Source: Candidatus Shapirobacteria bacterium S2_F12
Lineage (GTDB): Bacteria > Patescibacteriota > Microgenomatia > UBA12405
Direction: 5' to 3'
Assembly (NCBI GenBank): GCA_019248165.1
Contig: JAEHHB010000002.1
Span: 1 to 41,384, forward strand
Length of the DNA stretch: 41,384 nucleotides
Shown here: positions 1 through 41,384 of the stretch, piece after piece
Layout: each line of letters begins with the position of its first letter
How positions within the stretch are numbered: the stretch's first letter is position 1
Made by a program: the position numbers and the translations under genes
Notes under the pieces: generated by a model
What the model saw: only the letters and a program-made list of their open reading frames with translations
Told to the model about the DNA's origin: nothing
Databases searched by the model: none

Positions 1-147
1 ACAGCCGACTTAAGCTATGTCAAATCAAGATTAGATGCTGGAGCTGATATCAATTGTGGAGTTGAAGGAGACCTGAACATGGATGGGGTAGTCAACTCAA
101 TTGATCTTGCTTTAGTTAAACAGACATTAAGAGAGCGTGATAATTAG
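1..147 (+). CDS. 3' end of a secreted protein with a dockerin-like Ca-binding repeat; the 5' end lies outside the window
   Basis: Frame 1 is open from base 1 to TAG at 145-147. The translation ...VEGDLNMDGVVNSIDLALVKQTLRERDN* fits the dockerin repeat pattern D-x-N-x-D-G-x-V-N-x-x-D-x-x-L-x-K. Confidence 0.5.
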   Translation, partial: TADLSYVKSRLDAGADINCGVEGDLNMDGVVNSIDLALVKQTLRERDN

Positions 148-176
148 TGATTGGTTTGTTGATGTAGAAAGTAATA

Positions 177-205
177 TTGTAAATTGTGGCTAGCTCTGCT
201 TTAAT
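177..205 (+). promoter_or_regulatory. Putative dnaX promoter: -35 TTGTAA, 17-nt spacer, extended -10 TGCTTTAAT
   Basis: TTGTAA at 177-182 and TGCTTTAAT at 197-205. Only 6 nt separate the -10 from the ATG at 212, and there is no SD. Confidence 0.4.
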
Positions 206-211
206 CTATTA

Positions 212-1744
212 ATGTCAGTTTTTCATCTTAAATATCGACCGACTAAAATTTCAGAACTAGATTTGGTTGAAGTAGCCGATACATTAAGAAATTTTTTAAA
301 GTCAAACGATATTCCTCAATCATTTTTGTTTTCTGGCCCAAAGGGGTCCGGTAAGACTTCGGCAGCAAGAATTCTAGCAAGAGCTATTAATTGCCAAGAG
401 AGGAAAGACGGCGAACCTTGTAATAAATGTTCGAATTGTCAAGAAATTTTGAGTGGTGGGTCAATAGATATTATCGAGATGGATGCGGCATCTAATCGAG
501 GGATTGAAGATGTTAGAGGCTTAAAAGAAAAAGCTTATTTATCACCTGGGAAATTAAAGTATAAGATTTTTATTATTGACGAAGTTCACATGATGACCAA
601 GGAGGCGTTCAATGCTTTATTGAAATTGATTGAAGAACCTCCATCACATACTATTTTTATTCTATGTACTACAGATGTATCCAAGATTCCTGAAACAGTA
701 ATGTCGAGACTCATAAAAGTTGATTTTCGTAAGGGTGACAAAAAGGCGCTAAAGGCTTCATTGACAAAAATTATTGAAGGTGAAAAAATTGAAATAGACG
801 AGAAAACGATAGATTTTATTTTGAATAAAAGTGATGGTAGTTTTAGAAATTTGCAAAAGAATTTTAATGAGTTAGTTTTAAGTCTTGGTAAAAGCATCAA
901 ATACGAAGATCTTGTTAGTTTTTATATTAATAAAAGCGGTGATTATAATGAGGTTGAATTTGAAGAAGACTTGTCGGTTGGAGATATTAAAAAAATATTA
1001 GAAAGGTTGGAGAAGATGGCGATAGACGGAGTTGATTTTGTTGATTTTAGACAAAACCTAATGGAATATTTTATGAAAAAATTATTGTTAATATTTGATG
1101 TCGGAGTTGGTAAAAAGTCTGATTTGGGGGTGGCCCAATTAGAGTCCCTGATTACACTTTTGATCCGAGCAGCCAAACAAGAAAAAGAGACTGATATTGA
1201 CCAATTACCATTAGAACTGGCAGTTATTGACTTTATTGATAATAATAAAAAAAATCCATTAGTTAAACCAAAAGATGAAGTAAAAGCAGAAATAAAAGAA
1301 GAAAAAGAAGTTGAAGATAATGTTGTGGCGACAGTCAATTGTGAGGAACCCTTGGTCTTGGAAGTAACAGGTATGGATTTGGAAAAAATTATAAATTCTT
1401 GGGGAAATATATTATTAACAATAAAACCGTTCAACCATTCAGTGGAGGCTTTTTTGAGAGCCTCACGGCCGATAAAATTTGTTAATAGAAAATTAACCCT
1501 TGAGGTATTTTATCCGTTTCATAAAGATAGATTGGAAGAACCGAAAAATAAAAAAATAGTTGAAGATGGTTTGTTTCGAGTTTTTGGAGTTGAGTTGATG
1601 TTTGAATGTGTTTTAGGCAAAAGCCGGAAGGCACCTTTGATTATCCAAAATGATACTCCAGTAGAAAATGTTAGTGATCAGTTAACGGACAAAAAAGTTG
1701 ATAATAAGGATTTGTATGACGTTGCAAAAGATATTTTCGGATGA
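212..1744 (+). CDS. dnaX: DNA polymerase III subunit gamma/tau
   Basis: Walker A GPKGSGKTS, Zn module CNKCSNC, DEVHM box and SRL sensor. It sits in the conserved dnaX-ybaB-recR order and ends in TGA. Confidence 0.9.
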   Translation: MSVFHLKYRPTKISELDLVEVADTLRNFLKSNDIPQSFLFSGPKGSGKTSAARILARAINCQERKDGEPCNKCSNCQEILSGGSIDIIEMDAASNRGIEDVRGLKEKAYLSPGKLKYKIFIIDEVHMMTKEAFNALLKLIEEPPSHTIFILCTTDVSKIPETVMSRLIKVDFRKGDKKALKASLTKIIEGEKIEIDEKTIDFILNKSDGSFRNLQKNFNELVLSLGKSIKYEDLVSFYINKSGDYNEVEFEEDLSVGDIKKILERLEKMAIDGVDFVDFRQNLMEYFMKKLLLIFDVGVGKKSDLGVAQLESLITLLIRAAKQEKETDIDQLPLELAVIDFIDNNKKNPLVKPKDEVKAEIKEEKEVEDNVVATVNCEEPLVLEVTGMDLEKIINSWGNILLTIKPFNHSVEAFLRASRPIKFVNRKLTLEVFYPFHKDRLEEPKNKKIVEDGLFRVFGVELMFECVLGKSRKAPLIIQNDTPVENVSDQLTDKKVDNKDLYDVAKDIFG

Positions 1745-1809
1745 ATTTCTAATGTCTAATGTCTAATTTCTAAGATATAATAAGTTCAGGTTATTTTTTA
1801 AAATAAAAT

Positions 1810-2058
1810 ATGTTTGATAAAGCAAAAATGTTAGCCCAGGCTTATAAATTAAAAAAGGCTGTTGAAGCTGAGATTGTTGAAATCGAAGAAAATGGAATTA
1901 AAATAAAAGTTAGTGGGGATCAAAAAATAAAGGATTTGTCTGTAAATGGGATGGAAAATAAAGTTTTGGTTGAGGTAATCAATAAAGCCATGAAAAAATC
2001 TCAAGAAATGGCAGCAAAAAGAATGAAGGATATGGGAGGCCTGGAAGGTTTGTTTTAA
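1810..2058 (+). CDS. ybaB: YbaB/EbfC family nucleoid-associated protein
   Basis: 82 aa lying between dnaX and recR. It has the typical N-terminal MLAQAYKLKKA helix and the C-terminal GLEGLF. Confidence 0.8.
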   Translation: MFDKAKMLAQAYKLKKAVEAEIVEIEENGIKIKVSGDQKIKDLSVNGMENKVLVEVINKAMKKSQEMAAKRMKDMGGLEGLF

Positions 2059-2084
2059 AATTTCTGATGTCTAATATCTAAAAA

Positions 2085-2705
2085 ATGGCGGAATTTCCAA
2101 AGGGAGTAAAAAACTTAATAAACGCGTTTGAGAGGTTGCCTGGTATTGGCCCAAAAGGAGCGACAAGATTAGTTTTTTATTTATTAAACACTCCCAAAGT
2201 ATATGTCGAAGATCTGGCGACTTGTCTTGTCAAAATGAAAACTGATGTAAAAATTTGCAAAACATGTTTTTCGGTAAGCGAACAAGATATTTGTTCAATA
2301 TGTAGAGATTCTAACCGAAATATACGACAAATTTGCGTTGTTGAAAAAGCTATTGACGTCATGATTATTGAAAACATGGGAGGGTATAAGGGTGTTTATC
2401 ATGTACTTGGGGGGGTGGTAAATCCTTTAGAGCATGTTGGCCCTGATGATCTTAGAATCGATGAATTGATTCAAAGAGTAAAGAGCTTTTTGACAAATAG
2501 TGATATGTCTGGTGATTTTGAAATTATTCTGGCAACAAATCCCACCATGGAGGGTGAGGCGACTGCCTTGCATATTAAAAAAAGACTCGAGGGTCTAAAA
2601 ATTAAAATATCTCGGATTGGTAGTGGTCTACCAATTGGGGCTGATTTGGAATACGCTGATCAAGCAACATTAAGTAGGGCGCTGGAGGGGAGAAAAGATA
2701 TCTAG
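2085..2705 (+). CDS. recR: Recombination protein RecR
   Basis: HhH motif LPGIGPKGATRL, C4 zinc finger CKTCFSVSEQDICSIC and a Toprim region. Confidence 0.95.
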   Translation: MAEFPKGVKNLINAFERLPGIGPKGATRLVFYLLNTPKVYVEDLATCLVKMKTDVKICKTCFSVSEQDICSICRDSNRNIRQICVVEKAIDVMIIENMGGYKGVYHVLGGVVNPLEHVGPDDLRIDELIQRVKSFLTNSDMSGDFEIILATNPTMEGEATALHIKKRLEGLKIKISRIGSGLPIGADLEYADQATLSRALEGRKDI

Positions 2706-2724
2706 AATGATAAAATAAATTAAT

Positions 2725-3270
2725 ATGGGAGACGATAAAATTTTTAAGGGTTTGGTAAGAGGCTTGGGTCAGTTGGGTGTTGAGACGGTTGAAAGGGCGA
2801 CTGAAGAAGGTCAAAAAATGGTTGAGACTATCATAACTGGGAAAGAACTTTTGGGATTAGAAAGGACGATGTCTGATTCTCAACTGGAGCAAGTCAGAAA
2901 ACAGGAAGAAATAAAAAGTCAGCAAGAAATAAATAAACTGAGAGGGGAAGTGTCTGGCGATCAGGGTGGTAAAGATAAAAAAAATAAAGACCGCCCGAGA
3001 AATGTAGAGGAAGAACTGACCGAACTTAGGAGACAAAGAGAAAAACAAGAAGAAGAAAAAGAGAGGTATTATCAACAACAAGCAGAAAAACAAAGGCAAG
3101 AGAGAGAAAAACAGCAGTCTGAATATTTCGATATAACAACAGAATCAACAAACCCGTCGAAACAAAAAAAGAGTCGGGGTAGTGCCTTTGCTAATAAAAG
3201 AAAACACAAACCTGACACCGACCAAGTATCCGCAACTCAAGAGTTTAATAAGGGTGGTAAAATAGATTAA
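2725..3270 (+). CDS. Hypothetical, highly charged (K/E/Q-rich) coiled-coil protein
   Basis: Long ORF in the operon direction. I recognise no family; the composition is low-complexity and charged. Confidence 0.5.
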   Translation: MGDDKIFKGLVRGLGQLGVETVERATEEGQKMVETIITGKELLGLERTMSDSQLEQVRKQEEIKSQQEINKLRGEVSGDQGGKDKKNKDRPRNVEEELTELRRQREKQEEEKERYYQQQAEKQRQEREKQQSEYFDITTESTNPSKQKKSRGSAFANKRKHKPDTDQVSATQEFNKGGKID

Positions 3271-3278
3271 AATATTGT

Positions 3279-4658
3279 ATGAACAAAATATTTTTGTACA
3301 ACACGGCAACAAGAAAAAAAGAAGAATTTAAACCCGTAAAAGATGGGGAAGTGGGTATTTATTCTTGTGGTCCAACTGTCTATTGGAACCAACACATCGG
3401 ACATATGTATGCCTATACACAATGGGGGACACTGGTAAATTTTTTACGTTATGTTGGATATAAGGTTAAATGGGTAATGAATTTGACTGATGTGGGACAC
3501 TTAACTTCAGATGCTGATACTGGTGAAGATAAAATGGAAAAGGGGGCTAAAAGGGAAGGTTTGAGCCCTTGGGAGATCGCAAAAAAATACGAAAAGCAGT
3601 TTACTGAAAGCTTAGAGCTGTTTAACGTTCATTTTCCTGATGTGTTGTGTAGGGCGACAGAGCATATAGAGGATCAGATAAACTTGGCCAAAAAAATTGA
3701 TAATAACGGTTTTGCATATAAAACAAACACTGGTCTGGTTTTTGATACTTCAAAGTTTACTGAATATGCGAGTTTTGCTAATTTAAAATTGGACGAGATG
3801 GATTCAGGTGCAAGAGTAAAGGTCGATGAGGATAAAAAAAATGCTTGGGATTTTTTGTTATGGGTGACAAACCAACCAAATCATATAATGAAATGGAGTT
3901 CTCCTTGGGGCGAGGGTTTCCCTGGTTGGCATTTAGAGTGTACTGCAATGTCAACAAAGTATTTAGGTCAAACGTTTGATATCCATACCGGCGGGGTTGA
4001 ACATATTGGTGTTCATCATACTAACGAGATAGCTCAAGGTTTTGGTGCTTTTGGTCACCAAACTGCAAATTATTGGATGCACAACGCTTGGTTAGTTTTA
4101 AAGGGGGGAGAAAAGATGAGTAAAAGCTTGGGTAATGGATACACCGCTCAACAACTAGTTGAAATGGGGTATGATCCTTTAGCACATAAGTATCTGGTTC
4201 TAACTTCTCATTACCGAAAGGGTTTGGAATTTTCTTTAGAATCGTTAAAATCGTCTGAGGTGGCATTGTTTAAATTAAGAGGATTGCTAAATGATTGGCC
4301 CAATGGTGGACAAATAGACAAAGATTACAAAAATAAATTTATTGAATTGTTGTCAAACGACTTATCTACTTCCGAAGCTTTGGCTCTAACATGGAAAATA
4401 GCCAAAGACGAGAAAATTAAAAATGAAGACAAAAAAGCAACCATTCTCGATTTTGATACAGTATTAGGCCTGAAACTCGACCAAAAAACTGTCCAAGAGT
4501 TAATTCCTGAAAAAATTCTTGAGTTAGTCGAGAGAAGAAAACAAGCAAGAGAAACCAAAAACTGGGAGGAATCTGATAGGTTAAGAAAAATGATTGAAGA
4601 TAATGGTTATCTGGTTGAAGATTCCCAAAATTCCTGTAAAATAAGAAAAATAAAGTGA
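3279..4658 (+). CDS. cysS: Cysteine--tRNA ligase
   Basis: Class I motifs HIGH (HIGHMYAY) and KMSKS (KMSKSLGN), plus CGPTVY and WHLEC cysteine/zinc motifs. Ends in TGA. Confidence 0.95.
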   Translation: MNKIFLYNTATRKKEEFKPVKDGEVGIYSCGPTVYWNQHIGHMYAYTQWGTLVNFLRYVGYKVKWVMNLTDVGHLTSDADTGEDKMEKGAKREGLSPWEIAKKYEKQFTESLELFNVHFPDVLCRATEHIEDQINLAKKIDNNGFAYKTNTGLVFDTSKFTEYASFANLKLDEMDSGARVKVDEDKKNAWDFLLWVTNQPNHIMKWSSPWGEGFPGWHLECTAMSTKYLGQTFDIHTGGVEHIGVHHTNEIAQGFGAFGHQTANYWMHNAWLVLKGGEKMSKSLGNGYTAQQLVEMGYDPLAHKYLVLTSHYRKGLEFSLESLKSSEVALFKLRGLLNDWPNGGQIDKDYKNKFIELLSNDLSTSEALALTWKIAKDEKIKNEDKKATILDFDTVLGLKLDQKTVQELIPEKILELVERRKQARETKNWEESDRLRKMIEDNGYLVEDSQNSCKIRKIK

Positions 4659-4696
4659 TTGTTAAATCAATTATATTATGTTAATCTATTGAGTTC

Positions 4697-4984
4697 ATGA
4701 AAGGCAACAAAAATCAATATCAAATAATCTTAGTAATAAATCCTAAGATTGAAGACAAAGAAACTATTTTAAAAAAGGTTACGACTTGGTTTGAAACAAA
4801 AAAAATCGAGTTTGACCAGACTCATTTAGGCTTAAAAGAATTGGCTTATGAGGTTGAAAAAAACAATAAGGGAGATTTTTGGTCTCTTGAGGTATCTTCC
4901 GAATCTCCGATAAATTTAAAAGAATTTAATCTTTTATTAAACAGAGAAGTAAGTATTATTAGATATTTAATATTAAAAGTTTAA
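4697..4984 (+). CDS. rpsF: 30S ribosomal protein S6
   Basis: 95 aa with an S6-like sequence (YQIILVINP...LAYEV). It sits in the conserved rpsF-ssb-rpsR order. Confidence 0.85.
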   Translation: MKGNKNQYQIILVINPKIEDKETILKKVTTWFETKKIEFDQTHLGLKELAYEVEKNNKGDFWSLEVSSESPINLKEFNLLLNREVSIIRYLILKV

Positions 4985-5027
4985 GAAATATGGAGGGATC
5001 CCCGTAATTGCGGGGTAAATAAATCAT

Positions 5028-5552
5028 ATGCCTAGTAGATGTCTTAATAGGGTAACTTTAATTGGTAATTTAACTCGTGACCCAGAGTTAAGGTATACTC
5101 CCGGTGGTATGGCTGTTGCGTCATTTGGACTAGCCACTAATCGAGTTTGGGTAACCAAACAGGGAGAAAGAAAAGAAGACGCTCAGTTTCATAGAATAGT
5201 AGCTTGGAATAAGTTGGGCGAACTTTGTTCTCAATTGTTGTCAAAAGGTAGAAGGGTTTATGTTGACGGCAGAATTCAGTATAGAGAGTTTATGGATGCC
5301 GAGAATAACAAAAAACAAATTTCTGAGATTGTTATTGACGACATGATCATTTTGGATAATAAAGGTAACAATGGCGAACATATGGCTGTTGAGGGAGCTG
5401 ACTTAGCTGTTGGCGAAGCTCCTACCGAGGTAACTCCGGATGTAGTTTCTGAATCTGGGAACATTGAAGATATCGTAATTCCAGATGATATTGATGCTGA
5501 TCAAGCACCTAAAAATACTGAAGAAGCTAAAAATGATGAAATGCCATTTTAA
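5028..5552 (+). CDS. ssb: Single-stranded DNA-binding protein
   Basis: OB-fold N-terminus NRVTLIGNLTRDPELRYTPGG and an acidic tail ending DEMPF. Confidence 0.9.
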   Translation: MPSRCLNRVTLIGNLTRDPELRYTPGGMAVASFGLATNRVWVTKQGERKEDAQFHRIVAWNKLGELCSQLLSKGRRVYVDGRIQYREFMDAENNKKQISEIVIDDMIILDNKGNNGEHMAVEGADLAVGEAPTEVTPDVVSESGNIEDIVIPDDIDADQAPKNTEEAKNDEMPF

Positions 5553-5560
5553 TAAAAATT

Positions 5561-5812
5561 ATGATGAAAAAGAGTAAAAAAGACAACTTGTTAATTGCAA
5601 AAAGAAAAGGTAAAGAGAGAGGCTGTTCTTTTTGTAAAACAAAAACAACTCCACGTTGGGAAGATTATGAAAAATATGGAGAATTTCTATCTCCTCGTGG
5701 TCGAATAATTGGTTCTCAATTTAGTGGTAGTTGTGCTAAGCATCAGAGAAAACTGTCTTCAGCTATAAAACAAGCAAGGCATTTAGCTTTAATGCCTTTT
5801 TTGACTAAGTAA
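5561..5812 (+). CDS. rpsR: 30S ribosomal protein S18
   Basis: S18 signature ...FLSPRGRIIGSQFSGSCAKHQRKLSSAIKQARHLALMPF. Confidence 0.9.
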   Translation: MMKKSKKDNLLIAKRKGKERGCSFCKTKTTPRWEDYEKYGEFLSPRGRIIGSQFSGSCAKHQRKLSSAIKQARHLALMPFLTK

Positions 5813-5821
5813 AATAAAATT

Positions 5822-5860
5822 GCCCCCTTAAGACTATGTTTGGTTTTGAGGGGGTTTATT
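5822..5860 (+). terminator. Hairpin plus T-run after rpsR
   Basis: CCCCCT at 5823-5828 pairs with AGGGGG at 5849-5854, followed by TTTATT. The 20-nt loop is long. Confidence 0.45.
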
Positions 5861-5877
5861 GGTTATAATTAAAAATA

Positions 5878-6624
5878 ATGAAAACCAAGATAACTGCAAA
5901 ATGGATTATAAAGTTCCCCAGTGATTCTGAAATTATGGTTAAAACTGGAGAGATAGTTGAACCAGGCCAGGTTGTTATTAGAACTGATTTAAGAAGAATT
6001 GAATCTATTAATTTATCAAATTTTTTTGGTAAATTTAGTGATAAAAAAATTAAAGAAATAAATCAAAAACTGGTTGGGGCGTGGGTAAATAGCGGGGAGC
6101 TAATGTGTCTGGCTGGCGGATTGTTTCCAAAGAAAATTTGTTTTCCTATGAGTGGTAATTTTTTAGAAATTGATGAATTTGGATACCTAAAAATTGAGGT
6201 GAAAGAAGACAAAAAAAGAGAGATTACCACTCCAGTTCGGAGTGTGGTTTCAAAAATTGATAGTGATAAATTGGTGTTAGAATTTAAGGCTCGTGAATTT
6301 AAAGGAAAAGGGTTGGTAGCGGGGAAATCTTGGGGGGAGAGTGATTTTAGGCTAATCAATGATTCTAAGGATTTGAATTCCAGTCTTAATGATAAAGTTT
6401 TATTTACCCAAAACTTAACTAATAGTTTTTTGTTAAAGGCTGAAGTGGTTGGGGTAGCCGGTGTGGTTACAGATACAGATGTAAACGAAGACGATTTGAC
6501 TACTGGACTACCATTATTGAAACTAGACAAAAACTTATGGGAAAAACTATTAAAATTCCAAGGCTCTAGCAAAAAAATATTAATTAATTCTCGACTTGAA
6601 AGATTATTATTAGTGTTAGAATAA
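5878..6624 (+). CDS. Hypothetical protein occupying the position after rpsR
   Basis: 248-aa ORF that is co-directional and tightly packed with the downstream protease gene. I recognise no family. Confidence 0.5.
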   Translation: MKTKITAKWIIKFPSDSEIMVKTGEIVEPGQVVIRTDLRRIESINLSNFFGKFSDKKIKEINQKLVGAWVNSGELMCLAGGLFPKKICFPMSGNFLEIDEFGYLKIEVKEDKKREITTPVRSVVSKIDSDKLVLEFKAREFKGKGLVAGKSWGESDFRLINDSKDLNSSLNDKVLFTQNLTNSFLLKAEVVGVAGVVTDTDVNEDDLTTGLPLLKLDKNLWEKLLKFQGSSKKILINSRLERLLLVLE

Positions 6625-6627
6625 ATA

Positions 6628-7845
6628 ATGCGTTTAAAAAATATAAGAAATTTGTTCTTAGGGTTAGCGGTATTGGCTGTTGTATCGCTAGTTAGTTATA
6701 AGGTTGGTCAAGGAAATAAGATAATTCCTTCAACTTTGGGGCAGTTTGATTTGTCTTTGATGTGGAAAGTAAAGGAAAAATTGTCAACTGATTTTCTAGA
6801 AAAAGACAACATTGATAATGAAAAAATGAAATACGGAGCAATCCAAGGGATGGTTGCTGCCCTTGACGATCCTTATACTGTTTTTTTGCCACCTGAAGAA
6901 AATAAAAGTGCCAACGAAGACTTGGCCGGAGAGTTTGGGGGGGTTGGTATTTCTTTGGGGTACAGCAAAGATGGGGTCTTGTCGGTGATGTCACCTTTGT
7001 CGGAAACACCAGCAGATAAGGCGGGAATTAAGGCTGGTGATTTAATTTTAAAAATTGTTGATACAAAAAATAATGTTGATAGAGACACAAACGGGATTAG
7101 TTTGACTGAGGCGGTAAATTTGATTCGAGGGGATATTGGAACTGAGGTAACTTTGACTATGTATAGAGAAAGTAACCAAAAAAGGTTTGAAGTGGTTTTA
7201 AAAAGGGATAATATTGAAGTTCCTGGAGTTGAATTAAAGTGGTTAGAAATTAAAGATAAAAAAATTGCTTGGATAAAAATGTCTAAATTTAGCGAAGATT
7301 TATTTACAAAGTGGAACGATATTGTCGTTAAAATTAATAATGAGAAAAAAACTTTGGGTAATAGTTATGGTGGAATTATCCTTGATTTAAGAAACAACCC
7401 TGGTGGCTATTTGCAAGCTAGTGTTGTAGTCGCGTCTGATTTTATTAAAGAAGGGGTGATTGTTAAGCAACAATCGACCAAGGGGATAACTGAAGTCTAT
7501 AATGTCGAAAAAAACAGAGGAAATCTTTTGGATGACAAGTTAGTAGTTTTGGTTAATGGAGGGAGTGCCTCAGCTTCTGAAATTTTAGCAGGGGCTCTAC
7601 ACGATTATAATCGAGCTAAATTAGTAGGAGTAAAAACTTTTGGAAAAGGAACAGTGCAACAACCAGAAGATTTTAGTGATGGGAGTGGATTACATTTAAC
7701 TATAGCCAAGTGGCTACTTCCCAATGGCAAAAACATTCACAAAGAGGGAATCGTCCCGGATGTTGAAATAAAAGAAGCAACTGACTCGGGTGATATAGAT
7801 TTACAACTCGAGAAAGCAAAAGAAGTTATTTTGGGTAATAATTAG
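6628..7845 (+). CDS. ctpA: S41 family carboxyl-terminal processing peptidase with PDZ domain
   Basis: N-terminal TM segment, PDZ region (GVGISLG...AGIKAGDLILKI) and S41 core (NGGSASASEILAGAL, GTVQ). Confidence 0.9.
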   Translation: MRLKNIRNLFLGLAVLAVVSLVSYKVGQGNKIIPSTLGQFDLSLMWKVKEKLSTDFLEKDNIDNEKMKYGAIQGMVAALDDPYTVFLPPEENKSANEDLAGEFGGVGISLGYSKDGVLSVMSPLSETPADKAGIKAGDLILKIVDTKNNVDRDTNGISLTEAVNLIRGDIGTEVTLTMYRESNQKRFEVVLKRDNIEVPGVELKWLEIKDKKIAWIKMSKFSEDLFTKWNDIVVKINNEKKTLGNSYGGIILDLRNNPGGYLQASVVVASDFIKEGVIVKQQSTKGITEVYNVEKNRGNLLDDKLVVLVNGGSASASEILAGALHDYNRAKLVGVKTFGKGTVQQPEDFSDGSGLHLTIAKWLLPNGKNIHKEGIVPDVEIKEATDSGDIDLQLEKAKEVILGNN

Positions 7846-7897
7846 AATAAATTAATTTATAATTTATTAATTATTTGTTAATAGTGGTTTAAACAAT

Positions 7898-9028
7898 ATG
7901 AAAACACAAAAAATTAGATCATTATTTTTGGTTTTGGTTTTGATTTTTATTTTAGTAGGCGGGGGAGTTGTGGTTGGTGTATTGGTGAGTAAAAATTTTG
8001 TTAAACCGACAGTTGAGATACAGACGAAAACTGAAGTTGTTGATGAGGAAACGGTTGTAACCAGGGTGGTGGAAAAGGCAAATCAAAGTGTGGTGACGGT
8101 AGCTATTAGTAAAGATGTAAGTGATAGTTCGGTCGATTTATTTAGACAAATGTTTGGTTTTAAAGAAGAAAAAGTGTCGACAACAAATATTGAAAGAGAC
8201 ATCGGAACCGGGTTTATTATTAGTGAGGATGGCTTAATTGTTACTAATAAACATGTGGTGTCTGATATGTTGGCTAAGTACAAAGTAATAATAGGAAAAG
8301 ACGAAACGGTTGATGTAGTTAATATTTATCGTGACCCGATAAACGATTTAGCCATAATTAAGATAAATAAAGCACAGTTGAAGCCGGTAGAAATGGGAGA
8401 TTCAGATAAACTGAAGGTTGGACAGACAGTAATTGCAATCGGGACAGCTTTGGGAGAGTTTCGATCAACAGTAACAAAAGGGGTAATTTCTGGTCTTGGT
8501 AGAGGTATAACTGCTGGTGGTTTTGGGGTTGTTACAGAAAAGCTTGAGGATGTAATTCAGGTTGATGCGGCAATAAATTCTGGTAATTCTGGAGGGCCCT
8601 TGTTTGATTCGTCAGGTAAGGTGATTGGAGTAAATGTGGCCGTGTCACAAAATGGTCAAAATATTGGGTTTGCTTTACCTATAAACTTAGTTAAACAGTC
8701 GGTAGACAATTTTAAAGTTACTGGTGAGTTTGACCGGCCATATCTGGGAATAAGCTATCAAATGATTTCCAAAGAGGCGGCACTTTTAAATAATGTCCCT
8801 GCAGGAGCATATATTCAAGCGATATTGGAAAACAGCCCGGCACAAAAATCTGGCCTAAAGGTTGGAGATATTATTACTGAAATAGACGGGAATAAATTAA
8901 TTGAAATGAAGGATGTGTCTGTTGTCTCGATTGTTAATCAAAAGAAAATAGGGGAATCTTTAAAGATAAAATACTATCGTGAAAAAAAAGAAGCTGAATT
9001 AAGTATTGTATTAGAGAAAAAGAACTGA
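7898..9028 (+). CDS. htrA: HtrA/DegP-type trypsin-like serine protease with C-terminal PDZ
   Basis: Catalytic motifs VTNKHV, DLAIIK and GNSGGPL, followed by a PDZ region (SGLKVGDIITEIDG). Confidence 0.9.
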   Translation: MKTQKIRSLFLVLVLIFILVGGGVVVGVLVSKNFVKPTVEIQTKTEVVDEETVVTRVVEKANQSVVTVAISKDVSDSSVDLFRQMFGFKEEKVSTTNIERDIGTGFIISEDGLIVTNKHVVSDMLAKYKVIIGKDETVDVVNIYRDPINDLAIIKINKAQLKPVEMGDSDKLKVGQTVIAIGTALGEFRSTVTKGVISGLGRGITAGGFGVVTEKLEDVIQVDAAINSGNSGGPLFDSSGKVIGVNVAVSQNGQNIGFALPINLVKQSVDNFKVTGEFDRPYLGISYQMISKEAALLNNVPAGAYIQAILENSPAQKSGLKVGDIITEIDGNKLIEMKDVSVVSIVNQKKIGESLKIKYYREKKEAELSIVLEKKN

Positions 9029-9041
9029 AAGGCGGGGAAAA

Positions 9042-9069
9042 TTGATTATAAATTAAATTTTGATATACT
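9042..9069 (+). promoter_or_regulatory. Promoter: -35 TTGATT, 16-nt spacer, extended -10 TGATATACT, abutting the start codon
   Basis: TTGATT at 9042-9047 and TGATATACT at 9061-9069. The ATG at 9077 is 7 nt downstream, with no SD. Confidence 0.45.
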
Positions 9070-9076
9070 GGTTTGT

Positions 9077-9505
9077 ATGCCAGAAAGACAAGGTATTGTC
9101 GGAATCATAATGCAGGATGTTAGTGGGGTTATGGATTTGGTTAAACAAAAAAATACTGGCCAGACGGATATTGATTTAAAAAGGGAAGAAGAGGTGGAAG
9201 CTAGGTTGGAAAATTTAAAAAAACACAATAGGGGCGATTTAGTTTCCTTAGAGCTTTTAAGTTACACCTTAGATCGAGACCCGAAAGTTAGAGAGGTGGC
9301 GTTAAAAGGGCTTCTTGATATGGATGGGAGTTTTTCGAGTATGTCTGTTATTAAACGAGTAGTTGATATGGGTATATTTATTGTAGAAACTGAAGACGGA
9401 GGGGAAGAAGTGGCGACAGCTAAAAAGTTGTTGAAAAACCACCTAAATGATGGTGATTTTTTTTATCCAATAAGTAGGGTAATCAATAAACCTATTGGTG
9501 CTTAA
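9077..9505 (+). CDS. Hypothetical protein
   Basis: 142-aa ORF immediately behind a good promoter. No family recognised. Confidence 0.45.
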
Positions 9506-10209
9506 TTGTCTAGGACTGTTAATTCTAATAGAATATCGTCAAGGTGCCCTTGCATTACTTCGTCAAGATTATTAAATGATTTATCGATTCTATGATCTTT
9601 GATTTGATTTCTGGGATAATTATAAGTGCGAATTTTGTCTGCCCTGGTAGACTGACTAATATTAGAGCGACCACCGGCAACCTGAACTGCTCTTTTTTCT
9701 TCTTCTATTTGCCACAATTTGTTTTGTAAAAGCTTTAGGGCGATTTCTCTATTTTTTTGTTGGTAACGTTCGGTTCTAACATCAAAAGTTAATCCTGTTG
9801 GCTTGTGAACTAAATGGACTGCAGTGGAAACCTTGTTTACGTTTTGACCTCCGTTACCGCCGGCACGGCAAGCAGTAATAACAACATCGTCCATACTAAA
9901 GTTTACTTCCTTTGATTCAATTTGGGGCATAATCGCAATAGAGGCTGTAGAAGTTTGAATTCTGCCTCTTTTTTCGGTAATTGGGATTCTTTGAACTCGG
10001 TGAGTACCGGCTTCATGCTTAAGTTGATTATAAGAATCAAACCCCGATATTTGAATAATCTGTTCGTCAATTTGGCTCACTTTCCAACCGACCTTGTTGG
10101 CATATCGAATATACATGTTCATTAGGTCATTTGACCAAATTGTAGCTTCTTGACCACCGGGACCCGGATAAAACTCCATGATGGCTATATTGGGATTAAC
10201 TGTGGGCAT
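9502..10209 (-). CDS. prfA: Peptide chain release factor, RF1-type, lacking N-terminal domain 1
   Basis: PxT-type codon-recognition motif ([14 protein letters not shown]) and GGQ motif ([12 protein letters not shown]). It is colinear with E. coli RF1 from roughly residue 110 to the C-terminus but is only 235 aa. Confidence 0.85.
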
Positions 10210-10249
10210 TGTTTGTGGTTATTAGTAAATAATAAAGTTAGTAGTAAAA

Positions 10250-10290
10250 ATAAAAACCGCCAAATTGTTAAAAATTAAAGCGGTTTTTTG
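10250..10290 (-). terminator. Hairpin with flanking A/T runs between rpmE and prfA
   Basis: AAAACCGC at 10253-10260 pairs with GCGGTTTT at 10280-10287. T-runs follow on both strands. Confidence 0.5.
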
Positions 10291-10295
10291 GGATA

Positions 10296-10559
10296 CTAGT
10301 TTGATTTTGTTGATTTTTTTTCTTTAGCCTTAATATCCTTAGCATCAGCTGTAGCCTTACCTTTGGCAACTTTTTCTTTAAATTTGTCTATTCTTCCTTT
10401 AATGTCGACAAATTTTTGTTGACCAGTAAAAAATGGGTGACACTTTGAACAAACGTCGACTTCAATTTTTTCGACAGTTGAACCGGTGGTAAACTTATTA
10501 CCACAAGCACAGCTAACTTGACAATCGCTGTAATATTTTGGATGAATTCCTTGTTTCAT
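10296..10559 (-). CDS. rpmE: 50S ribosomal protein L31 (Zn-ribbon form)
   Basis: [10 protein letters not shown] start and CxC...[10 protein letters not shown] motifs. Confidence 0.95.
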
Positions 10560-10566
10560 AAGGCTT

Positions 10567-10575
10567 ATTATAACA
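10567..10575 (-). promoter_or_regulatory. Extended -10 (TGTTATAAT on the minus strand) 7 nt upstream of the rpmE ATG
   Basis: The reverse complement of 10567-10575 reads TGTTATAAT. It is followed by AAGCCTT and then the ATG; there is no SD. Confidence 0.4.
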
Positions 10576-10667
10576 CATTAGGTCTGGTATTTTGTATCTG
10601 GTGTTAGGTATTTTGTAAGTTAATTATTTTTTAAATTAACAGCTTTTACCAAATTATTACTAAATTA

Positions 10668-11378
10668 TTAAGGGTGATTTGACTCTAATTTAGGAAAGTT
10701 TTTGGGTTCTGATTCGGATTCCACTACATCTGATTTTGGTTTATTTTTCCCTCCTATAGTGTCTATAATAGATTGAAAGTGCCTTTCCCAAATTTGTTTT
10801 GATTCTTGATTATATATATCTTTTAATTCTTTGATTTTTAGATCTCGTTGTTCATCTGTTAAAGATGAATCTTCAATTATATCCAAAATAGATTTTCCTA
10901 AATTTCTAAATTTTTCCAATATTTGTTGTTCAAATTCTTGTTCAAGATTGTCAACTTTTTTGGTGACTTCTCGCGAATCATTTTGACGTTCTATTTCTTC
11001 TGGTGTTAAGATTGTTCCTTTATCATCTATCTCAAATGATCTCCCTGTGTTATTTCCAGTCAGTCGGCCATTTTCGTCTACATGAGCTGGTTCGAATGTG
11101 TTATCAGGTATATACAGTGGGATAAAGTGTTCTTTGTGTAAAACAAAATTTCTACCAGTGCTCTCACTTAAAAACGTGCCATCAGACTTTGGAGTTAATA
11201 TTCCACCACTCATCGGGTCTCTAAAAGGTATTATTTTTCCGCCTTCGGTAGATATATAATTATTACCAGTATATTCATCATAATAAAGACCGTTTTCGTT
11301 TTTAGTTAAGGTAGCCTTATTGTCTTGGCTTATCGGTTGGACTACTGCTTGTTCTATACTTAACTTTTGTTCAGACAT
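10668..11378 (-). CDS. Hypothetical protein with three N-terminal beta-type repeats and a charged helical C-terminus
   Basis: Three repeat units: NGLYYDEYTGNNYISTEGGKIIPF, DGTFLSESTGRNFVLHKEHFIPL and NGRLTGNNTGRSFEIDDKGTILT. The C-terminal half is E/K/Q-rich. Confidence 0.55.
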   Translation of the reverse strand: MSEQKLSIEQAVVQPISQDNKATLTKNENGLYYDEYTGNNYISTEGGKIIPFRDPMSGGILTPKSDGTFLSESTGRNFVLHKEHFIPLYIPDNTFEPAHVDENGRLTGNNTGRSFEIDDKGTILTPEEIERQNDSREVTKKVDNLEQEFEQQILEKFRNLGKSILDIIEDSSLTDEQRDLKIKELKDIYNQESKQIWERHFQSIIDTIGGKNKPKSDVVESESEPKNFPKLESNHP

Positions 11379-11395
11379 ACCACATGTTATCTATT

Positions 11396-11409
11396 ACAAC
11401 AAATGTTGT
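11396..11409. promoter_or_regulatory. Perfect palindrome ACAACA-AA-TGTTGT in a 54-bp divergent intergenic region
   Basis: Read directly from the sequence. It lies between the divergent starts at 11378 (-) and 11433 (+). Confidence 0.3.
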
Positions 11410-11432
11410 CAATTATTGAGGTAAGATAAATT

Positions 11433-12134
11433 ATGGATATATTAAAAATAAAGAAGAATAATTGGCTACTGGAAATTGATTTGAACGGAGGTAGAATTGT
11501 AAACTTAATAAAAGAAAATAATAAAATTTTGGGAACATATAATAGAATTGATGGAAAAACTGGTAATACCCATGTGTGCATTCCAAATTTTGCCAATGAG
11601 GGGGTAGAGAAGTTGGGATTTGTGTTTCATGGTCCATTTCGAAATAGTGAATGGAGGTTGATAAATCAAAGTAAAAGCAGAATAGATATAATCTCGGAAA
11701 TAAACGGGCTATCTGTAACTCAATCATTTGAAATTAATGATGACTTTAGTCATAAAATATTGATAAGGAATGTAAGTGATGAAAGAAAAAGAGTTCATAT
11801 CGCCGTACATAACTATTGGGATACAGAATTTGGTTGGAAGGGGGTTTTCTTAAATGGGCATGATATTTCTGGGGGGTTTATTGATAATCCAGAAATTAAT
11901 TTAGAAAAAAATAATATATTGGAAATACCAAATAAAAAGGTTATAAAATGGCAGGTGGAAAATTTTAGAAAGGCAAAGTTGTGGACTGGAGTGAAAGAGG
12001 AGGGTGGGAAAAAAACACACGACAATAAATACATTTGTATTGAGCCTGAAATGGAATATGAAGGGTTTGTTGAGACGGATAGAAGCTTGATTGAACCTAA
12101 AAAATGTATCAGTGTGGAGCAAAAGATTGGCTGA
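11433..12134 (+). CDS. Aldose 1-epimerase family protein (hexose-6-phosphate mutarotase-like)
   Basis: ...THVCIPNFANEG...FHGPFRNSEWRL resembles the conserved PxxFPWFG...HGFxRxxxW core of the YeaD/aldose epimerase family. Confidence 0.6.
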   Translation: MDILKIKKNNWLLEIDLNGGRIVNLIKENNKILGTYNRIDGKTGNTHVCIPNFANEGVEKLGFVFHGPFRNSEWRLINQSKSRIDIISEINGLSVTQSFEINDDFSHKILIRNVSDERKRVHIAVHNYWDTEFGWKGVFLNGHDISGGFIDNPEINLEKNNILEIPNKKVIKWQVENFRKAKLWTGVKEEGGKKTHDNKYICIEPEMEYEGFVETDRSLIEPKKCISVEQKIG

Positions 12135-12145
12135 AGAGTTGAAGA

Positions 12146-12817
12146 TTAGTTTTTGGATAGACTTAGTACAATTATTTTTGAGGCGTAAAATGTGTTGGCT
12201 AACTTTTGGTCTGGTTTGATGATAGCAATAATTTTGTTGCCATTGGCGATGGCTTGATTGCCAGTAATTGCTTTATTGTTTGTGTCGACAATTTTTGTTT
12301 TTGAGTCTGTCTTCAGTTGGAATGGGTTATTTTTGTTATAGTTTGGCGTTAAGGTAAAAATAGACGCTTCTTTTGAGATATCGACGATTTGACCAGTTAC
12401 TGTTTGGTTATTGTTGGTTACAGATTTTAATTCGGTAACTACGAGACGTTTACAGTCTAAAATTTGGTTATCTATTAGATAACCCATAGCCAAAACTTCT
12501 TGGCCAACCTTGAAGCTGTCGAATTTTGTTTTTTTTCTACTTATGTCAATATATGTGGTTTGGTCGCTTACTTGAATAGTTTGGGGTTGGTTTTTAAAAG
12601 CTAAAGTTATGGTGTTTTCGGAAATTTTAGTAATATTACCAAAATAAGACTTTGGTTTGTCGCTAATAATCGGAGTGGGGGTAATATTGTCACTTACTAT
12701 TTGTTTTACAATATCAACAATTTCTTTTGTTTTGTCGTCGCTGGTCGGCGTTGGTTCAATAGCTTTGGTGGGGTTTACAAAAAAAAGAGTCAGTAGGATA
12801 AAAAAAAGAATTTTCAT
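12146..12817 (-). CDS. Secreted hypothetical protein
   Basis: N-terminal signal peptide MKILFFILLTLFFVNPTKA, followed by repeated beta-rich segments. Confidence 0.55.
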   Translation of the reverse strand: MKILFFILLTLFFVNPTKAIEPTPTSDDKTKEIVDIVKQIVSDNITPTPIISDKPKSYFGNITKISENTITLAFKNQPQTIQVSDQTTYIDISRKKTKFDSFKVGQEVLAMGYLIDNQILDCKRLVVTELKSVTNNNQTVTGQIVDISKEASIFTLTPNYNKNNPFQLKTDSKTKIVDTNNKAITGNQAIANGNKIIAIIKPDQKLANTFYASKIIVLSLSKN

Positions 12818-12820
12818 TAT

Positions 12821-13273
12821 TTATATTTTCGCTGTTGAATAAGTAATATTTAATTCGGTATCTAGTTGATTGCCGTCAATATCTATGGCGCTAATTTTAA
12901 TAATATTTAAACCACCTTGTAGTTTTATGGGAACATCAAAATATCCTTTTTGGTCGCTTTTTCCGGTAAAATTTTCAGTTGTGGTATTGATGATTATTTG
13001 ACTATCGCTCGTGGTGTTGCCGGTAATATTTAAATTTTCATTGAATACTAAAAGATTATTTTCGGGTGAAACTATAGTAAGTTTGTCGTTGGTCGTTTTG
13101 TCAATATCCGAAGTTAAAGTGTTTGTGATGGTTGGACTGGGGATAGTGGTTGGTTGGCTAATAATTACTGGATCTTGGGTTTGGCTTTTTTGGCGTAAGG
13201 TAAGGTACCCGCCGGTAACACCGAAACCCAACAAGCCGCCAATAATAATTGCTAATAATAATTCTTTAATCAT
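12821..13273 (-). CDS. Membrane-anchored hypothetical protein with an Ig-like C-terminal domain
   Basis: N-terminal TM segment, a T/P-rich linker, and a C-terminal beta domain (GYFDVPIKLQGGLNIIKISAIDIDGN). Confidence 0.55.
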   Translation of the reverse strand: MIKELLLAIIIGGLLGFGVTGGYLTLRQKSQTQDPVIISQPTTIPSPTITNTLTSDIDKTTNDKLTIVSPENNLLVFNENLNITGNTTSDSQIIINTTTENFTGKSDQKGYFDVPIKLQGGLNIIKISAIDIDGNQLDTELNITYSTAKI

Positions 13274-13416
13274 GGGATTATCTTTGATAATAACATATAA
13301 GTATGACTTTTGTGATAGAACAAATACATACTGTCAGAGGAATAATAATGAGAGATGGGCTGGGGGTTTGTATAAACCGTTTGGTAATTTTGTGAGCTAG
13401 TTTTGGGGTGGTTTAA

Positions 13417-14016
13417 ATGCTAGAATGGGTCTATATGGAAATCAAATTTTTGAATAAATCAACTATTTTTTTGAAAGGTAAAAAAGAAAATGTTTTAATC
13501 GATCCGACTGAAAAAGAAATCGTCGAAAACAAGAGTACATCAAGAATTATTGTATATACGAATGGTGATTTTAATCAAATGAGTTTGGCTAATGATGAAA
13601 AGATTGTTGTTAGAGGTGGGGGTGAATATGAAGTTGGAGGAGTTGAAATAACTGGGATAAACGGTGAAGATGGTAATACGGTTTATAGAATCGTAATTGA
13701 CAGTTTTGTGTTAGTTGTTTTGGGTAAAATAAACCAAGAGCTTACTCCAAAAAGAATTGATAAAATTGACTCTACTGATATCCTTTTGGCTCCAACTAAA
13801 ATTGGAGATAGTTGCAGTTTTAAATTGGTTAAAGAGTGGGCAAAAAAATGGGGGGCAAATTATTTAATACCAATTGAAGATGATGACGACAAGTCTTTAG
13901 AAAAATTTTTAGACGAAGCTGATGAGGAGGGGTTAGAAAAAACAGATTTGCTTAAATTAGAAAAACAAGACGACTTACCTGATGGATTAGAAATAAAATT
14001 GTTGAAAAATAATTAA
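13417..14016 (+). CDS. Hypothetical protein with an acidic C-terminus, immediately upstream of dnaB
   Basis: 199-aa ORF with the SD-like GGGGTGG 5 nt upstream. It shows weak, degenerate resemblance to a metallo-beta-lactamase fold but has no HxHxDH motif. Confidence 0.5.
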   Translation: MLEWVYMEIKFLNKSTIFLKGKKENVLIDPTEKEIVENKSTSRIIVYTNGDFNQMSLANDEKIVVRGGGEYEVGGVEITGINGEDGNTVYRIVIDSFVLVVLGKINQELTPKRIDKIDSTDILLAPTKIGDSCSFKLVKEWAKKWGANYLIPIEDDDDKSLEKFLDEADEEGLEKTDLLKLEKQDDLPDGLEIKLLKNN

Positions 14017-14019
14017 TAT

Positions 14020-15324
14020 ATGGAGGAAATTACTCGAATACCGCCTAATTCTGAAGAAGCAGAGTTGTCTGTATTGGGGTCGATACTAATTGATAATGAC
14101 GCTGTCTTGGCGGTATCAGAATTTTTGAGGTCAGAACATTTTTACAATTCAAACTATGGCAAGATTTATCAATCAATGATGGATCTTTATGAAGAAAGAA
14201 TGCCTCTTGATTTGATTACGGTTTCAGAAAAACTAAAAGAGCAAAAACTACTCAAAAAGGTTGGAGGAAAGAGTTTCTTGACTAAGTTAGCTGGAGAGGT
14301 CCCAACAGCGGCTAATGTTGAAAGTTACGGAAAAATAATAAAAGCCTTGTCTGCCAAACGGGAGTTAATATCAGCCGCAGGAAGAATTACTGAAAAGGCT
14401 TTTGATTCAACTTTGCCAGCAGACCAGTTGTTAGATGTTGCTGAACAAGAAATTTTTTCTTTGTCCCAAAAACATTTAAAATCAGTCCCAACTTCACTAA
14501 AAGATGTCTTAACTGCTAGTTTTGACCGACTTGATGAACTACAAAAGTTGGGAACTGGTTTGAGGGGGGTACCAACTGGATTTAAGGGTCTGGACAGTAT
14601 TTTAGCTGGTATGCAAGATAGTAACTTAATAATTTTAGCGGCTAGACCAGGCGTTGGTAAAACTGCTTTTGGATTAAATATTGCTCGATACGTAGCGGTA
14701 GAAAAAAAAATACCAGTGTGTATGTTCTCACTTGAAATGAGCAAAGAAGAGCTGGTTGATAGGTTGTTGGTGAGACAAGGAATGATTGATGCTTGGAAAT
14801 TAAAGACTGGGCAGTTGTCGTCTGGTGATTTTGATTCTTTGTCTGAAGCAATGGGAGTCTTGGCTGACGCTCCGCTGTTTATTGATGACACTCCTGGGTT
14901 AACAGTCACCGAATTAAGGACAAAAGCGCGACGGTTACAAGTTGACAAGGAAATAAAATTTATTGTGGTTGATTATTTACAGTTGATGCATGGAAGTACC
15001 CGGGACAATCGGGTTCAAGAGGTTTCGGAAATTTCTCAAGGATTGAAAAATTTAGCCAGAGAACTAAAAATCCCGATATTGGCATTGGCTCAATTGTCGA
15101 GGGCGATGGAGGCAAGGGGTGGTAAGCCTAGGTTGTCTGATTTGAGAGAGTCGGGGAGTATTGAACAAGATGCTGATGTGGTAATGTTTCTATATCGAGA
15201 AGACGAAGAAATTAGAGAAATGGTTACTTGTAGTATTGAAAAACACCGAAATGGTCCAACAAATAGTTTTAATTTGTATTTCAATGGTAAACAAGTCAGT
15301 TTCTTTGATATAGAAAAGAAATAA
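14020..15324 (+). CDS. dnaB: Replicative DNA helicase DnaB
   Basis: N-terminal PPNSEEAELSVLGSIL, Walker A ARPGVGKT, Walker B VVDYLQL and RELKIPILALAQLSR. Confidence 0.95.
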   Translation: MEEITRIPPNSEEAELSVLGSILIDNDAVLAVSEFLRSEHFYNSNYGKIYQSMMDLYEERMPLDLITVSEKLKEQKLLKKVGGKSFLTKLAGEVPTAANVESYGKIIKALSAKRELISAAGRITEKAFDSTLPADQLLDVAEQEIFSLSQKHLKSVPTSLKDVLTASFDRLDELQKLGTGLRGVPTGFKGLDSILAGMQDSNLIILAARPGVGKTAFGLNIARYVAVEKKIPVCMFSLEMSKEELVDRLLVRQGMIDAWKLKTGQLSSGDFDSLSEAMGVLADAPLFIDDTPGLTVTELRTKARRLQVDKEIKFIVVDYLQLMHGSTRDNRVQEVSEISQGLKNLARELKIPILALAQLSRAMEARGGKPRLSDLRESGSIEQDADVVMFLYREDEEIREMVTCSIEKHRNGPTNSFNLYFNGKQVSFFDIEKK

Positions 15325-15359
15325 AAAAAAGCCCCGGTTGGTTTTTACCCAAACGGGGC
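15323..15359 (-). terminator. Bidirectional intrinsic terminator shared by dnaB and the GC-rich gene
   Basis: GCCCCGGTTGG...CCAAACGGGGC hairpin at 15331-15359. The A8 run at 15323-15330 becomes a U8 tail on the minus strand. Confidence 0.7.
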
Positions 15360-15384
15360 GGAGTACAAGAGAGAGAAGAGAAGG

Positions 15385-16074
15385 TCATGAGGCAAATTGT
15401 TCAAAGGAGTTGACAGCTTCAAGGGCCATCTTTTCATTTGCTTTTGCCTCGGCGAGCTTGTCGAGTGCTTTTTGCACAGCACGTTGGGCAGTAACAACCT
15501 TTCGTGAAGCCTTTTTGGCGTCACTTTTCAAAGTGGCGATTGAGATTGCCGGTATGGTGGTCGTGTTGGGCAAGGGGGCGGGGATGTTTGGTTTGAGTGA
15601 ATCCAGGAGTTCCTGGAGTTCATTTTTGGAGATAATCCACCCTGTTTGTCCAGACGGGCTGTGTTTGTTGGGAATCGCTACTTGGTCATCATAGACAGGT
15701 GCGGCCCCGATAAAGCCATCCAGAATTTGAGTAATCGGATACTTTTTGGGGTCGGCGTGCAAAATGGGGATGATTTTTTCCAAATCATCATCTTTGACAT
15801 CGCACGGACCAGAAAAGTCCAGGTGACTGTCGTTGTGTCTGTCAGAGATGACACACAAAACGTCTTTGACTTTGTTTCCAGCGTTGTTGAGATGGGTTAC
15901 CAGCATGATAATGTCGTCGTTGGCATACAGCCTTCCGCCGCCGACAGAGACCAGATTGTCTTTGATTGCTTGGTTAACGACTCGTCCAGTTACGTGCACC
16001 CAGTGATTCGGATTGTAGGCCATGGACACGATGTCGTGGTTGTCGGCACATTTGATGATCGATCTTAAAAACAT
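15385..16074 (-). CDS. Orphan protein encoded in a GC-rich island: unknown N-terminal domain, Pro/Thr linker, Ala/Lys-rich C-terminal helix
   Basis: This is the longest frame in the island. I place the start at the ATG at 16074, which lies 9 nt after a strong SD (AGGAAGGGTGG), rather than at the TTG at 16119 in the ORF track. The terminator at 15323-15359 follows. Confidence 0.7.
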   Translation of the reverse strand: MFLRSIIKCADNHDIVSMAYNPNHWVHVTGRVVNQAIKDNLVSVGGGRLYANDDIIMLVTHLNNAGNKVKDVLCVISDRHNDSHLDFSGPCDVKDDDLEKIIPILHADPKKYPITQILDGFIGAAPVYDDQVAIPNKHSPSGQTGWIISKNELQELLDSLKPNIPAPLPNTTTIPAISIATLKSDAKKASRKVVTAQRAVQKALDKLAEAKANEKMALEAVNSFEQFAS

Positions 16075-16313
16075 TTCAAATACCACCCTTCCTAAATTAC
16101 TCTTCCAAAGAGCACTCAAAATATATACTTTTTATATATTCTAGGTGCTCCTTGGAAACTCTCTCTTTTATTTTAAAAGTACAAATTGAGTGATAAACAC
16201 CAAAGCATTTTTGGTTTTTATATCTCAATATAATTTATATATATCATAATATAGGATATATGTCAATGTATTTAGGTTCAAAGAATTAAAATAGAGGAGA
16301 AAGTTGGTTTTTG

Positions 16314-16397
16314 TGCCGAAGGAGGGAATCGAACCCCCATGATATTGCTACCACACGATTTTGAGTCGTGCGCGTCTGCCAGTTCCGCCACTTCGGC
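16314..16397 (-). tRNA. tRNA-Leu (anticodon CAA), long variable arm, CCA not encoded
   Basis: The reverse complement reads GCCGAAGTGGCGGAACTGGCAGACGCGCACGACTCAAAATCGTGTGGTAGCAATATCATGGGGGTTCGATTCCCTCCTTCGGCA. It folds as a cloverleaf with anticodon loop CTCAAAA. Confidence 0.9.
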
Positions 16398-16467
16398 TCG
16401 GGAAAGTAGTTTATTATAACTTAATTATTATTTTTTTTAGCAGTTTAAATAATGATAAAATAGAAGT

Positions 16468-17109
16468 ATGAGTCTAGGAATATTTAGAACTATTGGATTG
16501 GTGTTGTTTATGTATTTATTATGGCGGGATTTGAGGGATGATTATGGTGATGATAAAGTAATAAATTATGCCTGGATTGCTTTATTGGGTTTTTTGTTTG
16601 GGGGAAGAATAACCTATGGGTTGGTAAATTGGGGTGTCTGGAATGATAGTTGGTTAGACTGGTTATCTGTTTGGAACAAACCAGGGATTAATTATTTGGG
16701 TAGTTATTTGGGGCTAACTTTAGTAACTTGGATGGTTGCAAATAAGAACCAATGGAAATTTTTGTCTTTATTGGATGACATCGTAAAACCAACCTTAATA
16801 TTTTCTAGTTTACTGATGTTTGACGAGTGGATTAGGTCGGGGTTTTATATAAGACCAATGCTTTTTTTGACCCTGTTAACTGTTGATATTTTTTTAGTTA
16901 ATTGGTTGAAAAAAAGATATCGTTCTTTTGCTTGGTATAAAAGTGGTAAAAAGGGATTTGTACTTCTATTTAATAATTTATTGTTCTTTTTGGCGGTAGT
17001 TATTGTTTTAGTTATACTTAAAGATAATCTATTAAGTATAATATTAGCTTCAATTATTAGTTTGATTTCGGGAGGAGGATTGTATATCCTAAAAAAAGCA
17101 AAAATATGA
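16468..17109 (+). CDS. Polytopic membrane protein with weak Lgt-like N-terminal similarity
   Basis: Multiple TM segments. GGRITYGLVNW...VWNKPGINYLGSYLG loosely resembles the N-terminal Lgt pattern. It lies upstream of lspA. The functional call is weak. Confidence 0.5.
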   Translation: MSLGIFRTIGLVLFMYLLWRDLRDDYGDDKVINYAWIALLGFLFGGRITYGLVNWGVWNDSWLDWLSVWNKPGINYLGSYLGLTLVTWMVANKNQWKFLSLLDDIVKPTLIFSSLLMFDEWIRSGFYIRPMLFLTLLTVDIFLVNWLKKRYRSFAWYKSGKKGFVLLFNNLLFFLAVVIVLVILKDNLLSIILASIISLISGGGLYILKKAKI

Positions 17110-17492
17110 AACAAGAAAATCAAGAAAATTTAAAAATTAGTTTTCCTCAAAGATTGTTATCGCCGATTAAGCATTTTTTAGAAGCTGAGTTGTTAAAATC
17201 AAAAAGAGCTAAAAAAAACCTAAAGAATGCTGATCCGTTTTTAGATTCTAATAGGGTATTAGAAAATTCACTAGAAGAAGATTTGGATGAACAGATTGAT
17301 CATTTTGAAACTGAGGTAAAAGCAAAGTTTTTAAATAAAAGAATCGTACAGCTAAGAAAAGCCCTAACTAGAATTAAAATTGGGAAATATGGGTTGTGTG
17401 AGAGTTGTGGAAAAATGATTGATACTGATAGATTAGCAATTAACCCCTTGGCAACTACGTGTGTTAAATGTCAAAAAGAAAAAGAAGCTTAA
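17106..17492 (+). CDS. DksA/TraR family C4-type zinc-finger protein
   Basis: C-terminal CESCGKMIDTDRLAINPLATTCVKCQ. ATGA overlap with the upstream gene. Confidence 0.8.
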   Translation: MKQENQENLKISFPQRLLSPIKHFLEAELLKSKRAKKNLKNADPFLDSNRVLENSLEEDLDEQIDHFETEVKAKFLNKRIVQLRKALTRIKIGKYGLCESCGKMIDTDRLAINPLATTCVKCQKEKEA

Positions 17493-17847
17493 AATAGCGA
17501 CTACTTTAGGTTTTTTTTTAATAATAGAGGGATTCCATTGTTACTTATCAAACAAGGGGACTGTAATAAAAAATTATGGTGTTAGTTTTGGTGTCGACGG
17601 TTGGTTTTTTATTTTTCTAAATGTTTTTTTTGTTATATTGTTAACAAAATATTGGTGGAAGTATAACCATTTTGGACTCAACCTAATTGTAATTGGGGGG
17701 TGGGTTAATGCCGTTGATAGATTGTTTTGGGGGTATGTTCGAGATTATTGGAAATTGGGAATTATATATAATAATTTGGCAGATTGGATAATCCAAATAG
17801 GGGTTATAATATTTTTGTCTCAAATATGGATAAAAAGGTCAAAATAG
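17461..17847 (+). CDS. lspA: Lipoprotein signal peptidase (signal peptidase II)
   Basis: Motifs NYGVSFG, GGWVNAVDRLFWGYVRDY and YNNLADW. The ORF has a GVG start and no earlier ATG. Confidence 0.75.
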   Translation: MLNVKKKKKLKIATTLGFFLIIEGFHCYLSNKGTVIKNYGVSFGVDGWFFIFLNVFFVILLTKYWWKYNHFGLNLIVIGGWVNAVDRLFWGYVRDYWKLGIIYNNLADWIIQIGVIIFLSQIWIKRSK

Positions 17848-18500
17848 TATTTGAAAATAATGAATTTTTGGTGGTTGATAAGCCTACCGGAATGACTACA
17901 ACCAAGGAAAAGAAAAATGAGATTGGGACTCTTGAGGATTGGTTGCGAGAGTGTAAGCAAAATGATTTACCAAGGAATGGAATTGTTCATAGGTTGGACA
18001 AGGGAACTTCTGGGTTGGTATTAATTGCAAAAACTAACATGTCGCTTGTTTTTTTTAAACAACAATTTAAAAACAGGTTAGTTGGTAAAAAATATTACTG
18101 TTTGGTTGGAGGTGATACTTCGATGAACGGATCGATTGATTGGCCAATTGAAAGATCAAAATTTGGTTTTGGGAAATTTGGTGTGAATGTTGATGGAAAA
18201 ACTGCCTTAACTGAATTTACTTTAATTGATAGATATGTAAGAAATAATAAAAAGTATAGTTTATTAGATGTTAATCTTAAGACTGGGAGAACCCATCAAA
18301 TTCGGGTTCATATGAGTTATTTGAGATGGCCCTTAGTTGGTGACGGTTTGTATGGTGGGGAAGTTGATATTTTAAAAAGACCATTTTTACATTCACATGA
18401 ATTATCAATTGGAGATCCTACATCTAGGGGAAGGTTGGAGTTTAGGTCTCCGCTTGCAGAAGATTTAAAACAACACTTAAGGCTATATGAAAAACAATAA
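17826..18500 (+). CDS. rluD: RluA-family 23S rRNA pseudouridine synthase
   Basis: HRLDKGTSGLVLIAKT catalytic motif and GRTHQIRVH. I place the start at MDKKVKIVFEN (17826) to minimise overlap with lspA. Confidence 0.85.
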   Translation: MDKKVKIVFENNEFLVVDKPTGMTTTKEKKNEIGTLEDWLRECKQNDLPRNGIVHRLDKGTSGLVLIAKTNMSLVFFKQQFKNRLVGKKYYCLVGGDTSMNGSIDWPIERSKFGFGKFGVNVDGKTALTEFTLIDRYVRNNKKYSLLDVNLKTGRTHQIRVHMSYLRWPLVGDGLYGGEVDILKRPFLHSHELSIGDPTSRGRLEFRSPLAEDLKQHLRLYEKQ

Positions 18501-19293
18501 AAAAATAATTTTAATATTATTGGTGGTGGTGTTTATTTTGGGATTAATAATTTTTATTTTTCTAAAAAATAAAGAAATCAAAGGGAGTGATTTTAAAATA
18601 GGTATTTTGGCAGACGACGGTATTGCCTTGGTGTCTATTTCTAAAGAAAGAAAGATGATCAATGTTTTAAAGGTCGACCCAGAGGCAAAGATTTGGATTC
18701 CCGGTGGTCTAAGTTGGTATCGTAATATTACGTTGAAAAAAATTTTGTATCAAGAAAAAAAAATGGAGTTGTTAAGTGATATTATTTTTTTTAATTTTGG
18801 ATACAAGGCTGACAAATTATTGTATTTAAAAAAAGCCGATGATTGGAAAAATATATACTGGTGGAAACTGGCTTTTTATAATAATTTTTTAGTAAAAGAA
18901 GAGGTGGTTAAAAAAGATATAGATTTAAGTGACGATTTCCTTGACGAAGTGATCGTGAGGGATTTTGCTGAAACAAAGATAATCTATGAAGATATTAAGT
19001 TGTCGATCATTAATACTACTGATGTTACTGGTTTGGCTGCGTTTATGACTAAGCGGTTTGAAAGGTTGGGTTTTTCGGTAGTTTCAATTGGTAATGATTT
19101 TAGCAACCAAAATAAAAACTGTCAGATACGATATAGTAAAGATGTAAGCATGACTTATTCTTTGTTTTTGATTAAGAAAATAATAACAAACTGTGAAACA
19201 CAAGAAGATTTTGATTTAAACGGTAATGAGATTGAAATTTATTTTGATAGTAGTTTTTCAAGAATGATAGAATACCCTAGTTATATAAAATAA
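18487..19293 (+). CDS. Membrane-anchored protein with a LytR_C-like C-terminal domain
   Basis: N-terminal TM segment. The C-terminal IKLSIINTTDVTGLAAFMTKRFERLGFSVVSIGN matches the LytR C-terminal domain pattern. Confidence 0.6.
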   Translation: MKNNKKIILILLVVVFILGLIIFIFLKNKEIKGSDFKIGILADDGIALVSISKERKMINVLKVDPEAKIWIPGGLSWYRNITLKKILYQEKKMELLSDIIFFNFGYKADKLLYLKKADDWKNIYWWKLAFYNNFLVKEEVVKKDIDLSDDFLDEVIVRDFAETKIIYEDIKLSIINTTDVTGLAAFMTKRFERLGFSVVSIGNDFSNQNKNCQIRYSKDVSMTYSLFLIKKIITNCETQEDFDLNGNEIEIYFDSSFSRMIEYPSYIK

Positions 19294-19300
19294 ATAATTT

Positions 19301-20005
19301 ATGTCTGGACATTCTAAATGGAATAATATTAAAAATCGTAAAGGTGCTCAAGACAAAAAAAGAAGCGAGGCCTTTACAAAAATCTCAAAAAATATTTTGA
19401 CAGCAATTCGTTTGGGTGGGGGATCTAGTGATCCAAATGTCAATGGAGTTTTGAAAGTGGCAATTGATAAGGCAAGAGAAGTTAATATGCCCAAGGAGAA
19501 TATTGAGAGATTATTGGCCCGATTTGAAGAAAGAAAAGATAATTTAGTGGCAGTAATTTTGGAGGGTTATGGTCCTTTTGGGGTGCCAGTCATTATTGAA
19601 GCTGAGACAGATAATAAGAACAGAATTTTAGGAGAAATAAAATTAATTTTTAAAAATTACGAGGGAGCTTTGGGCGAGACTAATTCGGTGATGTTCCAAT
19701 TTGATAGAGTAGGTGAAGTGGAATTTGAGAAGATTACTGAGGAAGACCAGTTGAATTTGATTGATTTTGGGGCAATTGACTTTGATGAAAATATTGCCAT
19801 AGTAGAATCATCTTCGGTTAATGAATTTGTTAAAAAAATAGAAGAATTAGGTTTTGGGATGGTTAAATCAGAAGTAGTATACCGGCCCAAAAATCCAATC
19901 CAAATAAAAAATGAAGATGATTTTAATAAAATTATGGACTTTATCGATGAATTAGAATCTAACGATGATGTTCTTGGGGTTTTCGCGGGTTTTGATTATA
20001 ATTGA
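19301..20005 (+). CDS. yebC: YebC/PmpR family DNA-binding transcriptional regulator
   Basis: MSGHSKWNNIKNRKGAQDKKRS signature at the N-terminus. Confidence 0.95.
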   Translation: MSGHSKWNNIKNRKGAQDKKRSEAFTKISKNILTAIRLGGGSSDPNVNGVLKVAIDKAREVNMPKENIERLLARFEERKDNLVAVILEGYGPFGVPVIIEAETDNKNRILGEIKLIFKNYEGALGETNSVMFQFDRVGEVEFEKITEEDQLNLIDFGAIDFDENIAIVESSSVNEFVKKIEELGFGMVKSEVVYRPKNPIQIKNEDDFNKIMDFIDELESNDDVLGVFAGFDYN

Positions 20006-20007
20006 TT

Positions 20008-20793
20008 ATGCCTAAAAAAATAAGATATTTTATTTCTTCTTTGGTGGCATCAGTAGGGTTTTACTTGTTTGTTAATTTACCTTATTCATCACACTATTAC
20101 GGATTGTTGGTTGGTGTTGTTTTGGTGGCTTTTTGTTTTTGGTTTGGATTAGGTATTATTTTTAGCCAAAGTCTTTACATAAGATTGATGTCGGTAGTTT
20201 TACCAGTCGGATTTTTTGTGGGTTTTGGGCTGTTTGCTGCTTTATTACCACAAAATTTTTTGACAGTATTTTTGACTAGTTTATTTTTTGGTGTAATGGC
20301 TTATGTCACGTTTCTGGTAGAAAACTTATTTTTAGTAGCAATTGGGAATCGGACACCGCCTTTGTACAGAGCCGCATTCACTGTTGGTTTTATGATTGTG
20401 TTGGTAACCGCCTTTTTCTTGTTTGATAGTTTATTTTCCTTCAAATTGATTTATTGGTTAAATACTATTTATGTGTTTTTGATTTCGGTAGCAATTTTTA
20501 TGTACATTTTTTATAGTGTTACCATAGAGTTGGCAGATGATGGTAAGGAAAAAAATTTTTGGGCTTACGTTTTAATTCCCTCATTTATAATAGCTCAACT
20601 TGGATTGGTTTTTTCTTTTTGGCCAGTTGGCATTTTTAAAGGATCGATTTATTTAGTGGCTTTTGTTTATATTGTCGCAAGTTTAGTTCAGTTGGAGTTA
20701 AGAAGCCGGCTGTTTAAAAAAAATTGGATAACTTTTATTTGGATTACTTTTTCGATAGTTCTAGGAATAATAATGACTACTAGTTGGCGTTAG
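20008..20793 (+). CDS. Polytopic membrane protein, hypothetical
   Basis: About 8 hydrophobic segments. The ATG at 20008 is preferred over the TTG at 20002. Confidence 0.55.
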   Translation: MPKKIRYFISSLVASVGFYLFVNLPYSSHYYGLLVGVVLVAFCFWFGLGIIFSQSLYIRLMSVVLPVGFFVGFGLFAALLPQNFLTVFLTSLFFGVMAYVTFLVENLFLVAIGNRTPPLYRAAFTVGFMIVLVTAFFLFDSLFSFKLIYWLNTIYVFLISVAIFMYIFYSVTIELADDGKEKNFWAYVLIPSFIIAQLGLVFSFWPVGIFKGSIYLVAFVYIVASLVQLELRSRLFKKNWITFIWITFSIVLGIIMTTSWR

Positions 20794-21734
20794 ATAATTT
20801 GAGATTGAACTGCTGTAATGGCAATAGTGGCAACAATATCATCTACACTACAACCACGCGATAAGTCATTTACTGGTCGAGAAATACCCTGTGATATTGG
20901 TCCATAAGCCTTAGCTCCGGCCAGTCTTTCTACCAATTTATAAGCAATATTTCCACTGTTTAAATCTGGGAATATGAGAATATTTGCTTTACCACCAAGA
21001 GTGCTTTGAGGATTCTTTTGAAATGAAACTAGTGGTGTAATAGCAGCGTCAGCTTGAATCTCTCCTTCTATAATCAAATCAGGATGTTGGGATTTTACAA
21101 TACTAGCGGCTTGTTTTACTATGTCGACACTAGGTCCAGATCCGCTGTTGTTGGTAGAGTAGGACAGGAGGGCAACTTTAGGGATGGAGCCAATTAGACG
21201 CTTAAAACTATCAACTGATTGAGTGGTAATTTGGGCAAGAGTATCACTATTTGGACTAATGTTTAACCCGCAATCAGCAAAGATCATTATTCCTTCTTGG
21301 CCGATTCTTTGATTAGTAAACTCCATAACAAAAAAACTAGATACGATATTTTGGTTGGGAGCGGTCTTAAGTATTTGAAGGGCAGGTTTAAAGGTGTCAT
21401 GGGTCGTACTGGCTGCACCCGATACAAGCCCGTCTGCCAGCCCGGTTTTCACCATCATGGTGCCAAAGTAGATAGGTTGAGTTATTAGTTTTTGGGCATC
21501 TGACAAAGATAATCCTTTTTCTTTGCGCAATTCAAACAGATGTTGTGAGAGGGTTTTTCGGATTTCATTGTTTTCATGGATAAATTCGTTGGTTAACAAA
21601 ATTGGGTTGGCAATTTTTTGTTCTTTAGCTATTTTAGCGGCTGATTGAATTCGTGGGTCGTGAGTGTCGGCCAGGGCAATCCTTTTTGGATTAGACTTGG
21701 CTTTTATAAATATTTGCTTAATGATTTCATTCAT
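20790..21734 (-). CDS. pta: Phosphate acetyltransferase (PTA_PTB domain only)
   Basis: IALADTHDPRI...ANILIFPDLNSGNIAYKLVERLAGAKAYGPISQG...PVNDLSRGCSVDDIV. Confidence 0.9.
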   Translation of the reverse strand: MNEIIKQIFIKAKSNPKRIALADTHDPRIQSAAKIAKEQKIANPILLTNEFIHENNEIRKTLSQHLFELRKEKGLSLSDAQKLITQPIYFGTMMVKTGLADGLVSGAASTTHDTFKPALQILKTAPNQNIVSSFFVMEFTNQRIGQEGIMIFADCGLNISPNSDTLAQITTQSVDSFKRLIGSIPKVALLSYSTNNSGSGPSVDIVKQAASIVKSQHPDLIIEGEIQADAAITPLVSFQKNPQSTLGGKANILIFPDLNSGNIAYKLVERLAGAKAYGPISQGISRPVNDLSRGCSVDDIVATIAITAVQSQII

Positions 21735-21792
21735 AAAGACAATTATATATTAAATATAAGTCCTAAAATAGGGTATAATCAAAGATAATAAA

Positions 21793-23553
21793 ATGAAAGA
21801 TAACACCAAAAATACCCTGAAATATTATTGGGGGGCAATGGCTAACCACAAAGTAACTGGATGGGTTCTGACTTTGGGGGTAATTTTTGGGGCAATATTA
21901 GATTCGGTTGTCCCGATATTGTCAAAAAATTTTTTCAATGTTTTGTACGACGGGGGAGTAAAAGATGTGGTTTTGATGAGGTTAATGCAAATATTAGTGT
22001 TTATCGCGATAATTAAATTTGTCCGTTGGTTGCTATGGCGAATTGCGTCTTTTACAATTAATTTTTTTGAATCTAGATCGATGGTTGATTTGAGCCGGCA
22101 ATGCTTTGACTATTTACAAAAACATTCTTTTTCGTATTTTTCAAATAATTTTCCTGGTTCAATTGTTAAAAAACACAAAAGTTTTATTAATACTTTTGAA
22201 TTTTTAATTGATCAATTGTTTTTTGAAATTATCCCCGGAGTCGTAAGTGTAATCGTAATGATTTTTGTTTTGGCCAAAGTAAACATATTTTTGGGGTGGG
22301 GCATGTTTGGTTGGATGGTTGTGTTTTTGTTGATTAATTGGTGGTTTACCAAATATAAACTAAAATTCGACATACAAAGGAGTGAGGCGGAAACGGCAAC
22401 GAGTGGATTATTGTCTGACACAATAAGTAATAACATTAACATAAAGTTGTTTAACGGGTATATTTATGAAAGCGATACTTATGGTAATTTGTCATTGAAT
22501 TTGCATAAAATAAGAAAGTTTACTTGGGATATGGGGGCGATTTTTTACGGATTTCAATCTTTTTTGATGTTGGTTCTTGAGGTGTTGATTTTGTATTTTT
22601 CTGTTAGATTGTGGCAAAGAGATATGTTAACTGTGGGAGACTTTGTCCTGATTCAGTCATATTTGTTTTCGGCGGTAATGTTGGTGTGGGATTTTGGCCG
22701 AGTAATGATGAAAATTTATGAACGTTTGGCTGATGCTGAAGAAATGACGGTAATTTTAAACCTTCCTCACCAAATAGTCGACTCTAATAATGCCAAAAAA
22801 CTGACAATAAGACGTGGTGAGGTGCGGTTTGAGAATGTGAGCTTTAAATATGAAGACGGAGATGATGTAGTAAAAAATTTAAATCTAACCATAAGTCCTG
22901 GACAAACAGTGGCATTGGTGGGGATGTCTGGTTCGGGTAAGTCAACTATAACAAAGTTGTTGCTGAGGCTTTATGATGTTACCAGTGGTCGGATTTTAGT
23001 TGATGGTAAGGATATAACCACCATAACTCAGGATAGTTTAAGAAAAAATATTAGTTTAGTCCCACAGGATCCGATATTATTTCATCGAAGTTTGATGGAG
23101 AATATTCGTTATGGTAAAGTTGACTCTTCCGATGAGGAGGTAATAAAGGCAGCTAAATTGGCATATTGTGACGAATTTATATCTAGGTTGAAAGATGGTT
23201 ACAATTCTACTGTTGGGGATAGGGGAATAAAATTGTCTGGTGGAGAGAGACAGAGAGTGGCGATTGCTAGGGCAATACTTAAAAATTCGCCGATATTGGT
23301 GTTGGACGAGGCGACTTCAAGTTTAGATTCTGAATCTGAGAAATATATCCAAAAATCATTAACTAATTTGATGAAAAACAAAACAGTTCTAATTATTGCT
23401 CATAGACTGTCGACAATTAAAAAAGCAGACAGAATAATAGTAATCTCAAAGAAAAAAATTGTTGAAGATGGTACTCATGCAGAATTAATTAATAACAAAA
23501 AGGGAATTTATCGCAAGCTTTGGGGTATACAGGTGGGTGGATTTATTAAGTAA
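21793..23553 (+). CDS. ABC exporter, fused permease/ATPase (MsbA-like)
   Basis: Six-TM N-terminal domain, Walker A GMSGSGKST, signature LSGGERQR and Walker B ILVLDEATS. Confidence 0.9.
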   Translation: MKDNTKNTLKYYWGAMANHKVTGWVLTLGVIFGAILDSVVPILSKNFFNVLYDGGVKDVVLMRLMQILVFIAIIKFVRWLLWRIASFTINFFESRSMVDLSRQCFDYLQKHSFSYFSNNFPGSIVKKHKSFINTFEFLIDQLFFEIIPGVVSVIVMIFVLAKVNIFLGWGMFGWMVVFLLINWWFTKYKLKFDIQRSEAETATSGLLSDTISNNINIKLFNGYIYESDTYGNLSLNLHKIRKFTWDMGAIFYGFQSFLMLVLEVLILYFSVRLWQRDMLTVGDFVLIQSYLFSAVMLVWDFGRVMMKIYERLADAEEMTVILNLPHQIVDSNNAKKLTIRRGEVRFENVSFKYEDGDDVVKNLNLTISPGQTVALVGMSGSGKSTITKLLLRLYDVTSGRILVDGKDITTITQDSLRKNISLVPQDPILFHRSLMENIRYGKVDSSDEEVIKAAKLAYCDEFISRLKDGYNSTVGDRGIKLSGGERQRVAIARAILKNSPILVLDEATSSLDSESEKYIQKSLTNLMKNKTVLIIAHRLSTIKKADRIIVISKKKIVEDGTHAELINNKKGIYRKLWGIQVGGFIK

Positions 23554-23596
23554 GTAGTAAGTAGTAAGTAGTAAGTAGTAAGTAGTAAGTAGTAAG
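23547..23596. repeat. Heptamer microsatellite (GTAGTAA) x6 plus one degenerate unit, beginning at the ABC-exporter stop codon
   Basis: Six perfect units at 23554-23595. The preceding TAAGTAA contains the TAA stop. Confidence 0.9.
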
Positions 23597-23788
23597 ATTT
23601 CTCCCTTTATAGGTAATAAAATTTATAATAAATGGGGAAGTCGAGGGTAGTTGGCGTAGTGCTTTCAAAACAGCCTAAAGTATTTATATAGATTGACAGT
23701 ATTAAACCTAATAAAGTTGATTTTGAAGCTAAATTAATTGGATTTAAGTATAAAAAAAAAGACTGGTGGTCTGTGAGGGAGGGGAGAG

Positions 23789-23842
23789 TCCTATAATATA
23801 CATCCTATAATAGTTTTCACGATATATCCTATAATTTTCACG
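23789..23842 (+). repeat. Three direct copies of TCCTATAAT; the last two are extended by TTTTCACG
   Basis: TCCTATAAT at 23789-97, 23803-11 and 23827-35. TTTTCACG at 23814-21 and 23835-42. Confidence 0.75.
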
Positions 23843-23864
23843 GTCAAAATTAATGATATACAAT

Positions 23865-23906
23865 GATATAGTCTCTGTGGATAAGTTTAGCTTTACAGAC
23901 TATATC
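23865..23906. repeat. 10-bp perfect inverted repeat GATATAGTCT / AGACTATATC whose loop carries a consensus DnaA-box 9-mer
   Basis: Arms at 23865-74 and 23897-906. TGTGGATAA (reverse complement of TTATCCACA) at 23876-84. Confidence 0.6.
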
Positions 23907-24224
23907 AAAGTGTACACATAGAGGAGTGGCAGAAGAGAGGGATAGGGGTCAATTTAATTACTAATTTCTAATTACTAATTATTAATTAAGACTAAATTAA
24001 CTTGACGGAACTTTAAAATATAACTATGTCTCCCTAGTGGTAGGTAAGTTAAAATATAATGTCGCACAATGTATCTTTTGCGACGTATATTACTTTTTGA
24101 ACGGAGGGGGGAAGTCGTTTGGGTGTTTTTATAAATTTGGTATTTTTTCTTTTTTATTGTGTCTTAGGTTTTTTCTATTTTTTGAATATTAAAAAAAATC
24201 AATATTTCTCTTCTTGGTCTTGAT

Positions 24225-24255
24225 TGCCTAATATTTTTAATTAGGCATATTTTTT
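24225..24255 (+). terminator. 8-7-8 palindrome TGCCTAAT-ATTTTTA-ATTAGGCA followed by TATTTTTT: a terminator-like hairpin or a recombinase core-type site
   Basis: Read directly from the sequence. No CDS lies upstream on this strand. Confidence 0.4.
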
Positions 24256-24263
24256 GGGACTTG

Positions 24264-24301
24264 ACTCCCCTATAGTGGTTTGTCTCCCCTGACCGTGGTT
24301 T
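24264..24301 (+). repeat. Tandem degenerate repeat (A/T)CTCCCCT-N3-4-GTGGTTT, two copies
   Basis: ACTCCCCTATAGTGGTTT at 24264-81 and GTCTCCCCTGACCGTGGTTT at 24282-301. Confidence 0.6.
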
Positions 24302-24461
24302 ACTGGTTTGACGGGTAATCATTATTTATAGATAAAATGATAAATATGCCTTAAAATAGGTATAAAATGTATGTGACGTCACTAAATGCCCTAGAAATGA
24401 TTTTAATATTTTTTGCGAATATTGTATCGTCTATTTTGATTTAATTAATCTAAGTATTAAG

Positions 24462-24470
24462 TGGTAATAT
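24462..24470 (+). promoter_or_regulatory. Extended -10 TGGTAATAT, 6 nt upstream of the recombinase ATG
   Basis: TGGTAATAT, then GGAAAT, then the ATG at 24477. No SD. Confidence 0.4.
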
Positions 24471-24476
24471 GGAAAT

Positions 24477-25409
24477 ATGGATAATGATTTACAATTGTTA
24501 AAAAGAAGATTTTTGGAACATCTAGAAATTGAAAAAAACTGCTCAAAATTAACAATCAGAAATTACGAACACTATTTAAGCACTTTTATAAAGTATTTAG
24601 GTGACAATGGGAAAACAAACCCGACAACTGAAGATCTTAATTCTGAAACAGTAAGAAAATTCAGATTATTTTTGTCTAGACAAAAAGGAACCAAAGGAGA
24701 AATGAAGTTGGTTACACAGGGGTATTATGTAATTTCAATAAGATCGTTTCTTAAGTGGTTAATAAAAAACGACATGAAAGTGTTACAGCCAGAGAAAATA
24801 GATGTACCAAAAAACAGAGATCATTCGTTAAAATTTTTGGATGGTCAACAAATTGAAAGACTTTTGAGCCAGCCGTTAAATTCTGCAAAAACAGGATTTA
24901 GAGATAGAGCTATTTTAGAGTTGTTGTTTTCGACGGGATTACGGGTGTCAGAGTTAGTGTCTCTTGACCGAGAACAAATTAACCTAAACACTAGGGAATT
25001 TGGAGTAATTGGAAAGGGGGGGAGGTCGAGAATTGTTTTTATTTCTCACCAGGCGGCTAGTTGGGTAGATAAATATATAAAATCTCGGTTAGACAAGCAT
25101 AAGCCACTCTTTATAAGAAATCTCAGGCCAAATGAAATTGTGTTAGAAGAGGAAAAGGTTAGACTTACTGCCAGGTCGGTTCAAAGAATGGTTAAAAAAT
25201 ATGTTCGTCAGGCAAACTTACCTGTTGCAGCTACACCTCACACTATTCGTCATTCAATGGCAACTGATTTGTTGTTGAATGGAGCGGATATTAGATCGGT
25301 ACAGGAAATTTTGGGTCACAAAAATATTGCGACAACCCAAATTTATACTCACGTAACCAATGCTAGACTGCGAGAAATTCACGAAAAATTTCATAGTGGA
25401 AATAAATAA
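24477..25409 (+). CDS. XerC/XerD-type tyrosine site-specific recombinase
   Basis: N-terminal SAM-like domain (LEHLEIEKNCSKLTIRNYEHYLSTF). Catalytic residues are present: GLRVSELVSL (Arg), HTIRHSMAT (HxxR) and LGHKNIATTQIYTHV (His/Tyr). Confidence 0.9.
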   Translation: MDNDLQLLKRRFLEHLEIEKNCSKLTIRNYEHYLSTFIKYLGDNGKTNPTTEDLNSETVRKFRLFLSRQKGTKGEMKLVTQGYYVISIRSFLKWLIKNDMKVLQPEKIDVPKNRDHSLKFLDGQQIERLLSQPLNSAKTGFRDRAILELLFSTGLRVSELVSLDREQINLNTREFGVIGKGGRSRIVFISHQAASWVDKYIKSRLDKHKPLFIRNLRPNEIVLEEEKVRLTARSVQRMVKKYVRQANLPVAATPHTIRHSMATDLLLNGADIRSVQEILGHKNIATTQIYTHVTNARLREIHEKFHSGNK

Positions 25410-25619
25410 GACCCCTCTCCCCTTCTGGATTTATAAAAAAAGTACATTGTCCTATAGTAGGGGTAATTTAATTAAGAAATAACACCGGGCATAGATTGTG
25501 TGTGGTCATTGATATGAGTAAAGATATTTTGTCCTATTTTAGGGATAAACTAGATTTTATTGACTTGTTAGCAATCTTATATATTGTCTGCTAATTTATA
25601 CTTATCAAATACACATTTC

Positions 25620-28328
25620 CTATAATGTCTTTGTTTGTGTTGACGGTTTTAGTTTGTTAGGCTCTACAGGTGGCTCAACACGGTCTGATGTCTCGGTATT
25701 TTTCTGTAAAATAGTCATAGCACTAAGTTTGTCGTCAGTTGATTTAAAGCGCATCAAAATTACCCCTTTTGTATTCCTTTTGAGTGTGGGAATGTTCTTA
25801 AGTGGGAGCTTAATGGTGACTGCTTTTTTGGAAACTAAGATCACTTGGTCATCGTTTTCTGAAACCACTTGGGCTGCAGCAATGTTTCCGGTTTTTGGTG
25901 TCAGATTGGCAACTTTTACTCCAATTCCTCCTCGTTTTTGGATTGGATATAGATAAACATCCGTTCTCTTACCAACTCCGTTTTCGGTTACACCAAGTAA
26001 GTGGCGAAAAGATTTTGCGTTTGTTTTGTCTTTTGCTTTTTCTATAGTTGAAGGAATTACGTCCATACTAACCAAATAATCATTTTCTTTTAATAAGATG
26101 CCCCTAACGCCTCGGGTGTGTCGACCCATAGCTCGAGCGTCTGATTCGTTGAAACGAATACATTTGCCGTTTTTAGTAACTAAAAATATTTGATTTTGAC
26201 CGTCGGTAAGTTTTGCCCAGGTTAATTGGTCATTTGGGTCTAGCTTTATTGCGGCTAAACCTGTTTGGCGAATATTCTTGAATTTATCAATTGAAGTTTT
26301 TTTGATAACTCCTTTTTTGGTGGCTAACAGAATAAATTTTGAGGTGCTTTCTTTGTTTATAGATAAAACCGTGTGAACAATTTCTCCTTGAAGGATATTT
26401 ATTAGGTTAACAATGGCTTGACCTTTGGCTTGCCGAGTCCCCTCTTGAATGTCCCAGACTTTAGTTTTGAAGACTCGTCCTTTGTTGGTGAAAAATAATA
26501 AATCATCGTGAGTATCGACGGATAGCATACATTCAATTTCGTCTTCGAGTTTGGTGGTCATACCAACAACCCCAATTCCACCTCGTTTTTGGGTGTGATA
26601 AGTGTCTTTTGGAACTCGTTTGATGTATCCAGTTTTTGTTAGTGCTACTAAAACAGCTTCGTTGGGGACAAGGTCTTCTTCGCTGAAATCTTCTAAACCT
26701 CTAATATATATTTTTGTTCGACGAGAATCACCATATTTTTCTGAAATTTCTTTGTTTTCTGATTTGAGGACGTTAATCATCTCGGATGATTTGGTCAAAA
26801 TTGACGTTAGATAGTTAATTGTGCTTTGGACTTGGTTAAATTCGTCGTCTAATTTTTGGCGTTCAAGTCCAGAGAGTTTGCGAAGTTGCATGTCTAAAAT
26901 GGCTTGGGCCTGGAGATCAGTAAATCCGTATTTCTCCATCAGTCGGGTTTTGGCGTCTTCATCAGGTTTGGTGGAACGAATTGTTTTTATAACTTCATCG
27001 ATAAAATCTAGGGCTTTCTTGAGACCTTCTAAAATATGGGATCTCATCATGGCGCCTTTTAGATCAAAAACCGTTCGGCGGCGAATAATGTTTTCTCGGT
27101 GGCGTAAGAACAAGAGTAACATTTGGCGTAAATTAAGGGTCTGAGGAACTCCGTTGACCAGTGCTAAAATGTTTGCTGAGTAAGATGACTGGAGAGCGGT
27201 GTATTTATAAAGTTTGTTAAGAATTGATTTGGGTTTACCGCTTTTTTTGATTTCAACCACCACACGAATACCATGTCTGTCTGATTCGTCACGAAGGTCG
27301 GAGATTCCAATTATTTTTTTATCTCGAACTAAATCGGCAATTTTTTTGACAAATTCGGCCTTGTTAACCTGATAAGGAAGTTCGGTGATGATAATTCTAA
27401 TTTTGCCAGATTTTGTTTCCTCAATATTAGTTTTACCTCGGACGGCAAATTTGCCCCGACCAGTGTTGTACATTTCTAATATTCCGGTTTTACCGTATAT
27501 TTCGCCGTATGTAGGAAAGTCTGGTCCTTGGATAACTTTGGTCAACTCGTCGATTGTAGCGTTGGTTTCAAAATTGTATTTTTGTTTTTCGATTTCATAT
27601 ACTGGGCGAAGAACCATTTCTTGGGTGTTTTTTGGGGCGGCAAGGAGGTTGTTGATTTCAATCTCTGGGTCAATTTTTTCAAGCTTACTTTTATCTAAAA
27701 TAATTTCAATAGCAGCACATAGTTCTTTTAAATTGTGCGGAGGGATTCTGGTAGCCATACCAACTGCGATACCATCTGCTCCATTCATCAAAAGGTTGGG
27801 TATTCGAGATGGTAAAACGGTGGGTTCTTGAATAGTGGCGTCAAAATTGTCCATCATATCAACTGTTTCTTTGTTGATATCAATAATCATCTCTTGAGAT
27901 ATTTTGTCCATTTTAACTTCGGTGTAACGCATGGCGGCTGGTGGGTCGCCATCGATTGAACCAAAGTTTCCTTGTCCTTTGACCAAAGGATAACGTAGGG
28001 AGAAATCTTGAGCCAAACGAACTAAAGCTCCATAAACTGATGAGTCACCGTGTGGGTGGTATTTACCTAATACCTCACCAACAACTTTGGCTGATTTAGT
28101 GTTTTTGCCACTACCAAGTCCCATTTGATCCATGGCATAAATTATCCGGCGATGAACCGGTTTAAGACCATCTCTGACATCAGGTAAAGCCCGAGAAACG
28201 ATAACAGACATGGCATAGTCTAAATATGACCTTTCCATCTCGGGAACAATATCAATCTCGATGACCTGGCCAATGTTAGTGTTTGTTCTGACGACGTCGG
28301 TGACGATTTTATTTTTTTCTTCAGCCAT
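25620..28328 (-). CDS. gyrA: DNA gyrase subunit A
   Basis: AAMRYTE active-site Tyr motif, GKYHPHGD, and C-terminal beta-pinwheel repeats. Confidence 0.97.
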
Positions 28329-28406
28329 AAATCAATCTCTCTTTATTCCCGATGAATCGGGACATTGTTTTTGGTAATTTTTAATATTTTGTTAAGTTTC
28401 ATATCT

Positions 28407-30368
<1,962 letters not shown>

Positions 30369-30551
30369 CTAATTTCTATGTCCTGTTTTCTAAAAATATA
30401 ATAAAAAATAATTATTTGTACTTAATTTAAGAACAAATTCATTCTAACAGAGCCTAAATAGCTTTACAATAAGCAAATTATGTGGAATTATAGGGATTAT
30501 TTGTCTTAATTTAAATTAAGATTTTTAGATAATTTTTGGTAAAAATATTAC

Positions 30552-31091
30552 CTAATTTTCGGGCAATATTTTTGAAAGAATATCGTAGCCGATTATTGCG
30601 GTTGCAACCAAAACATTTAGAGAAATATTTATCCCATGCATGGGTATCTCAACGATTTGATCGGCTTTTTTTAAAACATCTAGGGAAATTCCGTTTGATT
30701 CACTTCCAGCGATTAAGGCAATTGATTTGTTGTATTTAGCTTTTTTGTAAATAATACTGCTTTTGTCTTGTTCACAGGCAACTATTTGATACCCAAGAGA
30801 TTTTAGGTGATTTAGGCATTCTATGGTTGAATCAAATTGTTCCCAGGGTATCCATTTCCAGGTTCCAATCGATGCGCGGTGAATTTTTATGTTTGGTGGG
30901 GTAACAACCGGACCACAAAGATAAATTTTTTGGGCACCAAGAGCGTCGGCTAATCTAAAAAAAGATCCAATATTGTAAGTATCTAAGACATTGTCTAAGA
31001 CCAAGACTAAAGGGTTCCGCTTGATTTCGGTTTGTAACTTTTTGGCGACTAATTCCCTACTCTTTCGAATTTGGTGTGAATTAAGTTTCAT
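30552..31091 (-). CDS. TrmH/SpoU-family RNA 2'-O-methyltransferase
   Basis: LVLDNVLDTYNIGSFFRLADALG...IAGSESNGIS...IPMHGINISLNVLVATAI. Confidence 0.85.
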   Translation of the reverse strand: MKLNSHQIRKSRELVAKKLQTEIKRNPLVLVLDNVLDTYNIGSFFRLADALGAQKIYLCGPVVTPPNIKIHRASIGTWKWIPWEQFDSTIECLNHLKSLGYQIVACEQDKSSIIYKKAKYNKSIALIAGSESNGISLDVLKKADQIVEIPMHGINISLNVLVATAIIGYDILSKILPEN

Positions 31092-31152
31092 ATGAAGGAT
31101 AAAAAAGAAATAAAATTAAAATTTATTCGAATTTGGTGTGAATTAAATTTCA
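31064..31152. repeat. 27-nt direct repeat (26/27 identical) duplicating the first 9 codons of the methyltransferase gene 62 bp upstream
   Basis: TTCGAATTTGGTGTGAATTAAGTTTCA at 31064-31090 versus TTCGAATTTGGTGTGAATTAAATTTCA at 31126-31152. Confidence 0.85.
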
Positions 31153-31281
31153 CGAGATTAAAAAATAAATTATTTTCATTTGATGTGAATTTGTTTTACA
31201 AGATGTTATGTAAGCTAAAAATATTTTTATCTTTAAGGCAAATTAATTATTTTGTGATGATGGTATTTTATCAAACAAAAA

Positions 31282-31305
31282 CCCCTCCTTTTGACTTAGG
31301 AGGGG
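31282..31305 (-). terminator. Intrinsic terminator after the thioredoxin-fold gene
   Basis: CCCCTCCT at 31282-89 pairs with AGGAGGGG at 31298-305. A T-run follows on the minus strand (the A-run at 31277-81). Confidence 0.7.
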
Positions 31306-31324
31306 TTTTGGGTTTTAAAGTTTA

Positions 31325-32350
31325 TTAGCAACCACCTTCGGCGGCGCCTTGGACTTGTCCGTTTTCGTTCTTAGGCATTTCTAGGACTGTTTTACATTCC
31401 TTAGGAGCTTTGTTAAACGAAGCACAAATAGCTTCTTTGATAGCTTCCGAAGTTCGGTATTGGTCTTGAGTAAAGACTTTTTTACCGATTTTTAGGCTAC
31501 CTTTATTGTCTGAAGTGTAGGCGGCTTCTGGTGGGAAGTCAACATTGTTGATTTTTAAGGTTGGAGAACCTTGGACTTTATACTGAGTAGTTAGGGCAAT
31601 TTCTTTGTCGATAAGCTCAGCTGCTTGAGTGTTGAAGCACTCAGTAATTTTGTTAGTATCAAACCCAGCCTTTTTGGCTTGTTCTTCCCAACAGGTATCG
31701 GCATTTTTGTCGGTACAATTTATGTTGGTATTATCGACAAATTTCCACCAATTGGTTTTGTCTTCATTCATGTTGAAGGCACAAATTTCGCGAACATTTT
31801 GATTGGCTTCCATTCGACCATGAAGAGAGCTATAAAAATTGTTACCAATTTTTAGATAATTTTTCTCATCTAAACACTTTGTGTTGTATTCGGTAACAGT
31901 TTTTTTACATTCAGCATCGGTTTGAAAATAACCAGCTTTAATGTATTCAGCACATTGACTAACGTCTCCAGCTGACTGTTTACAGTAAGTGCCTAGGTCG
32001 GCAATTTTGTCAAAAATATATTGAGGACGAATGTTAGCGCTGTTTCCGAGTAGTTCGGCTACTGGTTTAACCAAGTCTTCCATTTGGTTGCCGTATGGAC
32101 AAAAACTCATGACATAAAATTGAAAGTCTGGTTTGTCTGATTTGCTTGGTTCGAACGTAGCATTTGCTTTGGTAGCACTAGTAGAATCAGCTTTACCCAT
32201 TTTTAACCAAGCAGCACCGGCAAAAAATGAAGATGCGGCTAATAATACCGAAAAAATAATAACACCAGCCAATGGTATTTGGACTGATTTGTTGGCAATA
32301 GGTTTAATTATTGCAGAAACTTCTTTCACTTTTTTTATTTTTTTAGTCAT
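31325..32350 (-). CDS. Membrane-anchored, Cys-rich thioredoxin-fold (DsbA-like) protein
   Basis: N-terminal TM segment. FYVMSFCPYGNQ occupies the position of a CxxC motif but reads CPYG. QGSPTLKINN resembles the cis-Pro loop region. Many additional cysteines. Confidence 0.45.
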   Translation of the reverse strand: MTKKIKKVKEVSAIIKPIANKSVQIPLAGVIIFSVLLAASSFFAGAAWLKMGKADSTSATKANATFEPSKSDKPDFQFYVMSFCPYGNQMEDLVKPVAELLGNSANIRPQYIFDKIADLGTYCKQSAGDVSQCAEYIKAGYFQTDAECKKTVTEYNTKCLDEKNYLKIGNNFYSSLHGRMEANQNVREICAFNMNEDKTNWWKFVDNTNINCTDKNADTCWEEQAKKAGFDTNKITECFNTQAAELIDKEIALTTQYKVQGSPTLKINNVDFPPEAAYTSDNKGSLKIGKKVFTQDQYRTSEAIKEAICASFNKAPKECKTVLEMPKNENGQVQGAAEGGC

Positions 32351-32369
32351 AAGTTTTTAAATATTAATA

Positions 32370-32579
32370 TTAATTTTCAACAGAAATTGCTTGGACGGGA
32401 CACGAGTCAATAGCACTTTGAGTGGCTTCATCGACAGTTTTTGGTTGAGATTTTACTTTTGCTTTGTAGGTGGTTGTGTCCATTTCGAACACTTCTGGAT
32501 TTAATAAAGGACAGGTGTTGCAACCGATACACTTGTCTTGATCAAGGTTTATTTTTGACATATGTTTTTTATTATACAC
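32370..32579 (-). CDS. Small ferredoxin (single Fe-S cluster type)
   Basis: CIGCNTCP...SCPVQAI in 69 aa. Confidence 0.8.
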   Translation of the reverse strand: MYNKKHMSKINLDQDKCIGCNTCPLLNPEVFEMDTTTYKAKVKSQPKTVDEATQSAIDSCPVQAISVEN

Positions 32580-32618
32580 TATTAAAATTGTGTAAAAGGT
32601 TAACTAATAATTTAATTA

Positions 32619-33110
32619 TTATTTTTGATTTTGTTCTAAAAATAAACCGGCTTTGGTTATCGCTCTAAGCAAAAGATTGATTCTGTCTTCTGCTTCAAGC
32701 CTAGTAAGATTTTTATAATTATTTGGAAAATAATGGAATATTTCGTTGCGACCGAACTTCCAAGCGTCCCAAAGACTTTCAGCTAATTCTTCTCCTTTTG
32801 CATCAATCTCGGTGAGTCTTTGAAAAACAGAAAATCGTTTGTATCGAAGCGACGGGTTAAGGGTTTTGCCTACTCTAAAACGTTCGCTTTCAAAGTCTTC
32901 TTCGGTAATAATTTCTAGTTTTAAAAAGAATTCTTTTAAAAATCCTTCATACGCCTTGGCAATAGGAGATACTAAAAAAGAAAAATCACTAATAGGATCC
33001 TGAATTTGAAGTCGCTTTAAAATTATTTCGACATCGTTAACCAGTTCGTCTTGGTGACCAGAAAGATATTTTTTGGCTTGTAGGAAAAGTTCGGGGCTTG
33101 AGACCATCAT
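32619..33110 (-). CDS. Hypothetical all-alpha protein with an Rx4H (HEPN-like) motif
   Basis: WKFGRNEIFHY at residues 118-128 of 163. ATGA overlap with the upstream gene. Confidence 0.5.
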   Translation of the reverse strand: MMVSSPELFLQAKKYLSGHQDELVNDVEIILKRLQIQDPISDFSFLVSPIAKAYEGFLKEFFLKLEIITEEDFESERFRVGKTLNPSLRYKRFSVFQRLTEIDAKGEELAESLWDAWKFGRNEIFHYFPNNYKNLTRLEAEDRINLLLRAITKAGLFLEQNQK

Positions 33111-33670
33111 ATCTGTGAGTAAAAAAGTAGAAAAATAAAAATGATTAGAAAAAAAGTAAAAAAGGCCAAATATCGATTTAAAAATTTAGTCGGTAGTTGG
33201 GTTTCTTCTCGCGCAAATAACCATTTTTGGAGTATTTTGGGGTTGATAAAAAAATCAAGATATTCGTCGACTAGTAGGTGAAGATTTAATGAGACAACTA
33301 AACTAATTACAAATAAATTTGACGTTGAGGTGAAGATAAAAAAAGTAAACAAGACTAGAATTGATTGAAAAAAGTAATGGTGAAAAATTAAATTATGATG
33401 AGTTGAGTGGCTGGCATTGATTAGTTTAACAAGAGATTTTATGTCAAAATTTTTTATAGTAGTCTTGGCTAAACGGCTTTCTTCAATATTTGGTTTGAGG
33501 AAATACCAAAAGACTATGTGGTCAGTATCAAGAATAATTGAGCCGAACAATATACCAAAAAATGTCGCTAGTATGTGTGAGTTTGGTGATTTGGTAACAA
33601 TCAAAAAAAATGCCACCAAAAAAAACAAGATTGAAGATGCTAATAGATGATAACGGAATTCGTGTTTCAC
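33107..33670 (-). CDS. Membrane protein resembling the YdjM/DUF457 metal-dependent hydrolase family
   Basis: Multiple TM segments. His/Asp motifs: H8, LDTDH, SHSTHHNLIFHH. Confidence 0.45.
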   Translation of the reverse strand: MKHEFRYHLLASSILFFLVAFFLIVTKSPNSHILATFFGILFGSIILDTDHIVFWYFLKPNIEESRLAKTTIKNFDIKSLVKLINASHSTHHNLIFHHYFFQSILVLFTFFIFTSTSNLFVISLVVSLNLHLLVDEYLDFFINPKILQKWLFAREETQLPTKFLNRYLAFFTFFLIIFIFLLFYSQI

Positions 33671-33723
33671 TAATAAATAATAACAGAAAACCGAAATGCT
33701 TTTTTTAAAATTAGATAGAATTT

Positions 33724-33796
33724 AAAAAAAATACTCCGGGAAACAATTTTACGAATACACCAAAGGTGCATAAGTTCAAAGGTTTCTACCGGAGTA
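33724..33796 (-). terminator. Long interrupted hairpin followed by U8 on the minus strand
   Basis: TACTCCGG+GAAAC at 33732-33744 pairs with GTTTC+TA+CCGGAGTA at 33782-33796. There is an inner CACC/GGTG hairpin, and the A8 run at 33724-31 gives the U-tail. Confidence 0.5.
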
Positions 33797-33809
33797 ATGG
33801 GTAATAGAA

Positions 33810-34304
33810 TTATTCTCTTTTTGCGTATTTCTTCTTTATTATAATCACGGTAACTATTGTGGTTATTAGAAAAAAGATTATTATATTGAAAATATTAACA
33901 ATTATGATTGCAACTTCGTCGCGAAAGACTATCTTTACGTACTCTTGATTTCTAACTATAGCCTGGATTTTGGTCCTCCCCTCTACAATCCAATTTATTC
34001 TTGGCTCAATGTTGGTTTTAATGGTCCAAATATTAAGGACCTTATCTGAGTGGATAGCCTTTTCGTCTGTGTTGTCTTTTTTTAATTGGAATCGTGTTTT
34101 TGAATATAATTCGATAGGGACCTTGTTGTCGTTGTTTGTTTCCAAACTAAAAATTGACAGCCCTGGGCTTGTTAAGTAAACATCAAAATCTTTTCCTTGG
34201 CGTTGTGTGTCAAACTCAATATAGTTGAATATGTTGATAATGAGTATGACAGCAGTTGCGACAACAATCAAAATAGCGGTCCGAAACCCCTTCAGTTTGT
34301 TCAC
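33810..34304 (-). CDS. Hypothetical protein with N- and C-terminal TM segments
   Basis: 164-aa ORF with a hydrophobic segment at each end and a soluble middle. Confidence 0.5.
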   Translation of the reverse strand: MNKLKGFRTAILIVVATAVILIINIFNYIEFDTQRQGKDFDVYLTSPGLSIFSLETNNDNKVPIELYSKTRFQLKKDNTDEKAIHSDKVLNIWTIKTNIEPRINWIVEGRTKIQAIVRNQEYVKIVFRDEVAIIIVNIFNIIIFFLITTIVTVIIIKKKYAKRE

Positions 34305-34462
34305 TTTACCTTACCTCCCCCAATATTGATTACACCTAATTCTATTAAGGTTCTAAAATCATTACAATTTGTGGTTGGCCAATCAACCTTGTAACCGATT
34401 TATAGCGATATTATATCTTGTGAGATTAAATATTCAATATACTGGTAAAATGCGACGAAAAT

Positions 34463-35680
34463 TTATTCGTATCGGAGGGCTTCGATCGGTGAAAGTTTAG
34501 AGGCTTTGCGAGCGGGGGCAACTCCAAAGATGATGCCAACTAAAGAAGAGACTCCAAAAGCCAGAATGACTGAAGACGCTGTAACTTGAGCCGGAAAAAA
34601 TGATTTAATGCCTAATGTTCCGAGGTATCCTAATAGTATTCCGGTGGCACCGCCGATACAGGAAAGAATTACAGCCTCAATTAAAAATTGAATTAAAATG
34701 GCCCTAGGGTAAGCCCCGATTGCTTTTCGAAGCCCAATTTCTCGTGTTCGTTCGGTAACAGATACAAGCATTATATTCATTATTCCAATTCCTCCTACAA
34801 CTAAAGAAATCGCAGCAATACCAGTTAGGGCAATTGTTAGTACACTAATAATGGAATTTATCGAATTAAGGAGTTGTGAACTATCAAAAACTGAAAATGC
34901 GTCTTCATCATATTTTTCTAACATTATTTTAGTAATCTGTTTTTTGGTTGATTCAATTGAATCTTTGTTTTTGGCTTTTACAATAATACTTTGAATGTCG
35001 TTGTTACCAGCTAGATCAAAAGCAACATTTATGGGTATATATGCTTGTTTATCAAAACTAGGACCGCCAAACGAAGCTCCTTTTTTATCACTAATTCCGA
35101 TAACTTTTAAAGATTTTCCTTTGACAATTACTTTTTTACCAATAGCAGAAGAATTTGGGAACAAATCTTGAGCTAGTTGATATCCAAGTATTATTACTGG
35201 AGTTTTTTTGCTGTTTTCTTCTTCAGTAAACCAACGACCATTACCTTCTGACGGGGCCAGATTGTTATTGACGCCAAAGTTTTGGGTCGAGCCATCGATT
35301 TCGATAGTTTTTTGAGTATTGAAAGAAGACGAGATGTCGGCAAAGACAGCGTTGGCTGGAGTGATCTCGACATCATTTAATTTTCTTTTAAGGTTAGTAA
35401 CGTCTTTAAGTGAAAAACTAGTTGTCATGATAGCTCCGCTTTGAGAGAATCCGCCATTGTCATTAAAAACTCGTCCTGGAGAAATAAAAATCGAGTTGGC
35501 CCCCAGAGAATCAAATTGGTCGGTGACATATTTTTTTAAACCATTTCCAATAGAAGTTAATAAAATTACTGAAGTTACACCAATAATTATTCCTAAGGAT
35601 GTCAGAATAGTCCGGCTTTTATTTTTTAATATTGACTTAAAACTAGATTTGAGAAGATCGTTGAATGATGGTTTAAGCAT
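34463..35680 (-). CDS. ABC transporter permease, MacB/FtsX family
   Basis: MacB_PCD-like periplasmic domain between TM1 and TM2, plus a C-terminal FtsX domain (TERTREIGLRKAIGA). Confidence 0.9.
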   Translation of the reverse strand: MLKPSFNDLLKSSFKSILKNKSRTILTSLGIIIGVTSVILLTSIGNGLKKYVTDQFDSLGANSIFISPGRVFNDNGGFSQSGAIMTTSFSLKDVTNLKRKLNDVEITPANAVFADISSSFNTQKTIEIDGSTQNFGVNNNLAPSEGNGRWFTEEENSKKTPVIILGYQLAQDLFPNSSAIGKKVIVKGKSLKVIGISDKKGASFGGPSFDKQAYIPINVAFDLAGNNDIQSIIVKAKNKDSIESTKKQITKIMLEKYDEDAFSVFDSSQLLNSINSIISVLTIALTGIAAISLVVGGIGIMNIMLVSVTERTREIGLRKAIGAYPRAILIQFLIEAVILSCIGGATGILLGYLGTLGIKSFFPAQVTASSVILAFGVSSLVGIIFGVAPARKASKLSPIEALRYE

Positions 35681-35681
35681 A

Positions 35682-36386
35682 TTATTTTTCTAGAATTTTT
35701 CCGTCTTTAATAACCACAGTTCTACCTGCTTGCTTGGCTAGATCCATGTCGTGAGTCACAAAAACAATAGTTCTCCCCTCTTCTTCATTTAGTTGGTGAA
35801 ATAGTTTCATAATTTCTATCCCCGATTTACTATCTAAATTCCCAGTAGGTTCATCAGCTAAGATTATTTTTGGATTGTTTACCAGTGCCCGAGCAATCGC
35901 GACACGTTGTTGTTGTCCCCCGGAAAGTTGGGATGGTGTATTGGAAATTTTTTCAGTAAGGTTTACTTTGTTAAGTAGTTCTAAGGCGATATCTTGGCGA
36001 TTTTTTTTGGGAACATCTGAATACAGGAGAGGTAGCATAACATTGTCTAAAGAAGATGTTTTGGTTAGTAGATTAAATTGTTGGAAAACAAAACCTAGAG
36101 TGACATTTCTGATCTGAGCAAGTTGGTGTTCTTTAAGCTTGGCAATATTCCGGCCGTTTAGAATAACCTCACCAGAGGTAGGGTTGTCTAGAAGCCCAAT
36201 AATGTGCATTAAGGTCGACTTGCCAGAACCAGAAGGGCCAGTAATCGACATAAATTCTCCTTCGTATATCTTTAGGCTGACGTTGTCGAGGGCGTTAAAC
36301 GAGTTGGTACCAGTAATATAGGTTTTGGTGATATTTTTTAATTCCAAAACGACATTCCGGTTATTTATTGATAACGACTTGGTCAT
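35682..36386 (-). CDS. ABC transporter ATP-binding protein, MacB/LolD-like
   Basis: [24 protein letters not shown] and [11 protein letters not shown]. Confidence 0.95.
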
Positions 36387-37422
36387 TTTCAGATAGTCCT
36401 TCTAAAATTTCAACAGTAGTGTCGGTTTCGATTCCGGTTTTGATGGTTTTTTTGGTTAAAGGTTGATTGTCGTTAGATTTTACAAAAACATAGGGTTGGT
36501 CTTCGTCTTGACGGACCGCTTCAACAGGAAGAGTAAGACTATTAGGTATCTCTTTGAGAGAAATAAGAGCATCGCCATCCATCCCTAGGCGATATTTAAG
36601 GTCTTGATTAGAGTCACCTGCTAATTTGAATCTAATTTCATAAACAGTTGAAGTTTGGCCGGAAACTGGGGTAAAAGAAATATAAGTAACTTCAGAAGCA
36701 AATTCTTCTTCTGGAAAACTATCTAACTTAATAGTAGTTTTGTCCCCGATTTTTATCCTATTTACGTCCTCTTGATCAATTTGAGCTTTGAAATAAATAC
36801 TGGTTGGATCGATAATTGAAAATGTTGCCGAGGCGGGGGTAATATTAACGCCACTGTTGGGTTCGTCGATGGCCACAACAACACCACTGATTGGGGTGTA
36901 TAAGGTGGCATATTTAATGGCTAAATCTTGAAGTTCGTAAGCAATAACTGAGTTTCCTAAGGTGTTTTGAGACCGAACCAAGATTCGTTTCATCTCGTCT
37001 GTCAATATTAGATTGTCTTTTTCATATTTATATTTATCTTGAACGTCGTCAAAGGTAGCTAGGGCTGATCTATAACTATTAAAATCGGCTTCTAGGCCTT
37101 TTTTTAATTCCTCTTTGTTGAGTGAGGCAATAGCTTGGTATTTTTTAACCTTGTCCCCTACTTTTACTCCTACCCAAGCTAGTTGGCCACTAGTCTTAAA
37201 CTGAAGATTTGATTTAGTGGCAGCATCAATTGAGCCGGTTAAAGTAATTTCTTCTTTGATTGTTTCTCTTTTTGGAGTAACAATTGTTTCTTTTTTAGCA
37301 TCAAATTTTGGGATCTCTTTTGGTTTATCTTTGGCGCTGACTCGATATAGACCAAGGCCAGATACAGCCACGACAATCAAAATAATGATAATTTTTTTAA
37401 GATTCTTTTTTAGGTACGACAT
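36361..37422 (-). CDS. HlyD/MacA-type periplasmic adaptor (membrane fusion) protein
   Basis: N-terminal TM segment, biotinyl-lipoyl-like hairpin (GVKVGDKVKKYQ...PISGVV) and a coiled-coil insert. Confidence 0.8.
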   Translation of the reverse strand: MSYLKKNLKKIIIILIVVAVSGLGLYRVSAKDKPKEIPKFDAKKETIVTPKRETIKEEITLTGSIDAATKSNLQFKTSGQLAWVGVKVGDKVKKYQAIASLNKEELKKGLEADFNSYRSALATFDDVQDKYKYEKDNLILTDEMKRILVRSQNTLGNSVIAYELQDLAIKYATLYTPISGVVVAIDEPNSGVNITPASATFSIIDPTSIYFKAQIDQEDVNRIKIGDKTTIKLDSFPEEEFASEVTYISFTPVSGQTSTVYEIRFKLAGDSNQDLKYRLGMDGDALISLKEIPNSLTLPVEAVRQDEDQPYVFVKSNDNQPLTKKTIKTGIETDTTVEILEGLSENDQVVINK

Positions 37423-37432
37423 ACAACTTGAT

Positions 37433-37441
37433 AGTATACCA
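37433..37441 (-). promoter_or_regulatory. Extended -10 (TGGTATACT on the minus strand) 10 nt upstream of the adaptor gene ATG
   Basis: The reverse complement of 37433-37441 reads TGGTATACT. Confidence 0.35.
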
Positions 37442-37442
37442 C

Positions 37443-37751
37443 TTAAAGAGTCGTTTTTTTTGAATTATTTTCTTTTAACTGTCTAAGTTTCCACATAAAT
37501 AGTTTATAGGGAGTTTTTATGGTTCCTGGGTTTTGGTCTTTGACAAAATATCGAGCCATTTCTAAAATTTTTCGATCAGTGTTTTTGGCTAGTCGAATAT
37601 AAAGAGATCTATTTTTCCAGTCTAAAAGTTCTTTAGCCAATTCTAAACCATAGGCTTGGTATTCCATTTTGACGTATTTTTGCCGTTTTTCTAGTGTTTC
37701 TTTAAACTTTTCGATTTGTAAAGAAATTTGAGTTGGCTTATCTTGTCTCAT
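37443..37751 (-). CDS. Hypothetical small basic protein
   Basis: 102-aa ORF that overlaps the end of the PAP2 gene by 14 nt. Confidence 0.45.
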   Translation of the reverse strand: MRQDKPTQISLQIEKFKETLEKRQKYVKMEYQAYGLELAKELLDWKNRSLYIRLAKNTDRKILEMARYFVKDQNPGTIKTPYKLFMWKLRQLKENNSKKTTL

Positions 37752-39345
37752 CTTTTAGATATAGTATATAAGCTTCCCCATCAGTCAAAAAATTGTTTCC
37801 ACTTTTTTTGGTGCCATAAAGTAGCCCGGTTAAATTAATCTTTTCGAAAGAGGCAAGATATCCGTTGTTTTCAATAGTAGTTTTTATATTTTCGCGTTCT
37901 TCGTCGACTATTAATTGAGTGGTGTGAAAGGGTAAAATAATTTTAAATTTCTTTTTTATTTCCTCATCAAAATGGGCAGTTCCGACCCAGATAGTTTCAT
38001 TTTTTGGTGTTATAAAGTTTGTATCCCAAAAATGAATATGATGGCGAGACCCAATAGAGTTTGGAGATGTGGGTAGTCCGTAGGAAAACGGGCTTGGTTG
38101 AGTATCCCAAAATACGGGCAGACCTGGGGTTTGAGGATAAGACTGTTTGGTTAACAATGAGGTAATTATTTTGGTGTAAGATTTAAAACTAGGTCCGTCT
38201 AGTTGGTACCAACCAGAATCAGTAAAAGCCCTGTCAAGTGTTTTTCTGTCGGAGACAATAATTATGTTTATCGGTTCGGCAGGGACAGAACTAATTGACT
38301 CGCTTACTTTTGGCAAAGAATTAAACAGTTTGTTGGTTATTTGAGAGGTTTCTATAATAGTTTTGGTTACAGGGTTAATTGGAGTTTGTTCAAGAGGGTG
38401 AGTAAAGAAAAAATAGAAAATATAAACTATCCAGACAGTAATTAATAGGATGCTTGTAAGTGTAAGTGTTTTTGTGTTTAATTTAACTTGAATTTTTTTG
38501 GGTGGATCAAACCTTTTTTTTATTTTTAGTGAAGTAATAATAATGCTTAACCAAGCTAAGCCAACAGCTATGCCGGCAAACACATCTGAGGGCCAATGTG
38601 CTCCGAGATAAATCCGAGAAGTGCCTACTAATATAATTAAGCTAATACCGACTATAAAGCTCAAGGTCTTTATATATTTGTTCTTGCCTGATTGGATTAT
38701 GAAATAGACAAAAAGTCCATAAAAAGCGATAGCTACGAAAGTGTGCCCGCTTGGCAAACTATAGGTAGACTCGGACACAAGGGCGTTGGTGAGGGGTGGT
38801 CGTGGTCTTTCGACAATGTTTTTTATTATCCAAACAAAAAATTCTCCTCCGATTACTGATATCAATAGGGTCACTAAAATTCTCCACCTTTTGTACAAAA
38901 AAAGGAGGATCGATGAAACTATTAAACCGACAGCAATGATTTCGCCTTTGGCCAGATAAGTAATAAACAGCATTTGTTGGTTAAGTTTTGGGTGACGTAT
39001 CATGCTAAAGAGGTTGATAACTCTTAAGTCAAACTGAACTAACCTGTCTTGGCCGATATAGTTTCTAACAATGACAAAAAAAAGATAAATAAACGATAGA
39101 GTAAAAAGTGTGCCAATAGTGAAATGGAAACCGTATCGATGGTTTTTGGTGAATCTTTTTTTGAAAAATCTAAAAGTTTTAGGGTATTTATTTTTGAGAC
39201 GATCAATTTCCGGGTCATTTTTAACTCCGCGTCCAATAGATTTAGTAATTGATTTTATAAGTTTGACCATAATTTGATGAAACGTAAAATTTACTTTGTA
39301 AGTTAACGTTTCTAATAATGTTGAACGTACAATTTTGTTTGACAA
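37738..39345 (-). CDS. PAP2-family membrane phosphatase fused to an LssY-like C-terminal domain
   Basis: PAP2 motifs RPRP, PSGHT and SRIYLGAHWPSDV, followed by a soluble C-terminal domain of about 230 aa. Confidence 0.75.
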   Translation of the reverse strand: MSNKIVRSTLLETLTYKVNFTFHQIMVKLIKSITKSIGRGVKNDPEIDRLKNKYPKTFRFFKKRFTKNHRYGFHFTIGTLFTLSFIYLFFVIVRNYIGQDRLVQFDLRVINLFSMIRHPKLNQQMLFITYLAKGEIIAVGLIVSSILLFLYKRWRILVTLLISVIGGEFFVWIIKNIVERPRPPLTNALVSESTYSLPSGHTFVAIAFYGLFVYFIIQSGKNKYIKTLSFIVGISLIILVGTSRIYLGAHWPSDVFAGIAVGLAWLSIIITSLKIKKRFDPPKKIQVKLNTKTLTLTSILLITVWIVYIFYFFFTHPLEQTPINPVTKTIIETSQITNKLFNSLPKVSESISSVPAEPINIIIVSDRKTLDRAFTDSGWYQLDGPSFKSYTKIITSLLTKQSYPQTPGLPVFWDTQPSPFSYGLPTSPNSIGSRHHIHFWDTNFITPKNETIWVGTAHFDEEIKKKFKIILPFHTTQLIVDEERENIKTTIENNGYLASFEKINLTGLLYGTKKSGNNFLTDGEAYILYLKDETR

Positions 39346-39365
39346 AATATTACGTTCTTACGTTG

Positions 39366-39436
39366 TGGACCCAGGCGGACTTGAACCGCCGACGACTCAG
39401 TGCGACTGAGATGTTTTACCACTAGACTATGGGCCC
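39366..39436 (-). tRNA. tRNA-Ala (anticodon CGC), CCA not encoded
   Basis: The reverse complement reads GGGCCCATAGTCTAGTGGTAAAACATCTCAGTCGCACTGAGTCGTCGGCGGTTCAAGTCCGCCTGGGTCCA. It has the G3:U70 Ala identity pair, anticodon loop GTCGCAC and T-loop TTCAAGT. There is one mismatch each in the D stem and the anticodon stem. Confidence 0.78.
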
Positions 39437-39453
39437 GAAGAATAAACCTCTTT

Positions 39454-39499
39454 GTCCCTCAGAAACTTCGGGACATCTCCCCTTAAAAAAGGGAGAAGT
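39454..39499 (-). other. Two adjacent hairpins between pth and tRNA-Ala
   Basis: GTCCC at 39454-58 pairs with GGGAC at 39470-74. ACATCTCCC at 39473-81 pairs with GGGAGAAGT at 39491-99. No U-run follows on the minus strand. Confidence 0.4.
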
Positions 39500-40027
39500 C
39501 TATAAAATATTATTTATTTCTTCAAATATTTTTGGAATGAGAGACTTTATTATATCTGATTCTGGTTTTGAAAAAGGTTGCAAAACATAATCTTCTATTG
39601 GAATGCTGCCGGTTGGGTTCCCAATCCCAACTCGAATCCGGTGAAATTGCTGAGAGTTTAAAGCTTCAATTATAGATTTTATTCCATTGTGCCCAGCCGA
39701 GCTTCGATCAAATTGAATTCGGTAGTCCCCTACTCCCAAATCAAGGTCGTCATGAATGACAATAATGTCTGATGGTATTATTTTATAAAATTGAGAGATT
39801 TTTTTGACAGTGAAGCCCGAATTGTTCATATAATCTAAAGAGGTGGCAAAAATTTTTTTGTCACCACTCTCCCCTATTTCATAAATTTTTGCAGATAAAG
39901 ATTTTTTTTCTTGAAGAGTCGATTTATATTTGGCCTCTACGTATTGGTTAACGATTATTTGGCCCAGATTGTGGCGAGTGTTTTGATATTTAATACCTGG
40001 GTTACCTAGTCCGATAATCAATTTCAT
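39500..40027 (-). CDS. pth: Peptidyl-tRNA hydrolase
   Basis: MKLIIGLGNPG...TRHNLG...HDDLDL...GHNG signature. Confidence 0.95.
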   Translation of the reverse strand: MKLIIGLGNPGIKYQNTRHNLGQIIVNQYVEAKYKSTLQEKKSLSAKIYEIGESGDKKIFATSLDYMNNSGFTVKKISQFYKIIPSDIIVIHDDLDLGVGDYRIQFDRSSAGHNGIKSIIEALNSQQFHRIRVGIGNPTGSIPIEDYVLQPFSKPESDIIKSLIPKIFEEINNIL

Positions 40028-40033
40028 TGGTTT

Positions 40034-40042
40034 ATTTTAGCA
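40034..40042 (-). promoter_or_regulatory. Extended -10 (TGCTAAAAT on the minus strand) 6 nt upstream of the pth ATG
   Basis: The reverse complement of 40034-40042 reads TGCTAAAAT, followed by AAACCA and then the ATG. Confidence 0.4.
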
Positions 40043-40187
40043 CTCAAAATGTGGGAATATATAATATATATAGATATATATAATAGTACATAGATGTCTA
40101 GTGATATTAAGTATTATACTTTGATAGTTATATATACCCTAATCGTTGGGGAAATATTTTTTTGAAGCTGTATTAGCAATCAAAACT

Positions 40188-41384
40188 TTAGACTGCTAAT
40201 TGGTTGAAGTCTGTTTCTGAAATAATTTTGGTACCAAATTTTTTGGCACTTATAAGCTTGGATGAATTTGATTGGATTTCGTTGGTAACTAGGTAATCAG
40301 TATTAGAGGTAACCGATGAGTTCAATTTCCCTCCAAGGGAAACAATTTTATCTTCGAGGGTTTTTCTAGGAACAGAGAGAGTACCTGTGATGGCGAAGCT
40401 CAACCCTTTTAGGGTTGAATTTCTAATTTCTAATTTCAAATTTATAACTAAAACTTGGGAAAGAATTGATTCAATAAAATGGCGGCGAGATTGGATACCT
40501 TGAAAGATTTTTTGGGCAAGGGTGATTTTTATCCCGGGCAATGATTCGAGTTGGGCGATGGTTATGTTAATTATCTTTTCGGGGGTATTAAAACCGGCGT
40601 TAATTAATTGAATAATTCTTTGAGTGCTAAAACTGGGAATTATGGCTGAGTCTAATATTTGTTTTAGAGTGAGTGATTTTTTAGCTTGAATCTCATGGAC
40701 AATGTTATTGCCTGATTTGGTTCCGAGGCCGGCGATGTTTTCGAAATCAGATACTGTGAGTTTGTAGAAGTCACCGGGTAATTTTACTAACCCTAATTTA
40801 TATAATTTAGAAATAGTTTTGTCAGAGATCCCTTTAATTTCTAGAGTGTCGCAAAATAGTTTTAAAGATCCTAATATTTGAGCTTCGCAATTTTGAAGGT
40901 TAGGACATTTCAAAAACTTGTTTTCTTGAATTAGTTTGGTGTGACATGAAGGACAATTGTTTGGTGTAAGAGCATGTCCAGGGGTGACTTTGTTAATCAC
41001 TCTTTCCACATGAGGAATAACATCGCCTCTTCTTTCGATTTCAACTATATCATTTAAGTTAATATTTTTTTCTTTGATTAAATCGTAATTGGCAAGTGAT
41101 GCATAGGTAATGATTGCTCCAGAAATTTCGACTGGATCGACTTGGGCAACAGGAGTAATGGTCCCCATAGGACCAACTTGCCAGTCAATGTTTATGATTC
41201 TAGTTTGACTAGAGCGAGCTGGAAATTTGTAAGCAACTTGACCTTTGGGGCGATTGTTTTTAGACCCCAGTTGAAATTGTAAATTGAGATCGTTAATTTT
41301 GATAACAAGTCCATCAATTTCAAACGGGTAATCCTGTCTTTTTTGATTTAAAAATTGCTGATAAACATTTTCAATTTCATCAAA
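40188..41384 (-). CDS. ligA: NAD-dependent DNA ligase LigA, C-terminal part (OB, Zn-finger, HhH, BRCT); the 5' end lies outside the window
   Basis: The frame stays open upstream of the listed Met to the window edge (...FEIDGLVIKINDL...). It has the C4 Zn finger CPSCHTKL...CPNLQNC, HhH repeats and a BRCT domain (FAITGTL). Confidence 0.95.
   Translation of the reverse strand, partial: FDEIENVYQQFLNQKRQDYPFEIDGLVIKINDLNLQFQLGSKNNRPKGQVAYKFPARSSQTRIINIDWQVGPMGTITPVAQVDPVEISGAIITYASLANYDLIKEKNINLNDIVEIERRGDVIPHVERVINKVTPGHALTPNNCPSCHTKLIQENKFLKCPNLQNCEAQILGSLKLFCDTLEIKGISDKTISKLYKLGLVKLPGDFYKLTVSDFENIAGLGTKSGNNIVHEIQAKKSLTLKQILDSAIIPSFSTQRIIQLINAGFNTPEKIINITIAQLESLPGIKITLAQKIFQGIQSRRHFIESILSQVLVINLKLEIRNSTLKGLSFAITGTLSVPRKTLEDKIVSLGGKLNSSVTSNTDYLVTNEIQSNSSKLISAKKFGTKIISETDFNQLAV

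What the first reader, a model, noticed from the sequence alone, without database searches (positions are those of the whole stretch)
23554..24476. 923-bp ORF-free, repeat-dense spacer upstream of the recombinase gene: candidate long structured RNA or recombination-site array
Intergenic gaps elsewhere in this window are mostly under 200 bp. Here 923 bp carry no ORF of 60 aa or more on either strand. The tract is not simple AT filler. It has G- or C-rich islands in an AT-rich background: GGGGAAGTCG at 23634-43 and again at 24108-17, GAGGGAGGGGAGAG at 23775-88, and CTCCCCT at 24265-71 and 24284-90. It also has several hairpins (23865-23906, 24061-24084, 24225-24247). AGGGGAG (23780-86) and AGGGGGG (24105-11) can pair with the CTCCCCT copies. 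The 8-7-8 hairpin at 24225-47 is followed by TATTTTTT, like an intrinsic terminator for a plus-strand transcript, yet no CDS lies upstream on that strand. A 10-bp palindrome GTGACGTCAC (24373-82) sits about 95 nt before the recombinase start. Together this suggests a non-coding RNA and/or an array of protein-binding sites associated with the recombinase.
Basis: partly seen in the sequence, partly recalled or inferred. Interest (0 to 1): 0.7.

Follow-up and report, generated by a model that had tools for sequence, protein, structure and literature searches.

The report
Conserved dif-like recombination locus, not RNA
The 923-bp gene-free spacer is a deeply conserved stretch of protein-binding DNA built around a recombination site for the neighbouring Xer enzyme, and it may mark where these tiny bacteria finish, and perhaps also start, copying their chromosome.

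Summary
All coordinates check, and the 923-bp gap is the largest in the window (next largest 268 bp). An 830-1220 bp ORF-free gap lies upstream of the recombinase in 7 relatives examined directly, and its core site is found in 58 distinct Microgenomates loci.

The RNA reading fails. Rfam gives no hit, folding is no better than shuffles, and RNAalifold finds no covariation on either strand. Motifs also flip orientation between lineages.

The hairpin at 24061-24084 is a 9-6-9 inverted repeat, GTCGCACAA-TGTATC-TTTTGCGAC. Its arms are invariant and its centre varies, and it matches E. coli dif at 17 of 28 positions. It always lies upstream of the Xer-family gene.

In Saccharimonadales the same core sits in a similar gap. 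There, filamentous prophages (Zot, G2P Rep) are flanked by the core and a direct copy of its left arm plus an identical centre. That is the signature of integration at dif.

The flanks hold one conserved DnaA-box 9-mer, TCCTATAAT and TTTTCACG repeats and G-rich or CTCCCC motifs, at fixed spacings that step by about 10 bp.

Third-codon GC skew does not switch at the site. Published relatives show one-strand skew genome-wide. The spacer could therefore be an origin/terminus junction, but this is unproven.

The parts
23549..23596 (.). 7-bp tandem repeat (AGTAAGT x 6.9) that overlaps the stop codon of the ABC-transporter gene. It is a variable microsatellite at the left edge of the spacer and probably not part of the functional element.
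   Evidence: TRF reports 100% matches and score 96. Relatives carry GAAAGTA repeats instead (L003, L005) or none (L001).
23630..23655 (+). Distal purine-rich block (GGGGAAGTCGAGGGTAGTT), semi-conserved as A.AGGGAAGTG..GGG.AGTT.
   Evidence: Alignment A1, columns 205-230; direct repeat D13.
23775..23788 (+). G-rich motif GAGGGAGGGGAGAG, which opens the left-hand conserved block.
   Evidence: Conserved as GGAGGGGAG or GTAGGGAAG in all Shapirobacteria-level relatives. A G-rich tract is also present in Woesebacteria and Saccharimonadales.
23789..23842 (+). Interleaved direct repeats: TCCTATAAT at 23789-97, 23803-11 and 23827-35, and TTTTCACG at 23814-21 and 23835-42.
   Evidence: Repeat families D4, D6 and D9. 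TTTTCAC and CCTATAAT columns are invariant in 37 sequences. In L029-L039 two of the copies sit on the other side in inverted orientation (TTATAGGA). Woesebacteria have palindromic CCTATAATTATAGG and TTCGTGAAA/TTTTCACGAA.
23854..23873 (+). TGATATA x2, with TGATATAGTC as the left arm of the 23865-23906 inverted repeat.
   Evidence: Invariant in 37 sequences. TGATATAGT is also found in Woesebacteria. Changes in the right arm are not compensated.
23876..23884 (-). Perfect DnaA-box consensus 9-mer TTATCCACA, the only perfect copy in the 41-kb window.
   Evidence: TT[AT]TCCACA lies on this strand 129-190 bp from the core in nearly all of the 52 of 58 distinct loci that carry such a 9-mer near the core; three sit at 339-399 bp. 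Density is 1.32/kb near the core against 0.11/kb elsewhere.
23940..24026 (.). AT-rich spacer. Its sequence varies but its length is constrained.
   Evidence: Block-to-core distances cluster at 129, 139, 147, 158, 168, 177 and 186 bp. The best period is 9.5-10 bp, p about 0.02.
24030..24048 (+). CTCCCTAGTGGTAGGTAAG: a C-rich and a G-rich half-motif in inverted arrangement, just left of the core.
   Evidence: Present in varied forms (CTCCCC..GGGG, ACTCC..GGAGT, CTCCT..AGGAG) in all Shapirobacteria-level relatives.
24061..24084 (+). Core recombination site of the dif type: GTCGCACAA (arm), TGTATC (6-bp centre), TTTTGCGAC (arm). The 28-bp frame is 24059-24086.
   Evidence: Found in 58 distinct loci. 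Where the recombinase was mapped, it lies upstream of the gene in the same orientation in every case. The arms are invariant and the centre varies. It matches E. coli dif at 17 of 28 positions. It is the junction of integrated filamentous prophages in Saccharimonadales.
24103..24117 (+). G-rich motif GGAGGGGGGAAGTCG, about 20-45 bp to the right of the core.
   Evidence: The GGGG columns are invariant or nearly so in 37 sequences. G5/C5 runs are enriched 4.7-fold within 400 bp of the core in viral contigs.
24118..24259 (.). T-rich spacer of variable sequence and constrained length. It contains the window-specific hairpin at 24225-47.
   Evidence: The distance from the core to TTGACTCCCC is 166-181 bp in the 29 of 37 Shapirobacteria-level sequences that carry that motif. 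Two further motif hits lie at 111 and 130 bp, and four sequences have no motif. The sequence in between is unalignable, and the hairpin plus T-run is not conserved.
24261..24290 (+). TTGACTCCCCT and TTGTCTCCCCT, a direct repeat that is the reverse complement of the GGGGAG(T)C motif family.
   Evidence: Repeat family D12. TGACTCCCC is nearly invariant. TTGACT is also present at the corresponding place in Saccharimonadales.
24345..24400 (+). Conserved block proximal to the recombinase gene (GCCTTAAAATAGGTATAAAATG ... TGACNTCAC ... GCCCTAGAAATGA). It is probably the promoter and leader of the recombinase gene.
   Evidence: Conserved in Shapirobacteria and, as GGCCTTAAAATCGAT, in Woesebacteria. 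A promoter-like site lies at 24329-24357.
24477..25409 (+). Xer-family tyrosine recombinase gene (310 aa).
   Evidence: Pfam Phage_integrase 2.8e-44 plus an N-terminal SAM-like domain. NCBIfam scores: XerD 249.7 and XerC 245.4 bits (both below cut-off), archaeal XerA 223.2 bits (cut-off 220, passes). Closest solved structure is XerD 1a0p at 8e-41. Relatives at 75-96% identity are found throughout Shapirobacteria.

Best explanation
The spacer is a cis-acting DNA locus, not an RNA gene.

Its centre (24061-24084) is a dif-type core site: two 9-bp inverted arms around a 6-bp central region. The Xer-family tyrosine recombinase encoded 393 bp downstream most likely binds the two arms and exchanges strands across the central 6 bp. 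That reaction would turn chromosome dimers back into monomers, and integrative elements could hijack it.

The G-rich/CTCCCC motifs, the TCCTATAAT and TTTTCACG repeats, the TGATATAG motif and the single DnaA-box 9-mer sit at fixed distances on both sides of the core, and the distances step by about 10 bp. They are most likely binding sites for accessory or architectural proteins that assemble a defined nucleoprotein complex around the core. Such a complex could control when and with which partner the core recombines. The last roughly 130 bp (24345-24476) are probably the promoter and leader of the recombinase gene.

Shown:
- the conservation pattern;
- the DNA-level rather than RNA-level nature of the constraint;
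- Xer-family membership of the enzyme;
- use of the same core as a prophage integration junction in related CPR bacteria.

Inferred:
- that this particular recombinase acts on this core;
- that the reaction is dimer resolution;
- that the flanks are accessory sites.
For: (1) Core architecture and conservation. GTCG[C/T]ACAA-N6-TTTT[G/A]CGAC is present in 58 distinct Microgenomates loci. Where the recombinase was mapped, the core lies upstream of the gene (-385 to -3555 bp) in the same orientation in every case. The arms are invariant while the centre changes (TGTATC, TGTAAC, TATAAC, TAATAC and others). The 28-bp frame matches E. coli dif at 17 of 28 positions. Archaeal dif sites match the bacterial consensus at 14-18 of 28 (PMC2958812).

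(2) Two loci with a more distant recombinase (L085, L089) carry a different 9-6-9 palindrome, GTCGGATAA-GTGCCA-TTATCCGAC, 117 bp upstream of their gene.

(3) Recombination in nature. In 7 IMG/VR loci long enough to show it, a direct copy of the left arm plus the identical, lineage-specific centre lies 5.3-5.9 kb from the full core, followed by an unrelated right arm. An eighth locus (L263) has an imperfect copy only 276 bp from its core, with one mismatch and no room for a prophage, so it is not counted. In L262, the locus examined in full, Zot, a G2P-type Rep and a pIII-like gene lie between the two copies. The host flank is Saccharimonadales murG and an ftsQ-like gene. Homology to an empty site stops at the core.

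(4) The enzyme belongs to the Xer family. It is equidistant from XerC and XerD and passes the archaeal single-recombinase XerA threshold.

(5) The constraint acts on DNA, not RNA. Rfam gives no hit. There is no covariation on either strand. Arm positions 5 and 20 vary independently, with C/A in 45% of sites. Motif copies change side and orientation between lineages. Spacer lengths are conserved with a period of 9.5-10 bp while their sequences are not.

(6) The scan pattern GTCGYACAA-N6-TTTTRCGAC gives more than 120 hits in viral contigs with a 6-nt spacer and none with 7 nt.
Against: - dif sites normally lie at the switch of strand composition. Here third-codon GC skew is +0.3 to +0.6 in the same sense for genes of both strands on both sides (window, 40-odd Microgenomates loci and 3 Saccharimonadales loci).
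- The link between this enzyme and this site rests on adjacency and co-variation only.
- In Saccharimonadales the element has no xer gene within 10 kb.
- Copy number per genome could not be checked.
- A conserved perfect DnaA box and AT-rich spacers are not features of known dif regions.
- The occurrence of the core between terS and terL of tailed phages is unexplained.
- No accessory protein is identified.
Confidence: 0.65

Rival explanations
1. Origin/terminus junction. The chromosome is replicated essentially in one direction, so start and end coincide. The spacer holds both a minimal origin (DnaA box, AT-rich unwinding tracts, G-rich tracts and strong -10-like boxes that might prime synthesis) and the terminus-associated dif site.
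For: - The strand bias is uniform across the whole 41-kb window, and out to about -44 kb in a relative.
- Closed genomes of related Microgenomates (order UBA1400) have a linear cumulative GC skew. The authors proposed adjacent origin and terminus or unidirectional theta replication, but did not locate either (PMC7143001).
- Unidirectionally replicating Pseudoalteromonas chromids have dif2 4-27 kb from ori2 (PMC7858055).
- A DnaA-consensus 9-mer lies within about 420 bp of the core in 52 of 58 loci, mostly 129-190 bp from it, and is also present in Saccharimonadales.
- The element has the same polarity relative to the G-rich strand in both classes.
- DnaA boxes are enriched 3-fold near the core in viral or mobile-element contigs.
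Against: - There is only one good DnaA box, not a cluster. With one mismatch allowed, density is barely above background (4.06/kb against 2.89/kb).
- No dnaA gene lies within 10 kb in any locus.
- Genes converge on the site rather than diverge from it.
- Whole-genome skew for Shapirobacteria or Saccharimonadales could not be computed here.
- No replication data exist.
Confidence: 0.2
2. Long structured non-coding RNA, or several small RNAs, transcribed from the TATAAT-like boxes and ending at the hairpin plus T-run at 24225-24255.
For: - Three perfect TATAAT hexamers and an extended -10-like TGATATAGT are conserved.
- The window has a terminator-like hairpin.
- A small C-rich/G-rich hairpin left of the core changes sequence but keeps pairing potential in many relatives.
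Against: - No Rfam family matches at E<=10.
- MFE z-scores are +0.36 and -1.2.
- The consensus fold of 37 relatives is trivial on both strands, with no covariation.
- Stem changes in the two large hairpins are not compensated.
- Motifs invert between lineages.
- The terminator is not conserved.
Confidence: 0.06
3. Purely regulatory region. The palindrome is the operator of a dimeric transcription factor, and the other motifs are promoters or operators for the recombinase and neighbouring genes. No recombination takes place.
For: - A palindrome with invariant arms and a free centre is also typical of operators.
- -10-like boxes are present.
- A conserved block lies just upstream of the gene.
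Against: - Prophages are flanked by the core and a half-core that share the central 6 bp, and homology to the empty site ends at the core.
- The element is conserved next to unrelated genes in Saccharimonadales.
- About 750 bp of conserved architecture is excessive for one 310-aa gene.
Confidence: 0.08

Closest known systems
Archaeal XerA/dif (single recombinase, works without FtsK in vitro)
   Same: - A single Xer-type enzyme; the window protein passes the NCBIfam XerA equivalog cut-off.
- A near-palindromic site with a 6-bp spacer.
- Partial identity to bacterial dif.
- In Crenarchaeota the site lies close to xerA, and in Thermococcales it has conserved flanks that may bind partners (PMC2958812).
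   Different: - The organism is a bacterium (CPR).
- The arm sequence differs.
- The conserved flanks span about 750 bp and include a DnaA-box 9-mer.
- Archaeal dif sites lie in termination regions, whereas no composition switch is seen here.
XerS/difSL of streptococci and lactococci, and XerH/difH of Helicobacter and Campylobacter
   Same: One recombinase acts on one site. The site is genetically linked to the recombinase gene, so the two form a module (PMC1914069 and PMC3325230 listed; the linkage itself is from my own knowledge).
   Different: - The enzyme is not a member of those families: XerS model 130 bits against a cut-off of 267, and XerH structure only 7.5e-11.
- The spacer is 6 bp.
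- Those sites sit at the terminus.
E. coli XerCD/dif and the integrative mobile elements that exploit Xer (IMEX: CTX, VGJ and TLC phages)
   Same: - 17 of 28 positions are identical to dif, including CGCA.AATGTAT.
- Filamentous prophages are flanked by a full site and a site with one degenerate arm and an identical centre, as in IMEX integration.
   Different: - There are not two different arms for two enzymes.
- No FtsK link has been shown.
- The hosts are Patescibacteria.
Plasmid cer/psi sites (Xer core plus about 180 bp of accessory sequence bound by PepA and ArgR/ArcA)
   Same: A core flanked by conserved protein-binding DNA at a fixed distance. This would allow position-independent, resolution-only recombination (comparison from my own knowledge).
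   Different: - The site is chromosomal.
- Flanks lie on both sides.
- The motifs are unrelated.
- No accessory protein is identified, and none of this was tested here.
The ori2-dif2 neighbourhood of unidirectionally replicating Pseudoalteromonas chromids
   Same: The dif site is not opposite the origin but next to it, in a replicon with one-strand skew (PMC7858055).
   Different: That case is a plasmid-derived chromid with a RepA origin and experimental coverage data. This one would be a main chromosome and lacks any replication data.

Membership tests
dif (Xer chromosome-dimer resolution site) | Two inverted arms of about 11 bp separated by a 6-bp (6-8 bp) central region, in non-coding DNA | tested here: met
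   GTCGCACAA-TGTATC-TTTTGCGAC. The arms are 8/9 complementary and the site is intergenic. The definition is taken from PMC2958812.
dif (Xer chromosome-dimer resolution site) | Sequence relatedness to known dif sites | tested here: met
   17 of 28 positions identical to E. coli dif. This is within the 14-18 of 28 reported for accepted archaeal sites.
dif (Xer chromosome-dimer resolution site) | Located at the replication terminus, where strand composition switches | tested here: not met
   Third-codon GC skew keeps the same sign for both gene strands on both sides over 41 kb, and in every relative tested. Genes do converge on the site.
dif (Xer chromosome-dimer resolution site) | Single copy per chromosome | not testable with these tools
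   There is one copy in the window and one per 20-kb locus. Whole genomes could not be read.
dif (Xer chromosome-dimer resolution site) | Bound and recombined by the cognate Xer enzyme | not testable with these tools
   The only support is adjacency (58 loci) and a changed palindrome next to a diverged enzyme.
dif (Xer chromosome-dimer resolution site) | Serves as attachment site for integrative elements lacking their own integrase (IMEX) | tested here: met
   Seven occupied sites, each with a direct copy of the left arm plus identical centre 5.3-5.9 kb from the full core. An eighth locus, L263, has only an imperfect copy 276 bp from its core and is not counted. In L262, the locus examined in full, Zot, G2P Rep and pIII-like genes lie between the two copies. 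Homology to the empty site ends at the core. This was seen in Saccharimonadales, not in the window's own lineage.
XerC/XerD (NCBIfam equivalogs) | Score above the curated cut-off of TIGR02224 or TIGR02225 | tested here: not met
   245.4 bits against 335.15, and 249.7 bits against 329.6.
XerA-type single recombinase (NF040815) | Score above the curated cut-off | tested here: met
   223.2 bits against a cut-off of 220.
XerS and XerH single-recombinase families | Protein family membership | tested here: not met
   XerS model 130.1 bits against 267. XerH structure 5jjv only 7.5e-11, over the catalytic domain only.
Bacterial oriC | Cluster of several DnaA boxes | tested here: inconclusive
   One consensus 9-mer is conserved in 52 of 58 loci. 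TTTTCAC[G/A] repeats are only distantly box-like, and density with one mismatch allowed is about background.
Bacterial oriC | AT-rich unwinding region next to the boxes | tested here: inconclusive
   Two AT-rich or T-rich spacers of conserved length flank the core. No unwinding element or DnaA-trio was recognised.
Bacterial oriC | Minimum of cumulative GC skew, and/or adjacency to dnaA | tested here: not met
   The skew does not change sign. No DnaA signature lies within 10 kb in any locus.
Described RNA families (Rfam 15) | Covariance-model match | tested here: not met
   No match in 23450-24600 at E<=10. The only hits in the window are two tRNAs.
Structured RNA in general | Conserved helices supported by compensatory changes | tested here: not met
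   RNAalifold on A2: 21 pairs, 1 compensatory, covariation term -0.3. The minus strand is similar.
Intrinsic terminator (24225-24255) | GC-containing hairpin followed by a T-run, conserved in relatives | tested here: inconclusive
   It is present in the window. In relatives the arms differ, and most lack a proper T-run or stable stem.
cer/psi-type accessory-sequence sites | Binding sites for PepA and ArgR/ArcA next to the core | not tested
   Only the general layout (core plus conserved flanks at fixed, phased distance) was established.

The most novel reading that the evidence does not exclude
The spacer is the place where a one-directionally replicated CPR chromosome both starts and ends replication. 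It would combine a minimal DnaA-box, AT-rich and G-rich origin with the dif-type resolution site. This would identify the origin and terminus that Kadnikov et al. (PMC7143001) postulated but could not locate. The architecture would be shared by Microgenomatia and Saccharimonadia.
Probability: 0.2. Interest if true: 0.9.

Novelty: new variant of a known kind. Interest (0 to 1): 0.62.

Why it matters
No dif site or origin/terminus for Patescibacteria turned up in the held literature. This locus supplies a concrete, testable candidate, with a 24-bp core conserved across at least two CPR classes.

It explains where filamentous prophages integrate in Saccharimonadales.

It also gives a fixed landmark for asking why some Microgenomates chromosomes carry G excess on one strand all the way round. 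If coverage profiles show a discontinuity at this spacer, a main bacterial chromosome would be shown to replicate unidirectionally with its origin and dif side by side. That arrangement is known so far only from plasmid-derived chromids.

If they do not, the locus is still an unusual dif region. It sits away from any composition switch, inside about 750 bp of phased protein-binding DNA, which points to control by accessory factors rather than by chromosome position.

Tried and rejected
- **Rfam.** Searched at gathering and at E<=10: nothing in the gap. ARAGORN found only two distant tRNAs.
- **Small ORFs.** The 34-aa TTG ORF (24119-24223) behind the GGAGGGG motif looks like a hydrophobic peptide. 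It is interrupted by an early stop (about 14 codons by eye) in the relative whose recombinase is 96% identical, so it was rejected as a gene (read by eye).
- **RNase P resemblance.** GGGGAGAGTCC against GAGGAAAGUCC was a recollection only. No covariance-model support, so rejected.
- **parS.** TTTTCACG resembles half of TGTTTCACGTGAAACA. No contiguous palindrome occurs in the window, so this was not pursued. One phage locus, L241, has TTTCACGTGAAA next to the core.
- **Invertible promoter switch.** Block order and orientation relative to the gene are constant in all relatives, so rejected.
- **Integron attI.** Conserved housekeeping synteny and low integron-integrase scores argue against it.
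- **Wasted scan.** My first collection pattern had a 7-nt instead of a 6-nt spacer. The single metagenome scan went on it, and loci L090-L209 are irrelevant to the element. The zero viral hits with N7 do serve as a control for the N6 scan.
- **Reaching the contig starts.** I tried to reach the start of the 0.9-1.1 Mb contigs to look for dnaA. The look-up returned another contig, which showed only that no dnaA lies up to about 44 kb upstream.
- **Source contig.** An exact-match look-up of the window's own contig failed.
- **Literature.** Searches for a described CPR dif or origin found none.
Full report
**What is there**

The window is a chromosomal piece of a Candidatus Shapirobacteria bacterium (Microgenomates, CPR). 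The names come from database relatives of the recombinase. It has 35% G+C and strong G excess on the plus strand (G 21.1%, C 13.9%).

The spacer 23554-24476 lies between an ABC-transporter gene (21793-23553, +) and a tyrosine-recombinase gene (24477-25409, +). Downstream come gyrA and gyrB on the minus strand.

No ORF in the gap exceeds 52 aa. The gap is 923 bp, against 268 bp for the next largest in the window.

**Is it more than chance?**

Within the single sequence, hardly.
- The 10-mer repeat and the small hairpins are of a kind expected in about 1 kb of AT-rich DNA.
- The promoter scan found 10 sites against 7.6 expected.
- The tract folds no better than its shuffles, with z = +0.36 on the plus strand and -1.2 on the minus strand.

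Comparison is what shows selection.
- Seven contigs with recombinases 96-75% identical keep the same synteny and an ORF-free gap of 830-1220 bp. Whole blocks of the gap are invariant.
- A scan of one genome per species added some 70 more loci.
- In 37 distinct Shapirobacteria-level sequences the following are invariant or nearly so, while the AT-rich stretches between them cannot be aligned: TTTTCAC, CCTATAAT, TGATATAGTC, TGTGGA[T/A]AA, the 24-mer at 24061-84, a GGGG run and TGACTCCCC.

**RNA or DNA?**

Five lines of evidence point to duplex DNA read by proteins, not to RNA.
- Rfam 15 has no match in the gap even at E<=10.
- RNAalifold on the 37-sequence alignment gives -9 kcal/mol over 744 columns. 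The covariation term is -0.3. All 21 pairs join invariant motifs, and only one pair shows a compensatory change. The minus strand is no better.
- The two large hairpins do not behave as helices. TGCGAC changes to TACGAC, and GACTATATC to AGTAGATC, with no change in the partner arm. In 107 viral and 57 host copies of the 24-mer, positions 5 and 20 vary independently. In the viral set the counts are C/G 48, C/A 48, T/G 8 and T/A 3.
- Motifs keep their sequence but change side and orientation. In L029-L039 two TCCTATAA copies are replaced by two TTATAGGA copies on the other side of the TTTTCAC pair. Woesebacteria have CCTATAATTATAGG and TTCGTGAAA...TTTTCACGAA.
- Spacer lengths are conserved while spacer sequences are not. 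The distance from the core to TTGACTCCCC is 166-181 bp. The distance from the DnaA-box 9-mer to the core falls into clusters at 129, 139, 147, 158, 168, 177 and 186 bp. The best period is 9.5-10 bp, p about 0.02 on distinct values.

**The core**

The hairpin at 24061-84 is GTCGCACAA-TGTATC-TTTTGCGAC: two 9-bp inverted arms and a 6-bp centre.
- It occurs in 58 distinct Microgenomates loci. Wherever the recombinase was mapped (Shapiro-, Woese- and Levybacteria and others), it lies upstream of the gene in the same orientation, at -385 to -3555 bp.
- The arms are constant and the centre varies: TGTATC, TGTAAC, TATAAC, TAATAC, TGTACC, TGTTTC.
- Two loci with a more distant enzyme carry a different 9-6-9 palindrome, GTCGGATAA-GTGCCA-TTATCCGAC, 117 bp upstream of the gene.
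- In the 28-bp frame the site shares 17 positions with E. coli dif, including CGCA.AATGTAT. Accepted archaeal dif sites share 14-18 with the bacterial consensus (PMC2958812).

The enzyme has the integrase catalytic domain and the N-terminal SAM-like domain.
- It scores equally against XerD and XerC models (249.7 and 245.4 bits, both below cut-off).
- It passes the archaeal single-recombinase XerA model (223.2 bits against a cut-off of 220).
- Its closest solved relative is E. coli XerD.

**Evidence that the core recombines**

The same arms with a 7-nt spacer give none. The site is intergenic in 111 of the 120 hits.

One group of hits consists of small contigs. In L262, one side of the core carries a Zot-type morphogenesis ATPase, a G2P-type replication protein, a pIII-like protein with a Gly/Ser/Asn linker and small genes, which together make a filamentous prophage. 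L229 shows the same arrangement, but its contig ends before any Rep gene. The other side carries murG and an FtsQ-like gene of Candidatus Saccharimonadales.

In seven loci long enough to contain the whole prophage, a second site lies 5.3-5.9 kb away in direct orientation. These are L216, L256, L262, L287, L291, L324 and L327. An eighth locus, L263, has only an imperfect copy 276 bp from its core and is not counted.
- The second site has the same left arm and exactly the same centre.
- The centre differs between loci: TGTCCG, TGTATA, TATACC, TATATC.
- It is followed by an unrelated right arm.

Translated comparison of an occupied locus with an empty Saccharimonadales locus aligns murG, ftsQ and the gap up to the core, and then stops. 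This is the pattern left by integrative elements that exploit Xer at dif.

**The same element in another CPR class**

Three near-complete Saccharimonadales contigs show the empty site. The layout, in order, is:
- the dcw cluster ending in murG and the ftsQ-like gene (+);
- an ORF-free gap of about 900 bp (about 2 kb, interrupted by small genes, in L333). In L331, read in full, the gap holds a G-rich tract, AGTCAA, TGTGGAAAA, about 230 bp of spacer, the core and TTGACT. The TGTGGAAAA box and the core are confirmed in all three;
- minus-strand genes (a coupling-protein-like ATPase, a sigma factor, topA, dprA).

No xer gene lies within 10 kb. The element is therefore an autonomous chromosomal locus, and its linkage to the recombinase gene is a Microgenomates feature.

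**The flanks**
- One 9-mer matching the DnaA-box consensus (TT[A/T]TCCACA, minus strand) lies 129-190 bp from the core in nearly all of the 52 of 58 distinct loci that carry such a 9-mer near the core. Three sit further out, at 339-399 bp.
- The density of such 9-mers is 1.32 per kb around the core against 0.11 per kb in the rest of the loci. In the window it is the only perfect copy.
- It is a single box. With one mismatch allowed, the density is about background.
- No DnaA signature is encoded within 10 kb of any locus.
- In viral contigs, G5/C5 runs are enriched 4.7-fold and exact DnaA boxes 3.1-fold within 400 bp of the core.
- The block at 24345-24400 is conserved in front of the recombinase gene only and overlaps a promoter-like site. 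It is probably the promoter and leader of that gene.

**The awkward fact: no composition switch**

dif sites normally sit where strand composition switches. Here the third-codon GC skew, expressed on the plus strand, is about +0.4 for genes of both orientations on both sides, over all 41 kb.

The same holds in some 45 Microgenomates loci, out to about 44 kb upstream in a relative, and in the Saccharimonadales loci. The drop in raw GC skew at the spacer reflects only the change in gene strand.

Genes do converge on the site in both classes, as they would at a terminus.

The literature offers a way out. Closed genomes of related Microgenomates (Ch65, Collierbacteria, Beckwithbacteria) show a linear cumulative GC skew around the whole chromosome. 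The authors proposed that origin and terminus are adjacent, or that replication is unidirectional, but did not locate either (PMC7143001). In unidirectionally replicating Pseudoalteromonas chromids, dif lies 4-27 kb from the origin (PMC7858055). I found no later work on this in the held library.

**Conclusion**

I commit to this reading: the spacer is a dif-type recombination locus made of duplex-DNA protein-binding sites, served by the adjacent Xer-family enzyme (confidence 0.65). Its flanks are accessory or architectural sites whose partners are unknown.

The most interesting reading that the data do not exclude is that the same spacer also contains the replication origin, making it the origin/terminus junction of a one-directionally replicated chromosome (about 0.2). 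The single DnaA box, the absence of dnaA nearby and the convergent genes keep that probability low. Skew and coverage profiles of closed genomes would decide it.

The structured-RNA reading is rejected on present evidence (0.06). A purely regulatory reading is made unlikely by the prophage junctions (0.08).

Noticed in passing
window 1-41384: Third-codon GC skew is about +0.4 on the plus strand for genes of both orientations over the whole window. The 16 kb of minus-strand genes to the right of the spacer (gyrA, gyrB, ligA, pth and others) therefore have C-rich coding strands. This matches the one-strand skew published for other Microgenomates.
   Followed up: yes
window 23549-23596: A perfect 7-bp microsatellite (AGTAAGT x 6.9) starts inside the stop region of the ABC-transporter gene. 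Relatives have a different unit (GAAAGTA) or none, so it looks like a rapidly changing repeat.
   Followed up: partly
IMG/VR loci L212, L213, L226, L231, L241, L255, L280, L329 and others: In tailed-phage contigs the same 24-bp core lies between the small and large terminase genes, in either orientation, often with poly-C/G tracts 50-100 bp away. A recombination site next to the packaging genes recalls loxP near pac in phage P1 (from my own knowledge). Its role here is unknown.
   Followed up: partly
L241, about 20 bp upstream of its core: A near-perfect parS-like palindrome, TTTTCACGTGAAACA, sits beside the core in one phage contig. The window's TTTTCACG repeats resemble one half of it.
   Followed up: no
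L085 and L089, 117 bp upstream of the recombinase gene: Two MAG contigs labelled Coprothermobacterota carry a different perfect 9-6-9 palindrome, GTCGGATAA-GTGCCA-TTATCCGAC, in front of a 49%-identical recombinase. This suggests that site and enzyme have diverged together.
   Followed up: partly
metagenome loci L090-L209: The mistaken 7-nt-spacer pattern hit a recurrent, unrelated family, GTCGTACAA(C/G)GAGAA(C/T)TTTTGCGAC, in many soil and peat contigs. Only a handful have even a distant tyrosine-recombinase match nearby, and none resembles the window's enzyme closely. Its nature is unknown.
   Followed up: no
window 9502-10559 (minus strand): The release-factor gene appears split into two ORFs (10296-10559 and 9502-10209; the PCRF domain is only partly covered). 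This looks like the programmed +1 frameshift of prfB.
   Followed up: no
L330 3722-8903: In a relative, an island of genes with cohesin and dockerin domains upstream of dnaX has GC3 skew near zero or negative, inside an otherwise positive region. It is probably recently acquired DNA.
   Followed up: no
L331-L333, right of the gap: In Saccharimonadales the gene facing the element is a 913-933 aa ATPase with TrwB/TraG-type coupling-protein domains plus DUF8128. Whether this DNA translocase has anything to do with the site was not examined.
   Followed up: no
L043, L045, L046, L052, L055, L064 between core and recombinase gene: In Woese- and Levybacteria one to three ordinary-looking genes lie between the core and the recombinase gene. 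L064 has a 249-aa protein, and the Levybacteria-type loci a 450-482-aa protein. None was run against a family library here. The noncoding element then follows the YebC-DUF5656 gene pair directly.
   Followed up: partly

Follow-up and report, generated by a model that had tools for sequence, protein, structure and literature searches.

The locus described here is probably the xer-dif module of a CPR (Microgenomates/Shapirobacteria-like) chromosome, in which a 28-bp palindrome is the predicted recombination site and a short G-rich word has KOPS-like polarity. Coordinates refer to the window, i.e. the whole stretch of 41,384 nt that was analysed. A first-pass annotation had proposed that two motif families, one C-rich (family 1, CTCCCCT and related forms) and one with a CCTATA-type core (family 2), bracket the recombinase gene as a cis-acting recombination module. 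Its central idea, that a cis-acting site is linked to xer in the manner of XerS/difSL and XerH/difH, holds up; however, the predicted site is not among the flagged motifs and instead lies in the palindrome at 24059-24086. All of the strings that it quoted occur in the window, at or within one base of where they had been placed (CCTATAGTGG, for example, is present at 24269-78 rather than 24268-77), and the identities that it counted between repeats (14/17 and 11/12) are correct.

The recombinase gene and its dif-like core

The gene xer (24477..25409, + strand), the one xer gene seen in the window, encodes a 310-aa Xer-family tyrosine recombinase recognised by profile matches, a structure match and catalytic motifs. 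Its product carries the Pfam domains Phage_integrase and SAM_1 and scores 250 bits with the NCBIfam model XerD, 245 with XerC and 223 with XerA_Arch; with cutoffs of 329.6 for XerD and 220 for XerA_Arch, XerA is the sole NCBIfam model that the product passes. The best solved-structure match is E. coli XerD (1A0P, 8e-41), with which the catalytic motifs align, against only 7.5e-11 for the XerH structure, and the XerS model gives 130 bits with a cutoff of 267, values that place the product outside the XerS and XerH clades. It is a tyrosine recombinase of XerD/XerA-like type, with its catalytic residues intact. Where XerD has RQLHQQ, a segment that we take to hold the FtsK-contact residues, the xer product reads REIHEK. 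Downstream, xer is followed by a convergent gyrA, and both this arrangement and the orientation of the module are kept in >30 species at 50-96% protein identity.

The most conserved block of the gap upstream of xer is an 11-6-11 palindrome on the + strand (24059..24086), composed of a left arm ATGTCGCACAA (24059-69), the spacer TGTATC (24070-75) and a right arm TTTTGCGACGT (24076-86), and located 391 nt upstream of the xer start. It occurs once in the 41-kb window, where none is expected by chance. Among 80 related loci, ~58 contain the core at <=8 mismatches (9-12 in shuffled sequence), and it is single-copy in 58 of 59 loci (13 kb each). It also occurs in the complete Microgenomates genomes CP055307.1 and OY970314.1. 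The distance between core and xer ranges from 44 to 3557 nt (~58 loci), the core being always upstream and on the xer strand; no IMEX-type cargo was found between the two in relatives, the genes there being ordinary. The arms are conserved across the clade and, as palindromic arms, co-vary in distant lineages (all four base combinations occur among loci at arm position 5), while the spacer is constant at 6 bp and variable in sequence. These features fit the definition of a dif site, namely two partly symmetric 11-bp arms around a 6-8 bp spacer, and 17 of the 28 positions match what we take to be the E. coli dif sequence. The layout of dif is 11-6-11, and a dif close to xer has been suggested as a possible hallmark of single-recombinase systems (PMC5357621). 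Recombinase protomers would bind both core arms on sister chromosomes, and strand exchange across the 6-bp spacer would resolve chromosome dimers.

A scan of a viral collection returned the same core on 33 viral contigs, one of which has a Zot-like gene. Two contigs carry, besides the intact site, a hybrid copy at a distance of 5.3-5.4 kb, in which the left arm and spacer are unchanged but the right arm is degenerate; these two look like elements integrated at the core. The viral copies lend independent support to the core as a recombination substrate, and its presence on putative filamentous-phage contigs points to mobile elements that exploit Xer. In this respect the core resembles the target of IMEX (CTX-phi, VGJ-phi and other filamentous phages that integrate at dif), although the viral contigs are without the CPR flanking boxes and the window itself is without an integrated element. 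No informative host of the viral core emerged from phage and plasmid collections. A metagenome scan, run with N5 in place of the N4 spacing of the correct pattern GTCGCACAATNNNNCTTTTRCGAC, returned only a 7-bp-spacer variant on a small element with an integrase and a RepO-like gene, together with one probable chance match.

Strand polarity of a G-rich word and of replication skew

The polar word is AGGGGAG, the reverse complement of the family 1 element CTCCCCT, with TAGGGGAGT as its extended form. Whatever the coding strand, it stands on the + strand to the left of the core and on the − strand to the right, with raw strand counts of +95/−1 on the left and +4/−86 more than 1 kb to the right. 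Divided by side (L, R) and coding strand, the ratios of + to − copies are 50:0 for L+, 4:0 for L−, 3:24 for R+ and 2:44 for R−; unlike the polar word, the control word GAAGAAG tracks the coding strand in this four-class table. Once orthologous positions had been collapsed into distinct ones, the counts were 25:0, 4:0, 3:9 and 2:28 in the same order (29:0 and 5:37 by side), with p=1.8e-6 for L+ vs R+ and p=3e-4 for L− vs R−, and p=1 and 0.68 for the controls. Within the R+ class, 13 of the 24 raw matches represent one conserved codon position inside xer, and by itself the collapsed class amounts to just 3:9. An unbiased heptamer scan comparing the L+ with the R+ classes ranked TAGGGGA, GGGGAGT and AGGGGAG as its top three, and GGGGAG in this window alone is distributed 8:0 on the left and 1:10 on the right (p=1.2e-4). 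In loci where xer sits 1.2-2.2 kb away, the interval of the switch still brackets the palindrome, so that the Xer site fixes the point of inversion to within ~250 bp. Dif-region motifs of the KOPS/SRS type are defined by a skew of >=90% toward dif, inverting there, and by a density of >=1 per 40 kb (PMC3384302). Outside the conserved boxes, the polar word is skewed 119:4 (96.7%) and occurs once per 4.6 kb (~6-fold over composition) in the local sequence covered, at most 24 kb per side, and therefore lies within both limits. On these counts it is a putative KOPS-like motif, pointing at the core from both sides.

Individual copies recur at similar places among relatives. To the left, an AGGGGAG copy inside GGGAGGGGAGAG (23777-88) lies at 23780..23786 on the + strand, is directed toward the core and sits at about −270 in most Shapirobacteria-like loci. 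To the right, ACTCCCCTA on the + strand, or TAGGGGAGT on the − strand (24263..24271), is directed toward the core at about +204, is conserved across the clade and fits the extended motif from the heptamer scan. The family 1 copy reported at 24282-301 is real, but this tandem second copy (24284..24290, − strand; CTCCCCT on +) is limited to the window and its close relatives, and a "weaker copy" reported at 23599-617 looks like chance and is not conserved in relatives. Just past the xer stop, at 25415..25423, a further − strand copy reads CTCTCCCCT on + and AGGGGAGAG on −, and most Shapirobacteria-like loci have a counterpart on the − strand, roughly between +1300 and +1400. The G-box GGAGGGGGGAAG (24103..24114, + strand), 18 nt past the right arm, is AGGGGAG in most relatives; fixed at +45/+46 in 15 loci, it is the sole conserved copy that faces away from the core. 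An FtsK-type directional translocase would read the word, be driven toward the core from both sides and help to assemble or activate the synapse there, and the conserved copies <300 bp from the core and just after xer may be its last guide or loading sites. No FtsK gene was found in the 41-kb window.

In bacteria, dif generally lies at the GC-skew shift point (PMC3025954). A check of the terminus by GC skew, as put forward in the first-pass annotation, fails here when taken simply, since the locus shows no switch in GC3 skew: on the + strand it is +0.39 to the left and +0.41 to the right of the core, and in 54 of 56 loci the left and right sides agree in sign. The core is therefore not at the skew shift point within the −24/+17 kb covered, a result compatible with a shift point no farther off than 5% of the genome's length. 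The missing inversion of GC3 skew at the core is unexpected. A step in raw GC skew at 25 kb was rejected as a candidate, codon-position analysis reducing it to a coding-strand flip. Family 1 itself is another polarity marker, and it does switch at the core; to the right of the core, the polar word runs against the G3-rich strand.

Flanking boxes and alternative readings of the locus

Motif enrichment is real and specific to the locus: the two gaps that flank xer, 1133 nt in all, hold 6 copies of CCTATA[AG]T, against 1 in the remaining 4446 nt of the window's intergenic DNA (Fisher p=4e-4), and 4 of CTCCCC, against 2 in that remainder (p=0.018). Within 41 kb, TCCTATAAT (4 copies) and CTCCC-N2-8-GTGGT (3 copies) are unique to the locus. 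Family 2 clusters only between xer and gyrA and in block A, the box cluster of the upstream gap. Several of the family 2 copies are present as reported but prove to be short CCTA-N3-4-TAGG palindromes, and CCTATAAT copies vary in number and orientation between lineages. An assignment of family 2 to generic −10 promoter boxes was rejected, since CCTATA[AG]T hardly occurs in intergenic DNA elsewhere and the boxes flip their orientation between lineages.

The motif copies conserved in ~27 related species are, upstream, 23777-91, three TCCTATAAT, 24029-44, 24261-71 and 24349-60, and, downstream, 25415-23, 25451-61, 25531-45 and 25618-26. The box cluster (23789..23884, + strand), which is nearly invariant in Shapirobacteria-like loci, contains, all on the + strand, TCCTATAAT three times (23789, 23803 and 23827), TTTTCACG twice (23814 and 23835), TGATATA twice (23854 and 23864) and TGTGGATAA (23876), a perfect DnaA-box 9-mer conserved as TGTGGAWAA. 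In all Microgenomates lineages, TTTTCAC, TGATATAG and TGTGGAWAA sit 150-550 nt left of the core. Closer in, 15 nt left of the core, lies a hairpin or small palindrome, TCTCCCTAGTGGTAGG (24029..24044), whose stem co-varies between lineages as CCTA/TAGG (the form found here), CCCC/GGGG and CTCCC/GGGAG. Just upstream of xer, the palindromes GCCTTAAAATAGGT (24348-61) and GTGACGTCAC (24373-82) are conserved in the alignment and mark 24348..24382 as a candidate promoter or operator region. Between xer and gyrA, the boxes at 25451..25626, conserved across ~24 relatives, comprise CCTATAGTAGG (25451-61), CCTATTTTAGG (25533-43), an inverted repeat TTAGCA...TGCTAA (25568-94) and CCTATAAT (25619-26). The CCTATAAT-type elements, TTTTCAC, TGATATAG, TGTGGAWAA and the small palindromes look like protein-binding sites, and the flanking boxes could be accessory or architectural sequences or could serve in expression control.

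The original proposal, that recombination takes place at both motif families themselves, as in an invertible switch or a small excisable or integrative element, draws on the direct and inverted copies to either side of xer and on their enrichment at the locus. None of the flagged motifs, however, shows a pair of inverted arms separated by 6-8 bp, and family 1, as an oriented word, also turns up within genes throughout the region. There is no inverted core pair flanking a segment, as in a Fim-type switch, but a single core in one orientation in all relatives, and the window holds no attL/attR-like second core copy, as expected of an integrative element. The synteny comparison that the proposal called for found the unit, with its orientation and its xer/gyrA neighbourhood, constant in >30 species, with housekeeping synteny conserved and no inversion or excision, among loci that were selected for having xer. 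The reading is already largely refuted, and we give it almost no credence. It is also very improbable that the 923-nt gap specifies a large structured non-coding RNA with the G-rich and C-rich boxes as its helices. The conserved non-coding region is long, its GGGGAG and CTCCCC boxes could pair, and it holds small hairpins; against this, the upstream gap gave nothing in Rfam at the gathering threshold or even at E=10, nor in tRNA/tmRNA scans, and consensus RNA folding of 28 homologous gaps gave no structure. RNAalifold scored the 745 columns at −9 kcal/mol, the covariation term being −0.35, and placed its pairs in invariant columns, while the hairpin at 23857-23914 has an invariant left arm and a right arm that drifts uncompensated. 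The four base combinations at arm position 5 of the core and the changing orientation of the CCTATAAT boxes likewise speak against an RNA.

A replication origin or other DnaA-controlled locus might be suspected from the conserved DnaA-box 9-mer TGTGGATAA, the AT-rich stretch at 24126-24255, the repeated short boxes and the proximity of dnaB, dnaX, gyrA and gyrB. We consider this quite improbable: the DnaA-box-like word is a single one, dnaA and dnaN are absent from the window, the genes converge on the gap rather than diverge, and GC3 skew keeps its sign. An oriC reading in particular was rejected on gene orientation and skew. Also unlikely, but less so, is the alternative that the core is a genuine Xer site while the polar word serves another strand-specific process than an FtsK-type translocase, such as a Chi-like recombination signal or a nucleoid-organising protein. 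What has been established is the polarity of the word and not its reader, no FtsK lies in the window, and the XerD segment for FtsK contact is not conserved in the xer product. Archaea, too, have short polar words that point to dif, and these operate without FtsK (PMC2958812). A Chi-type, replication-linked signal should, however, follow replication skew, which stays unflipped here, and KOPS-type motifs are defined by just such an inversion at the Xer site.

Known Xer systems and the significance of the module

The xer-dif module resembles the XerCD/dif and FtsK/KOPS system of E. coli and most bacteria in its 28-bp site with 11-bp inverted arms and 6-bp spacer, in a recombinase closest to XerD and XerC and in a G-rich polar word that inverts at the site with >90% skew. 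It differs in the one xer gene seen, which is linked to the site, in its nearly palindromic arms, in the word itself (TAGGGGAGT, against GGGNAGGG for the KOPS of E. coli), in the position of the core away from the GC-skew shift point in the covered sequence and in the lack of conservation of RQLHQQ. With XerS/difSL (streptococci and lactococci) and XerH/difH (Helicobacter and Campylobacter) it shares a single recombinase and linked site forming one module, and L. lactis also has a lineage-specific polar heptamer, GAAGAAG, by which FtsK is guided. However, recombinases of the XerS/XerH clade have ~355 aa and the XerD/XerA-like one here 310, the difSL spacer is 11 bp long vs 6 bp in the core, the core lies 0.04-3.6 kb upstream of xer, and XerS/difSL sits at the terminus. 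Archaeal XerA/dif is likewise a single-recombinase system with a near-palindromic 11-6-11 site flanked by conserved sequences and inverted repeats, in crenarchaea close to xerA, although the host here is a bacterium, XerD outscores XerA in bits, and the archaeal polar word is a 4-mer vs a 7-9-mer here. The plasmid sites cer/psi offer an analogy only: they too combine a Xer core with a few hundred bp of conserved, protein-binding-type sequence on one side, and such flanking sequence could impose resolution selectivity without location at the terminus. The present locus is, in contrast, chromosomal, and no ArgR, PepA or ArcA-type sites were recognised.

We tentatively raise the possibility that in Microgenomates segregation polarity (the dif-like site, the polarity of TAGGGGAGT and gene orientation) is uncoupled from replication polarity. 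If so, the module would lie inside a replichore with forks passing through it, forks would meet gyrA, gyrB and at least 11 further genes head-on, and the recombination site rather than the leading strand would be the anchor of the polar word. Such an arrangement would imply strongly asymmetric replichores, unusual replication or dimer resolution that does not need location at the terminus, and would provide a natural system in which KOPS-type selection is separated from replication-associated skew.

CPR/Patescibacteria account for a large part of bacterial diversity, and our literature search found no paper on how they resolve chromosome dimers; the module has the look of a system for unlinking chromosomes that is new to these tiny, uncultured bacteria. 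The 28-bp candidate dif could anchor genome orientation and assembly checks in uncultured genomes, TAGGGGAGT is a candidate guide word for the DNA translocase of the lineage, and the flanking boxes may be accessory sites. If genome-wide, the mismatch of motif and gene polarity with GC3 skew would bear on whether KOPS skew is selected for segregation or follows replication.

Genomic context and the recombinase gene

The window belongs to a Candidatus Shapirobacteria-like chromosome (Microgenomates, CPR) and carries housekeeping genes, with dnaX, recR, cysS, ssb, dnaB, pta and an ABC exporter to the left of xer and gyrA, gyrB, a SpoU methylase, a MacB/ABC/HlyD exporter, pth and ligA to its right. 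As far as 25409 most genes are on the + strand; from 25620 onward all are on the - strand. The xer gene (24477-25409) encodes an Xer-family tyrosine recombinase of 310 aa that scores 250 bits against the XerD profile, 245 against XerC and 223 against archaeal XerA, the last being the sole curated cutoff that it passes; the XerS and integron integrase models score far lower. Among solved structures, E. coli XerD (1A0P, 8e-41) is the closest and XerA the next, and the catalytic motifs align.

Elsewhere in the window, the ligA ORF (40188-41168) starts within the OB-fold domain and contains no adenylation domain; this gene, near the window end, may be split, frameshifted or interrupted. A release-factor gene (PCRF and RF-1 domains) in the 9502-10667 region encodes only 235 aa, begins mid-domain and is followed by a 458-nt "intergenic" stretch. 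Programmed +1 frameshifting is a property of prfB, and by analogy the N-terminal part may lie in another frame within that stretch. The bin at 15001-16000 has 45% G+C versus 33-35% for the genome and is overlapped by a TTG-start ORF of 244 aa (15385-16119, - strand), which adjoins a tRNA-Leu gene and has no Pfam or Rfam match. Two small overlapping - strand genes at 32619-33670, one with a weak, sub-threshold match to RnaseLS-like HEPN, may be toxin-antitoxin-like. Finally, the heptanucleotide AGTAAGT is repeated perfectly in tandem 6.9 times at 23549-23596, overlapping the ABC exporter stop codon; the first 30 nt of the gap upstream of xer, which fall within the repeat, did not align with the closest relative (L001).

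A dif-like palindrome and its flanking boxes

The conservation profile of the 923-nt gap upstream of xer peaks at a near-invariant block, 24059-24086, in which a 6-bp spacer separates two inverted arms of 11 bp each (ATGTCGCACAA-TGTATC-TTTTGCGACGT). This core is identical to E. coli dif at 17 of 28 positions, and its 11-6-11 layout is that published for dif (PMC5357621). Present in one copy in the window, the core was recovered by best-match scan with at most 8 mismatches in ~58 of 80 related loci (9-12 mismatches in shuffled loci), in every case on the strand of xer and 44-3557 nt upstream of it; a weak second copy appears in only one of 59 loci. The arms are conserved, the spacer is constant in length and variable in sequence (TGTATC, TAATAC, TATAAC, TGTAAC, TGACTG), and more distant lineages have co-varying palindromic arms, e.g. 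ATGTCGGATAA-TGGCAC-TTATCCGACAT. Because all four base combinations are seen at arm position 5 across loci, the conserved feature is not an RNA stem.

The first-pass annotation had proposed that two motif families flanking xer, of CTCCCCT and CCTATA[AG]T type, serve as sites for the recombinase. A candidate recombination site is indeed linked to xer, but it is the 24059-24086 palindrome, absent from that list, and not the flagged motifs. The listed copies are nevertheless all present, at coordinates exact or within one base, and exceed what composition predicts: the two xer-flanking gaps, 1133 nt together, hold six copies of CCTATA[AG]T, against one in the window's other 4446 intergenic nt (p=4e-4), and four copies of CTCCCC, against two elsewhere in the window's intergenic DNA (p=0.018). 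In a gap alignment of ~27 related species, the majority of copies form conserved blocks; the weaker CTCCCCT-type copy at 23599-617 shows no conservation there, and the 24282-301 copy is a tandem duplicate restricted to the window and close relatives.

CCTATA[AG]T is clustered in the Shapirobacteria-like loci: 113 of its 121 occurrences lie either within 500 nt to the left of the core or shortly past the end of xer. Several copies of this family are small palindromes (CCTA-N3-4-TAGG), of which that at 24033-44 displays stem covariation. TTTTCAC (x2), TGATATAG (x2) and the DnaA-box-like 9-mer TGTGGAWAA lie 150-550 nt left of the core in all Microgenomates lineages. Copies of CCTATAAT differ in number and orientation between lineages, which argues for candidate protein-binding boxes rather than a -10 promoter box or an RNA. 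Accessory sequences are present at the plasmid cer and psi sites. Archaeal dif has conserved sequences and inverted repeats on its flanks, for which binding of a partner protein has been proposed (PMC2958812), and by analogy the flanking boxes could be akin to either arrangement.

Polarity of the AGGGGAG word

CTCCCCT is the reverse complement of AGGGGAG, which in 53 non-redundant loci occurs 95:1 (+:-) left of the palindrome and 4:86 more than 1 kb to its right. Since this polarity inverts at the palindrome, the previously listed copies at 23780 (+) and at 24265, 24284 and 25417 (-), which converge on it, are conserved copies of a clade-wide polar word. In the window alone, GGGGAG counts are 8:0 left of the site and 1:10 right of it. 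The polarity is independent of coding strand, as judged from within-gene counts in four classes, defined by position left (L) or right (R) of the core and by coding strand: raw values are 50:0 in L+, 4:0 in L-, 3:24 in R+ and 2:44 in R-. As 13 of the 24 raw R+ matches represent a single conserved Ser-Pro-Leu codon position within xer, occurrences were collapsed to distinct peptide contexts, giving 25:0, 4:0, 3:9 and 2:28, respectively (L+ vs R+, p=1.8e-6; L- vs R-, p=3e-4; control, p=1 and 0.68). By raw counts in the same class order, the purine control GAAGAAG tracks the coding strand in all four classes (61:7, 1:13, 12:1, 15:106), and the G/T-rich control GGTTTGG has a + strand excess in all four (79:1, 14:1, 7:1 and, in R-, only 33:21).

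An unbiased scan for heptamers that switch from the + strand in L+ genes to the - strand in R+ genes ranked TAGGGGA, GGGGAGT and AGGGGAG at the top; these overlap to form TAGGGGAGT, whose complement ACTCCCCTA is the exact conserved box at 24263-71. Outside conserved boxes, the word points toward the site 119 times and away four times, at a density of one per 4.6 kb, ~6-fold over the composition expectation. KOPS of the L. lactis dif region were sought with thresholds of >=90% skew and one or more motifs per 40 kb (PMC3384302), and the polar word lies within both bounds. In lineages with 1.2-2.2 kb between xer and the palindrome, it is still the palindrome, not xer, that the polarity switch interval (~-315 to +202) brackets. 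The sole conserved copy facing away from the site is a G-box at 24103-24114 (+46), 18 nt past the right arm; Shapirobacteria-like loci share this box with a few other lineages, and Woesebacteria-type loci lack it.

The xer genes of Woesebacteria-type loci (L038-L055) carry the word in the template strand at about codon 28, at the conserved Ser-Pro-Leu of KGxSPLTIR (tCT-CCC-CTn). These exact codons are kept in 13 lineages whose protein is 50-58% identical to the window's Xer, a retention suggestive of selection at the nucleotide level for the word. In the window's xer the corresponding residues are Ser-Lys-Leu and the polar word is absent.

Skew, mobile copies and relation to known systems

A terminus position defined by skew, which the first-pass annotation proposed to check, is not seen: third-codon GC skew does not switch at the site within -24/+17 kb. 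On the + strand, GC3 skew is +0.39 on the left for both gene orientations and +0.41 on the right, and its sign is equal on both sides in 54 of 56 loci, so the raw GC skew step at 25 kb is only the coding-strand flip. Within this range, gene orientation and the polar word invert at the site and the replication-type mutational skew keeps its sign. Bacterial dif normally lies no more than ~5% of genome length from the skew shift point (PMC3025954), and the window's site may be offset from that point by about as much. The discordance is also the basis for a reading, which we regard as rather doubtful, in which segregation polarity is uncoupled from replication polarity. Measured on their own coding strand, right-hand genes have a GC3 skew of ~-0.41 and left + strand genes +0.39; the strand that carries all 13 genes right of xer (gyrA, gyrB, pth, ligA and others) is the G-poor one at third codon positions. 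Read in the usual way, this places a block of essential genes at least 16 kb long on the lagging strand, an arrangement kept in relatives.

Other explanations of the locus fare less well. The inversion or excision module initially suggested is unsupported, the core being single-copy and orientation and gene order constant in >30 species; in other lineages the genes between site and xer are ordinary ones (trehalase, an NT5C-type nucleotidase, a LytR_C-domain protein). A structured RNA is rejected, as an Rfam search of the gap gave no match and the consensus fold of 28 homologous gaps is essentially without structure or covariation. With genes converging on the gap and no change in skew, a replication origin is unlikely.

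The core also occurs in 33 putatively viral IMG/VR contigs (L084-L116; G+C 0.30-0.50), mostly with the spacer TATATC. All 33 lack gyrA, a close xer, the polar word and the flanking boxes. One (L096:4197-5168) encodes a Zot-like ATPase, a hallmark of filamentous phages, and another (L103) opens with a MurG-type host gene. Two contigs, L095 (2225, 7537) and L110 (2060, 7492), have an intact site and a hybrid copy 5.3-5.4 kb apart; in the second copy the left arm is identical in L095 and one base off in L110, the spacer is identical and the right arm is degenerate, the footprint expected, by analogy with IMEX, of an element integrated at a dif-type site. A distant tyrosine recombinase, 25-31% identical to the window's Xer, has a core variant with a 7-bp spacer 128 nt downstream of it (L081:348-2315, and L082), and this variant is followed by a replication-initiation-O-like protein gene; these two sequences look like a small plasmid- or phage-like element.

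A literature search found no paper on Xer/dif in CPR/Patescibacteria, nor on the core-arm sequence or polar word. Taken as a whole, the window's system probably acts in the manner of dif/Xer, guided by a KOPS-type word. Its single linked gene, near-palindromic arms, new word and lack of a skew switch at the site set it apart from XerCD/dif, and its recombinase clade and spacer length from XerS and XerH.
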